From IMG/VR virus record IMGVR_UViG_3300030114_000522: a DNA stretch of 64,000 bases, one strand, 5' to 3'. This document shows, piece by piece, positions 1 to 64,000 of the stretch. The notes beneath the pieces are model-generated. The model was not told the origin of the DNA. It saw nothing but the letters and a program-made list of their open reading frames with translations, and ran no database searches. This DNA is from a virus. The position numbers and the translations under genes were made by a program. How positions within the stretch are numbered: the first letter of the stretch is position 1; each line of letters begins with the position of its first letter.

Positions 1-65
1 CAAACCAGCTTCTTTTATTAGTATAAAACCTCATAATAAACAAATACTATTTATGAGGTTATTAA

Positions 66-272
66 ATGAAATATTCTTCTAAAATAAAAATATCAGATAA
101 ACTTACATTCTTTGTAATAGCATGTTTTTTATGTATTACATTTACATTAAAATTATACGATACCTTATCTTATGGTCAGTTAACATTCTCTATAATATTA
201 ATGATACTTTTAATTCTTCTAATTCAAGTATTTGAAATAAAAGATAATTTATCATTGAAAAATAAAGACTAA
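66..272 (+). CDS. small membrane protein (2 predicted TM helices)
   Basis: 68 aa with two hydrophobic segments; GAGGT RBS at 55-59. Confidence 0.7.
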   Translation: MKYSSKIKISDKLTFFVIACFLCITFTLKLYDTLSYGQLTFSIILMILLILLIQVFEIKDNLSLKNKD

Positions 273-287
273 TATAGGAGGTAATTT

Positions 288-470
288 ATGATTAATAGAT
301 TTACTAAAAAATATTCAAAGCGTTCCACTAAAATAACTTTAGCTATATTATTATTTGATTGTATACTTTGGGGTTTCTATAGTATATCACATCATATATC
401 TCCAATAATCCAATTGCCAGTAGCAGTAATATTTGTAGCTTGTGCAAGAGTAATTGATAGGTTAGACTAA
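288..470 (+). CDS. small membrane protein
   Basis: 60 aa, basic N-terminus plus two hydrophobic segments; AGGAGG RBS. Confidence 0.7.
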   Translation: MINRFTKKYSKRSTKITLAILLFDCILWGFYSISHHISPIIQLPVAVIFVACARVIDRLD

Positions 471-854
471 AATTTTTATACTTTCTTTTACCTTTAATAC
501 AATCAAATTCAAATAAACATCAATGGCACAAGTTTAAGTACAATAATATTCTGACACCTAAGTTTATTTTGTAGTCTATTTCAATTACAATAATTCTATG
601 TTATAATAAATGTTTAATACTAAATTGCACAAACAAAAGAGTAGGAAGTACCCACGATGCTTTTCTATTCTTTTATTATTTTAATATGTATAGAATCTAT
701 AAACATGGATACAATATTAATGTCATGAGGTAACTCTCGTTGATTATTTAATTTTCAGGAATAGGGAAGTTTGATTAATTTCATTCTTCTCTATTTTCAG
801 TTTATAAGTATAAAATCTCGCTAACAAGTAAATACTAATCACGAGGTGATTTAA

Positions 855-1043
855 ATGAAACTTACTAAATTTGAAAAACGTTGGAGCAAAATAGCTGATA
901 TAGTATTTATATTTAGTATTCCAATTTCAGCTATTATATTAATCCTAAGTTATTTCATTGATATTCCAAATGCTCATGAAACTTTTATTGGAGTATTAGT
1001 TACATTTATAGCAAGTCAATATATAAGAAAAATAGAGTTATGA
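855..1043 (+). CDS. small membrane protein
   Basis: 62 aa, two hydrophobic segments; GAGGTG RBS; leader resembles that of 66..272. Confidence 0.7.
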   Translation: MKLTKFEKRWSKIADIVFIFSIPISAIILILSYFIDIPNAHETFIGVLVTFIASQYIRKIEL

Positions 1044-1102
1044 TTAATAGTTTTATATTTGTAAAACTCGTCATTTTGTGAACTATTAATTATTGCAATA
1101 AA

Positions 1103-1148
1103 TTACATTCCTAGAACATATACGAATTATTTTACATTCCTAGAACAT
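1103..1148. repeat. 17-bp direct repeat x2 (TTACATTCCTAGAACAT)
   Basis: copies at 1103-1119 and 1132-1148. Confidence 0.9.
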
Positions 1149-1210
1149 TGAAATCTTAAATATTAGCATGGTTGTCACATTATTAAATTTCATTATCTCT
1201 TGTTCTCAGA

Positions 1211-2146
1211 TTAGTCTATATTAAGTCTCATATTAAATAATCCTTGTAAATATTTTAAATCTTCTAATCTTGTTCCTTTATAAAATACTTTTGGGTTAAT
1301 TGTTATTAGTTTTTTATTCTTTATTTCATTAATACATACAACAGATTCTCCATTTACTGTCATATCCATTAATCTTTTTTTAAATCTTGTTATATTGGTT
1401 TGCCCTAATATATCCGCTATTTCATTTAAGGTATAAGGATGAATGTGTTCTAAAACTTCTTGGGTCACATCTTCATTTTTACATATTACATTATATCCAA
1501 AATTCAAATAGGGCAATAATTGAAATAGTAAAGCCAATTGTTTATGTTCTGTAGGTTTAGATTTTTCATATAATTCCTTTATCCCATTTTCAAACATTCT
1601 TGTTTTTCCTATCTTTTTATTTTTCATAATATCACCCTTCTTACAATATTTAGGATTTATACTTAAAGTTTTATCATCATTAATTATTAATAATTCTTTT
1701 TCAATGAGTTCTATTTTAGTGCTATATACTTCAGTCCTACTTAATTTTAATATTGATTGTAAATCTTCCTCGTATATTGGAATATGTCTTGTTGTTTTAT
1801 TTATAACCAATAAGTTATCATAATTTATATAACAACTTAAATATAAAAATCTTGTCAAGTGTTGTGGTTTTAGTTTGTCTAATAATCTATTATAAAAGTT
1901 AAAATAAAAATGTCCACAACCATCCAATATAGCTTCTTGAAATTCAGTTTTCTCCTTTTGCCATTGTAAAATTTCTTGTGTCTTTTCTTTCTTTTGCTCC
2001 TCCATATTAACAAAATCCATAGCTATATTTTCTAAACATTTAATATTAGGAGTTATTAATTCTCCATCTATTGTGACTAGTCCATTATTTTTCATTATAT
2101 TTACATAATCATTTATTTTTGCAGTATATTCTCCTGCCATAATCAT
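1211..2146 (-). CDS. RepL-like / winged-HTH DNA-binding protein
   Basis: two internal domains ending in INPKYCKKG and INPKVFYKG, reminiscent of Firmicute RepL-type proteins. Confidence 0.5.
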   Translation of the reverse strand: MIMAGEYTAKINDYVNIMKNNGLVTIDGELITPNIKCLENIAMDFVNMEEQKKEKTQEILQWQKEKTEFQEAILDGCGHFYFNFYNRLLDKLKPQHLTRFLYLSCYINYDNLLVINKTTRHIPIYEEDLQSILKLSRTEVYSTKIELIEKELLIINDDKTLSINPKYCKKGDIMKNKKIGKTRMFENGIKELYEKSKPTEHKQLALLFQLLPYLNFGYNVICKNEDVTQEVLEHIHPYTLNEIADILGQTNITRFKKRLMDMTVNGESVVCINEIKNKKLITINPKVFYKGTRLEDLKYLQGLFNMRLNID

Positions 2147-2533
2147 CCTTCCCTTCTGTCATTTTAATTTGTTAAGAGTAATTACTAAACGCCATATAAA
2201 GTAATAAAACTCTCCAAAAGAGAACTGGATTGGCGTAATCCTAATTCTCCTCGGAAGGATAAATTAAGATAACTTTTCAGTTACCTTTTGCAAAGTTCTA
2301 AGCTTAACAAAATTTATTTAATTTTTTAGTTATGAGTAATTTTAATTACGAAATAACAAATCAGCTTTAGCTGAAACCACCTCGTAGAGATAAATACATA
2401 ACAAAAAAGAAGGCTAAACCTAAATTCAACCTCCTTAATTGACATTAATTAATTTTTCAAAGCCAGCAATAACCTCATTTAAAAATCTAAATATTGTTAT
2501 AAATTTGTTATTTTATACTGACTTTGTATTATT

Positions 2534-2683
2534 TTAATTTGTTGCAATATAATCTTCTCCAACTATTTCTTTATATTGTTCTTCAGTTATTTTTTCTTTA
2601 ACTACCGCAACCTTAACATTATTCTTATCCCACCTATTTGAAGAATAAAAATCTATTATTTCTTTATACCAATCAATATCCAT
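2534..2683 (-). CDS. xkdX: XkdX-family small tail-fibre-associated protein (not in ORF track)
   Basis: manual translation MDIDWYKENNRFYSSNRWDKNNVKVAVVKEKITEEQYKEIVGEDYIATN; ITEEQYKEIVGEDY is the XkdX signature. Confidence 0.8.
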   Translation of the reverse strand: MDIDWYKEIIDFYSSNRWDKNNVKVAVVKEKITEEQYKEIVGEDYIATN

Positions 2684-3016
2684 CTACAATAAACCTCCAT
2701 TCATTAGCGAAAATAATATTACTGCATTATTATCTTGTAATTTATTATTTTGCTCTTCTAACTTTTTTATTTTATTTTCTTGCCATTTATCTTTTCCTAA
2801 AATAAAATAATCTCTACAATCTTCTAAATTAGAAATATCAATAATATCTCCATTATTTAAATTAATAGTGTCAGATTCTAAAACTATATAATCTGAACCA
2901 TTTCCCAATATAGAAATTGTATTATCTCCACTAATGCTTCCTTCATATGCTGATATTATGTTTTTTATTTTATTTTCAATTTGAAAACTATATTTATCAT
3001 ATACATAAGCTATCAT
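2684..3016 (-). CDS. XkdW-like tail fibre assembly protein
   Basis: C-terminal coiled coil ending LMNGGLL, directly upstream of xkdX. Confidence 0.55.
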   Translation of the reverse strand: MIAYVYDKYSFQIENKIKNIISAYEGSISGDNTISILGNGSDYIVLESDTINLNNGDIIDISNLEDCRDYFILGKDKWQENKIKKLEEQNNKLQDNNAVILFSLMNGGLL

Positions 3017-3029
3017 TATATATTACCTC

Positions 3030-4499
3030 CTAACTCTTTACTAATACATTAACATTAACATTTCTAGTTATTGTTGATAGATTTTTAATAGCAAGTGTAG
3101 TATCATTGACCACTTTTACTCCAAATCTTACAGTTGTTTCATCATAACTACCATAACTCGCATATTCAGTGTGTTGTGGTGTCACATAAACTAGTGTTAT
3201 TTTGCCTATACTTGGGGTAACCGTAATATCATTTGTGCTTAGTTGAAATGCTAAATCTAAATTTACTGGAGTTATTCCCAAACTATTTAAATCAGTTGCT
3301 AATGTTGTTTTTGGTAAATTAGTAAAATAAGTAGATAATTCGCTAAATTGATTACTACTAGTCCAATTTATAGCCATATCTCCTGTGAATTTGTGAATAC
3401 CTGTTCCATCTTTATATAACCAATTTGTTTTATTATCTACACTAAACAGACACTTAACAGATGTATTGGTCGGAGTTGTTATAGTCGAACTTAATGACTC
3501 TATCGTTTTTATTGGTGTAAGGTTAAAACTTGATTCTGAAGTTGTCATAAAGTTGGTTAGAAGACTAGATGGCAACATTAGTAATTCAGCAATCTGTAAA
3601 TAAGTATCTCCACCATTAGCCGTTATATTTATTCTATAATATAAATAATTTGTTGTGTTGGTAAAACTATATGATTTATAAGTTCCTGTAGACCAAGATG
3701 TTTGTGCTGTTCTTGTATCAAGTATTGTCCAGCTTATATCATCATTACTTCCTTCGAAAGTCCACGATACAGGAGAGCGAGTTGTAACAAATGTTGCAGT
3801 CGGGACTGGTAGTATTTTATAATTAGTTATACATTTAGAATTTTCAAATTGATATTTTAGCCATCCAGTTTTAACTGCATTTGTTGCCCAAGCATTTGAT
3901 GAAGAACCATTTCCATCGAATGCCAAATATGGGTAAACCTCGGGTAAATATGTACTTGCACTAGCAACTCCTTTAGGGGTAGTTGCACTTGTCATAGTTG
4001 GAATAATTGTATCTATTTTTAATTGTACTTTATTACTACTAAATATAATGTTATAAATATCTTGAAAAACGTATTTAATAACGTCACTAAAATCTACATG
4101 TATATCGGAAACAGTATTTCCTGATATTTCTTCTTTTACATTTAATATCATTTCATCTTCTGTTGCCGTAGGATGTATTAGCATAGCTTCTTGACCTGAT
4201 GTTAATGTAACAGGACTTCCACTAGGAACAATTATGTTTCCTGTGCCATTTACTATACCAGCGACAGCAACTGAAACCCATTCGTTTGTTCCAGTATTTC
4301 CATTATACATAAGCATTCTTTTATCAGCACGGGTAGAATCATCTATAGAGACATCATTGAGTTTTGTAGCGTTGCCACTAACAACTTTATTATCATATAT
4401 TAATTCTCCATTTGAATCTTCTGAAATTTTATCTATATATCCTTTATTACTATGTGAATGCACTTGTTTTAATATTATATTTTGTTTCACTTCCAACAC
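3030..4499 (-). CDS. tail fibre/receptor-binding protein with discoidin (F5/8-type C)-like domain
   Basis: PYLAFDG...W...WLKYQF...PVSWTFEGSND...W...YLYYRINITANGG...IAEL. Confidence 0.75.
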   Translation of the reverse strand: MLEVKQNIILKQVHSHSNKGYIDKISEDSNGELIYDNKVVSGNATKLNDVSIDDSTRADKRMLMYNGNTGTNEWVSVAVAGIVNGTGNIIVPSGSPVTLTSGQEAMLIHPTATEDEMILNVKEEISGNTVSDIHVDFSDVIKYVFQDIYNIIFSSNKVQLKIDTIIPTMTSATTPKGVASASTYLPEVYPYLAFDGNGSSSNAWATNAVKTGWLKYQFENSKCITNYKILPVPTATFVTTRSPVSWTFEGSNDDISWTILDTRTAQTSWSTGTYKSYSFTNTTNYLYYRINITANGGDTYLQIAELLMLPSSLLTNFMTTSESSFNLTPIKTIESLSSTITTPTNTSVKCLFSVDNKTNWLYKDGTGIHKFTGDMAINWTSSNQFSELSTYFTNLPKTTLATDLNSLGITPVNLDLAFQLSTNDITVTPSIGKITLVYVTPQHTEYASYGSYDETTVRFGVKVVNDTTLAIKNLSTITRNVNVNVLVKS

Positions 4500-4514
4500 T
4501 CCTTTCTTATATAT

Positions 4515-7223
4515 TTAGTTTTTAAGTTTTATCAAATTTTCTCCTGCTGAATTTCCAACTGTTTGTCCTATATAGTGAGGAGATGTATTATCTACAACTA
4601 ATGTACCACTAGAATCTACAATTAAATAGCTAAAAAGTGTGCTTGCATTGGTATTACTGAATACTAAATCCTTTGTTTGTATGTAGCCATAGTTATTTAT
4701 AGTACAATTATTGAGTGCAAATCCTGCAAAATAATCTTTATTAGAAGCGTTTAATTTTTCTATTCCAGTAGGTGTCATAATAAAAGTACCAATCTGATGC
4801 CAACTGTATTGCTTAGATTGGTACACATAGCAAACAGCATCACCTTTAACTATATTAGAAATTCCTATATTTTTTAGATACTTTCTTCCGTTTGACAAAG
4901 GGAATGATTGACATGTCCCATTGAAAGTTTTCATTCTAGGGCATTCAGAATTTACATTCCATATAAAAGCATTTTGGCTATAATTATTTCCTTCTATCAT
5001 TAACCCACCTTCTATATTACAGTTATCAAAAATAATAGTATCTCTAATATTATCACTACTTGTTCTAAAATTAGTCACAAGTCCAGCATAAGTTCCGCCT
5101 ATTATCGTACAATTCTTAAAATCAAATAACGAAGGTTTTCCACCACCATTATCAGCCCAATTATGCATGTTTATACTTGCAGAAGTAATAATATCCGTTA
5201 TAGGGCAAGCTATAATTTGACTATCGTATACATGAATCCTTTGTCCAGAAGTCATCCCAATACCAAGTGCTTGTCCTCCATTTGTATTGTTTATAAAGGG
5301 AGCTAAAGTATCTTTAGTTCTCCTTAATATACAATTTTTTATCCATATATCAAATTCATCTGTATTATTATTTGCATCTGCATGAATACAATATACATCA
5401 TTATTATAACTTTCGATTGTTAAGTCTTGGATTGTACAATCTACGGTTGCAAAAAATCCATCAACCCATTGTTGAATTGTATGTCCTCCATCTGTATGCA
5501 TTATAATTTTTGTTGAGTCTGGAGCTATTCCTTTTAGAGTCCACCCTTTTTTCATATGCAAACCTGTATTTAATACATCATACGTTTCTTTTAGTAATGA
5601 GATTGTTTTTTCACCTTCTGTTTCTGTGCTAAAACAAGTTTCTAAACTTGTATATTTAGCCAAAGGCGAAGTTGCTGATACTATAATTGTTTCTTTTTCT
5701 ACATCTAAAGAACTAGAACAATTAACTATGAGTTCTCCACTAATTGCAGTATCATTTTCTAGCATTATATTATCAATACCAATTCTTCTATATCCTAATA
5801 GACCAGCATCTTCATCTCCATCATACATTACAGGTATTATATTTTTGGTTTTTAATCCATGAGTTATAGTTACCTTATACGTGTTTGTTGAATTATCAAG
5901 AGCCCAATCTGAACTGTTAATTATTATTGATTTGTTTATATTATTATTTATAGTTTTATATGTTCCATCATCTGTTTTAACTTTTGTTCCGTCTCCGTTG
6001 GTAATAATTCCATTTATTTTAGACTCTTGTTCTTCTGTTAATTCTGTTCCACCTCCAGTAGAATTTATAGTAACTTTATTTCCAACTACATTTAAAGAAA
6101 CATTAGTGCCGGCTTCTATATCGGTTACTTCTAATTTATTATTTAATATTCCGTTGATAATATTACCTTGATTAGCACTTAAAGGTTTATATATTTCTGT
6201 TGAATTAAGATTATCTACTATATCAATTGTATTTATTTTAGCTGAAACACTTGATTTAGTAGCATAATTAGTTTGTAAATCACTTATAGTTTCATAATCT
6301 CCTAAATCAGAAGTTTTAACTATTCCTGTTAAATCCATATTTACTTTAGGTAATATATTTTTTACTTCGCTAGTTAAGTCTACTTTATTAACACTTAAAT
6401 CTCTTTGAGTTGCACTAGATAATCCACTATAGTATGGTAATTGCGATGAATTGTTAGTAGTATTATTACAAATATATGTTGTTCCGTCCCCCCCATGTTG
6501 TTCATCAGTTGCTACATATACAATATAACTTTTTCCACTAGATAATGTGGTAAAATTAAAAGCTAATAAATTTGAATATGTAGTAAAAACTCCATTATAT
6601 AGTTCAATTCCACCGTTAATAAAATTAGAAAATTTGGTCATAATATTTTCATCTAACCCACTAATAAAATTGAGTTCCGACAATGTAACTATTTGACCTT
6701 CTAATGATTTAGCAACTATTTTATTATTAGATATTTGTATTGTTGAATTATCTATTAAATTACCTAGATAATCAGATGTTGCAGATGCAGATGTTAATTT
6801 TACTCTTTCGTCACTACTTGATGAATCTTTATTAATCCATTTTGAAGTAGAATTATCATATTTCAATTCTTGGGCATCTGTTGGATTTGTGATATTTATA
6901 TCTGTTATATCGGAAATTACATGAGTATGTATTTTAGTAGAAAATGCGTCATCTATTTCAGTTTTATTATAATAATTACTTAAATCAACTGTTCCACTAA
7001 TTGGTTGACCATTAAACAACAATTTATTATTAGTATCTAATGTAAATTTCTCTAAAATTGTAGCTAAATTACTATGTATATGATTTGCTGGAATTGTTAC
7101 ATTTATAATTCCACTATTTACAGTGGTAAATTTCAATCCCGTGCCAGTAGCTTCTATATTTGATATACCACTAGCAGTAGCTTTTATTTTGTTATTTAAA
7201 AGTGAATAGATAGTTGAATCCAT
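4515..7223 (-). CDS. tail fibre/spike with putative beta-helix (pectin-lyase-like) domain
   Basis: fibre repeats (DLSNYYNK, HTHVISDI, PLSANQG) followed by beta-helix-like repeats (TIQDLTIES, IKNCIL, FKNCTI, FDNCNI). Confidence 0.65.
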   Translation of the reverse strand: MDSTIYSLLNNKIKATASGISNIEATGTGLKFTTVNSGIINVTIPANHIHSNLATILEKFTLDTNNKLLFNGQPISGTVDLSNYYNKTEIDDAFSTKIHTHVISDITDINITNPTDAQELKYDNSTSKWINKDSSSSDERVKLTSASATSDYLGNLIDNSTIQISNNKIVAKSLEGQIVTLSELNFISGLDENIMTKFSNFINGGIELYNGVFTTYSNLLAFNFTTLSSGKSYIVYVATDEQHGGDGTTYICNNTTNNSSQLPYYSGLSSATQRDLSVNKVDLTSEVKNILPKVNMDLTGIVKTSDLGDYETISDLQTNYATKSSVSAKINTIDIVDNLNSTEIYKPLSANQGNIINGILNNKLEVTDIEAGTNVSLNVVGNKVTINSTGGGTELTEEQESKINGIITNGDGTKVKTDDGTYKTINNNINKSIIINSSDWALDNSTNTYKVTITHGLKTKNIIPVMYDGDEDAGLLGYRRIGIDNIMLENDTAISGELIVNCSSSLDVEKETIIVSATSPLAKYTSLETCFSTETEGEKTISLLKETYDVLNTGLHMKKGWTLKGIAPDSTKIIMHTDGGHTIQQWVDGFFATVDCTIQDLTIESYNNDVYCIHADANNNTDEFDIWIKNCILRRTKDTLAPFINNTNGGQALGIGMTSGQRIHVYDSQIIACPITDIITSASINMHNWADNGGGKPSLFDFKNCTIIGGTYAGLVTNFRTSSDNIRDTIIFDNCNIEGGLMIEGNNYSQNAFIWNVNSECPRMKTFNGTCQSFPLSNGRKYLKNIGISNIVKGDAVCYVYQSKQYSWHQIGTFIMTPTGIEKLNASNKDYFAGFALNNCTINNYGYIQTKDLVFSNTNASTLFSYLIVDSSGTLVVDNTSPHYIGQTVGNSAGENLIKLKN

Positions 7224-7249
7224 AATATCACCCCTTTCTATATTCTAAT

Positions 7250-7465
7250 TTAACTTATTTTTAACCATGTGCCTTTTTCACTTATACCCGAAGAAGATTT
7301 TGTAAACCAGTATACTTCTAATTCTCCTGTAGATTGATTTATTCCTGATGATGTCGAACCAGTCTCTATTCCATTATCTAAAACATCTAATATATCAACT
7401 GGTGCATTATCTAATGTTACTTCTATTCTTCCATAGGCGTCTCTATTAACTATTTGCCATGCCAT
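7250..7465 (-). CDS. hypothetical virion-associated protein
   Basis: 71-aa ORF with RBS upstream of the fibre gene. Confidence 0.6.
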   Translation of the reverse strand: MAWQIVNRDAYGRIEVTLDNAPVDILDVLDNGIETGSTSSGINQSTGELEVYWFTKSSSGISEKGTWLKIS

Positions 7466-7725
7466 AATTAATCACGTTCCTTCCTTATTTTAATTTATTA
7501 TTAAATCTAATTTATACTTTTTATAAATTCTAAAACTTTACCAAATATTGTATGTTTCTAGCTAACAAACACAAAATATAATAATGCTATAACCCAGTTA
7601 TAGCATTATTCTTAAATTTTAAAATTGTGATAAAAAGTGTATTTTATTTACTGTTTTTATTTTAATATATTATAAAAGACCTAGAATTTTTCATCTAAGC
7701 CTTTTAATTCAAATCAATATATAAT

Positions 7726-8475
7726 TTAAATAGATGTGCTTGTTGTATCCACTACAGGTTGTGAACCTTGATTCAAAGTAGCATTTATACTATCTAATTT
7801 AGCTTGAACAGTTTGTTTATCATTAGCTAACTGTGAAACTTGATTATTTAAATCATTTACTTGACTGGATAATTGTGCATTAGCTTGTTCAATATTAGAT
7901 TTATCTGAAGTTACTTGTGCTATTTGTTGAGTTAAAGTATCTTTATCAGATTGCAATTGTGCCAATTGATTTTGTAATTCTGTATTATCAACTACTGTTT
8001 GTGGTATTTCTGGTAATATTGTCTTAGAAACAGAACTAGAATCATCAACCTTTAAATCTCCTAATATTTTTTCTAATCTTGAAGCAATATACCCTTGAAC
8101 ATCTGTTACTTCTTGACTTAATATAGTAGTAGTTTTTTCATTTAATTGATTAGTAACAGAAGCAACTACATCTAATCCTATTGTTTCTAAACTATCTTTA
8201 TTTAATGTCCCATTAGCTATATTTAAAAGAAATTCTTTTTTAGTAGTATTTTCAGCATTAGATATTTCTGTATCTAATAAATCATCTACTCTGTCAAAAC
8301 AATCTTGAACTAATTTTCTTGTCTTTTCATCTTTAATAGTTGCAATTTTAATATTGATATAATCTACTACTTTAGCTTTATATAGTCCAAGGAAGGCTAT
8401 TCCTATTGGTATTGCTATTTGTAATATACTTACTATTGCTCCTAAAGTTTGTTGTGTTAATAATTGATTATCCAT
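7726..8475 (-). CDS. holin-like protein with C-terminal Gln-rich coiled coil
   Basis: single N-terminal TM helix, LL-H-holin-like core, immediately downstream of the endolysin. Confidence 0.55.
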   Translation of the reverse strand: MDNQLLTQQTLGAIVSILQIAIPIGIAFLGLYKAKVVDYINIKIATIKDEKTRKLVQDCFDRVDDLLDTEISNAENTTKKEFLLNIANGTLNKDSLETIGLDVVASVTNQLNEKTTTILSQEVTDVQGYIASRLEKILGDLKVDDSSSVSKTILPEIPQTVVDNTELQNQLAQLQSDKDTLTQQIAQVTSDKSNIEQANAQLSSQVNDLNNQVSQLANDKQTVQAKLDSINATLNQGSQPVVDTTSTSI

Positions 8476-8545
8476 AATTTATCATACTCCTTTTGCCTTT
8501 TATGTAGCATAACATATTATATATTTATATTATTTTAATTTATTA

Positions 8546-9577
8546 TTATAATTTTATAGCACTTCCATCACTAGCGAAATGATATCCATATAAATCAATA
8601 TCATGAATCATTTCACCGCTTGAATATAAACAATAATCCTTACCACCATCTTTAATCCATCCATTTGCCATACTACCATCAGTATTAAAATAATACCATT
8701 TATCTGATATTTTCTTCCAACCTATGGTCATAGCCCCTGTTTCTAAATCAAGATAATACCATTTTTTATCAGTTAACACCCAACCTGTTTTCATAGAACC
8801 ATCATTAGAATTCCCTAGCAAATACCATGAATTACCATCTTTTTTCCAATCATATTCCATCCAACCTTCATAATTAAAATGATACCATTTAGAATCTATT
8901 TTTTCCCAGTTATTAGAAGTATAACTTCCATCTTCATGTTTATACCACCATTTACTATTTTGGTTTATCCATTTACCTGCAATAGTAATATCATTTAGTA
9001 AGACTCCTTCAGTAAATGAATTAACGTCACAGTTACAATTTATTCCATCTATTTTACCCGTTTCAGTGTATTGATGCCCTATTCTATTGGTAAAGAAATT
9101 ATTATTTAAAGACCAAGGTTTATTATTATAATTAGCCTCCCAAAATGGCATATCTTTAATTTTATCACTTATATCTTCTATATAATTAATAAAGCTTGTA
9201 TAAGAATAAATACCTAATTGTAATGGACTTAATTGTTTGAAAGTATTTATAAATCTAATTACATAATTAGATAAACCATTAAAATTAGTTTCAATATCCA
9301 TCATTGGTATACAATCCCACTCATAATCTTTTATTGTTGTATAGAAATTTTGTGCTTGTGCTTCGGGGGATGAAGTACCCACTAAAAAATGGTATGCTCC
9401 TACTTTAAAATTATTAGCTTTACAATCATTGTAGAATTTATCCATATACGAATCTTTGAATGATTGTCCTTCTGTTGCTTTTACATATACATATTGAACA
9501 CCATTAGTTGCTACTTTACCCATATCTATTGAACCATCGTTATTTGAAATATCTATTCCAACTTTATAATTACTCAT
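8546..9577 (-). CDS. endolysin: GH25 muramidase plus cell-wall/choline-binding repeats
   Basis: GIDIS, YVKATEG, GAYHF, MDIE, QYTETG, CDVN motifs; C-terminal W...KWYYF...G.M repeats. Confidence 0.95.
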   Translation of the reverse strand: MSNYKVGIDISNNDGSIDMGKVATNGVQYVYVKATEGQSFKDSYMDKFYNDCKANNFKVGAYHFLVGTSSPEAQAQNFYTTIKDYEWDCIPMMDIETNFNGLSNYVIRFINTFKQLSPLQLGIYSYTSFINYIEDISDKIKDMPFWEANYNNKPWSLNNNFFTNRIGHQYTETGKIDGINCNCDVNSFTEGVLLNDITIAGKWINQNSKWWYKHEDGSYTSNNWEKIDSKWYHFNYEGWMEYDWKKDGNSWYLLGNSNDGSMKTGWVLTDKKWYYLDLETGAMTIGWKKISDKWYYFNTDGSMANGWIKDGGKDYCLYSSGEMIHDIDLYGYHFASDGSAIKL

Positions 9578-9611
9578 TTATGCATCATCTCCATTATTAT
9601 TCTAATTTATT

Positions 9612-9788
9612 CTAATTTATTTTAATTAAATCTAATCGTCCTAGTATAACTTCAATATCATCAACAATAACAATTATAGTATTATCAACAATTATAAATT
9701 TACTAGAACATTTTTTACATACGTATATTCCATTATTTTCAATTAATTCTGTTTCATCTTCTGTGCAATAATTTTTAGTTACTGGCAC
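9612..9788 (-). CDS. small Cys-containing hypothetical protein (not in ORF track)
   Basis: GTG start after a GGAG RBS; 58 aa with YC...YVCKKC. Confidence 0.5.
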   Translation of the reverse strand: MPVTKNYCTEDETELIENNGIYVCKKCSSKFIIVDNTIIVIVDDIEVILGRLDLIKIN

Positions 9789-9866
9789 AGCAATATCATC
9801 TCCTAAAGGTTTATTTTTTTAATATTTATTTTCGAGTAGATAAATTCATTGTTCCATTTTAATGTG

Positions 9867-11009
9867 TTATTTAACTAATACTTGAATTATATTATCACTA
9901 ATTCTTTTCATTACTCTATATTTTATATCAAAAGTTTTATCACAGACAGTAGCTATTCCTTCGTTATTAGATTTACAATAACCATTAATAATACAAGTTC
10001 CATCATCCCTTACTAGTAATTTACCCATTATACCTATAGGACTCCACTCAGGTCTATTTTCTCTACTAATATATTCCTTTGATGAATCCCAATTAGGATT
10101 ATATTTAGGTATTGTGTCAGTATGTTCTTCTGAAATTAAAACTTCTTTATTATCAATAGTTTCATATTTGGCTGGAACTAATACATCTTCATATTGTACT
10201 CTTCCAAATTCATCAATTACATATTTATCTTGCCATGATTCATAATTATCTCCAACAACTGAAGGAGTAGCTGATACAATTCCTAATATATAATCATCTG
10301 TAGAATTAGCTTTCCGTATCTTATCACCATCAAGTGTTACAAAAAATCCTACTCTATCCTCATTGTCTTTGTTAGAATCTAACCATTCAAAATATTCAGC
10401 ATAATCTGCACCAGTTGAAGCGTAAGCACCATCTGCATAAGTTTTACCATCAAATGTTACTTTAAAGGCATTGCCTAAAGCACTTGAACTTGTACCATTT
10501 CCAATTATAAAAGCATTTGCCGATGCAATATAGCTAGAATAATCCATTTCTAGTGTGTTATACTGACCCATTACAAATTGCTCAAATCCAGCAAGAGTAT
10601 TATACCCTTCTGCATGTGAACATTGATTAATAGCTTGCGTATTCCATCCTCCAGAGTGAGAATATAAACCACTCGCAGTTGTACCATATCCCTCATTCAC
10701 AGAGCCGATAAAAGTAGGATTCGTAAACATGGTTGTTTTTGATTCATTTGTTACATTTCCAAGTCCAACATCGCTTTTAGTTGTCCCATGCGGATTAGTT
10801 CCACTCGGGTGTGTATATACTACTGAATCTACTCCATTTATTTTTATATTTCCATTTATAGTACTTGTCGTAATAGTACTTCCTGAACTTGTTGGTAAAG
10901 CATTAATTGTATCTTGTATAATAGTTGCATTATTATCTATTTTTTGTATATCTAACCCTGTAAGCTTCTGCCCGTCTATTTTACTTACTTTTTCTAAAGT
11001 TATTGCCAT
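9867..11009 (-). CDS. tail fibre/spike with peptidase G2 intramolecular-chaperone autocleavage domain
   Basis: YTHP/NPHGTTKSDVGLGNV fibre motifs, SHAEG repeats, GADYAEYFEW...RPEWSPIGIMGKL. Confidence 0.9.
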   Translation of the reverse strand: MAITLEKVSKIDGQKLTGLDIQKIDNNATIIQDTINALPTSSGSTITTSTINGNIKINGVDSVVYTHPSGTNPHGTTKSDVGLGNVTNESKTTMFTNPTFIGSVNEGYGTTASGLYSHSGGWNTQAINQCSHAEGYNTLAGFEQFVMGQYNTLEMDYSSYIASANAFIIGNGTSSSALGNAFKVTFDGKTYADGAYASTGADYAEYFEWLDSNKDNEDRVGFFVTLDGDKIRKANSTDDYILGIVSATPSVVGDNYESWQDKYVIDEFGRVQYEDVLVPAKYETIDNKEVLISEEHTDTIPKYNPNWDSSKEYISRENRPEWSPIGIMGKLLVRDDGTCIINGYCKSNNEGIATVCDKTFDIKYRVMKRISDNIIQVLVK

Positions 11010-11107
11010 TAAAATACCTCCTTTAATTTATTTTGCACAACAAAAAAAGAACAATATTTCTATTGCTCTTAATTATTTCATATTTATATTTTTCTATTAA
11101 TTTTATA

Positions 11108-11836
11108 TTACATTGTACATTTTAAATGACTATTTAAGTATCCATTTTCTCCATAATTAGTGTTTCCACCCATTTTAACACATTCTTTTCTAAAAGTATC
11201 GGTTTCATCTGTAAAATCTTTATTATTTTTTGATAAAACATAATGTACCAACTCGTGAATTAATGTTTTTTCAGCACATATATCTATGCCTTTCAAACCT
11301 TTATTTATTTGTATAAGTTTAGGTGTTTTATTTTCATATAGATAGTGCCCATTATATTTGTTTCCTAAATCATCATAAATAATTGGAATATCTAAAGTCA
11401 TATTATAATTATCTTTAAGCCATTTAGTTGCGTATTCTTGTAATTTTTCATTTGAAGATAAATTATCACAATATATTTTATCACTATGAAGTGATATTCC
11501 TTCAGTAATAGAATTATTTTTTAGTATAGGTGACATTTCAATGTTATTTTTTTTATTTATGTTTTCACATAAATCTTTGATATTATTAAATTCTATTGCT
11601 GAATCTTTTTCTGTTAATATAAATTTATTATTTAAAAAATCACAAGAGGACCAACTTCCGTTAGAATATTTAATAATAAAAACATTATTACTATCAACAT
11701 ATTGATTATTTATAATATATAAATTATCTTCACAAGCAAAACTTGGCATTATATTACCTACATTAAACATCATTACAATTCCACTAATCATAACAACTTT
11801 TATTAAATTATTAATCAACTTATTCATATCTATCAC
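11108..11836 (-). CDS. SprT-like zinc metalloprotease with N-terminal signal-like segment (moron)
   Basis: TLIHELVH zincin motif, G.Y upstream, F...C...G downstream; own promoter. Confidence 0.7.
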   Translation of the reverse strand: MIDMNKLINNLIKVVMISGIVMMFNVGNIMPSFACEDNLYIINNQYVDSNNVFIIKYSNGSWSSCDFLNNKFILTEKDSAIEFNNIKDLCENINKKNNIEMSPILKNNSITEGISLHSDKIYCDNLSSNEKLQEYATKWLKDNYNMTLDIPIIYDDLGNKYNGHYLYENKTPKLIQINKGLKGIDICAEKTLIHELVHYVLSKNNKDFTDETDTFRKECVKMGGNTNYGENGYLNSHLKCTM

Positions 11837-11883
11837 CTCATAAATTTATTATACCATATATTTCCCTTACTTAGTATAATTTA

Positions 11884-11912
11884 ATTATATAGCATAGAAC
11901 AATGTTTGTCAA
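11884..11912 (-). promoter_or_regulatory. consensus sigma-A promoter for the SprT-like gene
   Basis: TTGACA-17 nt-TATAAT, perfect match. Confidence 0.85.
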
Positions 11913-12002
11913 TTATTGTTTTAATATATTTTTAGGTTTATTTTCATTTAGTATTTTACGCAATTAAAAAGAACCTAGTTAAGCAAACTTTATTAGGTCT
12001 TT

Positions 12003-12480
12003 TTAATGATTATTAAAATTTGCAACTAATTTTATAGTTTTAATTTCCATGATAAATTCATTTGGATACAATACTTTTATTTCTTTTCCATTATTGTTTT
12101 TTAATAAATCTTTTCTATCTCTCAACTCTTGAACATGTTTATCTTTACTAATAATATAATCTGCATTTCCATCTATAGCACATGAAAAGAACATATTATC
12201 ATCCTTATCACTACATTTCTTAAATTTAGTGGTTGGTTTTATATATTCAGTTCTTAATATAGTCCTTGATAATACTTTTTGAGTATTAAGTATTTCTATA
12301 TTATCAAATTCATGTTCTTTAAACATTTTTACCATCATTCTTTGCAGTTCTTCATGCATTTCATTACTCATTATTAATTGGAACTCCACCTTTATGCTCT
12401 TCTCTTAATATTAAAACGCAATCCTCATTCCCTTCAAAGAAAGCTTCTATAAATACATTTGTATCAAGAATCACATTCAT
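12003..12480 (-). pseudogene. PIN-domain toxin with +1 frameshift
   Basis: MNVILDTNVFI from 12480; extra G at 12386/12387; remainder carries D.DD..F..CA..G.ADYIISKDKH. Confidence 0.85.
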
Positions 12481-12650
12481 TTTTCAGCCCTTACCTCTCT
12501 TAGTAATCTTTGTGAGGTTTCGTGTACTTGTTCCTTAGTTAGACCTTTTCTTTTAATAGCTTTTTGACATATATTTCTAATAATATCCCATTCGCATTCA
12601 TCATTTTGTGATTTAGTAATATATTTATCCATCATAAGAACATTTTCCAT
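12477..12650 (-). CDS. putative antitoxin of the PIN toxin
   Basis: 57 aa from ATG 12650 (GGAGGGG RBS); ATGA overlap with the toxin; extended -10 TGGTATAAT upstream. Confidence 0.65.
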   Translation of the reverse strand: MENVLMMDKYITKSQNDECEWDIIRNICQKAIKRKGLTKEQVHETSQRLLREVRAEK

Positions 12651-13139
12651 ATTATCCCCTCCACTTAATTTCAATAATTTCATATTATACTTATATCTCT
12701 TTATATTCATAATATTATACCACCTTTTACCATATTGCAACACTTTGTCGAACGATTTACAATAATTTTGAACTACTTTTTGAAGTTACTCTAATTATAG
12801 TTTACCATTAATTTACATATATTATATATAGAATCGTGGGCAATATTCTGACAAAAAGTACATACAATTCTCCTATAAAAGTGAATCATCACAAGTAATA
12901 GCAGAAAAGGGAATAAGCTTTAGACAATTAATTCCATTCATTATAATTGCTACGAAGATTAGGACTGATAAAGACATAATAATAGCCCTATTAGATTTAC
13001 TGAAATAAAGAGCATAAATCTATAAGGCTAATCATCAAGCTGGGGATGAGAATATCGTCCAGCTTATTCTTTTATTATTACCATTATATCATAAATATAT
13101 ACTTAGTAACTATAATATTGTGTTAAAAGATATATTTTA

Positions 13140-14657
13140 TCATGAAATTATTATCAATGTACCAGTCATTGCAATACTTGTATAGAATTTACCATTTGCT
13201 GTAGGATAACAACTTCCAATATTCCCAATTATTCCTGAACTACCGCTATAGTGCATAAGTTTTCCACCACCTGCAAGATTTCCTCTTACATCTCCTGTAG
13301 TCGGGTCTGTTGTCCCCATTACTATCCAATAACTAGGTGTAAAATCAATATTAGTTAACGTTGTACCCGAAAGATTATATGTAGCAACCCTTCTTCCACC
13401 CATAGATTGTATTGTAATATTATTAACTAATCCAGCTAAATTTCTTAGTGTATCATTGCCACTAGCAGAAACTCCTTTACTAGTTAAATTAGTTGATAAA
13501 GTATTTTTATCTAATTGTACTTCATTAGATATTTCAGCAAATGTGTTGCTACTTGTTAAATTACCAATAGCACTAGCAACACTAGTCTTTCCGTTATTGG
13601 CATATATAAAAGCCGAATCTGCTCTTGCTTGTGCAGTATTTATTTTAGTCATAGCTTCTGCTAAACATGTTTCACTGTTATTTCCTACGTATAAATTTGC
13701 ACTATCAACTACGGATACTTTACCAGCAGTTAAATCAATGTTGTTAATAGCTACTTTTAATTCAGCTAAAGCACCTTCAACGTTTTTAATAGTAAAATAA
13801 TTACCACTATCTACCAATGTTATATCACTAGCCTTCATATTTTGAGCAATCCATTCATTATTGTCTGAGTATCTTTTAAATACATTTTGATTAGGGTTGG
13901 TATCCCACCAAATTATAAAATGGTCTAATGGTTCATCTGTCCCTACCCATATTTTATCTGCACATGCCCATTTAGTTATATCTGTTACTACTATTCCAAT
14001 AGTTCCATCAGCTAAGCAATAATATAATCTATGATTATAAACACAAGCGTCACCTGTATTATATGTAGTTAATGGGTCATAATTAGCAGTTCTATCTGTA
14101 CCTTTTTTAATAGATATGTTTAGTGATGGGTCTCCTTTATCACCTTTAATTGTAAAACGAATCCAATATCCATCATCGACTTCTTCTTTATCAGGAATAT
14201 GTCCTATATTATCTCCTTCAAGTCTACTTATAAATCCATATCCTTCATACATTACCATGTTTCCTTGTTTGTAAGTAGTTAAAGGTAAATACACTCCCAT
14301 ATATTTATGATTATTTATTATATCAATTAATTCTTGCTTTTGTTGACTAATGAATACTACTACTCCTTCTTTTAAATAAACTTGCATACCATACATACGT
14401 GCGTTTATTCCATTTATAATATTTGCAGTAGGCATATATTGAATTAATTCAGCTTGTAATGTTGTTATTTCTAGTCTTTCTGTATCGGTTGTATAAATTT
14501 TTTTACTTAAAGTCTCAAGCCTATCCATTTTAACCATGTCTTCAGCAGGAATATCTTGGACTAAAATTATATCATCATCTAATGCGAGATTATTTTCTTG
14601 ATAAAATTTTGTATAATTTTTAAAATTTGTATTATCTATATATGCTGTTGTAGCCAT
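13140..14657 (-). CDS. tail/baseplate fibre protein with carbohydrate-binding-like repeats
   Basis: Y..G..V.Y.G..Y...W repeats, KGDKGD, NVEGALAEL and NGKTSVASAI fibre motifs. Confidence 0.7.
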   Translation of the reverse strand: MATTAYIDNTNFKNYTKFYQENNLALDDDIILVQDIPAEDMVKMDRLETLSKKIYTTDTERLEITTLQAELIQYMPTANIINGINARMYGMQVYLKEGVVVFISQQKQELIDIINNHKYMGVYLPLTTYKQGNMVMYEGYGFISRLEGDNIGHIPDKEEVDDGYWIRFTIKGDKGDPSLNISIKKGTDRTANYDPLTTYNTGDACVYNHRLYYCLADGTIGIVVTDITKWACADKIWVGTDEPLDHFIIWWDTNPNQNVFKRYSDNNEWIAQNMKASDITLVDSGNYFTIKNVEGALAELKVAINNIDLTAGKVSVVDSANLYVGNNSETCLAEAMTKINTAQARADSAFIYANNGKTSVASAIGNLTSSNTFAEISNEVQLDKNTLSTNLTSKGVSASGNDTLRNLAGLVNNITIQSMGGRRVATYNLSGTTLTNIDFTPSYWIVMGTTDPTTGDVRGNLAGGGKLMHYSGSSGIIGNIGSCYPTANGKFYTSIAMTGTLIIIS

Positions 14658-14717
14658 TTTAAATTTATCTCTCCTTCTTGGTGTTATTTTTACATAACAA
14701 AAAAGTTAGGAGCGATA

Positions 14718-17700
14718 TTATTTTCTCCTAACTAACTTATCATTACTGTTTAACCATTGTTTAATATTACTATCATTCCATATTGCGTCACCATTAATTA
14801 ATACATTTTCAGCAACATCAAACGGTTTTATTGTTATTATATCTGTCATCACTGTTACAACTGTTGAACTTTTATCTACTATTGTAAATTCTATATTTTC
14901 ATTTGAATATATTGTAAAGCATTCTTTTATTTTATCTCCTACTTTTAAGTCTTCTAGTGTTTGAGTTACAAATATGTTATTTAATTTTGTTGTAATTATA
15001 TAAGCACCATTATCTTTATAAGTTGTACACCTTGCACTTATAGGTAGATTCAATACTATTCTTTGTCCTGTACTCATACTTAAAGGATATTCACTACTTA
15101 TATTACCTGTAGAATCTATTGTAATTAATTTATTACTATCGGTTGAATCAATTGTTCTAGTATAATATTTATAAGCTTGTCCCTCAGTCAAAGTTAAAGT
15201 AGTATTAGTATTTTTATCTATTGCAGATTGTGTTAAATATCCTTTTGTATTTAATGCTTTACCAAATGATAATTCTTTTGTATATGAGAATCCTGTACTA
15301 TCTATTATTACTATTTGTAAAGTATGTGAACCATATGATATTGTATCCCAAACAGACGTTAAATCTAATATAAATTCTTCTGCTAATATAGTTGATGTTT
15401 TAATATGTTTTCTAATATTAAAAGTTAAATCATCTATTTTTTCATATATAGTTAAATCTGAATTTGTAGCATAATCAAATAATTTATAATTTACTATTAC
15501 TGGATTTGCACCCGTATAATTATTTTTAGTACGAATACTTATATTTGTATTAGTTGTTATATCACTTTCTAAAAGGGTAGTCCCTAATATATATTCACCT
15601 AATATATCTCTTGCTTCTAAATAATCTACATCTTCATTTGGTCTTGAATTTTGAAATATAGAATAAGCATTAGTTCCTATTAGATTATCTTTAGATGGTA
15701 TGAAACAATTAGTATTGACTCCATCTATATTAGTAGGAATTAATATACTTTTCATTCCATTTGATAAATTTGTTAGAAATCCATCTTCTAAATTATATGA
15801 ATTATATAATGTATTTGCTATTGAAGGTGGTTGGTCATTATCCGTTTGTGGTTCGTACCATGTAATTGTTCCATCTGTAATTCTTGTTACATCAAAATTC
15901 ATTAGTCCTGTTTCTGCTACATGTTGAATAAAGAAAAAGAATTGGTCTTCAGGATTTATATCTCCTGATATTGATGAATATTTAGTATATAATTTTACAT
16001 TATTTACCCATTTAGATATCCAAAATTCATTTCCATAACGTGTTAATTCTATATACCCAATATCATTTGATAGTTTGAATAGCATGGAATTGTTTGATTC
16101 TAAGTCTCTTGCCCATAATTTTAGGGTGAAGCCTCCATCAACTTTAAAAGGGGAAGAATCATCAAATAACAAAATTCCACTGTGTCCATCCCACCATTCT
16201 CCATCAACAAACTGAGAATCACCGCTTTCGAGACGCCCTACTATCTGTTTAGCAAAGACTTGTAAAAAAGTCGCTCCTTCTTTTGGTATATTACTTACTT
16301 GTAAAAGTGCATTAAAACGTGTTTGTTGATAAATACAATAAAATTCTTCTGTTATTGATGTTTCAACACCACCATTAGTTAAGACTAATAATTTAATTTG
16401 ATAATTTGTTTTATTATTTAAATTAGTTGAACATTGCCAAGAAAGTAATCCATCTGTTAAAACTGCACTTTCATCAATTTGCTCTCCGTCTTTTAATAAA
16501 ATAAATTGATATGAATAAAGAGTATCCGATGTAGTTACATTTGTTCCATCAGCTTTTATATAGGTATCACTTTGATAATATTCTGCTGTAAAAAGTGGAT
16601 TTTGTATAGTTATTAAATTATTTACAATCCCATTGATAATCAATTCAGGTTTAGAAAATGTTTTTAATAGTACTACATCTGAAAATGCAGAATATTGGTT
16701 ATTATCATTATATGTTCTTATTTTAACTTGATATTCTAATCCATTTATAAGTGAATTTTTTAAAATAATAGATTCAAAATCAAAAGTTTCTAATTTTCTA
16801 TTGTATACTACATTCGCATTAGAATCATTAGTAGTTATATTTATCTCATTAAAATAAATTAAATCTCCACCTAACGATGAAAATGAAATAGTATTTTCTT
16901 CTAAAGAATTAATTGGATTTAATATACCACTATTATTAGTAGTAACTATTAATGGTTTTGTTAAATTAGTAGATTCTCCACTTACTATTTGTATTTTTTT
17001 AAACGTCCATTTTCTTAAAGTAATATTCCCAAAAGAATCAGTAACTTTAATGGTTATAGTATGTGTATCATATGTTAAACTATCCCATATTGATGCTAAA
17101 TCAATGCTTGTGCTAAATCCAGTTGTTTGATTTTCTAAAGTTCTTAATGTTGTCGAATCAACTATTTCTTCTATGTCCATCAAATCTGCGTCACCATCAT
17201 AAATAGTGTAAGCTTTCTTAAAACTAGCAGTATAACTATTTAAGTATCTATCACTGTCTGATATTGTAGAAGGTTCATTGTAGACCTCTAAAATCGGACG
17301 GTACATAACATCATTAGATTTAGCAAATTGATTTATTGTATCATAATATTGAATTGAATTTTTATTTCCTCTTATGGTTACATCATATCCAACCTTATCT
17401 TTAGTTAAACTTGACGCCCCATACCAGTTTAAAATTCCATTGCTTATAGATGTTACTATAGTTGAATCATTATATCCATTAAGAGTTTTATCTTGTCCAC
17501 TTGGTAAAGGAAGTGTACTTAGTCCTATTTCATTACAGAAATATTTATCATAATCATTATCAGATGGATTACAACTAGAGTTTTTATTTCCATTTATTCT
17601 AGTTATCGTTCCACCAGTAGGAAGACGAAGTTTATATTTGATTCCTTCTAACGTAATTATTTGACCATTTACAAGTCCTTGTTTGGATAAATCATCATAA

Positions 17701-17906
17701 GATATATTATTTAATAAACCATTTGTAGCTATTAAATATTGTTTAACTCCATTATTTACTTTTAACCAAGTTATTTGATTTTCAATGTTTAAATCTTTAG
17801 TTCTGAATTCAAGTGGTGAATTTGCTATATATGAAATTCTTGTATTACCTGTGAATTTTGTAGGAATTCCACCCATATATAAACTTCCAAGTGTTAAAAT
17901 TTCCAA
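14718..17906 (-). CDS. large baseplate/tail protein (FN3/Ig-like repeats)
   Basis: 1062 aa, beta-rich; HTITIKVTD and HTLQIVIID repeats; EYQVKIRTY FN3-like strand; tail-region position. Confidence 0.65.
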   Translation of the reverse strand: MEILTLGSLYMGGIPTKFTGNTRISYIANSPLEFRTKDLNIENQITWLKVNNGVKQYLIATNGLLNNISYDDLSKQGLVNGQIITLEGIKYKLRLPTGGTITRINGNKNSSCNPSDNDYDKYFCNEIGLSTLPLPSGQDKTLNGYNDSTIVTSISNGILNWYGASSLTKDKVGYDVTIRGNKNSIQYYDTINQFAKSNDVMYRPILEVYNEPSTISDSDRYLNSYTASFKKAYTIYDGDADLMDIEEIVDSTTLRTLENQTTGFSTSIDLASIWDSLTYDTHTITIKVTDSFGNITLRKWTFKKIQIVSGESTNLTKPLIVTTNNSGILNPINSLEENTISFSSLGGDLIYFNEINITTNDSNANVVYNRKLETFDFESIILKNSLINGLEYQVKIRTYNDNNQYSAFSDVVLLKTFSKPELIINGIVNNLITIQNPLFTAEYYQSDTYIKADGTNVTTSDTLYSYQFILLKDGEQIDESAVLTDGLLSWQCSTNLNNKTNYQIKLLVLTNGGVETSITEEFYCIYQQTRFNALLQVSNIPKEGATFLQVFAKQIVGRLESGDSQFVDGEWWDGHSGILLFDDSSPFKVDGGFTLKLWARDLESNNSMLFKLSNDIGYIELTRYGNEFWISKWVNNVKLYTKYSSISGDINPEDQFFFFIQHVAETGLMNFDVTRITDGTITWYEPQTDNDQPPSIANTLYNSYNLEDGFLTNLSNGMKSILIPTNIDGVNTNCFIPSKDNLIGTNAYSIFQNSRPNEDVDYLEARDILGEYILGTTLLESDITTNTNISIRTKNNYTGANPVIVNYKLFDYATNSDLTIYEKIDDLTFNIRKHIKTSTILAEEFILDLTSVWDTISYGSHTLQIVIIDSTGFSYTKELSFGKALNTKGYLTQSAIDKNTNTTLTLTEGQAYKYYTRTIDSTDSNKLITIDSTGNISSEYPLSMSTGQRIVLNLPISARCTTYKDNGAYIITTKLNNIFVTQTLEDLKVGDKIKECFTIYSNENIEFTIVDKSSTVVTVMTDIITIKPFDVAENVLINGDAIWNDSNIKQWLNSNDKLVRRK

Positions 17907-17928
17907 TATTAATTCCTCCTTTCTTTAT

Positions 17929-19491
17929 TTAATATATTTTTAAGTTATTTAATTTATTTTCTATATCATACTTTATATATTCTTCTAGGTTTAAATCTTT
18001 TATATATTTGAATTTAAAATTATGATGATGATTCCTTTTTCCTAAGCAAACATATATCACGTTACCATTTAATAATTTAACTCCGAACAACTCTTTACTT
18101 TGTCTTTCTAATTCAGCACTAGAAGAAAACACATGTCCAGTTGTTATACATATAATTGGTTTTCCATATAGTTTACCTAATTTGTAACTACGATTATATA
18201 ATTCTTCTTTTGCATTATAATCAATCCAATCCCATATTTTAGAACCCCTTTTAAGATAATTCAGTACAGTAGTTCTTCCCATATTCATCATTTTCCCAAT
18301 TTCACTTGTTGATAAGTCAGGAAAATCCCTTTTTATTTCACAAATAATTTTTAACAAATTACTAAAAGTAAATTCTTCGCAAACTTTCCAATCTATTTTA
18401 TCTAAATCAAAAATATTATTTAGATTGCTTTTTAATATGTTATTCTTAATCCATTCTAATACACTATATCTACAATCAATAATTATGTAATTTTCCTCTT
18501 TAATATTATTGGATAAAGCTAGTTCTTTCTTTAGTTTATCATTAAACTGTTCTTCTTTTAATGTTCTTGCACCTTTTATATTTTTAAAACTATTTTCATA
18601 ATGTTGTAATCCATTTACTTCTAAAATATATTGTTCATTATTATATTCAAAATAAAAATCATATCTATATGCATTTATCCATTCAAAAGTGGTTTTAGTT
18701 AATTGTGTTTGAAAATTTATATTTAGTTGTTCTAACATATTGAAAATTATTTTCTCACTATAAGAAACATTATCTGAACATGAGCAACCTATTGAATGTT
18801 GCTTATAAATTAATCCAATTTTCATTTCTTTGTTTTTAACTCTTCCACAATCAGTACAAGTTGGATTAATTTTAAATCCACTTCCACGAGTATATTTTTT
18901 AGCAACTTCCTCACCTATATATGGAATCATCCACTTATCTGTATCATATATTGTGTTAATGCCTAAGACGGCTTTAAAATTATTACAACATGAACATCCT
19001 TTTTCTTCTAAACTACTCTCTCGTACCCAATCCTCATAGTTGCAAATATTACAATGATACTTGTACCATTTTTCGTTTATATTATTCATATTTATTTTAT
19101 ATTTTGTTATAATCTTCTTATCTATAACTATAATATCACGTTTTTTATCCTTATAAGAAGTGCCAATTTTTATTTTAAAATCTTTTGTATGTTTACCTAA
19201 TAATATACCAAGTTTACATTTTTGCAAATTTAATTTTGATATTTTGTATTCTTTATTATCATATTTTACAAGTATATCATTCTTATTTATCCATTTTTTT
19301 ACTTCAATCCAGCCTTCTAAATCATCATAAATAAAATATATATATTGTTTAATTGATTCTTTCCAATTATAAGAATTTCCCTTTTTAGATAAACATTCTA
19401 AAAATGATTGTCTACATTGACCACTCTCAATTAATTCTTTATTTATTTCTTTAAATTTATTTATAATTTCTAAATATTCTTTTTTGTTCAT
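17929..19491 (-). CDS. free-standing homing-endonuclease-like protein (Zn ribbons, Vsr/PD-(D/E)XK-like domain, HTH, NUMOD1-like)
   Basis: several CxxC; SYSEK...RYDFYF...ILEVNGLQHY...D..K; C-terminal KPIICITTGHVFSS. Confidence 0.75.
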   Translation of the reverse strand: MNKKEYLEIINKFKEINKELIESGQCRQSFLECLSKKGNSYNWKESIKQYIYFIYDDLEGWIEVKKWINKNDILVKYDNKEYKISKLNLQKCKLGILLGKHTKDFKIKIGTSYKDKKRDIIVIDKKIITKYKINMNNINEKWYKYHCNICNYEDWVRESSLEEKGCSCCNNFKAVLGINTIYDTDKWMIPYIGEEVAKKYTRGSGFKINPTCTDCGRVKNKEMKIGLIYKQHSIGCSCSDNVSYSEKIIFNMLEQLNINFQTQLTKTTFEWINAYRYDFYFEYNNEQYILEVNGLQHYENSFKNIKGARTLKEEQFNDKLKKELALSNNIKEENYIIIDCRYSVLEWIKNNILKSNLNNIFDLDKIDWKVCEEFTFSNLLKIICEIKRDFPDLSTSEIGKMMNMGRTTVLNYLKRGSKIWDWIDYNAKEELYNRSYKLGKLYGKPIICITTGHVFSSSAELERQSKELFGVKLLNGNVIYVCLGKRNHHHNFKFKYIKDLNLEEYIKYDIENKLNNLKIY

Positions 19492-19528
19492 TGTTTAATC
19501 ACTTTCCTTTCAATCTTTTATTAATTTA

Positions 19529-19726
19529 TTATTTGGTTTCTATTTCCATATAAAAAGAACTCAAAGCTTTAAATAACTCTGAGTTCTTTTTATATTTATA
19601 TGTACTTATTCCATTAATCTCTTTTACAAACGTATATTTTACACCAATAGATTCAAGATAATCTCTTTCGTAATTCCATTGCGTAGAATACTCTTTATCA
19701 AACTTAGATATGTTATGGTTTGTCAT
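19529..19726 (-). CDS. hypothetical phage protein
   Basis: 65-aa ORF with RBS in the tail operon. Confidence 0.7.
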   Translation of the reverse strand: MTNHNISKFDKEYSTQWNYERDYLESIGVKYTFVKEINGISTYKYKKNSELFKALSSFYMEIETK

Positions 19727-19751
19727 ATTATTAAATCTCCTTTAATTAATT

Positions 19752-20672
19752 TTAAGTGGAACTAATATTATAATCGTAAGTTAAATTGTTTTTTAACAAT
19801 GATAACATATCAGTTCCACTAACTTCAATCCAATCAAAACTCCATTCCCATATTGAGAATACACTATGATTACTATCTGTTATTCTAGTAGGGTTTTGTA
19901 TTTTTACCACTAAGAACAAATTATTATATCTCATTAATTTTGGTTTTCCATCATTTAAATATGCTTCTATCTTTTGATTTAATACATTTTCAGCTTCTAT
20001 TGTATCTGTGTTTGTATTTCCAAAATTGTCTATGCTTTCTTTTGATAGAGCAGTAATATTAATTTTGCCTTTTCTATATTTAGTTGCTGAATTTAATATT
20101 ACAGGATATTGACCAACTAAAGTTTCTATTATAGCTGAATTATTAACAGTAGTAACATCTCCTATTTGCAAATCATATCTGCAAGGCATATTAAATTGAG
20201 AATCGGTTAAAAATAAACTATCATATGAAGTTTTAATTGAAGCCGACATACCTACACCGATAATATTTTGACAAATTGGTGAAAATCTATAAGTCATATT
20301 TACGTTATTTTTTATATAATAATCATATAATTGATAATTATCTATTCCTTTAACGTATTTTATTTTATACATAAGTTCCCATTTTAGAGAACCTTGTTCT
20401 TGACGTTCAAATAATAAATACTGTATTGGAATATTCTGTAATTCTATGTTCCCTGCCTCGTAATTATTTTTAAATTTAGCATCATAAACTGTATTCGACG
20501 ACCAACTTTCTTTTGTTACTACATTGGGGCTATCTAAAGTTTCATCTATTTTAGCTTCATCATATATTCCATTACTTAATCTTAATACATTAAATTGCTT
20601 ACCCATATACGCTTGAGAAACAAATGGACTATTTCCAAATGTTGAACCGATTTTATTCCAAAATATAGTCAT
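19752..20672 (-). CDS. putative distal tail/baseplate protein
   Basis: position after the hub gene; C-terminal WSFDWIEV. Confidence 0.55.
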   Translation of the reverse strand: MTIFWNKIGSTFGNSPFVSQAYMGKQFNVLRLSNGIYDEAKIDETLDSPNVVTKESWSSNTVYDAKFKNNYEAGNIELQNIPIQYLLFERQEQGSLKWELMYKIKYVKGIDNYQLYDYYIKNNVNMTYRFSPICQNIIGVGMSASIKTSYDSLFLTDSQFNMPCRYDLQIGDVTTVNNSAIIETLVGQYPVILNSATKYRKGKINITALSKESIDNFGNTNTDTIEAENVLNQKIEAYLNDGKPKLMRYNNLFLVVKIQNPTRITDSNHSVFSIWEWSFDWIEVSGTDMLSLLKNNLTYDYNISST

Positions 20673-20763
20673 TTATAAATTCACCTACTTTCTATTATTA
20701 TTTCTAATTTTAAATATAATAAAAGACCTAGATTTCTCCAAGTCTTAATTTCATTATTTTTAT

Positions 20764-21621
20764 TTATTCTGAAAAATTATAGTCATCTAATTGTGTATAC
20801 CAATTAAAATTTGTTATATTTCCTTTATCATCATAATTTCTCCAAGTTAAAAATTTAGTAGATTCATAACCAACTTTCAAATTTGGATATTTATAAAAAC
20901 CAGTATAAAAACCACCCATAACTTTCTTATTATTCTTACTACAACCTGATATAAAAGCTTCCCCGATATATTTTTGATAATTTCTTAATAACTCTTTAGT
21001 TTTTTCTTTATCATTATCACTAATTTTAGTTGAATATTCTAAAAGATAGGGTGAGAAAAACGTTATTTCGTAAGGAGAATTGGTTATTTCACCAAAATCA
21101 GTTTGAACCCAACAATCATAATCAGATATACCTAATTTATCTGTATCGATAGTGAATTTAAATTTTAATTTTCCTATTGGTGTATCTAGTGTATTGTATT
21201 TAGTATTAAGACTATCTTGTAAATCAGATAATGACTCTACATTTGAAGTATTAGTATTTCCACTTGAATTATTGTTTACAGTATTAGTTTGAATATTATT
21301 ATTGATTATTTGTCCATTATTAATATTATTTATAATACTATTATTACTATTTATATTATTAGTAGTGTTTTGATTCCAAACTCCATTATTATCTATTTTA
21401 TATCCATTTATTTCAGTATTTGTAACCATATATCCACTCTTATCAAAATAATACCATTTAGAATCAATTTGTTTCCAACCTACAGAATATGAATTTCCTT
21501 CTGTATTCCACCAGCCTTGACTATCTGATTTCCATTCTGCATTTGCTCCTATGCTCGAAGTTCCTAAAATTGTGGTAGTTATAATTGTTAAAGCAATAAA
21601 TTTTTTGATAGATTTTAACAT
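20764..21621 (-). CDS. secreted cell-wall-binding-repeat protein (moron)
   Basis: signal peptide ending ANA, AEWKSDSQGWW...GWKQIDSKWYYFD..GYM repeats, Asn-rich linker; own TGGTATAAT element. Confidence 0.85.
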   Translation of the reverse strand: MLKSIKKFIALTIITTTILGTSSIGANAEWKSDSQGWWNTEGNSYSVGWKQIDSKWYYFDKSGYMVTNTEINGYKIDNNGVWNQNTTNNINSNNSIINNINNGQIINNNIQTNTVNNNSSGNTNTSNVESLSDLQDSLNTKYNTLDTPIGKLKFKFTIDTDKLGISDYDCWVQTDFGEITNSPYEITFFSPYLLEYSTKISDNDKEKTKELLRNYQKYIGEAFISGCSKNNKKVMGGFYTGFYKYPNLKVGYESTKFLTWRNYDDKGNITNFNWYTQLDDYNFSE

Positions 21622-21754
21622 AGATTTCTCACGCTCCCTATATTATTATATAAATATACATTTACTTAGAACATTATACCACATTTTGTTCTTACTGGAT
21701 ATATTTATATAATAATACTTAATAAAAGGACTTAATAAAAATACTAAATCCTTT

Positions 21755-22915
21755 TTAAATACTAGGTACTGGATAAATTTTATGACATTCCATTGTCATA
21801 ACACCAGTAGGTTTAAGGTCAAATGTAACACTGTCAATTAGCCATCTCCCTTCAATAATTATATCATCAAATGTATATTTAATTTCAATAATTCTATTTG
21901 GAATTAAATGATATATAGGTATTAATTCTAAAGTTATAGTTTCTGCTAAATTACTAGCTTGTTGTAGTTGGTATTTGCATTTGGCTTGACATTGTGCGTC
22001 TAAATATAATTTATCATCAGTATAAGTCTTTCTATGTACTCCTATTTTATCAACCGAGAAAGGTGTTCCTGTATCATTTACCATTTCATATAAATACTGA
22101 TAAGTTGAGCTATCTTCTGAATCTGAAACGGTGGCACCAAATACCTTTATTTTATTCCTGATATTTTCAAAATTTTTCTTATAATCGATAGATATTATTC
22201 TTTCATCTTGATTAAGCGATTCAATTGCTAAATCAGTTGTTTTATCTTTTATTGATTGATAACAAAAATATCCATTTTCGTCAAAAAATATTTCAGTATC
22301 TAAATAAAATTCTTGCATTGCTTTAAGTATATCTCCATATGTACTATCAGAACTATATGTTTGGTCACTACCTAAAGTATAAATAAGTGCTTCTATTTTT
22401 CTCTTACTGTAATTCATTTTTTCCGTATCGTTCAATAGACTATATAATATTGTTGTAATTAAGGTATCGGCAGTATAAATAAGAGATACTGGTAAACTAC
22501 CACCAAAAGTACCATTGAAATTATTCATAATGTCACAAATAGTTAATGATATTGTCCTTTCTGATTTACTTAACTTAATATCTGGTGAATTTAAAAGATA
22601 TATTCCTAAATTAAACTCTGCTTTAATATCTGTATTTAAATCATCTTGAACTATTATAAAGATTTGTATATAATTTCTTAAACTAATCTTAAAGTAATCT
22701 GTATTTAAATCTTTACTACTAATTAAAGTTAATGTTCCATCTCTTCTAAGTTGTCCATCATTTTTAAGGGAAATAGAACCTGTAACTATATCTCCTTCTA
22801 AACTAGAAACTTTATTAAGATTTTCATTTAGTAAATCAACTCTACAAGTTACAGTTCTATTCGTTGATTTACATGCTAAATATTGGTTATTTTGATTCAT
22901 ATTAGTATCAGCCAC
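21755..22915 (-). CDS. baseplate hub / Tal-like tail protein
   Basis: RR...L, LGIY, EIFFDENG, IRNKIKVFG motifs; just downstream of TMP. Confidence 0.7.
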   Translation of the reverse strand: MADTNMNQNNQYLACKSTNRTVTCRVDLLNENLNKVSSLEGDIVTGSISLKNDGQLRRDGTLTLISSKDLNTDYFKISLRNYIQIFIIVQDDLNTDIKAEFNLGIYLLNSPDIKLSKSERTISLTICDIMNNFNGTFGGSLPVSLIYTADTLITTILYSLLNDTEKMNYSKRKIEALIYTLGSDQTYSSDSTYGDILKAMQEFYLDTEIFFDENGYFCYQSIKDKTTDLAIESLNQDERIISIDYKKNFENIRNKIKVFGATVSDSEDSSTYQYLYEMVNDTGTPFSVDKIGVHRKTYTDDKLYLDAQCQAKCKYQLQQASNLAETITLELIPIYHLIPNRIIEIKYTFDDIIIEGRWLIDSVTFDLKPTGVMTMECHKIYPVPSI

Positions 22916-22946
22916 TTATTTATCACCGCCTTAAATTTTAATCTAT

Positions 22947-23234
22947 CTACCAACAATTCCAATCTTTCTTATCAATTATCCAAGATTGATTTGAGTTACC
23001 ATTAAAATACATAATTATTACAATGTTTCCCACTGATAAATCTAAGTTGCTCCTTGCTGGAATTTTAAAAATTTCATCATTTATTTTTATAGTATAGATA
23101 TTACTTCCATCTATTGGAGCAACAGTAACCACTCCCATACTATTCATTCTTGTTATTGCGTTATTTTCAACTGCATCGTTAGAATGTTTCTGCATTGCTC
23201 TTGCAAATCTTTTTCCGAATGATATTTCCGACAT
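22947..23234 (-). CDS. small tail protein (OB-fold spike-like)
   Basis: G.V......YTIKINDE...L.VG..V pattern; directly after TMP. Confidence 0.55.
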   Translation of the reverse strand: MSEISFGKRFARAMQKHSNDAVENNAITRMNSMGVVTVAPIDGSNIYTIKINDEIFKIPARSNLDLSVGNIVIIMYFNGNSNQSWIIDKKDWNCW

Positions 23235-23285
23235 TTACATTTCACCTCTTTTAAGGTAGAGAAATTAATCTCTACCTCCTTTTAA

Positions 23286-26200
23286 TTAATTTGATAAATT
23301 TGTTTCACTTTCAACTGCTTCAAGCATACTCTTAATAAATTCTTCAGCATTATTTGCATTAACTTTAACATCTGTAATACTATATTGATTTATTGTTTTA
23401 GCATTAGAATTATTATTTGTTGTACTATTAGTAGATGATAATAAATTAGAACTATCTAATGTATATGATGATAAACCACTATAAGCCGATGTTTCAGTAT
23501 AATTTGCTTTTGCCTTATCACTATATAATGGGTTATTAGAATCATTATATAAACTTAATTTTGAACTAGTTAAATCTAATACTGATTGTTTATATTTTTC
23601 AAAATTAGCTAATTCTTGAGATATGTCTATAGAATTCATAGGTGTAAAATTTTTATCGCCCTCATGCATATTATTATACATCTCTTGAAATTTAACATAT
23701 GAGGATTCCATATCTACTAATAATTGCATTATTAAATCACTACTACTGGTCGCAATACTTACAATATTAGTAAATCTATAATCATAAATTATTTGAACCA
23801 ACTCTAAGAACTTGTCTGTAAATTTAGTATATATATTAGCAAAATTCTTTAAGCTGTTTTGTTGGTCACTTTGTGCTTTTGTTTGCTTATCAAATAATTT
23901 TTTATAATATGAATCATATTCATCTTCAAGCTTTTTATCAGTATCTTGTAAATTTTTTAGATTTTCATTCAGTCCACTTGAATCAATATTTACTATATTA
24001 TTGATTTGATTTTTTCTATTTTTTATATCTTCTTCACTTATTATACTACTATCTTTTTTAGATAATAAATCATCATAAGTTTTAGATAATTGTGTTAAAG
24101 ATTCATTGGCATTATTAGCACTTGAACCAATACTTTTTAAATGATTATCTATATCATTATTATCTACTTTTGATTTTTCAGTAATTTTGTCCTTATTTTT
24201 TTGTAAATACTTTGATATATCTCCACTATTAATAGCATTATCTGCATCATTAGTTGTAAAATTAGCTCTTAATGTTGTTAATTCTTCTAATGATTTTTTA
24301 GTTTTAGTTAATGTTGCATCTATAGAGTTTGCTATTGCATTCCAATCATTATTATTATTTTCCACCAATTTTCCCAATGTATCTTTTGCTAATTTATCAA
24401 TATCTGAATAATAATTTTCAATACGCCTTTTATCTCTATCTTGTGCTTCTTTTAAATTATCACTGTATTTGTCTAGATATTCTTTCTTTTTTTTATATGA
24501 ATTTTCTTCTTCTGTTTTTTCAGATTCAAGAACTTTCTTTTTTTTATCTAATTCATCTTTTCGTTTAATGTCTTCTAAATCTTTATTTGCATCTGTAACT
24601 GCTTTTTTATCATCTATGATTGTTTTTTGAGATAAAACATATTGATACTGCCAACTACCATCATTTTGCTGAACTAAAGTTTGTACACTTCTTTGTTTTT
24701 CATCTCTTGCTAATTGTGCTTCTTTTTCTTTAAGAGTATTATTTTTTTCTTGTAAAGCATTGGCTTTTTCAATTGCATCATTTTCATCATCTAAAGCTTT
24801 TAATTCAGATGCAAATGCTTCTAATTTTGCATTATGAATATCTTCTTCTTTTGTTTTTATAGCATCTAATTTATCATTTTGAGCTTTTTGTTGTGCTTCC
24901 AATTTTTGAGTATCAATTTCTTTTTGTTTTTCTAATATAGATTTCTCTTGTTCTTGTATGGTTTTTTCCATTTCTTGATTTAACTTATAAACTTCAAGTG
25001 TTTGAGTTCGTAGTTCTTTATTTGCTTTAAGTGTTGCATTTTCTAATGATTCATTCGCTTCTGCTGTTGATACTGTAGTATTTTTTAAAGCATCTAGTTG
25101 TTCTTGTGCCTTTTGAACTTCTTCTTTTTGCTTAGCAATTTTTTGAGTAGTTAAATCAATTCTTTGAGTGAAATTAGAGTCATCAGCTTCGCCTAAAGTA
25201 GTTATACTAGCGTCTATTTGTTCTATATCATCTGCTATTGTTTCTTTGCCTTTATTATAAGCATCGGTGATATCGTCTATCATTTTCTTTTCCCGTGCTA
25301 TTAATTCTTGTTCGGCTTTTTTAGACTTAGAAGCAGAGCTACCATCTGGTTCATAACTAGAATCTGATACTCCTCCAGCAGAACTAGTAGGTAATGTCAT
25401 TGAAGTATATAATTTATCTATTGCATCTTTACCAGCTTTTAGCTTTGCTAATTCTTCTTTATCTTTATTTATTTTATCTGCATTATCTGATACTTCTTGT
25501 ACATCTGAACTCGCTTGCCATGCATCTACTGGTGCTGTTGAAGCAGATGAAGCTAAGGTTATTTTTGCATCGATTAATTTTTGAATTTCACCTATTTCTG
25601 CTTGATAATCAGCAATACGAGCAAGTGTATCTGTATATGTTATAGATGTATTATTATACTGCCATGTCGCATTGGCTTTTTGGTCTTCTAATTTTACTTG
25701 AGTTAAAACTTCAACCGTTTTTCCTTCAGTATTCATGTAACTAATAGTATCACTAATTAATCCAGTATTGGTAATATAAGTTTTACCATTAGCATCCATT
25801 TGTGTATCTAAGTTTCCAATTTTTCCTTGTAGTTGTTCTACTACACCAGTTAGTTCTTTCTTTTGTTCTGTTGATAAATTTTCTTGTGCTGATAAATTAT
25901 TATAGGTAGCATATAAACTTTGAACTGTTTCCATATATTTATTATATTCTTCTGTATTTGCTTCGGTATTAGTTCTATGTTCAACTTGTGCTTTTGTTTC
26001 TTCTTTTATTTTATTAACCATATCAATATTAGCAATTTGTTGTTCCGCTTCTGCTAAAGTATCTGTACTAATACCAGCTTTTTTCATAACGTCGGAATAT
26101 TCATCTACTTGTTTATTTAGTCCACTTAAAATGTCTCTTAATTGTTGTGCTTCGGTTAATCCATTTTGACCAACTATTTTAGTTTCGCTTGCGTTATTTA

Positions 26201-29200
26201 ATTTATCTTGCGTTTCTTTTTTTAAATTCATTAGTCTTTCTAATTCAGCTTGGTCTTTTTTAATTTTATCTAAATTAGTTGAGGCACCTTTTGTATCACC
26301 ATTTTTAAGACTCTCATTTACACCATCTAGTGCAGTTTTTAGGTCATTAGATTGCTTTGCTAAACTTGCTTCATGTTGTTGGTATGAAACCATACCGTAT
26401 ACTACCATTGCTAATGCACCTGCTAAAGCTGATAATAATAAACCTAAAGGCGTTAACATAAAAGCAACTGCTGATGCTGTAGCGCCTTTTATACTAGTTC
26501 CGACTAAACCAAATGCAGTAGCTAATCCCGTTGCTCCATCTTCTAAAGCAATCATTCCTGATGCTATTCCCATAAATTTAGTTAGTCCAGTTACGATTCC
26601 ACCCTCAGTAGTTAATAACATTAATTCTTTATTAATTTTAGATAATTTAGTCATGACTAGAACTAATGAACCTATTGTTGCTATATATGCTATTGTTTTT
26701 CCATCAACATTTGATAATACATTTACTAGTTGAGTTGCTTCTGTAACAAAATATTTTAAAGAATCAGAAGACATTATTTTTTCATATAGTCCTTCAAATG
26801 ACCTTTTTAAATCATTTACTTTTGCGTCTAATGAACCATTGTAGGCTTCGTCCATCATTTTCTTTGCAGAGCCAGCAGATTCTCCTACTTGTTTTTGATG
26901 GATATTCAAAGTATCCATATTTTCCATTAATCCCATTAATGTTTCTCTTTGCCTTGTGCATTTACTTTTATTTATAAACGTTACTTTATAAATGTGATTA
27001 TTTAATCACCACTCTCTTTCAAGACGTTAATAAGACTATTTCTTCACCTTCATCTATTTATTTAATTAAATAATGTTAAGGGCATATCTTTTCCACTATC
27101 AATAACTTATAGTGTACTCCCTGTCGGGATAGTCGTTCAACACATTCCTATTCGGAACTTCGCTACCAAATTTCCATTATATTATTTATTTTATTAAATA
27201 ATCAACCACTTAGGATTTAACCATATAGTCATACCTTACGTTTTTAATAGTTTCCCACATTCACACTTGCCCATATTTCATAGCTATGTTGTAGTGTAAG
27301 GTCTTTAGGGTTTACTGGTTTTAGATATGTGTCCTATGCACATTTCTGTACATACGGGGCAGATTTACCCGCTAAAGCTTGAATTCCAGCCAAATAATCA
27401 ACTTGGCTTAGTTGTCCACTTTTAAATTTTGTCATAAATTGTTGCAAAACATCATCAAATTCTTTAAATTGTCCTTTATTAGTTCTAATTGATATTCCGA
27501 TACGATTCATTGCTAATTCTGTATCATTAATTGATTTCCCTTCATCATCTAATCGACCAAGTTTGATGTTACTATATCGTGAGTAGATTGTTTTAAAACT
27601 TTCACCTCATTTATATATTCATATAGGCTCGTTAACTCCTATACCGTTCTCTAATGAACTGCTTATGATTTCCCATAAGATTAGACTATATCACTCTCCT
27701 AGATTTAATAGGAGACTCACCATTTCCATTCACTTGAATGTACTCCATTACTGGATAGTCGTTAGGCTTTTATGATTAAAATTACTTTTAATTAATTTAG
27801 CACGGTAGGTTAGCATATTACTTTAGCAACTTAGCCTTCCCCGTATTAAGCGAGTTATTCGAAATGGATTACTCCATTAAGCCACAAGTTTGTAGTTTAT
27901 GGTTTCGGCACTTTTTCTTGTTTTTTCTGATACTGTCGTAATATATGCTACAAGATTACCTAATGGTGTTCCTGCTTCTTGGGCACTAAAAGCAGTTCTT
28001 TGTATTGCAGATGCTATTTCTTTAAATGAACTAGCCGAAACATTATCCATTTTAGATATCATATCTACAACGCCTTGCATACTTTCACCTGTCATATTAA
28101 AGGCATTTTTAATAGCAATTAATTGTTGAGTTACTTCTTCCGTAGACTGTCCAGAAACTTTAGAACCTATAATAGATGAAGACATCAGAGCTTCTCCTTC
28201 TTTTCCATCTATACCAGCTCTAGTAATTTCTTCCATACCTGTCATCATTTCAGTATTAGTAGTATGTAATTCCGCTCCTAATTGTTTATATTGAGTTACC
28301 ATTCCACTAATTTCAGATTTAGACTTTCCTGTAATCATTTGCATATTTGTGAGAGACTTATTCATGGTTAAAGTGTATTCACTAGCATCTTTAAACTGAT
28401 TTGCTATACCCCATATAACTTGTTGGATTCCATAAAACATTCCAATTTTACTTAAAAAATTAGTCATATTCCCGAAGAATCCGTTACTATTTATTCCTTT
28501 TAATGAATTATCTAATTGTTTAGTTTCATTATTAGTTTGTTCCATAGAAGTTTTTACAGTACCTAAACTATTTTTTATCCCTGTAAAATTAACTCCATCT
28601 ACTTGTTTTAGTTCTGCTAATAATTTTTTTAACTCTTGTTCTGTAGATTCTATAAATCCACTGGGTAATTTCTCTGCAAAAGTTTGTTTCATTTTCTCTA
28701 CTTTTATATGAGCTTCTTCTATTTGCTTGGTCAGATTAGATACAGTAGTTTCCCTACTAGTACTAGTTCCGATAGAACTTAATGCACTATTAATTTCTTT
28801 TAAAGTTGACGCACTTTTAGTCATTTGTTCTAATTTACTAATTTCAGAATTACTAATTATTCCATTTGATTTAAGAACATTAATTGATTGATACGCCTGT
28901 TCTTGCTTTTGTAATAATTCTTGTTCTTGTTGTAATTGTTTTACATTATCAGAATCACCTTTAACTTGTCTTTTTTGGTCTGATTCAACTAATTTATTAC
29001 TTAATTCAACTTCTTTTTGTAATTGTTGAATACGTTCCTGTTCTTGCTTTTGTAGATTTTGTTCTTCTACTTCTAATATTTTTACTTGGTTTAATAAATT
29101 TTTTAATTCATTATCAGAACCTATATTAGTTGTTGAAAGTCCATTTTGTAAATCCCCAATTTTATCTTTGTTTATGACTCCATTAGAAGACATCTTGTTT

Positions 29201-29676
29201 AATTTTTCTTGCGCATTTGCTATATCATTTAAAGCTTTTGTAATTTTGGTATAATTAGTAATTATAGTAGGTGCAATATCTGATTTAGTACCATCCTTAT
29301 TTAACATATCAATTTCTTTTCTTACTTGTCCAATACCTTGTGCTATTTCAGAAAAAGCTTTTATACTTCCATCTTTATAAGTGGTTATTGATTGTTTTTG
29401 TAATTCTCCATTAAGATTACCCATGCTTTCAACTGCACTATTTATTGTTTTATCTATATCTCCTAATGATATATTCCCCCCTAAACTAGATTTGAATTTA
29501 CTAGCTAAAGAAGTTAAAGTTTCTAATTGTCTTGCTACATTTGAGTCTTTAATATTAATATCTAAATCTATTTTTGTATTATTTAATGTTTCTATTAGAG
29601 TTTTTAGTTTACCATCTATATCTTTAGCACTCTCTAACTGTACTCCGAGTCTAATAGAGTTTTTATATTCAGCCAT
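23286..29676 (-). CDS. tape measure protein split into three exons (29676-27899, 27607-27367, ~26957-23286; ~1896 aa)
   Basis: joined exons read RKSAET-IGESFKTIYSRY...ALAG-TRQRETLMGLMEN, the SPbeta YomI-type TMP core; long coiled coils; TM region. Confidence 0.9.
26959..27366 (-). ncRNA. ORF-less group I intron 2 in the TMP gene (phage IA2-like)
   Basis: P1 GGGU/GCCC with U.G; P7 AACGACUA / UAGUCU; P7.1/7.2; P9.0 UUAUU/AGUAA; ends AAAUG. Confidence 0.85.
27367..27607 (-). CDS. TMP exon 2 (241 nt, missed by ORF track)
   Basis: open frame GESFKTIYSRYSNIKLG...IGISIRTNKGQFKEFDDVL...ALAG between the two introns. Confidence 0.85.
27608..27898 (-). ncRNA. ORF-less group I intron 1 in the TMP gene (291 nt, phage IA2-like)
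   Basis: P1 CCAU/GUGG; P10 AGGU/ACUU; P3 ACUCGC/GUGAGU; P7 GACUA/UAGUC; terminal G; removal restores AU+A GGU (Ile-Gly). Confidence 0.92.
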
Positions 29677-29735
29677 TTATTCAATTCCTCCCTTTTTTTG
29701 CAATAAAAAAGAGAGTGTATAATAAATACGCTCCC

Positions 29736-30326
29736 TTACTTTTTGGATTTTTTAGTATATTGTCTTTTAGGTTTATTTTCTTTTTTCATTTTATCAAATA
29801 TATTTTGTTGAAATTCTTCTGTAACTTCTTTATCACCTTGTTGTAATTTAATTAGTTTTTCTTGGTCTAATCCTAAATCGGCTAAAGTTTTATTAATATT
29901 TATATTTGATTTAAAAGCTTCTTTCATTTCTATTAATTTATTATTCATAATATCTAATTTCCTTATATCGTTTAATCTTAAATCCTGTGTTATTTCTAAC
30001 ATAATATCCATTAATGTATTAATAACTAATTTAAAATCTCCATCTGAATAATTTAATATATTATCAAGTTCAATATCATCAATACTATTCCAATATATTC
30101 TATCTTCAACATTTGTTAAATCTATTAACATCTCTCTAGCTATTTTAACTGTATTATTTATTTGAATATCCGACATACCATCTTCTTGTACAGTATTTGA
30201 ATTATCTCTAATCATTTGAGATATTTTATCATAACTATTTTTTATATGTTGTGGATTATATACTTCTAACTCTCCAAATTTAGCTTTTAATTTATTTTTA
30301 ATATATTTCTCTTCTAATTTAATCAT
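29736..30326 (-). CDS. hypothetical tail-region protein (possible assembly chaperone)
   Basis: immediately upstream of TMP; helical. Confidence 0.55.
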   Translation of the reverse strand: MIKLEEKYIKNKLKAKFGELEVYNPQHIKNSYDKISQMIRDNSNTVQEDGMSDIQINNTVKIAREMLIDLTNVEDRIYWNSIDDIELDNILNYSDGDFKLVINTLMDIMLEITQDLRLNDIRKLDIMNNKLIEMKEAFKSNININKTLADLGLDQEKLIKLQQGDKEVTEEFQQNIFDKMKKENKPKRQYTKKSKK

Positions 30327-30342
30327 GTAATTTTCTCTCCTT

Positions 30343-31701
30343 TTATATTGCTTGATTTAATTTAGCATTATCTTGAATTTCTTTTATTTGTTCTTCTGTA
30401 AGGTCGGAGGTAAATTTAAATCTATGACCTTTATAGTGTGTTCTTTCACCTCGACAAACTCTTGAAATTCCATTCCTATTTAATATCTCATCAAATATAT
30501 TTACACTTTTTCTTTCATATTCTGCTGAATTTTTAATTATTATTCCATTATCTATACATATTATTTCTTTACCTAACTTAATGCTACTTAATAAACCTGC
30601 TTTTTGTCCACTTCTTTTCATTTCTTCTTTTGGATTATAATAGCATAAACTCATCTCAGATGCTTGTTTTATATAAGTTCTTACTGCACCTGTCCCTAAA
30701 TTAGTTAAAATTACAATATCATTAATTGTCATATTAGGATTTTCATTTTTTATTTGTGATATATATTGAATAATATCCTTACATGCATATTCATGACATT
30801 TTAACCAATCAATCTTACTCAAATCAAATAGTTCATTCAGTCTACTATTTAAAATATGTTCTTTTATCCATTCTAATTCAGATTTTCTACAATCTATAAT
30901 AATGTAATTTTCTTCTTTGATTCCATTAGCTAATGCTAGTGCTTTCTTTAATCTATCATTTTCTTGTTCTTCTTTGAGATTTTTTGACCTTATATTTTGG
31001 AATCCTTCTTCATAATGTTGGTTTCCATGTATTTCCATTAAAATATTATAATCATTTATGTGGAAATCGTATCTTTTGTCACCACATATTTTAATATTTT
31101 TATGGCTAATATCCTTTGACCAATTAAATGTATTTTCTTTTATAAAATTAACAGATAATTGTTGTAAAACATTAAACATAAATTTTTCGCCATATGAGTT
31201 TCCCTTGTTATAACAATTTGGGCACTTAAATCCATCTCTATTTATAATGTGATTTTCAGTTCTTTCATACGTATGGTCACAATTTTTGCATTTAATTTTA
31301 TATCCTTTATGATTAGCTTTTCCAATCCTTAATTGTTTTAATATTATACCTTTTCCAAAATCATCTTTTATAATTTTGTCAATATTAAATCTATATTCCT
31401 TTATATATTTCCCAAACATAGCACCAAGTTGACATTTTTTCAAATTTCCACTTAAAATATCTATTGTTAAATTATTATATTCTAATGTAATTTTTTTATT
31501 ATATTCTGTTATTTTCATATACCCTTGAATTTTATCATAAATAAAATAAAAATAGTAGTCTTTTGTATTTGACCAATCTATTCCCTGTTTAATTTTAGGT
31601 AAATTTTCTAAAAATACTTTTTTACACTTTCCATTTTCAATTAATTCTTTATTCTCTTCTTTAAACTTTTCAATAATATTTAAATATTCATCATTTTTCA
31701 T
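30343..31701 (-). CDS. free-standing homing-endonuclease-like protein, paralog of 17929..19491
   Basis: CKNC/CPNC; SYGEK...RYDFHI...LMEIHGNQHY...END..K; shared IKEENYIIIDCR; NUMOD1-like tail. Confidence 0.75.
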   Translation of the reverse strand: MKNDEYLNIIEKFKEENKELIENGKCKKVFLENLPKIKQGIDWSNTKDYYFYFIYDKIQGYMKITEYNKKITLEYNNLTIDILSGNLKKCQLGAMFGKYIKEYRFNIDKIIKDDFGKGIILKQLRIGKANHKGYKIKCKNCDHTYERTENHIINRDGFKCPNCYNKGNSYGEKFMFNVLQQLSVNFIKENTFNWSKDISHKNIKICGDKRYDFHINDYNILMEIHGNQHYEEGFQNIRSKNLKEEQENDRLKKALALANGIKEENYIIIDCRKSELEWIKEHILNSRLNELFDLSKIDWLKCHEYACKDIIQYISQIKNENPNMTINDIVILTNLGTGAVRTYIKQASEMSLCYYNPKEEMKRSGQKAGLLSSIKLGKEIICIDNGIIIKNSAEYERKSVNIFDEILNRNGISRVCRGERTHYKGHRFKFTSDLTEEQIKEIQDNAKLNQAI

Positions 31702-31862
31702 AATAAATTCCTCCGATACATATTTAATTTATTTCCGAATTATTTAAAAATAGAAACAGGGAGTTCGGATACTCCTTTTCGATACGGTTTATAACTCCTT
31801 ATCTAGTTCCTACAATATATATTATAAAGTATTTCTACTATTATAACCATAACTAAAACGCC

Positions 31863-32231
31863 CTAACATTCCTCAATAACTTCCATAGTGAATCTTTTAT
31901 TCCCATCTCCAACCTTAAAAATTACATTTATTCTACTCTTATCTTCAATGCCATAATCTATGTATACACAACTTATAAAATCTTTTTCTAACCGCCCAAC
32001 ATCAACCCCATATACATCAAAGAACTTATGTATATCATCTAATATATGAGTCTCATTTGGGTTATCAGTATTTACTGCTACTCGGTTATATTGATTTTCA
32101 ATCATAAAATCCATGAAATTTAGTAGTTCCCCGTTCCTATTTAATAAATCATAATCTTTAATTTCCTCATATTCAATAACTCGTCCATTTGTTGAATAAT
32201 ATCTCATTTCCATTTCACATCTCTCCCTCAT
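31863..32231 (-). CDS. hypothetical protein (moron)
   Basis: own TTGACA-17-TATTAT promoter at 32278-32306; divergent from the HTH gene. Confidence 0.65.
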   Translation of the reverse strand: MRERCEMEMRYYSTNGRVIEYEEIKDYDLLNRNGELLNFMDFMIENQYNRVAVNTDNPNETHILDDIHKFFDVYGVDVGRLEKDFISCVYIDYGIEDKSRINVIFKVGDGNKRFTMEVIEEC

Positions 32232-32313
32232 AATTGTTAGGTAAGCTGGATTGTTTTACCTTTACCTTATGAATATAATAATAGTCCTTTAAAAGTATAA
32301 TGTCAATACTTTA

Positions 32314-32377
32314 ATTGAATATTTTTTATATATTTTTTACATATTTATATTCCTTCTATTGAATATTTTTTATATAT
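32314..32377. repeat. 20-bp direct repeat x2, candidate operator
   Basis: ATTGAATATTTTTTATATAT at 32314-32333 and 32358-32377, between divergent genes. Confidence 0.75.
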
Positions 32378-32407
32378 AATGTATAATAATCATGAGGTGA
32401 TTATGTC

Positions 32408-33367
32408 ATGGCAAAATTAAAAGTAAATAATTTGTTAGATAAATATAAGCTTAATCAAAAGGATTTATCTATAAGTACTGGAATAAATAAAAATACCGTT
32501 AGTAAATATTGTTCAAATACTTTTGAAAAAATAGATAAAGTTCATATTGATATGCTATGTAAATATTTTAAATGTACCCCTAATGATATATTTGAAATAG
32601 ATGATACCGTTAAAATTAAACCTGCACAAATAATATATTATGATGATAAAACTGATACTTTCACTTATAGTGAAATTACACCTTTAGCAGAAGTTCAATC
32701 ATCTAAAAAACAAATAGTCATAAGGGATGATGTAGATGAAAATACTATATGGACTAATAACTTTAATGAATTTTTAAAATATGCAAAAGAAAAGGGCGTA
32801 GATATAACTCCAATAGAAAACTCAGCAAAACTTAAACAAAAAGAATTTCAAAGTTATATTGAAGCAGAAAAAATAAATGAACCTTTATCACAAGAATATC
32901 TTACCGATGAACCATATTATACAGAAGAATTCGAAGACCCTATTAAGTCTTTGACTAAAGAAGAGCGTGAGGAATATACAAAAATAGTAAATGGATATCA
33001 AATTAGGTTTGATTCTGAATTAGAAACCGATAAATTAGTTTCAAAATTTATAGATAAACTAATAGAATTTTTTACATCTTCTTTTCAATTAGATACATCT
33101 ATTAAACAAGTTCTTACAAAATATGAAGGTCATGATTATTTTACAACTAATATAAAAGTTGATAAATTCTATCAAATTTTATATCGTTTTTTCACTTACT
33201 ATCCTGACGATAAAGGATTTGTAAAAACCTTAGTCAACATTAGATATATTTATAGCAATGGTGGTCTTGATAAATTATCCGATGAAGAACTAAATGATAT
33301 TCAAAGAACTCTTAACCACTATCTTAAAAATGACTTAAATATAAATACTGATAAAAACAAAGACTAG
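32408..33367 (+). CDS. Xre/Cro-type HTH regulator with long C-terminal domain
   Basis: LNQKDLSISTGINKNTVSKY...IDMLCKYFKCTPNDIF. Confidence 0.85.
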   Translation: MAKLKVNNLLDKYKLNQKDLSISTGINKNTVSKYCSNTFEKIDKVHIDMLCKYFKCTPNDIFEIDDTVKIKPAQIIYYDDKTDTFTYSEITPLAEVQSSKKQIVIRDDVDENTIWTNNFNEFLKYAKEKGVDITPIENSAKLKQKEFQSYIEAEKINEPLSQEYLTDEPYYTEEFEDPIKSLTKEEREEYTKIVNGYQIRFDSELETDKLVSKFIDKLIEFFTSSFQLDTSIKQVLTKYEGHDYFTTNIKVDKFYQILYRFFTYYPDDKGFVKTLVNIRYIYSNGGLDKLSDEELNDIQRTLNHYLKNDLNINTDKNKD

Positions 33368-33391
33368 ATATTTAATTTATTATCTAGTCTT
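33360..33391. terminator. hairpin terminator between convergent genes
   Basis: AAGACTAGATA-loop-TATCTAGTCTT. Confidence 0.7.
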
Positions 33392-33430
33392 ACATATTTC
33401 ACTCAGTTTAAATTTCTTATTTCATTAATA

Positions 33431-33874
33431 TTAACTAATATCAAATCCCTTTGATTTCAACATACCTAAAATTTCATTAATCGCTCTACCACTTGCTACA
33501 TATTCTTCTTGTATATTTCCTATAGCATCATATTCAATTCCTCCACGAGAATATCCTTCTCCATTCGCAAATGCTTCGGCAATTTCAGATAGTGTTCTGC
33601 TTTCTCCAACCCAATTTGATTGGCTATGCATCTCATCAGAAATATAAATTTCTATATAATATTCTCCACCTTTATTCTGAACTGGTTTTATAATAGCTGA
33701 ATTTAATAATTCCTGCGTACGGTTGTAAACCGAAGGTGTATAAGAATTGTAAATATTTGTCAATATATATAGCCTTATTGCTTGTTGAATTTTAATTGCT
33801 TCTTGTTCTAGCGATTGAATTACTTGTTTTTCTAAATTTGCATAAAATGCTTCTATTGAATTAAAATCTGCCAT
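33431..33874 (-). CDS. HK97-gp10-like tail completion protein
   Basis: Y.P..Y.RT..LLNS motif; position in tail module. Confidence 0.6.
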   Translation of the reverse strand: MADFNSIEAFYANLEKQVIQSLEQEAIKIQQAIRLYILTNIYNSYTPSVYNRTQELLNSAIIKPVQNKGGEYYIEIYISDEMHSQSNWVGESRTLSEIAEAFANGEGYSRGGIEYDAIGNIQEEYVASGRAINEILGMLKSKGFDIS

Positions 33875-33992
33875 TATATATATTCTCTCCTTATTGGTTT
33901 TATTTTAACTTATTCTCAGTTTAAATACTCAAGAATGGACACCAAGATAGATGTCCATATGTTCAATATTTAATTATTATTTTAATTTGTTA

Positions 33993-35087
33993 TTATGCTA
34001 CAACTATTCCTGTAACAATGTTTGAGTCACCTGCATGGATTCCACCCACAACATTTAATTTAAAGTCATAAGTTCCACTAGCTAAATTTATAATTTGTTT
34101 AGCTACATCTGTAGTGCTAATTGCAGTTGCTATTCTAGTACTTGTTCCTGTAGTTGCTACTGGACAATCTATCCAAACAGTATCAGATGTTAACTTATAT
34201 TTAGCAGTAATACTAGTTGCGTCACTAGAAACTGAGAATGTTAAATCAGCTTTTCCAGCAACAGTACTTGTAGCTGTTAAATTACTAATTGGTGCTAAAA
34301 CTGGGTCAAAAATAGAATCATAATCTTCTATTAACATATAGCCCATATTGTCTTCATCATCTGGTTTAATAATTGTATATTCTAAAGCTGTATTTGAAGC
34401 GTCAACTTCAGATTTTGTTGCCATTGTAAATTTACCTGTTGGTAAAGCTTTAGGAAATACCATTTTTAAAGTTTCTTTCTTCTTTGTTCCAGTATCTAAT
34501 AAGAAAGTTTCGCAAACTAGTCTAACTCCTGATGGATAACTCTCAGCATCAATATTAATTGTTCTAGCATTAGCAGATGTCTTATAATCATAAGATTCTA
34601 CGACTACAACTTCATTTAACTTAACTCCTGCTGTTAATATTGTGATAGTTCTGTTATCTGAGCCAATAGTATAACCTGTTGTCAATGCTAAATCTATTCC
34701 TTTATAAGACAACTTTAAATTAGCAGGTGTTAATGGAACTTTAGGTAATATTATTGTGGCTGTTGCTCCATCTATAGCTATTTTTAATTTATTTCTTGTA
34801 GTATAACCTACATTTTCACCAGTAACTATTGAAGTTCCTAATTGAGTTGCAATATTTTCTATATCCATAACTGGATTTGCAGTTTTTACAGTAACTTTTC
34901 TACCACTTGAAAGTACACATATTACAGGATTTCCTTGTCCTCCTCTAACTTCTTTTGTTGTGACATCAAATTCTAAATCAGCAGTTGTTAAATCTTCTTC
35001 TGTCATAAGATGTAAACCAGTCTCATTATCAAAAACATGGACATTCATTACGTCAGCTAATATTCTTTTTCCAAATTGTATTGCCAT
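33993..35087 (-). CDS. major tail protein with C-terminal FN3/Ig-like domain
   Basis: EVRGGQGNP, IDAESYP, FPKA motifs of SPbeta-like tail tubes. Confidence 0.8.
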   Translation of the reverse strand: MAIQFGKRILADVMNVHVFDNETGLHLMTEEDLTTADLEFDVTTKEVRGGQGNPVICVLSSGRKVTVKTANPVMDIENIATQLGTSIVTGENVGYTTRNKLKIAIDGATATIILPKVPLTPANLKLSYKGIDLALTTGYTIGSDNRTITILTAGVKLNEVVVVESYDYKTSANARTINIDAESYPSGVRLVCETFLLDTGTKKKETLKMVFPKALPTGKFTMATKSEVDASNTALEYTIIKPDDEDNMGYMLIEDYDSIFDPVLAPISNLTATSTVAGKADLTFSVSSDATSITAKYKLTSDTVWIDCPVATTGTSTRIATAISTTDVAKQIINLASGTYDFKLNVVGGIHAGDSNIVTGIVVA

Positions 35088-35131
35088 AATTTATATCATT
35101 CCTTTCTTTTTTAATTAATTTTATATATAAC

Positions 35132-35163
35132 AAAAAAGCTACTTAAATTAATAAGTGGCTTTT
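35132..35163 (-). terminator. intrinsic terminator
   Basis: AGCCACTTA/TAAGTAGCT stem followed by T6 on the minus strand. Confidence 0.7.
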
Positions 35164-35167
35164 AAAA

Positions 35168-36007
35168 TTATTCTAATGCTTGCATATTTTTTATTATTGT
35201 ATCATCTGCATCTTTCCACAAACTATCTTCTGGATTCTTATATAATTCTGGGAATATTGAATCAGTATAATTGATTTTAGGTAATGATTTAGCACCTTTT
35301 TCATCGCATACTTTTCTCCAAGCATTAACATCTTCTACTGCTCTATTTTTAATAATCCTATGATAATCTGATTCTAATTGTAATAAATTATAGTTATCTC
35401 TTATGTAATCATAATTTATTTGCTTATCACAACTTACTATATTTATTTTTTCCCATTCACCAAAGTTCTTATTTTGTTTTGCTCTTGCTTTCTTTGCTTT
35501 CTCAGCCCAAAAAGCCACATCATCATCTTCATATATAGTAGGTTCAAACATTAAATTTTGTTTTAAAATTATATGTCTAATCTTGTTAAAATTCCAATCA
35601 GTTATAATAGGTATTCCATTTTCATTTACAAAAAGATATCTTTGTTCTTCTTGATTAAAAGCTACTTGTAAAACTTGTCCTCTTGTTATTATGCTAAATA
35701 ATTTAATAAAATCCTTACTTGCTAAATCAAAAAACTTATCAATTGCTTCTTTTCCATCAGGATATTTATTATTATTAAGTGAACCCATATGATTAGTTAA
35801 TGCGGTTAGCAATATTGACTGCTCATCTTCATCTACTTTATAATGTTCTGCTGATAATACTATAAAATTTGCGTATTTATAAAACTCTTTTCTATCTTTA
35901 ATTTTAATAGGATATAATAACAAATTATCTTCAAAAACACAAGGTTTATCTAATAATATATCATCAATATCATAATCTTTATAAATATTCACGACTATCA
36001 ACTCCAT
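35168..36007 (-). CDS. SPbeta-like tail-region protein (chaperone-like)
   Basis: LYPIKIKD...F..IR.IILKQN; synteny. Confidence 0.55.
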   Translation of the reverse strand: MELIVVNIYKDYDIDDILLDKPCVFEDNLLLYPIKIKDRKEFYKYANFIVLSAEHYKVDEDEQSILLTALTNHMGSLNNNKYPDGKEAIDKFFDLASKDFIKLFSIITRGQVLQVAFNQEEQRYLFVNENGIPIITDWNFNKIRHIILKQNLMFEPTIYEDDDVAFWAEKAKKARAKQNKNFGEWEKINIVSCDKQINYDYIRDNYNLLQLESDYHRIIKNRAVEDVNAWRKVCDEKGAKSLPKINYTDSIFPELYKNPEDSLWKDADDTIIKNMQALE

Positions 36008-36572
36008 AATGTTTTTTTAAATAATTAACATTGTCCAATAAATCACTTGCTAATGACCTACTGGTATATAGTAGCAAGTTTCCAACATTTTCCTCATTTA
36101 ATGCAATATCTGTATATGATTTTCTACTTACATTTCCTACATCAGTGATTCTAGCAAATTTTAATTCATTATCAATAAGATTAGCTATGCTAGAACTTCT
36201 ATCTCTTCCATTTGCTAATTCTTGAATATTAGTACCTTTACATAAAATACGTATAGAAATAAATACGTCGTCTAATAAATCACTATTTCCAACTTTAGCA
36301 CTAGTAAAAGTAACTAAAACTACTGGTATTTCAGATGATATTACTTGGTCATATTTTCTTCTAAATAAAAATACACCATGTAAATTATCTATATCATCTT
36401 TATCTTGTATTTTATCACCATCAAAGATACTATATGGATTCTCAGGCATATCTTTTTCTAAAGGCGATGAGTAAGGGTAGTAAATTAGCTTAAATAGATT
36501 TTCATTAGAAATTATAAATTTTTTTATAAATGATTTAAAGACTTGAAAATTATCTAATTCTGCATTATCCAT
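35979..36572 (-). CDS. putative tail terminator
   Basis: L.KLIYY....PL...R...I...ID..L pattern; synteny. Confidence 0.55.
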   Translation of the reverse strand: MDNAELDNFQVFKSFIKKFIISNENLFKLIYYPYSSPLEKDMPENPYSIFDGDKIQDKDDIDNLHGVFLFRRKYDQVISSEIPVVLVTFTSAKVGNSDLLDDVFISIRILCKGTNIQELANGRDRSSSIANLIDNELKFARITDVGNVSRKSYTDIALNEENVGNLLLYTSRSLASDLLDNVNYLKKHYGVDSREYL

Positions 36573-36575
36573 ACC

Positions 36576-38057
36576 CTAAACACCTCCTAATAATTTAATA
36601 TCTTGTGATAAAATTACTCTTTTATTTACATCTAGACTATCCTTAACAGTCAAACTAACACTTGATATAGTTGTAGATTTATTTCTAATTTGAATACTAG
36701 CATCTGATTTAACAGTTATTGCCAATAGTCCTTTATCAATTAATGCTTGTCCATTAGCATCAAATGAATATTCAATCTTTAATGAAGAATCTATAACTCC
36801 ATTAATAGTTTTAGTACAAACTAAGGTACTAGCTGAATTGTAATTTAGATTTAATCCATTACTCCAACTGTTATTATATGAAACCACATTTTGACTTGTT
36901 TTAGCAATTACAGTTAAGTTTAATTCAGAACTAACATTACCAATAGTTGCAGTTATTATAGCATTACCTATTTTTATAGCACTTACAATTCCTTTATCAG
37001 ATACAGTAACAATAGTTTCATCACTACTTGAATATGTAATATTAGGATTAGTAATTATAACTCCATTGTCTTTAACGGTTGTAGAAATTTGATATGTACC
37101 AGTTTCTTGTAATGATTCTGTATTAGAATTTAACATAATACTATAAGCATGTTTGCCATTTGCAATTTCCAATTCTACATCGTCTATTTCTGGATTTATA
37201 TTATCTTCACCTAATAATATAGTTATCAAACCTTTATCTACGGTATAATCAGTTTTAGTAGCTTTCCATGCTTGTCCATTGATTATAAATCTTTGTCCTC
37301 GATATATTTTTTTTGTAGAATTAGTAAATGGAACTTTTACTCTGAGCATATCATCTCCCTCAGTAATTCCTGCAACTTCTGATTTGAGTCCTAGTGTAAA
37401 TCTTGGGTTATTAACTACTACACTTAGCATGGAATAAAGTTCTCCATCAACTATGTATTTTAATATATGATTACATTCAGTAGAATCTGCAAAGGGCAAA
37501 TCTGTAAAATTCTGTACATCTGTAACAAGATAAGTTTTATCGCAATAACCATAATAAATATAATCTCCACGTTCAACAGTAATTACTTTAGGTGAATAAT
37601 ATATTTTCTTTTCTTTAACTATTGCATCATTATCAATTACTTTTGTGTCTATTGAAATATCATTGATACCATATCTTTTCAAAACTCCTGAATAAAATAA
37701 TGGACTTATCTTAAATTTATCATGACTTGGTATAGCTAAATATTCTTTATCTTCAACTACCCAGTATTGAGTTAAATCTTTTGCAAATTCTAGTGAAATA
37801 ATAGAAAGTAATTCAATATTAGAATTAGGCAATGTAGTTATCCACTTTTCATCACCATTTTTGTCGTTATTATTTGAAACGTCCAATAAAACGCATTCTC
37901 CATTAATATTATTATTGTATTTATCTTTATATTTTGTTTTGTTCAATGCATTATCAAAATATAATTGATAATCACTTAAATATTGACCATAAATATCATC
38001 TGTACTATTTGTGCTTGAACTTAAATTCCTTTTTCTTAATTTATTTATACTAGTCAT
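36576..38057 (-). CDS. head-closure/neck protein with Ig-like (Big_2) domain
   Basis: ECNHILK, GQRFIING.AWK, YSSSDETIVTVSDKGIVSAIKIGNAIITAT. Confidence 0.7.
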   Translation of the reverse strand: MTSINKLRKRNLSSSTNSTDDIYGQYLSDYQLYFDNALNKTKYKDKYNNNINGECVLLDVSNNNDKNGDEKWITTLPNSNIELLSIISLEFAKDLTQYWVVEDKEYLAIPSHDKFKISPLFYSGVLKRYGINDISIDTKVIDNDAIVKEKKIYYSPKVITVERGDYIYYGYCDKTYLVTDVQNFTDLPFADSTECNHILKYIVDGELYSMLSVVVNNPRFTLGLKSEVAGITEGDDMLRVKVPFTNSTKKIYRGQRFIINGQAWKATKTDYTVDKGLITILLGEDNINPEIDDVELEIANGKHAYSIMLNSNTESLQETGTYQISTTVKDNGVIITNPNITYSSSDETIVTVSDKGIVSAIKIGNAIITATIGNVSSELNLTVIAKTSQNVVSYNNSWSNGLNLNYNSASTLVCTKTINGVIDSSLKIEYSFDANGQALIDKGLLAITVKSDASIQIRNKSTTISSVSLTVKDSLDVNKRVILSQDIKLLGGV

Positions 38058-38068
38058 AATCGCACCTA

Positions 38069-38722
38069 CTACATAAAATCTTCAACAGTAGATGTTTGAT
38101 TATTATAAGCTATAATATAATTTGTTAAATCATTTTTAACACTTGTTTTAAGTGCTAATAAATCATTGCCTAAATTTCCACGTACCACTTTATAATCTTT
38201 ATCCCCTAGTTGTTTAATTAATTTGTCTTCTTCTTGAATTTTTCCACACAAATGATGATAATATGATGCTGATGCTATTATGTATTTTTCTCTATGATTT
38301 AAATTTTCCTTAAATTCACCTTCAAACACAAATAGTACTACAACTTTATCATTAGCTTTGAAATTATAATTTACTATACCAGTATTTATTAAATCTTCTA
38401 CTGTATATTTAAAATCATTTATCTCTATATCATTTACATATAATATAATTTCATGTTTTACTATATCTAACATATTAGATAAATCAATTATTAAACTATT
38501 TCTATCTTTGCTAATTATAAAATCAACTTCTGTTTGTGTATAAGGTATATTATCTTCTAAATTTTTTCTGCATGAGGCAAAGTCTACTGTTGCTCCAGTT
38601 AATATCATATCACTTATCATATCTAATGCTATATCAGTATCTATTTTCCCTGATTTATATAAATCTGATTGCCTCATTTCCAATTGCATAAGTTTTGATA
38701 TTTCTGAAAAAGGTGTTGCCAT
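38069..38722 (-). CDS. head-tail adaptor
   Basis: MATPFSEI N-terminus and F...L...E..IIA; position after capsid genes. Confidence 0.6.
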   Translation of the reverse strand: MATPFSEISKLMQLEMRQSDLYKSGKIDTDIALDMISDMILTGATVDFASCRKNLEDNIPYTQTEVDFIISKDRNSLIIDLSNMLDIVKHEIILYVNDIEINDFKYTVEDLINTGIVNYNFKANDKVVVLFVFEGEFKENLNHREKYIIASASYYHHLCGKIQEEDKLIKQLGDKDYKVVRGNLGNDLLALKTSVKNDLTNYIIAYNNQTSTVEDFM

Positions 38723-38739
38723 TTTAAATCACCTTCCTT

Positions 38740-39441
38740 TTAATTAAATAATTTATAATTTTCAATTGCTTCTTTAAACATGTCTTGATTATTTGTAAGA
38801 GTTTCTAGGTATGTCATTTTAGCATAATCAGTAAACTCATTTTTTTTTGCTAATTCTATAGCCCTATCTAGTATTAAACTTTTGTATGCTTTATTTGATT
38901 CTTTTATTAGTGCCTCAAATGTATCATATTTGACTTCTTTTAACATAAAATCTATATTGCCATCTATTAACATTTCTTCACTATATAATTTTTCAATTTT
39001 TAATATTTTAAGAATATCTTCTAAAGTATACTCATCTGAATTTACGTCTATTGGAATTAAAATATAGTCTTCTAACATTCCTATATGCAATGATTTCATA
39101 GCCTTTAATTCTTTATAAGTCATATATTCAACATCTCCATAAACCATTTCATAATGTTGCATGGTTTTAGGACAATCATATGTTACAGTTGTATTTCCTG
39201 CATTACAATACATTAATATAGGTAAGTCATCTTTTATATTTCTTAACATTTCCATTTCTCTTTTTCTTTGTTGACTTCTTTGTTCTAATTCACTTAATTG
39301 TTCTGCTTTAAGTTTTTCTTCTTTTTCTGCCATTATTTCAGTCAAATCTCTTTTAGGTTTTGCATTTATAGTTTTAGTTTTAGTAGTAGTTTTTATTTCC
39401 TTTTCATCTATATTATCATTTTTAATATTTTTTGTTGTCAT
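38740..39441 (-). CDS. hypothetical head-region protein
   Basis: GDVEYMTYKEL..M motif; directly after the major capsid gene. Confidence 0.6.
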   Translation of the reverse strand: MTTKNIKNDNIDEKEIKTTTKTKTINAKPKRDLTEIMAEKEEKLKAEQLSELEQRSQQRKREMEMLRNIKDDLPILMYCNAGNTTVTYDCPKTMQHYEMVYGDVEYMTYKELKAMKSLHIGMLEDYILIPIDVNSDEYTLEDILKILKIEKLYSEEMLIDGNIDFMLKEVKYDTFEALIKESNKAYKSLILDRAIELAKKNEFTDYAKMTYLETLTNNQDMFKEAIENYKLFN

Positions 39442-39509
39442 ATTATTTCTCTCCTTTTAATTTGTTTAATTTATAATGAGAAGAGATTAACCCTTCTCAT
39501 TGTGTGATA

Positions 39510-40511
39510 TTATTGAAGTTTGTAAATACCAAAGTATCCAGAAATTAAGCAAACAACTCCTAATCTTTGTGTGAATAAGAATTCAATTTGTCTATCATTT
39601 CTATCACCAATATCTTGTGAATCACTTACTATAGGTGTTCCTTCATAAACTACATTGATTATTTCCATACCAGCAGGTAAGATAAACAATTCATTTCCAA
39701 ATGTAAGATTATCTGTACCTGGGTCTAATAATGTAGGTACTTCTACCATTGGAGTTCCTTTGTAGTTTTGGAAGTATCCCATTGAAGCATAATCTTCTCT
39801 TTGTTTCTCTGATGTATGTACAACAGTTGTTATAGAAGTTGTACCAGTAGAAAGCTTTCCTAGAGTTTCTTTAGTACCATATAAAGCACATTTTAAACCA
39901 GTTTTTGCTTCAACTCTAGCAATCATTCTATCTAAAGTTGTTTCATTCATTACACCTGTAACATTATAGTTAGCATTTGTAGCTGAATAAGAACCTAGTA
40001 ATGCGTTATAAATTTTTCTAGCAGTATCATTAGCAATTGAACGTCTAACTCTATCTATAAGAGTAGCCCAATTGATTCTACCAGCAATAAATCTATCAAA
40101 ATCATCATATAACTTAACAGCTATATTTCCACATTCAACTGTAATTTGTTTATTGAATATTCTTTGTCTTCTAATATCTGAGTTACCACTTGCAACAGTT
40201 GCTACTCTAAATAAGTTTTGGTCTTCAACAGTTATAATCTTTTTATCACCATATGGAATTGTTTCTGTTTTAACAACACCCTTAAACATTTCTCCCATGA
40301 TTTCTTGAGCTGGTAAAGTTAAAACTTCTGAAATTATTTGATAAAAATCCCATTTGTTTTTATTGAAATTATAGAAATTCCATTCTCCACCGATTGAACC
40401 AATCAAAGCAGTCTTTAAAGCATCCTCCCCTGAAACATTATTGTATATAACTGGTGCACCTAAATAAACGTCTTTTGATAATTTCATTAATTGTGTAATT
40501 GTATTAGCCAT
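39510..40511 (-). CDS. major capsid protein (SPbeta YonB-like); likely start 40511
   Basis: GN.DIRRQRI, RF.AGRINW, G....YKGTP, FGIYKL; GAGG RBS precedes ATG 40511. Confidence 0.88.
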   Translation of the reverse strand: MANTITQLMKLSKDVYLGAPVIYNNVSGEDALKTALIGSIGGEWNFYNFNKNKWDFYQIISEVLTLPAQEIMGEMFKGVVKTETIPYGDKKIITVEDQNLFRVATVASGNSDIRRQRIFNKQITVECGNIAVKLYDDFDRFIAGRINWATLIDRVRRSIANDTARKIYNALLGSYSATNANYNVTGVMNETTLDRMIARVEAKTGLKCALYGTKETLGKLSTGTTSITTVVHTSEKQREDYASMGYFQNYKGTPMVEVPTLLDPGTDNLTFGNELFILPAGMEIINVVYEGTPIVSDSQDIGDRNDRQIEFLFTQRLGVVCLISGYFGIYKLQ

Positions 40512-40513
40512 TT

Positions 40514-41088
40514 TTAATTTCCTCGCTTTCATATTTTAATTTATTTTTTAGTTTTGTTTAATAATTTGTTTAGTTAAAACTAAACTACTTTTAATACTAA
40601 TGCGTCTTGACCATAAAGAGTTTCTACAGCTCTAACTTCAAAGCATAAACTTCCTGATGCAGTAGCATTGATTTTTCCTAAGTATGAACCTACTACTGGA
40701 ATTACAAATTTTCCTACCATATCAGCAGAAACATTTGTAGCACTTGTGATACCATCAATAGTAGCTGTTATTGTAGAATCTTTTGGTAAATGATAACCTC
40801 TTATAATGTCTCCTGTTTTAAAAGTCATTGTAGTTTCATCTTCTGTTCCTGTTCTATTCATGAATTCTTCTACTAACATAACTATTGAACTAGTTACATC
40901 GGCAATTTTCACTCCATTTACAGTATTGTAAGCAGTTCCTGTTGTTCCTACTGATATTAAAGCACCGTTTGGTACTCCTGCTTCTGGTATTACTACACTT
41001 TCTAAATATGCGTTTTTTGATACTTTGTCTAATTGAATTAACATAATTAATTTCCTCGCTTTCATATTTTAATTTATTTTTTAGTTTT
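40514..41088. repeat. perfect 42-bp direct repeat forming the leaders of two capsid genes
   Basis: 40514-40555 is identical to 41047-41088. Confidence 0.95.
40580..41044 (-). CDS. capsid decoration/minor head protein (YonC-like); likely start 41044
   Basis: NG.L..VG and G...RGY.L patterns; lies between protease and MCP. Confidence 0.65.
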   Translation of the reverse strand: MLIQLDKVSKNAYLESVVIPEAGVPNGALISVGTTGTAYNTVNGVKIADVTSSIVMLVEEFMNRTGTEDETTMTFKTGDIIRGYHLPKDSTITATIDGITSATNVSADMVGKFVIPVVGSYLGKINATASGSLCFEVRAVETLYGQDALVLKVV

Positions 41089-41140
41089 AATATAAAAAGC
41101 CCAAATATAAATATTTAGACTTAGTTTTTAATTTAATTTA

Positions 41141-42826
41141 TTAATTAGGTGAAAATAAATTCTCGCATCCTTCATAAGGACATTTATCTTGTTCTTGTAA
41201 TGACACGGTATAATTAGTAGCTACTTCTACTTTTTCTTTAGATACTTCACCTGTGATTTTACTAAAGTTCATTTTTCCTAACTCAGCAAATAACTTGTCT
41301 TCTAATTGTTCTTTTGAAATTTCCTTAGAATAAGCCTTTTGTTTGTATTTTTCTAAGTCTAGTTCATTTATCTTAGAGAATCTAGCAATTACTCCATCTA
41401 TCTCTGTTTTTCTTTCATTATCTTTTATATCTAATTGGAACTTCAATAATTCTGCATTCGCAATACTATATTCTTGTATTTTAATTTGTGCTTCTTCTAA
41501 ATCTTTTTGTAATTTAGAATATGTAACACTTTCAATAGCATCTTTAGTTGCTTGGTCTACAAATACATTAAATATTTCTTCTCTTTCACCTGTAAAAGCA
41601 ATAGATGTATCATTTTTAACATAAGATTGTTTATAGAATTGACCACTACAATAATCTGCATATACAAAATAACTATCCTTTGTTTCTATAATTCCATAAC
41701 AAGTATTTTCAATATTTTCCATATCGTATAATTTGTCATAGATTTGACTTCTAATATCTTCAAATGATAAAGAGAAGGTTAATGTATATTGTTTCTTACC
41801 ATCTTCCTTAGACATATTTTTCGTGTCTTCTTTATCACCACAAGACATTTCTTCTTTAGATTTATCTTTAGCATAATCCTCATTTTCAGTATCTTCATCA
41901 ACCCCATTATCTATAGCGTCCTCTATTTCATCTAATACCTCAACGACATCTTCTATTGCTTGTACAACTTCTGAATCATCATCTTGATTGGTTACATCAA
42001 ATTCTTTAGCTTTAGAGTCAGATGCTATTTTAGAATTGTCTTTAGATACTTCTTTTGCAAAGTTTTCAGCAACTTGTGCTTCTACTTCAACGTTAGATTG
42101 TTCAATTGTTTCTTTTTTAGCCATTATTTCTATATCCTCCTTTTTGCTGAAATATTTAGTAAATTCATTTAATTTATTTTCTATTTCTTCTGCTACTGAT
42201 TTTGTATTTGTTGAAAAATTCATAGTTATATTTGAGTCGATTATTGCTGGTTGTATTCCTTTTCCAAGAATGCAACTACCTGCAAATCGAAATTTATCAA
42301 ATACAAAACCATCACTTTCAAAATGTCCTTCATAATTTTCATCAAGTTCCATGGATTGAGATTTATTTTCAGATTCTTTATTAAATATATCTAATACATA
42401 ATCAAATTTATTAAAAAGCAATCCTTTTACAAAAAGATATGTACGAACTATACCATCGGAGCATAATTCTTCTTTAAAATAAGCTTCATTAGCGAACGAT
42501 TCTGGAATTACTCCATAACAATTACCTAAGTATCTCATTACCTTTTTCCCATTTTGGTCAACTAAACCTATTCTATGGTCTGAAAAATCTTCTTCATCTT
42601 CTTTGTTATCTTCTATAAATCCAAGAATAGGAATATTGGCTAGAGATGGAATTGCTTCTTGTACAACTTCTTGTTTAAATATACTTCCATTATAATTTTT
42701 ACCAATACTTAATATCTTAATTAAAACTTCTGTAAATCTAGTGTCGGCAGAAATATCATTATATTCTTTTATTTTATTAAAAGTAACTTGTAAATTTTTT
42801 AATTGTTTATCATTTATTTTTGACAT
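41141..42826 (-). CDS. prohead protease/scaffold (YonD-like)
   Basis: N.NGS.F, PSLANIPILG, DF.DH, QSMEL, F.G.CILG..PA; acidic coiled-coil C-terminus. Confidence 0.85.
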   Translation of the reverse strand: MSKINDKQLKNLQVTFNKIKEYNDISADTRFTEVLIKILSIGKNYNGSIFKQEVVQEAIPSLANIPILGFIEDNKEDEEDFSDHRIGLVDQNGKKVMRYLGNCYGVIPESFANEAYFKEELCSDGIVRTYLFVKGLLFNKFDYVLDIFNKESENKSQSMELDENYEGHFESDGFVFDKFRFAGSCILGKGIQPAIIDSNITMNFSTNTKSVAEEIENKLNEFTKYFSKKEDIEIMAKKETIEQSNVEVEAQVAENFAKEVSKDNSKIASDSKAKEFDVTNQDDDSEVVQAIEDVVEVLDEIEDAIDNGVDEDTENEDYAKDKSKEEMSCGDKEDTKNMSKEDGKKQYTLTFSLSFEDIRSQIYDKLYDMENIENTCYGIIETKDSYFVYADYCSGQFYKQSYVKNDTSIAFTGEREEIFNVFVDQATKDAIESVTYSKLQKDLEEAQIKIQEYSIANAELLKFQLDIKDNERKTEIDGVIARFSKINELDLEKYKQKAYSKEISKEQLEDKLFAELGKMNFSKITGEVSKEKVEVATNYTVSLQEQDKCPYEGCENLFSPN

Positions 42827-42845
42827 TATATTTCACCTCCTTTCA

Positions 42846-44378
42846 TTAATTACCACTATCATTATTTACTTGTTGCGTTATTTCAGATGTAGTTTGTCCA
42901 TTTTGTTCCATTTCATTTGCATTTGGACGACCACCTTTATTGGTTTTATCACTCATTGTGTGACTTGATTCTGCCGGTATGAACAATTTATCTATACCTA
43001 ATATGGATTCACTTTGTAATAAATTAATACCTTCCATAGGTGTAAATCCTGAATTAGCTAAATATAATAATCTACTTCCACCATAAGCCATATCACTTAA
43101 ACTTGAAGATTTTTTTTCATCTCTATCATAATAAGTGTTATCAAGAATAATACATTTCATTCTTATTTTGGTATTCAACAATCTCAATTCTTCATCTACA
43201 TAATAGTTAAAACTTTTCAATAACATATTTATAACATATGTTATGTTATTAATTAAAGATTTTTTAAGAGCTTCAGCTCCACCTTTTTCTGAATTAAATA
43301 ACATCTCTGACATTCCTGTCTCTGAATAAACTTGATATATACTATTTTTAACCATATTTTCTGTTCTTGCCGATGTAGTATCAAGATTTAATATACTTGC
43401 TTCAAAAGGATTAGTAATAGTAAAAATACCTTCATCAAGATTCTTTTGTATTAAATTTTTCTTGATTGCTTCATTGTAAGTTTTAGCAACTTTAGGGTCT
43501 ACCATTGTATCTTTATCTTTAGTTTCTATTTTGTTATGTATCATTTTTGTACTGTTAACTCTATCTATCTTTTCTTTTAATTCTTTCTTTTCTTCTAATG
43601 CAATTAAATCCTTAAATAGAAAAGCAAATGGAGGTGTACCATGTTTACCTTCTTTTACAACTGAAAAACATATTCCATTTTTTACAGGATAATATCTTTT
43701 CATTATAAATATAGGATTTGTTTCAGAGCCACCATCATTAAATATTGCAATTGCTTTTTGAATTTCAATAGGATATGTAGTAATATCTAGCATAGTATTT
43801 AATTTTAAACAATCAATTACAAATCTCCATACTCCATTTTCATTTTTATAAGGCAAACAATATTCATTATCTATTTTTTGATATATTATTCCTGTAGTAT
43901 CTTCTATTTTATAGTAATAACATTCCCCATCTATTAATAAATCTTCAGCGAATATAGGTAAGTTTGCTTTTAAATTCATTTTTTCTAGATATATACTTGC
44001 GGTATCATAGCATTCTTTTAACTTCTTTTTATATTTTATTAAAGCACTATTTTCTGCATAAGGTATTAACATATGGTCATAAGTCAACATATTTGCTAAT
44101 GTTTTAATTGTCCTATAGTAAATACCTTCTGTTGCCATAAATAATCTTGAATAGTTTTGAAGTTGTTTAAAATTAACATAGGGAGACCTCAATAAACGTG
44201 CTATTTCATGTTTATCTAATCTTCCATATGTTACACCTCTTTGTGCTATGTTAGGGTCAAACCTTGTACCTATAAATGATTCTTGTGCAAAATCCATCCA
44301 TTGTCTTTGATTTTCTTCTGCTAATTGTTGCTTATTTTGTTGGTAAGCAGTTGGTTGTTTTGGTTTTGTTGTTGGCAT
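42846..44378 (-). CDS. portal protein (YonE-like)
   Basis: follows TerL; G.YYR, DG..Y.Y, YC, P...SHT......GGRP C-terminus. Confidence 0.85.
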   Translation of the reverse strand: MPTTKPKQPTAYQQNKQQLAEENQRQWMDFAQESFIGTRFDPNIAQRGVTYGRLDKHEIARLLRSPYVNFKQLQNYSRLFMATEGIYYRTIKTLANMLTYDHMLIPYAENSALIKYKKKLKECYDTASIYLEKMNLKANLPIFAEDLLIDGECYYYKIEDTTGIIYQKIDNEYCLPYKNENGVWRFVIDCLKLNTMLDITTYPIEIQKAIAIFNDGGSETNPIFIMKRYYPVKNGICFSVVKEGKHGTPPFAFLFKDLIALEEKKELKEKIDRVNSTKMIHNKIETKDKDTMVDPKVAKTYNEAIKKNLIQKNLDEGIFTITNPFEASILNLDTTSARTENMVKNSIYQVYSETGMSEMLFNSEKGGAEALKKSLINNITYVINMLLKSFNYYVDEELRLLNTKIRMKCIILDNTYYDRDEKKSSSLSDMAYGGSRLLYLANSGFTPMEGINLLQSESILGIDKLFIPAESSHTMSDKTNKGGRPNANEMEQNGQTTSEITQQVNNDSGN

Positions 44379-44425
44379 TATTGGTTGTCACCTCCTTTAT
44401 TATTATTTTAATATGTTTTATTCTT

Positions 44426-46141
44426 TTAAAAGAAGCAATAGTCTAACATTGAAGAATCCTTATCTTTTTTTGTTTTATTTTCATAAGTCATTATATAATA
44501 CATCATATAACTACATGCACTATATCTATCTTTGTCTAAAGATTTTGAATTTCTTTCTACTGTTAGTTTTCCTCCATTCATTGTTTTTAATTGCAAATTA
44601 GCTACTTCTTCTATAAAAAACTCTGTTTGAATTGAACCCAACAGTCCATTACTCATAAAATCAGTATCTGAAGAATAATCTAATTTACTTTGGTCTACTT
44701 TATCTAATAATTGCAATGTTTTACCTTCTACCATATTAATGAAATTAACTATAATATCACTATTTATACCCTGTGCATTTACAACGAATAAACATTTTTC
44801 AGTTTCAGCTTCGTCGCTTTCATGTTCTGTATTTATAGTATCATATGCAATTAATTCGTCTCCTGTTATTGGGTCTATATGTAATTTTAATAATTCATCA
44901 ACTAGTCCAACCCCTAAACCATTCCCATCTAAAATTACTTTTTTTGCCTTAAATGTATTTCTTAGTTTTTTAATTATTATTGCTTGTCCTGTAAAATTCA
45001 TTCCATTAGGTAAGTTTATTAAGTTTACTAATTGTATATGTTTTACCCTATCATTTTTATCTCTTTTGACTTTTCCTATAGATATGGATGTTTGATTGTT
45101 TGAGGTTTTTGTTGAACGTGCTACATCTACTCCAATGTAATACTCAGACTTTCCATCACTTTTGAGTTCAGATTTTGGCAAAACTCTTAGTTCTATTAAT
45201 TTATCTATATCCACTAAACAATTATCTGTTGACCCAACCCAACGACTTTCGTAATTAGTTGCAAAGAAAATAGGAGATAGCTTTTCTTTTTTTGATAATA
45301 TTTGTGATTTTGTTTCACCCCTGCCATATTCACATGCTAATTGCCAATCAGCACCTAAAACCATAATCCCTTTTAGTTCCGCCATTTCATCAAACATTTG
45401 TAAACTTCTTTCATACTCTGTATTTTTGAAATATGCAGTTGTTAAAAAATGAATTTGTCCACTTAATTCATCTGGATTAATTAACGATTCTTTTCCAATT
45501 GTTCTTCTAGGAACATTTGGTATAGGTTCTAAGGCATCTTGGAATACTAAATCATTGATTAACGAACTTTCTTCCATATTTAATCTGTGCCTTCTAAGCC
45601 CTTTACTTGCTTGATTGTTGGCTAAATTATCTATTTTTGAACCACTCGTAAATATTATTTCAGCAGAATCCTTTGAAAAATTTTCCTTAACTATATCACA
45701 AGCTATTAATGGATAATACTTCTTAATTTCTAAGTGTTTCTCTTTTATTAATCTTGCACTAGCTTCTCTAGTTTGTGCAGACATACTCAAATTACTATCT
45801 GGGAATAATATAGCTACAACATATAGTCCTAACATTTCAACAAATGTTTTTCCATATCCCCGAGGAAAAACACCATATACCCTAAGAAATCTTCCTAGAC
45901 TTCTTAGAAAAACTCTTTGGTCTAAATCTAGTCTAATACTATTTGATTCAGGAGTTATTAAATCTAGAAATAAATCCATATTCCATCTAGCCCAAGATAT
46001 GAAATCAACCCATTTATCTAAATTTTGAGTAAACTTATCATCTTCTCGTTTAGTTTTATTATATACAGGTGAATTAAAATTAGGATTACTTATATCACTT
46101 CTATCATTAGTATGCATGTCATTTACTCTAAAATTGTTCAT
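44426..46141 (-). CDS. terL: terminase large subunit
   Basis: PRGYGKT Walker A, GLRRH...MEE Walker B, YYIGVDVAR, DGNGLG, KDRYSA. Confidence 0.95.
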   Translation of the reverse strand: MNNFRVNDMHTNDRSDISNPNFNSPVYNKTKREDDKFTQNLDKWVDFISWARWNMDLFLDLITPESNSIRLDLDQRVFLRSLGRFLRVYGVFPRGYGKTFVEMLGLYVVAILFPDSNLSMSAQTREASARLIKEKHLEIKKYYPLIACDIVKENFSKDSAEIIFTSGSKIDNLANNQASKGLRRHRLNMEESSLINDLVFQDALEPIPNVPRRTIGKESLINPDELSGQIHFLTTAYFKNTEYERSLQMFDEMAELKGIMVLGADWQLACEYGRGETKSQILSKKEKLSPIFFATNYESRWVGSTDNCLVDIDKLIELRVLPKSELKSDGKSEYYIGVDVARSTKTSNNQTSISIGKVKRDKNDRVKHIQLVNLINLPNGMNFTGQAIIIKKLRNTFKAKKVILDGNGLGVGLVDELLKLHIDPITGDELIAYDTINTEHESDEAETEKCLFVVNAQGINSDIIVNFINMVEGKTLQLLDKVDQSKLDYSSDTDFMSNGLLGSIQTEFFIEEVANLQLKTMNGGKLTVERNSKSLDKDRYSACSYMMYYIMTYENKTKKDKDSSMLDYCFF

Positions 46142-47091
46142 ATTTGTTCGTCCTCAAATTCAAATTCTCTATTATCTTCTTTTTTATATTCGTCTCTACG
46201 TTCTTCATAAAATGCCCAGATATCTTTATATTCAACATCTGGTAGATTCTTTAATCTTCTTATATAATTTATATAACACCATAGAGTAAAATCCACTTTA
46301 TCTTGAGGTTTTTCAATGAATTTAGGTAATATTGAAATCATATCTACGGCTTGTTCAACTGCTCTTGAAAGTTCCCCAAAACCATTTAAACCACCACTTA
46401 AATCAGCCTTACTTAGTTGCGATGGGTTTATTTTTGCACGCTCAGACGCTTTATCTGCAAGTTGTCCCCATTTTTGAGCTTCACTTACATCTCCTTTTGC
46501 AGTTGCTAATTCTTCTTTAACTCTATATCTAATATAAGTAAGCAATGCTTCTGTATGCATGGCAGTTTTTTGAGGATAATTTTCTTTCAATAAATCATAT
46601 TTTCTTTCAAATGAATATAATTCTTCATCATTATAGCCAAAACCCCATTTATCTATGAGTCTTCTTCTTTCACTATCATTCAATAAAGCTTCTTCCATTA
46701 TTATTCCGTTATGTATATTTGTATTAGAATTAGGTGTAAATAAACTATCTTTATATTTTAATTCTCTATTTTGTGTCATCCCTAAATCTTTAAAATAAAA
46801 TCCAATTGCAGATTCTATTTTGGGATATTTTTCTAAGTTATCTGATAATGTTTGATATAAAAATGGTCTATCTACCTTTGATAGCATGCTTTTGAATTTA
46901 TCAATATTTAAAGTTCTATTATCATTTAAACTCATATTTATACAACATTGCTTACAATAGGGTAAAGTTCCAGATTTAGTTGTGCCATAGCTTTTATAGA
47001 ATTCACTAGGTTTTTTATCATGGTCACAACCTGTACAATATATAAGTTCTCTACTTGTCATATCAGTATTACCTTTTGGTTTATTTGCCAT
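46138..47091 (-). CDS. terminase small subunit-like (YonG-like); likely start 47091
   Basis: CTGC...FYKS...PYCKQC, KWGFGY; overlaps the terL start. Confidence 0.7.
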   Translation of the reverse strand: MANKPKGNTDMTSRELIYCTGCDHDKKPSEFYKSYGTTKSGTLPYCKQCCINMSLNDNRTLNIDKFKSMLSKVDRPFLYQTLSDNLEKYPKIESAIGFYFKDLGMTQNRELKYKDSLFTPNSNTNIHNGIIMEEALLNDSERRRLIDKWGFGYNDEELYSFERKYDLLKENYPQKTAMHTEALLTYIRYRVKEELATAKGDVSEAQKWGQLADKASERAKINPSQLSKADLSGGLNGFGELSRAVEQAVDMISILPKFIEKPQDKVDFTLWCYINYIRRLKNLPDVEYKDIWAFYEERRDEYKKEDNREFEFEDEQI

Positions 47092-47152
47092 GATAATACA
47101 CCTCCTTTTAATTTTGCATAATAAAAAAGCCACTAAATTTAATTAGCGACTT

Positions 47153-47995
47153 CTAAATCTTTTTGTTTATATAATCTTTATAGTACATCCATTTTAAAAG
47201 TATTCCGTCCTCTAATTTCCCACACGTTCCTCTTATCCCTTTACAACATTTTGTAATACAACTTCCATCGCAATTATAAAATATCGCACCATCTCGCACA
47301 GTATCAAATTCTTTTCCAGTTGTAATACATATTACTTTTTTAGCATAAGGATTATCTTTTCCTACCCTACCTTCACTTATTTTTTTCTTAGTTTCTTGTG
47401 ATATTATCTTTCCCTTTTGAGAATCACTCATTTTCTTTTTTGTTTCTTCTGAATAATGAGTCCCAAACAAAGGGTTTAAAGTTTTATTTAATCCCTTATT
47501 CCAAGATTCATACCCTTTTTTACTCCAATGATTTTCTTTCATTCTTAATCTAGTTTCTTCTGAATGAATCTTTCCGTAATTAGGATTTCCTTCTCCTTTA
47601 TTATTTATACTCATTCTTATTTTAGTCTCAATACTAGGACTCCCAGTTCCTCCACCTTCATTCATATTATATCCATTATTAATCGAATCATGGATACTAA
47701 TCCAACATTTTTCTTTAATATCTAATTCTTCTTGCGAAAATGCCATGTCTAGTATTTTAGTAGTAATAAAGTTGGCATATCCTTGTTTAGTCATAGCACT
47801 AAGTAAGTGTCTATTATAATAATACCCTTGTTCTTTATGACTTTTATAATAATTATAAACTCTTTCTGAATCTATGCCACCATAATCATAACGCTTATTA
47901 AATTCCTGTATTGTTTGTCCAATATAAATTTTATTATTTAATATATTTTCAATTTTATATATAATTCCATATACTTCTAAATTCCCTATTAACAT
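47153..47995 (-). CDS. GIY-YIG homing endonuclease with NUMOD3/NUMOD1-like repeats
   Basis: GIIYKIEN...IYIGQT, E..WI, GYN...GG, HSEET repeats, KKVICITTG. Confidence 0.9.
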   Translation of the reverse strand: MLIGNLEVYGIIYKIENILNNKIYIGQTIQEFNKRYDYGGIDSERVYNYYKSHKEQGYYYNRHLLSAMTKQGYANFITTKILDMAFSQEELDIKEKCWISIHDSINNGYNMNEGGGTGSPSIETKIRMSINNKGEGNPNYGKIHSEETRLRMKENHWSKKGYESWNKGLNKTLNPLFGTHYSEETKKKMSDSQKGKIISQETKKKISEGRVGKDNPYAKKVICITTGKEFDTVRDGAIFYNCDGSCITKCCKGIRGTCGKLEDGILLKWMYYKDYINKKI

Positions 47996-48070
47996 ATATA
48001 ATTCCTCCTAAAGAATTTAATTTATTTAAAATGAGAAACGTAGCTAGGATACTACGCTTTTGACCCGTCA

Positions 48071-48272
48071 CTGAATACTCGTCACAACCTAAAGGTTGGA
48101 CGGTTCTTAATTACTAATAAATTTCTTTTATACTCTCATTTATAACAATAGTATCTTTTATAAATTACAACATATAAACACTAATTATATTCATTAAGAC
48201 TTTTACTAACAAAGCAACCATTGTCACTATTAGCGTTAGCATATGGCTCGATTCTAAACCATTTTATTATTT
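48071..48272 (-). ncRNA. putative TnpB omega/reRNA scaffold
   Basis: ~200-nt non-coding segment between the tnpB stop and the IS right end, where such RNAs are encoded. Confidence 0.55.
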
Positions 48273-49712
48273 TTATATTCCCATGCTTGATATTATCTTA
48301 CTATCACTATTTTGTATTCTAATTATTTCTTTATCATGTAATAATTTAAAATTGTCAAAGGTTTCAAAACATTTATCTCTATCAATCTCTTTTAAATTAT
48401 CTTTAACATTCATTATTAAAAAACTACTATATAAATCTCTTTGTATTTTATAATTTTCAAATTTATTCCATCTTTCACTCAAAGATTTTTTATTACATTC
48501 TCCTGTAAAGTGGTTATATTGACTCGCCTTAATTTTATAAGTATCAATTTTATATAATTTTTCATTATTCCATTTTAACTTATTGTTTAACATAGTCAAA
48601 AACATGCTCGGTGCTTTATTTGCCAAAGACTTACCGAATCTTTTTTTCTTATTGAATTTACCATCTTTATTTTTAGTAGTCTTTTTACTTCTACTTTGTA
48701 ACCCCTTATAATTCATAGTTTCAACATAGAATTTATCCCCTAGCATTAATAATTCACCTATCATTTTATAATGTTCTTGTTTTCTTATTTCAACTTGTTT
48801 TCTATATAGTTCTTTTCTTTCCGATTTAAGCTTTATATAATTATTACTAAATGTCCACTTATCTTTATTTCCTATTTTAATAGTTCCATTCTCATTAAAT
48901 TTATTAGGATTCATAGCACGTTTACTTCTATCCATTTTTCTTTGTAATAACTTTATTTCTCTATCAATATTATTAATACTAGGTGCTAATTCTAATAATT
49001 TAACATCATATTTACTTGATATTGCAATTGTTCTAGTTCCTATGTCAATTCCGACAGAACCTAAACCAATTTGCCCCTTTAATTCACCATCTTTAGTTAC
49101 TTTAATAGGTGGAATACCTTCTAATACCAATTGAATATAGAATTTAATTTTACCTTTTATTTCTTTTCTAACTATTCTACAATATTTAACTCTATCTTGA
49201 ATAGCTTTTTGTGCATATACATCACTGTTCTTAATTATAACTGGCATATTTAATTTATTCCATTGAATTATTCCATCTCTATATTTAATGCCTTGTGCAT
49301 TAGTTTTCCCTTCAACTGAATTTAATTCATTATATTTAATATAATTGATTTTATCTGCTTGATGAAACATTAACTTTTGGAAAGCATTAAATGACCTACT
49401 AGCCATTGCTTGGGCGGTTTTACTATCAATATTATAATAATTATACATAGGAACTACAAAGTGATGAAGTGAATATTCTGTCAAACCATATTTATTATTT
49501 AATTCATTAAATATTTTATTTCTATCTTTGTCTTTTGATTTACAATTCTTTCTATATTCTTTAGATTCTCTCATATGATTATATCTTTTAAACAATTCAG
49601 TTATACAAGAATTATAAATCTTCCTACATTTTTCAAATCTTTTATTTAATTCTGCTTCTTGATATTTTTCTGTATTTAATTGTAATGTTAATATGTAAGT
49701 TGATGTTGACAT
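48273..49712 (-). CDS. tnpB: TnpB-like RNA-guided endonuclease
   Basis: RuvC motifs GIDIG, VETM, QRDLYS; RKIYN N-terminal motif; Zn-finger cysteines largely lost (KASQYNH). Confidence 0.9.
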   Translation of the reverse strand: MSTSTYILTLQLNTEKYQEAELNKRFEKCRKIYNSCITELFKRYNHMRESKEYRKNCKSKDKDRNKIFNELNNKYGLTEYSLHHFVVPMYNYYNIDSKTAQAMASRSFNAFQKLMFHQADKINYIKYNELNSVEGKTNAQGIKYRDGIIQWNKLNMPVIIKNSDVYAQKAIQDRVKYCRIVRKEIKGKIKFYIQLVLEGIPPIKVTKDGELKGQIGLGSVGIDIGTRTIAISSKYDVKLLELAPSINNIDREIKLLQRKMDRSKRAMNPNKFNENGTIKIGNKDKWTFSNNYIKLKSERKELYRKQVEIRKQEHYKMIGELLMLGDKFYVETMNYKGLQSRSKKTTKNKDGKFNKKKRFGKSLANKAPSMFLTMLNNKLKWNNEKLYKIDTYKIKASQYNHFTGECNKKSLSERWNKFENYKIQRDLYSSFLIMNVKDNLKEIDRDKCFETFDNFKLLHDKEIIRIQNSDSKIISSMGI

Positions 49713-50009
49713 TATATCACTCCCTTCCTAATTAATATATTACTACTTTAATTTATCATTATCAAGTTTTTCTAATTGATAATTATTTCCCTCCACCACA
49801 CGCTAAAGCATGGGTGTTAGTTGTTTAACGATAGGTTTGTAATATCTATCTCATAATTATATATTAACATATTTAAATGAAAATATCAACTATTATTTTA
49901 ATACATTATCTATTTATTTTTAGCAATTTACCACTAAGATAAATTTCATTAAAATAAATAATAAAATAGACTAGGTATATTCCAACCTAGTCACATTAAT
50001 ATAAAATTA

Positions 50010-50261
50010 TTATTTACTAGTTTTTACTTTATCATCAGTTTTAGATTCAACAACTTCTTTAGTTTCACTAACTGTAGTATACTTTCCAGCTTGCAAATCC
50101 TTAATTAATTGTTCAATCATATCTTTTACCACTTTAATATCACTGGCTTTAGCATAATCCTTTAGGTCTGCTGAATTTCCACCTGTTCCTAGTCCTTCTA
50201 AAACTTCAGTAAGTGTTCTTCCATCTTTTAAATTTATATTATCTGTACCAAATTGTGCCAT
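50010..50261 (-). CDS. hypothetical protein
   Basis: 83 aa; GAGG RBS. Confidence 0.6.
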   Translation of the reverse strand: MAQFGTDNINLKDGRTLTEVLEGLGTGGNSADLKDYAKASDIKVVKDMIEQLIKDLQAGKYTTVSETKEVVESKTDDKVKTSK

Positions 50262-50293
50262 AATTATTATTCCTCATTTCTTTCTTTAATTAA

Positions 50294-51097
50294 TTATAAT
50301 GTTTCTATAATTTCACCTTCAAAATTATTTACCTTTAATCTTAGTTTTTCTAATTCAAATTTAATAGCATCTTTAATTACAACTCTAAAACATTCACACA
50401 TTGCTTGTGCATATAATTCTACTGTATTCAAAATAGAACTTAATTGACTAGTTAGAATAGAATTAATATCAACAGTAAATGTAACTGTCAAAGTTTCGTC
50501 TATCATAACTACTTTATTGTTTAGAACAAATTCTACTTGAACTCCTGTATATATAGTTGTATTGGTAGAAATTACACTTCCTATACCATATACTGAATTA
50601 ATAGCAGATACTAAAATACTTGAATCGGTGGTTAAAACTTTAGTTCCTACTACTTTCCCACCTACTACACTAATATCACTAGCACTATATAATGCTAAAA
50701 TACTTGTATCTGCTTTAATATCATTTAATATTGCAGTTGAAATTTCGCTAGCAGTCGCTATTCCATTAGTAATATCGGCTATAGTGATAGCTATTACTTT
50801 AGTTCCAATTGTCACATTAGCAGTTCCAGCATTTACTGGACTAGCAATAACACTAGTAGGTAAAATTATGGATAATGTATTAGTATAGTTTATAATTCCC
50901 TTATCCTCAACAACATCACCTGCCACTATCTTCATATATCTTTTAAATTCTAGGTCTTTGTATTCAATTTTAGGAGAATAGTCTTTGACATAAGTTTTTT
51001 CCATCTCGGGAGTTAATAATGGTGTTCCATATTGGTTAAACATAACAATACTTGTTAAAACATTATTATCAATTTTTTTATCGTATGCTAATTTCAT
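50294..51097 (-). CDS. hypothetical phage protein with A/T/V/I/S-rich internal segment
   Basis: AGGAGG RBS; compositionally distinct middle ~110 aa. Confidence 0.65.
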   Translation of the reverse strand: MKLAYDKKIDNNVLTSIVMFNQYGTPLLTPEMEKTYVKDYSPKIEYKDLEFKRYMKIVAGDVVEDKGIINYTNTLSIILPTSVIASPVNAGTANVTIGTKVIAITIADITNGIATASEISTAILNDIKADTSILALYSASDISVVGGKVVGTKVLTTDSSILVSAINSVYGIGSVISTNTTIYTGVQVEFVLNNKVVMIDETLTVTFTVDINSILTSQLSSILNTVELYAQAMCECFRVVIKDAIKFELEKLRLKVNNFEGEIIETL

Positions 51098-51170
51098 TTT
51101 ATTAAATTCCTCCTTAATCTATAATTTTATATATAAGTATTTTAACTAATATATCTATTTATTTTATTTC

Positions 51171-51455
51171 CTAATTATTTACTATTTGTACATTCATTTC
51201 TGTTATAATTCTTTGTAATGCCATTAAACTATTTATATCCATATACGTTGATGACCCTTTATCTTTTTCTAATAATGAATCTTTAACTGTTAATTTTACG
51301 ATATTTTCAGAAGTTAATTGAAGAATTAATACCTTTTGTAATTCCATCTTAATAACACCACCACTTGATAATGTTTGCGTTTTATCAGAAGTATATAATT
51401 TTATAACATCTCCAACCTCCATGCTTGCTACATTAATAGTTTCTAAACTATTCAT
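51171..51455 (-). CDS. hypothetical protein
   Basis: AGGTGG RBS; 94 aa. Confidence 0.6.
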   Translation of the reverse strand: MNSLETINVASMEVGDVIKLYTSDKTQTLSSGGVIKMELQKVLILQLTSENIVKLTVKDSLLEKDKGSSTYMDINSLMALQRIITEMNVQIVNN

Positions 51456-51482
51456 CTATAATTCACCACCTTTATAGTATAT

Positions 51483-52415
51483 TTATTTTGAAAAATCTAT
51501 ATTTTTAAATTTATATATATTTTCACTATGATGAAACGTCCCTACAATATAAGAAACATGTTTTGTTTTATCTTTATTATCAAAATCTCTTTCTTTATAA
51601 ATATATACACAAGTTCTGTTTCCATATCTAATAAAATCTTCACTCTTGATATATTTTGGTATACCATTTATTTTTAACAATTCACATAATTCATCAAATT
51701 CTTGTTGTGTCTCGCAATTAATATAAGCTCTATTTTCAATAAGTTCATTTATATTAAATACCCATTTTTTATTAAATTTTGGAATATCGAATTTTTCTAT
51801 ATCAGTTTTATATTTTAAGAGTATTTCTGTTACAAAATCTGATAATGCTTGTTCTGATTTTTCTTTTATTGTTCCATGTATTATTACACTTTCTATATTT
51901 TCGTAATTAAATTCACAATAATTATTTGAAGACGGAGTAGGTGTAATATTTAATTTATAATATCCACAAGATTTATCCAATTCAACTTGGAAGAATAATT
52001 CTCTGAGTTGTTCTAAATTGTTTAAAACAACATTATTAAATTCATTTATTTTTTCTTGGTTCTCTTCTCTTTTCTTATTAGTAATTCCTTTAAAATCTAT
52101 AGTATTATTATTTTTCTTTAATGATGAATTGTTAACCATTGTTTCAATAAATTCTTCTTTATATCTCTTAAATCCATTATTAAAATCATCTACTGTTTTT
52201 ACTCTATTCGTTGTAATATTATCCATTGGAGTAACTATAGTTATTTCTACAGTTTCATCCCCACAATGTTCAACACGTGTTATGGCTAAATTATCAACAT
52301 CCTTTAATTTACACATTTTCCCAAAAACTTCTCTTTTCCAATATAATTTTACATACCCTAGTTGTGTACTATTCATTATTATCATCCTTTCTTTACTGCC
52401 CTTGCAGTCACCCAT
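51483..52415 (-). CDS. hypothetical protein
   Basis: 310-aa ORF; start may be downstream. Confidence 0.6.
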   Translation of the reverse strand: MGDCKGSKERMIIMNSTQLGYVKLYWKREVFGKMCKLKDVDNLAITRVEHCGDETVEITIVTPMDNITTNRVKTVDDFNNGFKRYKEEFIETMVNNSSLKKNNNTIDFKGITNKKREENQEKINEFNNVVLNNLEQLRELFFQVELDKSCGYYKLNITPTPSSNNYCEFNYENIESVIIHGTIKEKSEQALSDFVTEILLKYKTDIEKFDIPKFNKKWVFNINELIENRAYINCETQQEFDELCELLKINGIPKYIKSEDFIRYGNRTCVYIYKERDFDNKDKTKHVSYIVGTFHHSENIYKFKNIDFSK

Positions 52416-52534
52416 AATATAATTTTTATATATCTACATTTATAATAGATATAATTAAAACTATAGAAAAAGACTGTATATATTTCACTACAGTCTTAAT
52501 AAAATATGACTTTTATTCTATTTTAATTTGTTAC

Positions 52535-53125
52535 TTAATTTAATTCGTCTATATCTGCTTTTCCGTAAAAGTAAACTTTTCTGATGGCATCTTTAACTGT
52601 ACAATGTAAACAAAAATCGTCACTATCTTGATTATTAGCCACATTCTGAATTAAATCTTCTACAAGGACTTCAAAGAAATAATCTAATTCTTCATCTTCC
52701 TCATCATCACAATCTTGTTCATTTTCAAATAAACTAACAACGTCACAATCAATATATTGTTTAATTTCTTCCTTACTTATAACCCCATCTTCTACGAATA
52801 CAATATCAGTTTCGCCTTTTGAAATATATTTTAAATGTTCGTATCCATAAGCAGATTCTAAAACATAAGTATATTTACCTTCACGTTTATATTTAGAAAT
52901 CATTAAAACATCTTCATTATATAATTTTTCAAAAGCTTTAAAACTAAATTCATCTTCTTCATTAAATTTATATCCTAGTCCTTCTATTTCTGTAACTAAA
53001 TCTAATGCCATATCATTTGAAAGTATGAATGTTATATTATCAAACTTATCTAATATTGTTAATAATGCTTCAATGCAGTCCTCATATATTTTTTCTGTAT
53101 CTACTTCATTTTCTCTATAACTCAT
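52535..53125 (-). CDS. acidic hypothetical protein
   Basis: very D/E-rich with a CLHC motif; AAGGAG RBS. Confidence 0.65.
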   Translation of the reverse strand: MSYRENEVDTEKIYEDCIEALLTILDKFDNITFILSNDMALDLVTEIEGLGYKFNEEDEFSFKAFEKLYNEDVLMISKYKREGKYTYVLESAYGYEHLKYISKGETDIVFVEDGVISKEEIKQYIDCDVVSLFENEQDCDDEEDEELDYFFEVLVEDLIQNVANNQDSDDFCLHCTVKDAIRKVYFYGKADIDELN

Positions 53126-53145
53126 ATTTATTTCTCCTTCTTATT

Positions 53146-53494
53146 TCATACTTGATTTTGTTCTTGGGATATTTGAGTTTGAATGGTTTGTTCTTTTGTA
53201 GTCATAATATTACTTTTACCAGTATTTTCATTAAGTATATTGAAATGCGTCTACATTAGCAACTCCTACAGAAATTAACCCTATAAATTGTCCACAAACA
53301 TAACTTATGTCTCTTAAACCTTTTTCGAACTCATCTTCATTTAATTTAAAACAATCTAAATCATCTACATTTATTTTAATTTTGGGAGTTATTTCCTCTA
53401 TTATATCTAAGACTTCATCTTTAGTATAATATTCTTGTTCTTCTGATTCATTTTCTTCAACTTGATTTAATTCTTTATCTTCCATGAATATCAC
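53146..53494 (-). pseudogene. hypothetical protein with apparent frameshift near 53236
   Basis: frame stops at DAFQYT; a shifted frame continues ILNENTGKSN...QEQNQV to TGA 53146, just before the next RBS. Confidence 0.55.
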
Positions 53495-53503
53495 CTATAT
53501 CCC

Positions 53504-54106
53504 TCATAATATTTTTTCTACTATTCCAAGTTCTAATGCTAAATTACTATCTATTACATAATCCCAAGATTCTTTATATATAGTATCTAATAATTCATCA
53601 GTCATTTTTGTATGGTCTTTAATTACCTTTTTACTTAACTTCCATAATCTTTCAAGTTCATCACTTTCTCTTTTAAACTTTACTGCTTCTCCTAGCATAC
53701 CACCACTAGGTTGATGACAAAGAAAACTTGAATATTTATAACATAATCTTTTACTACCACATAGTCCAATAAGAAAACTCATTGAAGCACTCATTCCACC
53801 TGTAACGGTAATTATTTCATATCCTTCTAATATCATAGATTCTATAACACTACATAAAAAGAAACCTTGATAACAAATTCCTCCTGGACTATTACATATT
53901 ATAGTAATCGGTTGTCTATCTTTTGCTTCAACATTCTTTAATTCATCTATCTTTTTTATTTTATTTAAACTATAAATTACTTTTGTAACAGAAATTTCAT
54001 CAACTTCTTCATTAAACCAAATCTTTCTGTTTTTCAAAAAATCATTGGTAATCATCTCATTATATACAGAATCAATTGGCTGATATTGTATTCCCATATG
54101 TATCAC
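53504..54106 (-). CDS. clpP: ClpP-family protease
   Basis: NSPGG, ASMS (Ser), HQP (His), WD (Asp), ALELG.V. Confidence 0.9.
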   Translation of the reverse strand: MIHMGIQYQPIDSVYNEMITNDFLKNRKIWFNEEVDEISVTKVIYSLNKIKKIDELKNVEAKDRQPITIICNSPGGICYQGFFLCSVIESMILEGYEIITVTGGMSASMSFLIGLCGSKRLCYKYSSFLCHQPSGGMLGEAVKFKRESDELERLWKLSKKVIKDHTKMTDELLDTIYKESWDYVIDSNLALELGIVEKIL

Positions 54107-54138
54107 CTTTTATCCTCATTATTATTTTAATATGTTAT

Positions 54139-55389
54139 TTAGTTTAGCCAAAAATCTTCTTGTCCAGTTTTACCCTTACTTTCTTCAAATGTAAACATAC
54201 TGGCACCTGCTCTTGCAGATTTATGTAATGTCATTGAAAAATCATCAATTCCACATATAGAAGAAACCCTAATACATTGTGCATCTCCAAATTCTCCAAT
54301 ACCTTCAGTTACTAAAGATTGAGAATGTAGATGCCCACCATAAATTAAATCTATTGGTTTCCTATAAATACGTCTAAACCATTTAATAGAATCAATTAGA
54401 TTTTTATCTTCTCCATGATATCCAAATATTTTTACACCCAATATATCAGTATATATAAATGGTAAATCATCATTATGTATTGTAATATTTTTATTATTCT
54501 CAACTCTTAATTCAATAAATTTCATAATTAGTTTATTTACATTCTCGTTAGCAAAATCGCCCTTCTTTCCAGTTAATAAACGCAATTCGTCATGGTTTCC
54601 CCAACATTGGAAATAATCAATATTAACAAATTCACTTAGTCTATTTAACCATGTAGCCATAAATTCACTAAATTCTAATACTGAATCAACAACACCAGTC
54701 TGTAAACTTCTCAATTGTGAAACACGTAAAATTCCGTCAATACAATCTGATAAATTAAATATATTTAAATGTTTTAATTGTTTCTCATTGATTTTATCAA
54801 CCGTTTGGTCAAGTAAATCCCACATTCTTTCTTTAAATATTTCATTATTGTATTCACTAATTATTTCTCCATCAAGTCCTTTAATTAAGCATTCACGTCC
54901 GTAGTGCATATCGCTGATGGTTAAAAGTGATTCTTTCTTTAATTTTTCAATTTTTCTTAATAATGGTACTTCAAAAGGTTTCATTTCTATAATAACCTTT
55001 TCAACATTTTCCCACCATAATTCATCTCTAGCTTGTTCTCTAAGCATTCTATTATATTCTACGTTAATAGTTTGTTGTTTTTTTCTCTCTTTTGATAATT
55101 CCATTTTCTTTAGTTGTAATTCATTTAATATCTTATCTATATCTTCATTTGAATTATTGATTGCCATATTTTCTATTTTGTTTTTATAATATTTTCCAAC
55201 ATTATATCCACCATATTCACTATCATTTGCTTTTCTTAAACTATCTTTATTTCCTTCATAAGATATTAATTCTTTTATATCATCCCACTCTAAATCATCA
55301 GGTCTTTCATTCTTCAATATTTCTACAAGCCTTAATTCATATTCTATATTATCTTCGCCTTGTTTTATTGAATATCTTTCATCTCTCAT
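54139..55389 (-). CDS. yonJ: YonJ-like calcineurin-like metallophosphoesterase
   Basis: SDMHYG, DCIDG, GNHD, HGE, GHLH motifs with N-terminal coiled coil. Confidence 0.8.
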   Translation of the reverse strand: MRDERYSIKQGEDNIEYELRLVEILKNERPDDLEWDDIKELISYEGNKDSLRKANDSEYGGYNVGKYYKNKIENMAINNSNEDIDKILNELQLKKMELSKERKKQQTINVEYNRMLREQARDELWWENVEKVIIEMKPFEVPLLRKIEKLKKESLLTISDMHYGRECLIKGLDGEIISEYNNEIFKERMWDLLDQTVDKINEKQLKHLNIFNLSDCIDGILRVSQLRSLQTGVVDSVLEFSEFMATWLNRLSEFVNIDYFQCWGNHDELRLLTGKKGDFANENVNKLIMKFIELRVENNKNITIHNDDLPFIYTDILGVKIFGYHGEDKNLIDSIKWFRRIYRKPIDLIYGGHLHSQSLVTEGIGEFGDAQCIRVSSICGIDDFSMTLHKSARAGASMFTFEESKGKTGQEDFWLN

Positions 55390-55429
55390 AACTTTCTCCC
55401 TTTATTATTATTTTAATTTATTCTTATGT

Positions 55430-55624
55430 CTATAGTTTAATTAATTCTTCATTTCCACATTTTGAACAATATATTATAATTGTATCTGCATCAACTCTAT
55501 CGAAGTCATTTTTATTAATGTATTCATCAATATTTAATAAATTTTTGCAACCTGTACACTTTTGAGTTTTTTGTCTTTTTCTTTTCATTCTATTACTTTC
55601 TCTTCCATCATCTTTTAATGTCAT
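55430..55624 (-). CDS. small zinc-ribbon protein
   Basis: CTGC...CSKC. Confidence 0.65.
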   Translation of the reverse strand: MTLKDDGRESNRMKRKRQKTQKCTGCKNLLNIDEYINKNDFDRVDADTIIIYCSKCGNEELIKL

Positions 55625-55861
55625 AATAAATCTTTCCTTTACTATTTAGTTTATCTTTTATTTTTAAATATAATAAAAACTACTAAGCATATTATCTACA
55701 ACGTTCTTAGTGGCTTTATTTTATATTCATTCATTAATATCTTCACGCCCATATGGATACCACTAGCCTACGTGAATTTATAATGACTTGTACTTCATCA
55801 TTATAATAATTGGAATCAATTTGAGCATAACCTTAAGGTCATAGGCTTGATTAGGTCTTGT

Positions 55862-55947
55862 TGGTGGGAATTGATGGAGTTAAACCACCCGAGTATTTAA
55901 ACAACAGATTTACAGTCTGCCCCGCTATCCCTACGGTATAAATTCCC
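55862..55947 (-). tRNA. tRNA-Tyr (GTA) with encoded CCA
   Basis: acceptor GGGAATT/AATTCCC-ACCA; anticodon arm GCAGA-CTGTAAA-TCTGT; long variable arm. Confidence 0.9.
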
Positions 55948-55949
55948 AT

Positions 55950-57030
55950 ATTAAAAGTAAGCTTAACGTACTTACCATGATTGTATTACGACTAATAACC
56001 TATTAGTTATATGATACATATATAAGATGTATAGAACTTCATGTATCTCTAGTTCCTAGAAAACTAAGTTTAATCTAATTAAATAATCTAATCAATCTAG
56101 AGTGACCAATTAGTTTCGATGGTACAGAGATTAAAACTCCTCCATCTTTTAATGTTATTTTTCTACAATAGACAATATACTAAATAACTTTCCCTATTTT
56201 TATCGTTGTTAAGGCACAACTACAGTCACTTTCGTACTGCTGATTTTCTATTTAATTACATATAAATTCTCGCAAGAACTTATAATTTATTTGAATATTT
56301 TCTTTCAGACTATTAGTCCTATTCAAGTTGTGGTAAATATTCAACCCTTGTAAAGTTAATTAAACACCTAATCTTGAAACGATATTTAATTTATTACTTA
56401 ATAGATATACATTGTTATCTATTGTGTTACAGTTTCTCACTTTAGATAAATCATGGTAGGGAATCACCAAAATTCTATTATTCCCATATGGGCTAAATTC
56501 TTCTTCTTTTGAGCATCTAACTCAATTCAATATTTGTTGGGATTCTATACCCATTCTTAAATCAGTCGGCGTAAAGCCTTTTAAATAAATCACAAGTCCA
56601 AGAAATTACTTTAAAGTAATATGGAACAATATTAAATCTTCATAATCTCACTTGAAGATTGTGCCCTTCAGCTTAAATTCACTGTTATGTTATTGCAATA
56701 AACATTAATCCATTGTAAATTAGGCATGAATCAAACCTATCATTCTTATAACTCACTATATTACACGTTGGTTTTATAGTTACTAACCTCAGATATGATT
56801 AAGTTTAAAAATGTAACCCGTTTGCCATCCTTTGATTACCCATATTAATTTGGCATATCTGCTTTTCTGCAATCGCCCACCAATTGAGTTGTAACTATCT
56901 CCTCTTTCAATCAATCTACTAGTCTGATTGTAGATAGTTCCCATTTTATATATTAACCACCATTCCACAGTCAATATATTATTTGATTTAAAAGCCGATG
57001 ATTACTATGTAAAAATCAGTTGCTTTTTCT
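55950..57030 (-). ncRNA. candidate large structured ncRNA (GOLLD/ROOL-like context, family not identified)
   Basis: no credible ORF; dense hairpins, GNRA loops, long-range helix; adjacent to tRNA. Confidence 0.6.
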
Positions 57031-57313
57031 ATAACTTGATAGATAAGCTTATAAAATTGTTGTTTTAATGTATTGCTTTATTTCCATTTCTATTAACACT
57101 CCTTAATAGAAATAAATATTTTATTAAATTGCATAGGATGGTCGGTGTATCCATCATTTCAGATACTCTTTCGAGTGCGTAGAGAACCATTTTCTACTTC
57201 TATACAATTCATTGATTCTGTGGCTGGATTTATGTTATTGCTAACTACCCTATCCACCCATTATTTAGTCAAATATCATAATAATGAGTATCTGCTAATA
57301 TTATATTTACAAA

Positions 57314-57532
57314 TTATTCTTCTTCTTTAGCTTCCTTTTCAACTTTATCAGAAATTGAAATTTTTATATAAGAGTCTCCAAATTTCTTTAAATACTTGTA
57401 AAGGTCAACTTCTCCCTCATCTTCTACTTCTAAAATAAACATACCTTCTTGTAGATTGTCTACGTTTAATGTACCTTCTGCTTTAAATTGGTGGTCAGTT
57501 ATTATCTTTTCTTGTACTTTTGATTTAGCCAT
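57314..57532 (-). CDS. yonK: YonK-family protein
   Basis: MAKSK...F...G.L...ILE......L...L..F....IKISI; synteny with yonJ. Confidence 0.7.
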   Translation of the reverse strand: MAKSKVQEKIITDHQFKAEGTLNVDNLQEGMFILEVEDEGEVDLYKYLKKFGDSYIKISISDKVEKEAKEEE

Positions 57533-57711
57533 TTTATTTATCTCCTTCTACTTCTATAGTTTTTAATTTATTTTTATTTTCATTTAGAATTTTAACCATC
57601 TTATTTGTGATGTTGTTTATTGATTGATAATTAAATCTTTGTAACTGGCGTTTAGTTGAATTTTTCATTTTATTTTCTCTCCTTTAATATGTTAAGTATT
57701 TGTTTAATTTG

Positions 57712-59202
57712 TTATAATGTTATTTGCATATTTTTATAAGATGAAATAACTTTTGTTGTTCTATTAATTTTACTCAATTCAATATCTGATAATCTTTTTA
57801 ATTCAGCTTTAGCTTCACTTGAACCATGCTGAAGTATAACTTTTTGGCAATTGCATTGTTTTATGTAGTTTAAAATGTCTTTTTGTGATGCATGACTACT
57901 AAATGAATAATATCTTTTTACAATACATCTCTTTTTCAATGTATTTCCATCAATATTAACCACATCAATATTATCATCTAATAATTGTCCTCCAACTGTA
58001 TTAGGTGAACAATATCCACAAAATAATATTCCATTATGTGAATCTTGTAACATTTGTTTTGCAAATAAATTACTAAAACCTCCACTAACCATCCCACTAC
58101 TAGATAAAACTAAATAACTTTGAGTTTTAGAAGTAATAAAAGCTTCACAACTTTTTCCATCATTTATGAATTTAAAAGCTTTCCAATTCATAACTTCGTC
58201 CCAATAAGCCAAATCTTCATCATTTAAAACTTCATACATTTTATCATTTATTTTCTTACCTAAATTTGTTGCAATAACAATTGGTTTAGACATATCCCAT
58301 CTATCTTTAAATGTATCATATAACCAACACATCATATTACTCAAACGAGATAAGGCAAAACAAGGAATCATACAAGAATAATTATAATTGAGAAAACCCA
58401 ATATATCTTTTTCTAATTGCTTTCTTTCTTCTATACAAATTCTCTTGTTGAAATTTCTATCTCCTAATCCATAAGTACTTTCTATAAAAAGTATATTTGT
58501 ATTTGATACTGGAACTGTTGGTTCTGTAAAATATGTAAATGAATAATTATCAGTATTTCCTAAGTCACTTGTTATTGTTATTTTCTTTGTTATATTTGTT
58601 TTATGCTTTTTTATAAAAATTTCTAATTGTGTAGAACCAAGTATATGTGAGTTATTTGTAAATCTAAAAGATAAACAATCATCTAAATAATGTATATTGT
58701 CTAAATCATATATATTCATCATATTCATTGTATTATCTAAATCTTTCTCAACAAATAATTCTTTTACATTTCCTTTTATTTTCTTTTTGAATTTATCTTT
58801 ATTTTCTCTCAGATATGCACAATTTTTCATATGAATCTTAATACAATCTTTAAGCATGGGCTTTGATAATATTGCATTTGTTTGTGTAGTTATTATTTTA
58901 CCTTTAAATCCCATTGAAGATAATGCTGGAAATAATCCAATATGATCACAATGTAAATGAACCATGAAGCAATAATCAGACTCTTTAATTGGTATATTCT
59001 CTAACATTTGCTTATTAAGAATATATTCATCAGCCATATCATTGTTTTGTATCATGCCTAATTCAACCAAAATACACTTTCTACCTGTGTCTGATAAATA
59101 TGAAATACTCATATTACTACCTACTACTTCTTCTGATTGATTCCCATTTAAACTTATTACAATTTCATTTTCTTTATTTTTACCTCCCATGATTTTCCCC
59201 AT
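57712..59202 (-). CDS. metallo-beta-lactamase/beta-CASP nuclease
   Basis: HLHCDH, SHILG, SDLG, ESTYG, SSSGM, GY, FSSHA, QHG. Confidence 0.9.
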   Translation of the reverse strand: MGKIMGGKNKENEIVISLNGNQSEEVVGSNMSISYLSDTGRKCILVELGMIQNNDMADEYILNKQMLENIPIKESDYCFMVHLHCDHIGLFPALSSMGFKGKIITTQTNAILSKPMLKDCIKIHMKNCAYLRENKDKFKKKIKGNVKELFVEKDLDNTMNMMNIYDLDNIHYLDDCLSFRFTNNSHILGSTQLEIFIKKHKTNITKKITITSDLGNTDNYSFTYFTEPTVPVSNTNILFIESTYGLGDRNFNKRICIEERKQLEKDILGFLNYNYSCMIPCFALSRLSNMMCWLYDTFKDRWDMSKPIVIATNLGKKINDKMYEVLNDEDLAYWDEVMNWKAFKFINDGKSCEAFITSKTQSYLVLSSSGMVSGGFSNLFAKQMLQDSHNGILFCGYCSPNTVGGQLLDDNIDVVNIDGNTLKKRCIVKRYYSFSSHASQKDILNYIKQCNCQKVILQHGSSEAKAELKRLSDIELSKINRTTKVISSYKNMQITL

Positions 59203-59309
59203 CCACCCACCGATATAAACGGCATATATTTTTATTTTAACTTATTTTTAACTTAGGAGGACAGAATAAACTATATCTAATCAAATCCTCCCAATATTCC
59301 TAAACTGTC

Positions 59310-59591
59310 TTATAATTTAACTTTAATATCTATAAAAGATACTCCATCTTTTTCTTTTTTAGTGAATTTTAAAGCACCTAACTTTATATATTCTCCAACT
59401 TCTAATGGTTCTCCATAACTTTCAATCAATCCATTAACATATTCATTAATATCATCTACAACCTTTTCTTCTTCCACTTTTGCAATTCTGACTTGTTCTG
59501 CTTTTGATTTAAATTCAGTCCCTTTTGTGAATAACTCTATCTTCTTATCTTTTCTAATTTGTCCCATTTTATAATCTCCTCTTTCTTTCAT
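59310..59591 (-). CDS. small basic protein, possibly a divergent HU-like DNA-binding protein
   Basis: GE.IKL..LKF.KKE resembles the HU beta-arm; position similar to SPbeta yonN. Confidence 0.4.
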   Translation of the reverse strand: MKERGDYKMGQIRKDKKIELFTKGTEFKSKAEQVRIAKVEEEKVVDDINEYVNGLIESYGEPLEVGEYIKLGALKFTKKEKDGVSFIDIKVKL

Positions 59592-59672
59592 CTTAATTTT
59601 GTTATTATTTTAATATATTTTAAAATCACTTTAACTTTAAATAAAGCGGTGATTTTATTAACTTTTAATTTG

Positions 59673-60155
59673 TTATCTACCATTTAATAATTTTATAATT
59701 CGTATTTGTTGTTCATCTGATATATGATTCCATGCACCACAAATATCATTTAATATATATCCAAAACTATCTTTATTAGGTTCTGCAAATATCTTATATC
59801 CAACTATATCTTCTATAGAATTTAATGTTTTATCATCCATAGAAATATCATTAGTAATTTCTTTTTCAATCTTGTAAATCTTGTGTTCTCTAATATCCTC
59901 ATCTTTTTGTTGCCATGTTGAAACTACTTCTTGAAAATCATCGTCTATTTTCATTTGATAATGTGAATACATATCTGTCCATATATTTTCTTTTCTTATT
60001 AATTCTAAAACTCTTTCATAAGCTTGAATTAAATTTTTATATGTATTTTCCTTTTCGTTGTTTCTGGCTTCGGTAATCTTTTCTTCTAAAACTATTTTTT
60101 CATTTTCTAGAAATTTATTTATCATATTTATTATCTCCTTGATGTCGGTCATCAC
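59673..60155 (-). CDS. hypothetical protein
   Basis: 160-aa ORF. Confidence 0.6.
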   Translation of the reverse strand: MMTDIKEIINMINKFLENEKIVLEEKITEARNNEKENTYKNLIQAYERVLELIRKENIWTDMYSHYQMKIDDDFQEVVSTWQQKDEDIREHKIYKIEKEITNDISMDDKTLNSIEDIVGYKIFAEPNKDSFGYILNDICGAWNHISDEQQIRIIKLLNGR

Positions 60156-60447
60156 CCAATATATTTTAAAACAACATTTAAGTTGAATTAATCATTTTAT
60201 ATTACTCTAATATATTATTAAATTTTAGTCACCCCACACATCTATTATCTTTTCTCTCTAAGACGTAGTTACCTGTTAGTAAACTACGTCAAAGGAGAGA
60301 GAAAGGTTAGAAAGTATTTTATAAAGAATAAAAGGGGATAGAGTAAAAATGTTGAGTATTTTATAATAACACTATACTAATAGGAGGTTACACATACTCA
60401 TTATAAATAAAAATTGAAATTTTATTTAAAGCTAGTGATATAGTCAT

Positions 60448-61299
60448 TTATAAAGGTTTTCTGCTTTCTTCCTTTTTAATTTGTTTACATAAATTTGTTT
60501 GTTTTTGTTTAAATTTTTTTGCACAATCTAAACATTTTTTTTGATTATTTGCTTTTTGTTTGAACAAACTTCTACATTCTTCACATGATTTTATTTTATT
60601 CTCGCCTTTGTAGTAATCAAATATATTACCTAAATTATCAAAATCTTTATTTTTTAATTCATAAAATATCTCTCCATCTTGGCTAATGTCTTTTAAACAA
60701 TCTAGACATATTAATCCACTATGATTATCTAAAGAACTTACTAAACCTTTTTTAACTAATTCATTAATCATATCATCTACTTTATATGTATAATATTTTC
60801 CATCAACTTCATATTTGCCAGTTATATTAGCTAATTTAAATATTTCTTTAAACTTTTTAGAACTTCCACCTATATATAAAGATAGTTTTTTATTTTCCTC
60901 AGTTTGTTGTGGCTGAATTTTTGATAGTTCAAATGATATCTTCTTACTAATCAACATAGATAATAATAGTTTTTTATGTTCATATTCAATATCTATTTTA
61001 TCTATATGTTCTAATTCACTTCTCATAATAGCAATTGAATCCAATACTATTAAATTATTATTCTTTTTTCTACCATCCCTTACTGCACCATCTATAGTTT
61101 TATAGTATTTTATTTTATTAAATTTATTTATATACCTTTCACAAAAATCATAAACTTCTGTTTCTGTATCTTTTTTAGTTTTTCCTAATTCTTTTAAATA
61201 CTTTACTAGTATAACTAATTCATATTTTATAAATCTTGTTTGAAATCCTTCTTCATATATTTTCTTCGCATATTCACGTTCATTATACTTATATTCCAT
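60448..61299 (-). CDS. YonO-adjacent hypothetical protein with C-terminal zinc finger
   Basis: CEEC...KKCLDC; abuts the RNAP stop codon with a GAGGAGG RBS. Confidence 0.75.
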   Translation of the reverse strand: MEYKYNEREYAKKIYEEGFQTRFIKYELVILVKYLKELGKTKKDTETEVYDFCERYINKFNKIKYYKTIDGAVRDGRKKNNNLIVLDSIAIMRSELEHIDKIDIEYEHKKLLLSMLISKKISFELSKIQPQQTEENKKLSLYIGGSSKKFKEIFKLANITGKYEVDGKYYTYKVDDMINELVKKGLVSSLDNHSGLICLDCLKDISQDGEIFYELKNKDFDNLGNIFDYYKGENKIKSCEECRSLFKQKANNQKKCLDCAKKFKQKQTNLCKQIKKEESRKPL

Positions 61300-64000
61300 C
61301 TATAATGTTACCTCCTCTAATTTAAATTTGTCATTCAGATATTCAATATCACCATTTTTATTAGGAAAAGGAAACATGACCGTTTGTGTGGATTTTGTTT
61401 TAATGTTTTCAAATATTATATTCCCGTAGCAATTCCATAAAATATCCTTATTAGCTCCTTTGAAATCCTCATAAAATATTTTTATTAAATAATCTACTAA
61501 TTCATAAACATTTGAACATACCTTTTCTAATTCATTTTTAAATATAGTATAAATAGTAAGGGTTTCCTGTTCGAAATCAGCATTATATTTATTCTTTGAA
61601 CCACTATATTTAATACTATTTAATTCTGATAATTGTTTTCTGAAGTCTTGATATATAACTACTACACTATCATATGTATCTTGATTTATTAGGTCATTAT
61701 ATCTCATTAATAAATTATGTGTATCTTCTTCAACTGTATGTATTTTATTCTTTATATCAAAGTCTACACTTTCAATATATTTGCATATATTATTCATTAC
61801 ACTATCAGTATCTACAACTGGCATATAAATATTATAATCTTTAGTGAATTTTAATTCATTTTTGTTTTTATTATCTTTCTCTAATAATTCTTTTAGTGAA
61901 ATTCCAAACTTATGTCTACAAGCTAAATCATTTTTTTCTATGTATTTTTTATATTTTCTTTTTGTATCTGAATATAAATGTATAAAGAAATATGGATGTC
62001 TATCTAACATTATAGATTTTAAAAAGTCTTTTTCTTCACCTGATATTTCTAATTGATTTATATATTTCCTATCTGTCCATATTTTAGGGATACCTTTTAC
62101 CTCCCTACCTATTTTAGCTTTATCTATCTGGGCTGATTGTAATTTTGTACACATCTTTAATCTATCAAGAGTAACTTTATATTCTCTACTTCTTTTACCT
62201 TTAGTTTCTTCTAGATATTTTAATAAGGCAGTTCCAGTTGTACTCTTATTAGTTATAGCACCGATAATTGAACCAAAAGAGAATAAATCAGATTTATATA
62301 AGTCCTCATTAGTAATAACAATCTTTTTAGGGGTGGGTGGTTCGTATACTACTGGATTCTCATTTTTATAAACTGAATTAATTATGATTTCGTTTGAGGT
62401 ACTAGCTAATATATCGAAATCAAAGTCGCTTCCTGCAAAGTTATCTGTCTCATGTCCATGAATATTTAGTATTATTCCACCATAGCAATATTTAAACCAT
62501 TTTCTTTGTTCTTCTGTATTTTCTACATTCATAACTACATGTTCACTTCTGTATGTTAATGGGGCTCTCATACAATCAATTTTATTAACATTCCTATCAT
62601 TCCAATATTGAGAATAACAACTTCCTTTACTAATTAACCCATGTACTTCTAGTCCACATATAGATTCCATTAGTCCATAGGGGTCGGATACGATAACTTC
62701 ATAGTTTCCGTCCAAATTTATAGTACCTAAACATCCTTTATCTATTTTTTTCTTTATCAAATTGTATATTTTTTGCTTTATGTATTTATCATTTAATAAT
62801 TGATGATTAACTATTAATGATTTTATCCACCAATTTGAACTATTTTCTAAATATTTTTTAATTGATGATTGAGTTATATTTGTACCCATTAAGAACAATA
62901 ATGTATACCATATATCATCTGAATTAACTCCTTTAATCCATTTTATAAAACTTTCACATAACTCTGGTATTTTGTCTTTAGGTATATCGGTAACTTGTAA
63001 GAACTGATAATTCATTCTTAAAACATTACTCAATTCCTTATCAACATATAAAGATACTCCCCATGATAAATCATTTTTTATACAATTTTGTTTGTATTGT
63101 TCTAAACTTATAAATGAGTTCCATAACTTAAATTGTCCCTCAGTCAATATTACGTCAATTTCTCTTAAATCTACTTGAATAGGTTGTCCATTATCATCTT
63201 TATATATTGTATTTATTATGTAATTACCATTATTTTTCTCTTTACAAAATTCTTCGGTTTCAAATACATTTAACATCCCTTTAATAAAACTTTCTCTCAC
63301 GCAAAATTGACAAGGTATATAATCTAAGCCTAATTCATTACCCCATATTTCAGCCATTTTAGGAGTTATTAAACCCATACCATCAGACCTATTAAATTCT
63401 TTAGTAATAGTTTTTTGTTCAATTTTATCATCTTCATCATTTGGTGTTTCTGTAACCCAATTCACATCAAAGGTATCACTTATAAAATAATCAGGCACTA
63501 CACAAAATCTAGGAGTAGTTACTACTTGTGTCTTAGATTCATATAAACCCTTATAAGCATTAAATTTAGAAGGTGAAAATTTCTTAGTTTTATCTCTTCC
63601 ATTATCTAATATTTTATCAACACTTTGTAATATATCACTTGAACAAAAAGTAACTGTACTAGAACGCCCCTTTCCTGCCGAAGTAGATATTCTAAAATAA
63701 GTTTTATCATTAATTATCAATCCATTATTATATAAATATTCATAATGCTTATCATGTTCCATTATTATAGTTATATATTCTGGAATATAGCACATATCTA
63801 TTATCTTTTGTTTTTCTTCTTTTAATTTGTTTTTGTTTTCTTCACTATTTTTTTCTTTCTTTATTTTTTCTATATTTATATAAAATTCTTCAAGTACATT
63901 TTTATCTAATATTCTATTTTTAATATCACTATTATCTTTATATATGTCTGTCACTACTTTTCTAATAGTTCTTAGCATTTGATTATCTGACAAGGCTATT
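61300..64000 (-). CDS. yonO: YonO-like single-subunit two-barrel RNA polymerase (5-prime end outside window)
   Basis: S.G.GR, KFNAY.GL..S, DGMGLI.P, R..FIKG, R.P....EH, D.FAGSDFDFD, IG.ITN, Q..QIDKAK; frame open to the window edge. Confidence 0.92.
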   Translation of the reverse strand, partial: IALSDNQMLRTIRKVVTDIYKDNSDIKNRILDKNVLEEFYINIEKIKKEKNSEENKNKLKEEKQKIIDMCYIPEYITIIMEHDKHYEYLYNNGLIINDKTYFRISTSAGKGRSSTVTFCSSDILQSVDKILDNGRDKTKKFSPSKFNAYKGLYESKTQVVTTPRFCVVPDYFISDTFDVNWVTETPNDEDDKIEQKTITKEFNRSDGMGLITPKMAEIWGNELGLDYIPCQFCVRESFIKGMLNVFETEEFCKEKNNGNYIINTIYKDDNGQPIQVDLREIDVILTEGQFKLWNSFISLEQYKQNCIKNDLSWGVSLYVDKELSNVLRMNYQFLQVTDIPKDKIPELCESFIKWIKGVNSDDIWYTLLFLMGTNITQSSIKKYLENSSNWWIKSLIVNHQLLNDKYIKQKIYNLIKKKIDKGCLGTINLDGNYEVIVSDPYGLMESICGLEVHGLISKGSCYSQYWNDRNVNKIDCMRAPLTYRSEHVVMNVENTEEQRKWFKYCYGGIILNIHGHETDNFAGSDFDFDILASTSNEIIINSVYKNENPVVYEPPTPKKIVITNEDLYKSDLFSFGSIIGAITNKSTTGTALLKYLEETKGKRSREYKVTLDRLKMCTKLQSAQIDKAKIGREVKGIPKIWTDRKYINQLEISGEEKDFLKSIMLDRHPYFFIHLYSDTKRKYKKYIEKNDLACRHKFGISLKELLEKDNKNKNELKFTKDYNIYMPVVDTDSVMNNICKYIESVDFDIKNKIHTVEEDTHNLLMRYNDLINQDTYDSVVVIYQDFRKQLSELNSIKYSGSKNKYNADFEQETLTIYTIFKNELEKVCSNVYELVDYLIKIFYEDFKGANKDILWNCYGNIIFENIKTKSTQTVMFPFPNKNGDIEYLNDKFKLEEVTL

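Follow-up and report, generated by a model that had tools for sequence, protein, structure and literature searches.

How does a phage tape-measure gene with two group I introns give a continuous reading frame when the textbook splice sites leave it one nucleotide out of register? The gene lies on the minus strand of IMG/VR virus record IMGVR_UViG_3300030114_000522, and we call the whole 64,000-nt stretch of DNA that we analyzed the window; positions are those of the window, and a caret in a sequence marks a splice or insertion point. The initial annotation, made from the letters and open reading frames alone, had proposed that in-frame splicing of the gene depends on the skipping of exon 2. 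Among its further options were a 1-nt shift of a splice site, the use of G26952 as the terminal G, and a mutation or sequencing error.

The tape-measure gene and its first intron

We found that exon 1 of the tape-measure protein (TMP) gene matches profile positions 3-133 of the PhageMin_Tail family, PF10145, with 59.6 bits against a cut-off of 33.2. The translation of exon 2, 80 codons long, picks up the same profile at positions 145-187, collinear with exon 1. Four homologous TMPs match it along its full 80 residues, with identities of 61-86%. Exon 2 had been described as intact and conserved, and these matches agree with that description. The genes downstream of the TMP gene encode tail proteins and an endolysin. 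Homologous TMP genes that are intron-free at the site of intron 2 were found at six IMG/VR loci. All six read QALAGTRQ(R/K)ETL at this site, which bears out the earlier remark that AG-TRQ matches a TMP motif, and at the first junction their sequence is SAETIGESFK.

Intron 1 is a canonical group I intron. When positions 27590-27915 were searched alone, the Rfam model RF00028 matched 27908..27662 with 62.0 bits (E = 1.3e-15), exceeding the gathering score of 50. P1 has the canonical form, in which U27899 faces a G of the internal guide sequence (IGS), and the exon 1/exon 2 junction, SAET-I-GESFK, is the same as in homologs without an intron there. The clean splicing that had been annotated for intron 1 is thus upheld. 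By blastn, the core of intron 1 is about 77% identical to the intron cores of Staphylococcus, Bacillus, and Enterococcus phages. Intron 1 is also present on other peat contigs, on which the likeness breaks off at 27607 and 27905, as fits the boundaries of the intron. These contigs have differing flanks, and the 6 to 7 exon bases that pair with the guide are common to them; the differing flanks show that intron 1 also occupies other genes or phages of that community. A megablast search against GenBank phages gave zero matches.

Neither a gathering-score Rfam scan of the whole 64-kb window nor a scan of 26000-29000 with E values up to 1 reported a group I intron. These blanks are filter effects, as narrow scans found intron 1 fully and intron 2 partly. 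Speed filters can hide AT-rich phage introns: intron 1 was missed in the 64-kb scan and scored 62 bits in a 326-nt search.

Table 1. Features of the TMP locus and other features of the window. The boundaries of exon 2, intron 2, and exon 3 are those of the favored reading.
Feature	Position	Strand	Remarks
TMP gene	29676..23286	-	three exons and two introns
TMP exon 1	27899..29676	-	1778 nt; 3' end ..ACC AU; from the open reading frame list and PF10145
Intron 1, canonical group I	27608..27898	-	291 nt; terminal (omega) G 27608, end AAAUG; RF00028
TMP exon 2	27368..27607	-	240 nt with the shifted 5' site, end GCG GG; 241 nt with the textbook site
Intron 2, ORF-less group IA2	26959..27367	-	409 nt; predicted first base U27367, last base G26959
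P1 of intron 2	27357..27370	-	read from sequence; register covaries in the family
Catalytic core of intron 2	27034..27134	-	P7, P7.1, P7.2, P3 3' strand, P8; mapped and aligned
TMP exon 3	23286..26958	-	predicted start C ACA AGG CAA; 3673 nt including the stop codon
Free-standing HNH/homing-endonuclease-like gene	30343..31701	-	0.7 kb upstream of TMP; matches PHROG 559 (HNH endonuclease) and PHROG 9084 (homing endonuclease)
Paralog of the endonuclease-like gene	17947..19491	-	34% identity
Skipping-rope RNA	57129-57207	-	Rfam, 66.5 bits, above gathering score
Drum RNA	56290-56399	-	Rfam, 63.8 bits, above gathering score

The one-base excess at intron 2

Exon 2 starts at A27607 and reads through to GCG GGU, the U of which is 27367. 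The second insert ends in AAAUG at G26959, which is followed by C26958 and then by the in-frame ACA AGG CAA. With the textbook sites, at which U27367 ends the 5' exon and G26959 ends the intron, exon 2 is 241 nt long and the TMP undergoes a frameshift, with a stop 49 codons on. When exon 1 is fused straight to C26958, the frame is open and encodes 1816 aa. The initial annotation was exact on all of these points: the minus-strand coordinates of the exon ends, the AAAUG termini and C26958, the frameshift caused by textbook removal of both introns, and the open join of exon 1 to C26958.

The extra base is real. Logan contigs from three peat-metagenome runs, one of which may be the source sample and all of which may come from a single sampling campaign, cover 26700-27230 (X1), 26700-27674 (X2), and 26700-27303 (X3) with 0 differences and 0 gaps. 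Because the contigs of all three runs are identical over the site, a one-off assembly slip at C26958 is excluded. C26958 also lies outside any homopolymer run. It had been suggested that the base might be missing from reads, which would leave two ordinary introns; the C is present in the contigs of the three runs, and the introns are ordinary in outcome anyway.

We then combined all 5' sites from 27380 to 27355 with all nearby G's as the last intron base. The sole pair that restores QALAGTRQRETL has G27368 as the last exon base and G26959 as the last intron base, and G26959 is the only terminal (omega) G that gives back AGTRQ. The resulting ligation, GCG GG^C ACA AGG, reads Ala-Gly-Thr-Arg, with exon 3 starting at C26958, and the mature TMP joined in this way is 1896 aa long with zero internal stops. 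The Gly codon of the intron-free TMP homologs is GGC, GGA, or GGG, which alone does not separate the splice models, and the P10 pairing of intron 2 with exon 3 (C-G, A-U) is too weak to choose a 3' site.

From the frame logic, the homologs, and the shift and intron-free alleles of the relatives described below, we infer that the RNA of this locus is spliced after G27368. We assign a probability of about 0.86 to the reading in which a 1896-aa TMP is made from a gene with two group I introns, the second being cut after G27368 so that U27367..G26959 is removed and exon 3 begins with C26958. On this reading, the claim that exon 2 must be skipped for the gene to be in frame fails, since the shifted 5' site makes exon 2 240 nt long and normal splicing restores AGTRQ. 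The option of a site shifted by 1 nt gains support, with the shift placed at the 5' site, U27367 assigned to the intron, and C26958 assigned to the exon. An RNA-labelled wastewater run (X24) had no contigs on the exons or on either splice junction and yielded only parts of both introns, with 90-95% likeness.

Intron 2 has the structure of a group IA2 ribozyme. In its P1, exon bases G27370, G27369, and G27368 pair with C27357, C27358, and C27359, and U27367 pairs with G27360. The P1 loop, AAAUCU, is 6 nt long, or 4 nt if the weak A27366-U27361 pair is counted. P7 is formed by GACUAU (27134..27129) with AUAGUC (27039..27034), and the 3' strand of P3 is at 27089..27083. We also identified P2 with a GAAA loop, P3 (CAUAUCU/AGAUAUG), P4, P6, P8, an extended P9, P9.1, and P9.2. 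The assignment to IA2 is based on the P3-P8 helices, the R (AACGACUAU) and S (AAAUAGUC) elements, P7.1/P7.2, and the extended P9; the P7.1 and P7.2 hairpins are the mark of this subclass, as described for IStron ribozymes (PMC4227781). The core elements are complementary and are conserved over eight family members. RF00028 matched intron 2 with 23.7 bits, which does not reach the gathering score, and the match was partial (P8, P7', and P9 only). Intron 2 carries no open reading frame of at least 50 aa wholly inside it, and the two that overlap it, 26798..26977 (plus strand) and 27334..27510 (a read-through from exon 2), both enter from a flanking exon. The textbook rule that the U of the U-G pair ends the 5' exon appears to fail for this intron, because the frame, the homologs, and the intron-free alleles of relatives all place U27367 inside the intron.

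Relatives of intron 2 and the competing readings

We found the 27-nt P2 motif of intron 2 in 20 IMG/VR loci (given below as L numbers) and in Clostridium, Terrisporobacter, and Bacilli genomes. Intron 2 aligns with the IMG/VR family members along the entire core, and by blastn it shows a modest match to the IStron ribozyme of Clostridium phage c-st and D-1873 (75% over 107 nt; E = 2e-4). On relatives, RF00028 scored 61.9 bits for the D-1873 IStron ribozyme and 50.7 bits for L044, both of which pass the gathering score. The cargo of the family is varied: none in window intron 2, L013, L026, and L011; a homing-endonuclease-like ORF in L006, L008, and L014; and a TnpB-like ORF in L009, L024, and c-st, which are true IStrons. 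In L009:6700-8600 and L024:9600-10900, the same ribozyme has a GG^U 5' flank and is accompanied by the TnpB-like ORF, and a RAGATH-18 match (65.7 bits) downstream in L009 is presumably a piece of guide RNA.

Besides window intron 2, four family introns at three further sites were compared: L026 and L044 in a capsid gene and L017 and L011 at two other tape-measure sites. In all five, as in the c-st IStron, the joint is open solely with a cut before the U and never with a cut after it. In window intron 2, L017, L011, L026, and L044, the base next to the terminal G is a C. The frames fit two models: in one, the cuts fall in front of the U and behind the terminal G; in the other, they fall behind the U and behind the next C. 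Among the intron-free alleles of the L026/L044 capsid gene (22 listed), DINLR-A-EVTRYD with a GCN alanine codon was found in 15. The other listed alleles have DINLK-A-EVTRYD (also GCN alanine) in two cases and serine or threonine in seven; none has valine. Because these alleles show GCN alanine and never valine, we assign the C to the exon and the U to the intron.

The P1 register covaries in 14 of the 15 tabulated members, with exon GGG, AGG, AAG, and GAG facing guide CCC, CCU, CUU, and CUC, and in all 14 members that fit it the 5' exon ends with G. The fifteenth member, L006 (listed as L016), has no P1 site in the family register. At L006:3150-4775, a homologous intron with an endonuclease-like ORF of about 370 aa is inserted 7 nt downstream of the window's site (GGA ACA AGA^intron^CAA AGA GAA). 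The last base of its 5' exon seems to be A, no exon matches its guide GCCUC, and a small hairpin, AAGA/UCUU, may be its P1.

Other tape-measure introns, in L013:6573-6956 (reverse complement), L014, L008, and L025, have the guide (A)UAUUCUC, the complement of GAG^AAUAU in the joined exons. An A-U pair takes the place of the U-G pair in them, leaving no wobble at the 5' site. Introns of this L013 type are flanked by a G on both sides, so that the 5' exon may end with either G or A. The start of window exon 3, C-ACAAGG-CAAAGAG-AAACA (26940-26957), resembles them: ACAAGG is the 3' terminus of L013-type introns, and CAAAGAG^AAACA is their exact 5' exon-intron junction. This likeness may have arisen by chance, given how A-rich the sequence is, or it may reflect an earlier movement of an intron.

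In related phages, the PhageMin_Tail region of the tape-measure gene has at least six intron sites in about 150 codons (L001, L002, L003, L006, L007, L008, L013, L014, L025, and window 26959-27898). The insertion sites are ETI^GES, AIN^RIG, AG^TRQ, TR^QRE, QYQ(Q/R)E^YN, and GEKE^NxR. L002 and L003 have an extra ORF-bearing insert upstream, and L014 and L025 have two tandem introns 45 nt apart. In the window, the two endonuclease-like paralogs flank the tail module, and the product of the one upstream of the TMP gene is weakly similar (28% identity) to part of the ORF encoded by the L008 intron. It is possible that this endonuclease acts in trans as a mobility helper for the ORF-less introns.

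How do other readings of the extra base compare with a cut after G27368? The textbook cut after U27367 could be combined with G26952 as the terminal G, which gives GGU^CAA and an in-frame 1894-aa TMP without Thr-Arg, and ACAAGG is also the 3' terminus of the related introns L013, L014, and L025. However, the TR that would be deleted is invariant in 6/6 homologs, and alignment with intron 1 and the family makes AAAUG the natural terminus. L017, L011, L026, and L044 also need an upstream 5' shift, and the intron-free capsid alleles lack the U. We rejected the G26952 option, which the initial annotation had raised, because the conserved TR is lost and the relatives do not fit, and we regard it as very unlikely. 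Less probable still is the skipping of exon 2, in which exon 1 (..AU) is joined to C26958 to give a 1816-aa TMP and perhaps a second, shorter tail. Joining exon 1 to exon 3 preserves the frame, as follows from the 240-nt length of exon 2 under the shifted site, and multi-intron phage genes such as Twort orf142, which has three group I introns, can give skipped products in vitro. Nevertheless, skipping is unnecessary, since full splicing with the shifted site is already in frame. It would drop conserved PF10145 positions 145-187, and its junction, ETITRQ, is matched in no homolog.

A one-base excess is the typical signature of a sequencing error or an inactivating mutation, and the gene could then be a pseudogene in a defective phage. 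Against this stand the three identical assemblies, the position of C26958 outside a homopolymer, and the recurrence of the excess, under textbook sites, in five more elements of the family, which occupy four other insertion sites; we consider an error or mutation scarcely credible, and the sequencing-error option is not borne out. We give equally little credence to a canonical 5' cut after U27367 with a 3' cut after C26958, one base beyond the terminal G. This combination likewise yields AGTRQ (GGU ACA), and it accommodates the C that follows the terminal G in intron 2 and in the four relatives at the capsid and tape-measure sites. However, it predicts a GUN (valine) codon where the intron-free capsid alleles have GCN (alanine), and on these alleles we rejected it. 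It also needs a terminal nucleotide other than G, against group I chemistry and against IStron mutagenesis, in which every alternative 3' site examined, in the 100 variants with the heaviest use of such sites, ends in G (10.64898/2026.03.11.711047). Moreover, the U is missing from the ligated exons of the IStron BcISt1 by RT-PCR (PMC4227781).

We therefore return to the cut after G27368. According to this model, intron 1 (27898..27608) would be spliced canonically. Intron 2 belongs to an IA2 lineage whose ribozymes also make up the 5' portion of group B IS607-type IStrons. In this lineage P1 retains the U-G pair, but the first cleavage falls one nucleotide upstream of it, after a G paired with a guide C, so that the U becomes the first intron base. 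In intron 2, guanosine would attack after G27368, with G27368-G27370 held on C27359-C27357 and U27367 facing G27360. G26959 would then act as the terminal G for ligation of exon 2 to C26958. The cut may follow the last G-C pair of P1, and not the wobble, throughout the lineage, that is, in phage capsid and tape-measure IA2 introns with or without homing-endonuclease or TnpB cargo; we hold this wider proposal only tentatively, at a little less than even odds.

Consequences and comparison with known systems

If intron 2 is cut as we propose, then applying the textbook rule of a U before the intron and a G at its end to this family would produce false frameshifts, pseudogenes, and spurious claims of alternative splicing in phage structural genes. 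The annotation rule for the family would be to cut before the U. Experimental proof of a 5' site one base upstream has so far been obtained only for an IStron, and the window locus and its relatives suggest that short phage introns without cargo, whose P1 hairpins are very small, behave in the same way. Short introns with a small P1 are convenient substrates for testing the choice of the 5' site. If cutting is indeed independent of the wobble, ORF-less introns of 380-410 nt would be minimal natural models of a non-canonical way of choosing the 5' site. The introns of the L013, L014, and L008 type, with A-U in place of U-G, and L006, with its 5' exon apparently ending in A, bear on this wobble-independent reading. 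The PhageMin_Tail region of tape-measure genes is heavily colonized by introns across related phages. The residual interest lies in the breadth of the lineage in phage structural genes and in the variants without the U-G pair.

The closest precedent is that of Tourasse, Stabell, and Kolsto (2014, NAR, PMC4227781), who split IStrons into two groups, with group B found after GG-ending sites. Group B elements follow an exon whose final base is G and themselves begin with the U of the U-G pair, on the loop side of which no further pairs form (PMC4227781). RT-PCR and sequencing of BcISt1 from Bacillus cereus ATCC 10987 showed that it splices after the G, and the full-length BcISt1 intron circle contains the U that the ligated exons lack (PMC4227781).

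Intron 2 resembles the group B IStrons BcISt1 and c-st in its IA2 core, P7.1 and P7.2, extended P9, and terminal G. Its flank, GCGGG^UAAAUC, fits the group B definition, with a GG-ending target, U as the first base, and G at the end of the 5' exon. As in group B, U27367 pairs with a guide G, and on the loop side there is at most one weak A-U pair (A27366-U27361). In contrast to group B IStrons, intron 2 has no transposase or TnpB gene and no IS component downstream of P9.2, and it is without the long AU-rich inverted-repeat stem around the ORF site. Its 3' end is AUG (AAAUG), whereas that of group B IStrons, including c-st, is CGG. It is 409 nt long, compared with about 1.9-2.6 kb, and unlike the group B IStrons it sits in a phage tail gene beside a second, canonical intron. 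Lacking an IS part and ending in AUG, intron 2 is not an IStron, and the analogy covers the ribozyme part only.

Two kinds of phage system also invite comparison. Among the classical phage IA2 introns (T4 td/nrdB, SPO1, Twort, and Staphylococcus Kayvirus; RF00028), intron 1 is a regular member, at 62 bits. Intron 2 has the R and S elements, P7.1/P7.2, and the terminal G in common with them, but its last exon base would be G and not U. Like Twort orf142, the TMP gene of the window has clustered introns, predicted to be self-splicing, and short exons in one essential phage gene; unlike in that comparison case, nothing in the TMP gene requires or shows alternative splicing.

The same 2014 study mentions a group IA2 intron of Turicibacter that stands alone and has a GGAGG homing site (PMC4227781). 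By its published description, this intron is, like intron 2, free and without an IS part, related to group B, and preceded by a GG-ending 5' flank; it is bacterial, whereas intron 2 is in a phage. On sequence grounds, intron 2 fits best among the stand-alone IA2 introns of the group B IStron ribozyme lineage, like the Turicibacter intron. The one-base 5' shift is an already published, little-known property of this ribozyme lineage, and window intron 2 would be a new stand-alone, ORF-less case of it.

Follow-up and report, generated by a model that had tools for sequence, protein, structure and literature searches.

A structured RNA leader precedes two homing-endonuclease-like genes in the 64,000-nucleotide window, the whole stretch of viral DNA analysed here (IMG/VR virus record IMGVR_UViG_3300030114_000522). 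In each copy, a hairpin loop is complementary to the ribosome-binding site of the gene that follows, and among relatives the loop and its downstream sites change together. Located in the 5' leader of the nuclease mRNA, the structure probably serves as a translational silencer, acting through pairing of this loop with the Shine-Dalgarno (SD) sequence. Homing endonucleases cut DNA and need tight control; to our knowledge, little is known about how phages outside the T4 family achieve it. The sequence-only reading of this DNA had suggested a silencing of toxic nucleases. Covariation of loop and SD across the family now supports the underlying pairing, and both genes are homing-endonuclease-like. 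We infer the silencing itself, as well as the lowering of translation by the pairing and whatever relieves it. The leaders form a family that is widespread and uncatalogued. Beyond the initial observation, our analysis adds a two-site design, a promoter together with a terminator-like U-run, a palindromic loop on the second stem and a kinship with the Rfam motif int-alpA.

Copy 1 occupies the approximately 160 nt upstream of the open reading frame at 30343-31701, and this frame and all elements of the leader are on the minus strand. The three-way junction spans 31812-31751. Stem P1 is formed by UAGGAAC (31812-31806) and GUUUCUA (31757-31751), P2 by GAUAAGG (31803-31797) and CCGUAUC (31787-31781) with one A/G mismatch, and P3 by GGAGU (31775-31771) and ACUCC (31764-31760). 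The joints are UA (J12), GAAAA (J23, 31780-31776) and CU (J31). The P2 loop, AGUUAUAAA (31788-31796), contains the 6-nt palindrome UUAUAA and is a candidate kissing-loop dimerization site. The P3 loop, AUCCGA (31770-31765), is the anti-site or ‘address’ loop, which complements two sites downstream. A run of five U (31750-31746), resembling that of an intrinsic terminator, directly follows the 3' strand of P1. Beyond it is site 1, UUCGGA (31739-31734), an upstream ‘parking’ site complementary to the P3 loop. Site 2, UCGGA (31716-31712), overlaps the SD GGAGG (31714-31710), and the AUG of the 452-codon frame follows 8 nt after the SD, at 31701. Between the two sites is AATAAATTAAA (31733-31723), a copy of a phage-wide, strand-specific motif that is a candidate phage promoter. 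Upstream of the junction, a sigma-70-like promoter candidate (31849-31821) is composed of TGGTTA (31849-31844), a 17-nt spacer and TATAAT (31826-31821). Its -10 hexamer is perfect and ends 8 nt upstream of P1. The candidate scores 9/12 in our own promoter scan and is absent from the output of a consensus promoter tool. P3 and the T-rich tail were flagged as terminator-like by a prediction tool.

The minimum-free-energy fold of copy 1 calculated with RNAfold is the three-way junction. The junction, loop, both sites and ribosome-binding site named in the sequence-only reading were all found at these minus-strand coordinates in sequence and fold. The loop forms duplexes of -7.4 and -7.0 kcal/mol with its two sites; loop-site helices in the window are short, with 5-6 bp and about -7 kcal/mol. 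The fold energy is ordinary for the AT-rich composition (z -1.2), and a single sequence proves nothing. The evidence therefore rests on comparison. Among the sequencing runs listed as carrying the window sequence, 24 are peat-metagenome DNA runs and none is an RNA run. In contigs of related peat phages, the junction recurs with U in place of C at 31781, a change that keeps the P2 pair as G-U. In addition, short contigs from peat runs X3 and X4 carry the junction (31745-31812) with five differences and other flanks, at a depth of 58-116 compared to about 5 for the window's own phage. Their downstream flank is AAAUAAAUUAAAGUACGAAUCGGAGGUAUUAC, which indicates that a commoner relative in the same peat retains UCGGA on the SD.

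Copy 2 (48141-48029, minus strand) consists of P1, an enlarged middle domain and P3, and its fold has a z-score of -3.17. P1 was placed by a covariance model and is formed by AAAUGAGA (48141-48134) and UCUCAUUU (48036-48029). P3 is formed by 48057-48051 and 48044-48038, and presents the loop AUCCUA (48050-48045). The tail (48026-48004) contains AATAAATTAAA at 48026-48016 and UAGGA at 48010-48006, the latter overlapping the SD GGAGG at 48008-48004. The compensatory change that had been claimed between the loop of this copy and its SD is indeed present. Inspection of the tail located the SD site only, with no site 1. The palindrome AGUAAUUAAG is found in an unpaired stretch of the enlarged middle domain.

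Both genes are related to homing endonucleases. The gene behind copy 1 (30343-31701) encodes a 452-amino-acid zinc-finger homing-endonuclease-like protein. It matches the PHROG families phrog_4538, phrog_559 (HNH endonuclease) and phrog_9084 (homing endonuclease), its C-terminus resembles the DNA-binding part of I-HmuI (1u3e), and it has a weak match to DUF4379. The gene behind copy 2 (47153-47995, minus strand) encodes a 280-amino-acid GIY-YIG/NUMOD3 homing-endonuclease-like protein. A paralogous nuclease gene at 17929-19491 (minus strand) encodes 520 amino acids, 34% identical to the 452-amino-acid protein in BLASTP. No junction leader was found upstream of this paralog, so the gene family can do without the device. 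The region upstream of the paralog (19492-19751) contains a terminator-like hairpin, the motif AATAAATTAA and then GAAAGGAAAG.

Leaders of the same architecture are found in other phages. Two IMG/VR homologs of the 452-amino-acid protein have a junction of the same shape at the same place, with the -10 element TGTTATAAT. Their P3 loop is CUCCAAU, and AUUGGAG occurs twice downstream, the second time on the SD. Approximately 100 further upstream regions were gathered by a pattern scan and a profile-based locus search. Many of them share the architecture and differ in the sequences of loop and sites. Examples of loop/site pairs are UUCGACC/GGUCGAA, CCUUUCA/UGAAAGG, UCCUUGU/ACAAGGA, UCACUCC/GGAGUGA, CUCCGAU/AUCGGAG, AACCACC/GGUGGUU, UCUCAAUC/GAUUGAGA and ACUCCCUU/AAGGGAGU. 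Megablast of window positions 30000-34000 against the phage records gave no match, and the window's exact pattern of P3, P1' and U-run was not found in the IMG/VR set searched, from which the window itself is absent.

Covariance models connect these leaders to the window. Model R2, based on a pair of IMG/VR leaders whose sequences are unrelated to the window, matches positions 31738-31817 with 39.2 bits (E 3.6e-6) and also recovers 13 more distinct leaders, almost noise-free. With the refined model R3, copy 1 scores 59.2 bits. Copy 2 scores only 21.3 bits (E 0.2), which is the second-best match in the window with filters off. A covariance-model search of phage genomes had been proposed with the original observation; over five whole phage records, R3 found 1-4 copies each and ten new copies in all. 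The genes behind seven of eight new R3 copies belong to PHROG families annotated as homing, HNH or GIY-YIG endonucleases. Both window copies likewise precede genes of the homing-endonuclease type, and overall at least three unrelated kinds of nuclease are served. Three other approaches were discarded. The single-sequence model R1 (from L004) recovered close relatives only and missed the window, MAFFT alignments of leaders (A3, A7) were structurally poor and were excluded from the models, and a loose GAAAA-anchored descriptor produced mostly chance matches on the window.

Several other arrangements were seen during these searches. The record G006 (IMG/VR 3300047323_000304) contains identical leaders at 186698-186777 (minus strand) and 190713-190792 (plus strand), inverted and 4 kb apart, before two different paralogs of the nuclease. 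Five IMG/VR loci (L257, L259, L288, L291 and L265) have a variant leader with a short P1, a P2 and a long P3, which R3 does not detect. Its P2 loop is palindromic in both cases checked, L257 and L259 (UUGCAA, UUCGAA), and its P3 loops (CCACUAU, UUCCUUA, CCAAUA) match a single site abutting the SD. An unrelated structured leader from the pattern scan is found in Terrisporobacter and Clostridium genomes (L150, L210, L110). This 5' UTR consists of several hairpins, with CCCUCCUG opposite CAGGAGG at the SD, and has a riboswitch-like look.

Comparison of the relatives supports the three helices. In alignment A9 of 16 sequences, 96.3% of the cells are paired, compared to 70% in column shuffles and 42-58% with slid partners. 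Both sides have changed in 21 of 22 pairs, across all three helices. Because A9 was fitted to the model's structure, the pair counts are somewhat inflated; the gap to the slid controls is still large. G-U pairs are frequent, which fits an RNA transcribed from the gene strand.

Comparison also supports the pairing of the P3 loop with the sequences downstream. When junctions are delimited purely by their structure, the longest stretch of the tail that complements its own P3 loop has a mean length of 6.08 nt, against 4.04 nt for non-cognate tails, 3.84 nt for the P2 loop and 4.02 nt for shuffled loops. None of 20000 permutations reached the observed mean. An earlier test, in which the entire leader was searched for its longest complement to the SD zone, was not significant (p 0.10), because AT-rich matches and non-members swamped the signal. 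Across more than 25 relatives, a change in the P3 loop goes with matching changes at both downstream sites, and at least 15 sequence versions occur. The sequence-only reading had named a failure of this covariation in more homologs as grounds for rejection; instead, loop and ribosome-binding site covary across the family, and no permutation equals the observed value. In all ten new R3 copies, whose tails are outside the model, the P3 loop matches two sites of its own tail, in one case over 13 bp. The mean duplex energies of the best and second-best cognate sites are -9.1 and -7.9 kcal/mol, compared to -5.5 and -4.2 kcal/mol for non-cognate pairs, and the cognate values were reached in none of 5000 permutations. 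The second, non-overlapping cognate site is significant across the family. Site 2 starts 11-22 nt before the start codon, that is, in the SD or the spacer. The UUCGGA at 31734-31739, noted originally as an alternative partner of the loop, is present, and it is more than an alternative: a second site is a constant part of the design.

The same data bear on the idea that the matches between loop and sites are incidental, and that the structure does no more than terminate transcription or insulate at the border of a mobile nuclease cassette, or else works as a site on DNA. P1 or P3 followed by the U-run does look like a terminator, and palindromes could in principle be binding sites for a protein on DNA. 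However, loop and sites covary in at least 15 versions, with a match that no permutation equals, and a terminator has no use for two sites and a conserved junction. The frequent G-U pairs become A-C mismatches on the opposite strand. The palindromes differ between copies, yet always occur in the P2 loop. This explanation is already disfavoured, and we regard it as very improbable.

A riboswitch is an equally distant prospect. Several translational riboswitches consist of a junction with semi-conserved joints and a pseudoknot to the SD. The leaders share these features, with a three-way junction, the semi-conserved joints UAG and GAAAA and a pseudoknot to the SD, so the junction could in principle bind a small molecule and use the loop-SD pairing as its expression platform. 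However, conservation outside the helices is confined to few positions, and the joints differ (GAAAA, UGAUA, UAAUA, GAAUG); the length of P2 ranges from 5 to 14 bp. The only constant features of the loops are self-complementarity and complementarity to the tail, and the genes served are selfish nucleases, not metabolic genes.

Among catalogued RNAs, the closest resemblance is to int-alpA. An Rfam search of the whole window at the gathering threshold returned only skipping-rope and drum RNAs. These matches, at 57129-57207 (66.5 bits) and 56290-56399 (63.8 bits) on the minus strand, are in the same gene-free stretch, and there is a weak tRNA-like match at 55866-55947. int-alpA was not listed in the E-value scan of the whole window. 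In a 501-nt search, copy 1 alone matches int-alpA (RF02996) with 30.3 bits (E 2.3e-4), below the cut-off of 35.8. No int-alpA match was obtained for copy 2, the five related phage records or 16 relatives, and the 16 relatives scanned match no Rfam family. int-alpA was reported as a candidate small RNA motif (Weinberg et al. 2017, PMC5737381). Its three-way junction corresponds to that of copy 1, with the same joints UA, GAAAA and CU and a U-tract after P1. When copy 1 is aligned to the int-alpA model, CUAG, CGAAAAG and CCUG with the U-run are in register; the other relatives keep UAG, and their J23 varies.

We compared the leaders with four genuine E. coli int-alpA RNAs (64-69 bits), which are located directly 3' of integrase genes, before the next gene. 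Immediately beyond the U-run, UAAGGC or UAAGGU complements the respective P3 loop (GCCUUA or ACCUUA), and loop and site covary; AAGG in the SD of the following gene is a further partner of these loops. Thus in int-alpA the tail is complementary to the P3 loop, as in the window, where UCCGAA pairs with UUCGGA. The best R3 match is in register on int-alpA in three of the four E. coli loci and near-tied in the fourth (L309), with scores of 9-20 bits. The two groups also differ. int-alpA is GC-rich and located between integrase and island genes, in the integrase/alpA islands of beta- and gamma-Proteobacteria, whereas the phage leaders are AT-rich and precede homing-endonuclease genes, those of the window in an AT-rich peat phage. 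In int-alpA, P2 is short with a 4-nt non-palindromic loop; in the phage leaders, it is longer with a palindromic loop of about 9 nt. The sites are about 9 nt apart in int-alpA and 13-46 nt apart in the phage leaders. We therefore regard the phage leaders as an uncatalogued, divergent form of the int-alpA design and not as formal members of that family.

These observations suggest how the leader might work. The nuclease mRNA would start at or near the host-type promoter, and its 5' leader would be a three-way-junction RNA of about 65 nt that ends in the P1 stem and then the U-run. The junction would be a scaffold displaying the P3 loop, a short ‘address’ for two downstream sites, one just past the U-run and the other on the SD. 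Pairing of the loop with site 2 would hide the ribosome-binding site and keep synthesis of the homing-endonuclease-like protein low. Site 1 is as good a partner for the loop as the SD, so a purely cis-acting leader might leave the SD free. As a constant part of the design, site 1 most likely either parks the loop in cis, or is clamped together with the SD by a second leader molecule. In the latter case, the second molecule could be recruited through the palindromic P2 loop.

Features flanking and within the junction are relevant to these options. A promoter match of at least 9/12 ends 3-10 nt upstream of P1 in 15 of the 26 leaders, compared to 8.8% of control positions, and three of the 26 have a perfect TTGACA-17-TATAAT. 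This enrichment places the junction at the 5' end of a predicted primary transcript. Directly after P1, both the R3 consensus and the int-alpA consensus contain a U-tract. Palindromes of at least 6 nt are found in 15 of 18 distinct P2 loops, in about nine different sequences, whereas shuffling the P2 loops left a mean of 2.4 and a maximum of 8 such loops (2000 shuffles). This excess points to self-pairing between loops. Copies in the same phage usually differ in both the loop address and the palindrome.

The junction could be mainly a separate small RNA, with its own promoter and an end at the U-run, that acts in trans on the nuclease mRNA. In one version, it would dock on the mRNA's leader through the P2 palindrome, and the two P3 loops would clamp site 1 and the SD. 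The promoters, the conserved U-tract, the palindromes and the int-alpA entry, which Rfam classes as a small RNA, are all in line with this. Site 1 is beyond the U-run, and so outside any RNA that ends there. Differing addresses and palindromes within one phage are expected if cross-talk in trans is avoided. However, drift with compensation in cis could also produce such differences, as could the arrival of each gene with its own leader, and one IMG/VR phage has two leaders with an identical loop. Intrinsic terminators do not usually have a stem that closes a multibranch loop, as P1 does, and copy 2 has no site 1. We consider a separate small RNA a real possibility that falls short of being probable.

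Such an RNA would resemble c4. c4 is a small structured RNA upstream of its target and on the same strand, with loops that complement sequences at the downstream gene's ribosome-binding site. Its target sites are duplicated (a1b1, a2b2), and differences in loops and sites set the specificity between related phages. In c4, each of two different sites has a loop of its own, and the RNA is released by RNase P processing. In the leaders described here, one loop fits two copies of one site, and action in trans is putative. No Rfam match to c4 (RF01695) was obtained at E up to 10. By analogy of function, the c4 antisense RNA of phages P1 and P7 (Citron and Schuster 1990, as cited in PMC2864571) is the nearest worked-out counterpart of the phage leaders.

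The cis-acting silencer can also be compared with the control of homing endonucleases in the T4 family, where RNA structures that sequester the ribosome-binding site hold these genes down (Edgell et al. 2010, PMC2988022). Hairpins of this kind precede I-TevI, I-TevII, I-TevIII, segB and mobE of Aeh1, and for I-TevI, segB and mobE late transcripts escape the masking structure (PMC2988022). The genes are of the same kind, free-standing or intron-borne homing endonucleases, and the presumed purpose is the same. In both systems, the SD would be paired in transcripts started upstream, and a promoter-like motif is located just before the SD. However, in T4 a local hairpin encloses the SD, whereas in the window the loop of a junction scaffold reaches the SD over about 50 nt, and no stable local hairpin over the SD was found in the folds of copy 1. 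Unlike the T4 hairpins, the phage leaders have a second matching site, a palindromic loop, their own promoter candidate and a U-run. The two show no sequence relationship. Separately, in two IMG/VR loci (L243, L272) a plain local hairpin, GCCUCCUGACGAGGAGG, encloses the SD just upstream of homologs of the nuclease, a T4-style solution before the same gene family.

The promoter-like motif is the AATAAATTAAA sequence (AATAARTTAAA). The sequence-only reading had placed a putative late-promoter motif between the structure and the ribosome-binding site. The motif is real, occupies this spacer and extends across the phage: the window contains 22 copies, 21 of them on the gene strand, compared to 3.3 expected. 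Examples on the minus strand are at 7489-7499, 11022-11032, 40535-40545, 41068-41078 and 55412-55422. It occurs 3-30 nt upstream of the SD at many genes, including genes without a junction. Three related IMG/VR phage records of about 200 kb contain 50-60 copies against 9-14 in the control, again strand-blocked. One further copy in the window (56385-56395) is at the 5' end of the drum match. In the phage records G009 and G010, the motif is not enriched, yet each has 3-4 leaders; the motif is therefore not part of the RNA device. It is a phage-wide signal and a plausible promoter that sits in the spacer in this lineage.

If the motif is a promoter, the leader could act as a T4-type timing switch. 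Transcripts that start at the upstream promoter or reach the gene by read-through would carry the junction and be silent, and transcripts started at AATAAATTAAA would lack it and be translated late. The position of the motif in exactly this spacer in both window copies, its abundance before many other genes and in the three related phages, and the precedents in T4 speak for such a switch. However, the promoter role is only putative, and at some genes the motif abuts the SD, which leaves almost no 5' UTR. The leaders of G009 and G010 exist without enrichment of the motif, and only about 9 nt separate the sites in E. coli int-alpA. A timing switch therefore cannot account for the family as a whole, and we find it possible but somewhat doubtful for the window.

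The most far-reaching reading combines the address loop with the palindrome. The leaders would be a programmable, self-recognizing RNA lock, with its own address and dimerization code for each nuclease gene and the same two-site logic in int-alpA. A short, terminated junction would kiss the mRNA's own junction, and the two P3 loops would clamp site 1 and the SD. We put this forward tentatively and think it rather unlikely. If it is true, the lock and int-alpA would together form one broad class of loop-addressed translational silencers on mobile genes.

The leader family packs a promoter, a scaffold formed by the junction, a loop that is self-complementary, and an address loop with its two sites into a compact, portable unit. 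Many uncultivated AT-rich phages carry it next to nuclease genes, which are of at least three unrelated kinds. The design of one loop and two sites suggests a directly testable function for int-alpA, an orphan Rfam motif since 2017. If the silencing mechanism is true, the changeable pairs of loop and site would be natural, orthogonal off-switches of translation.
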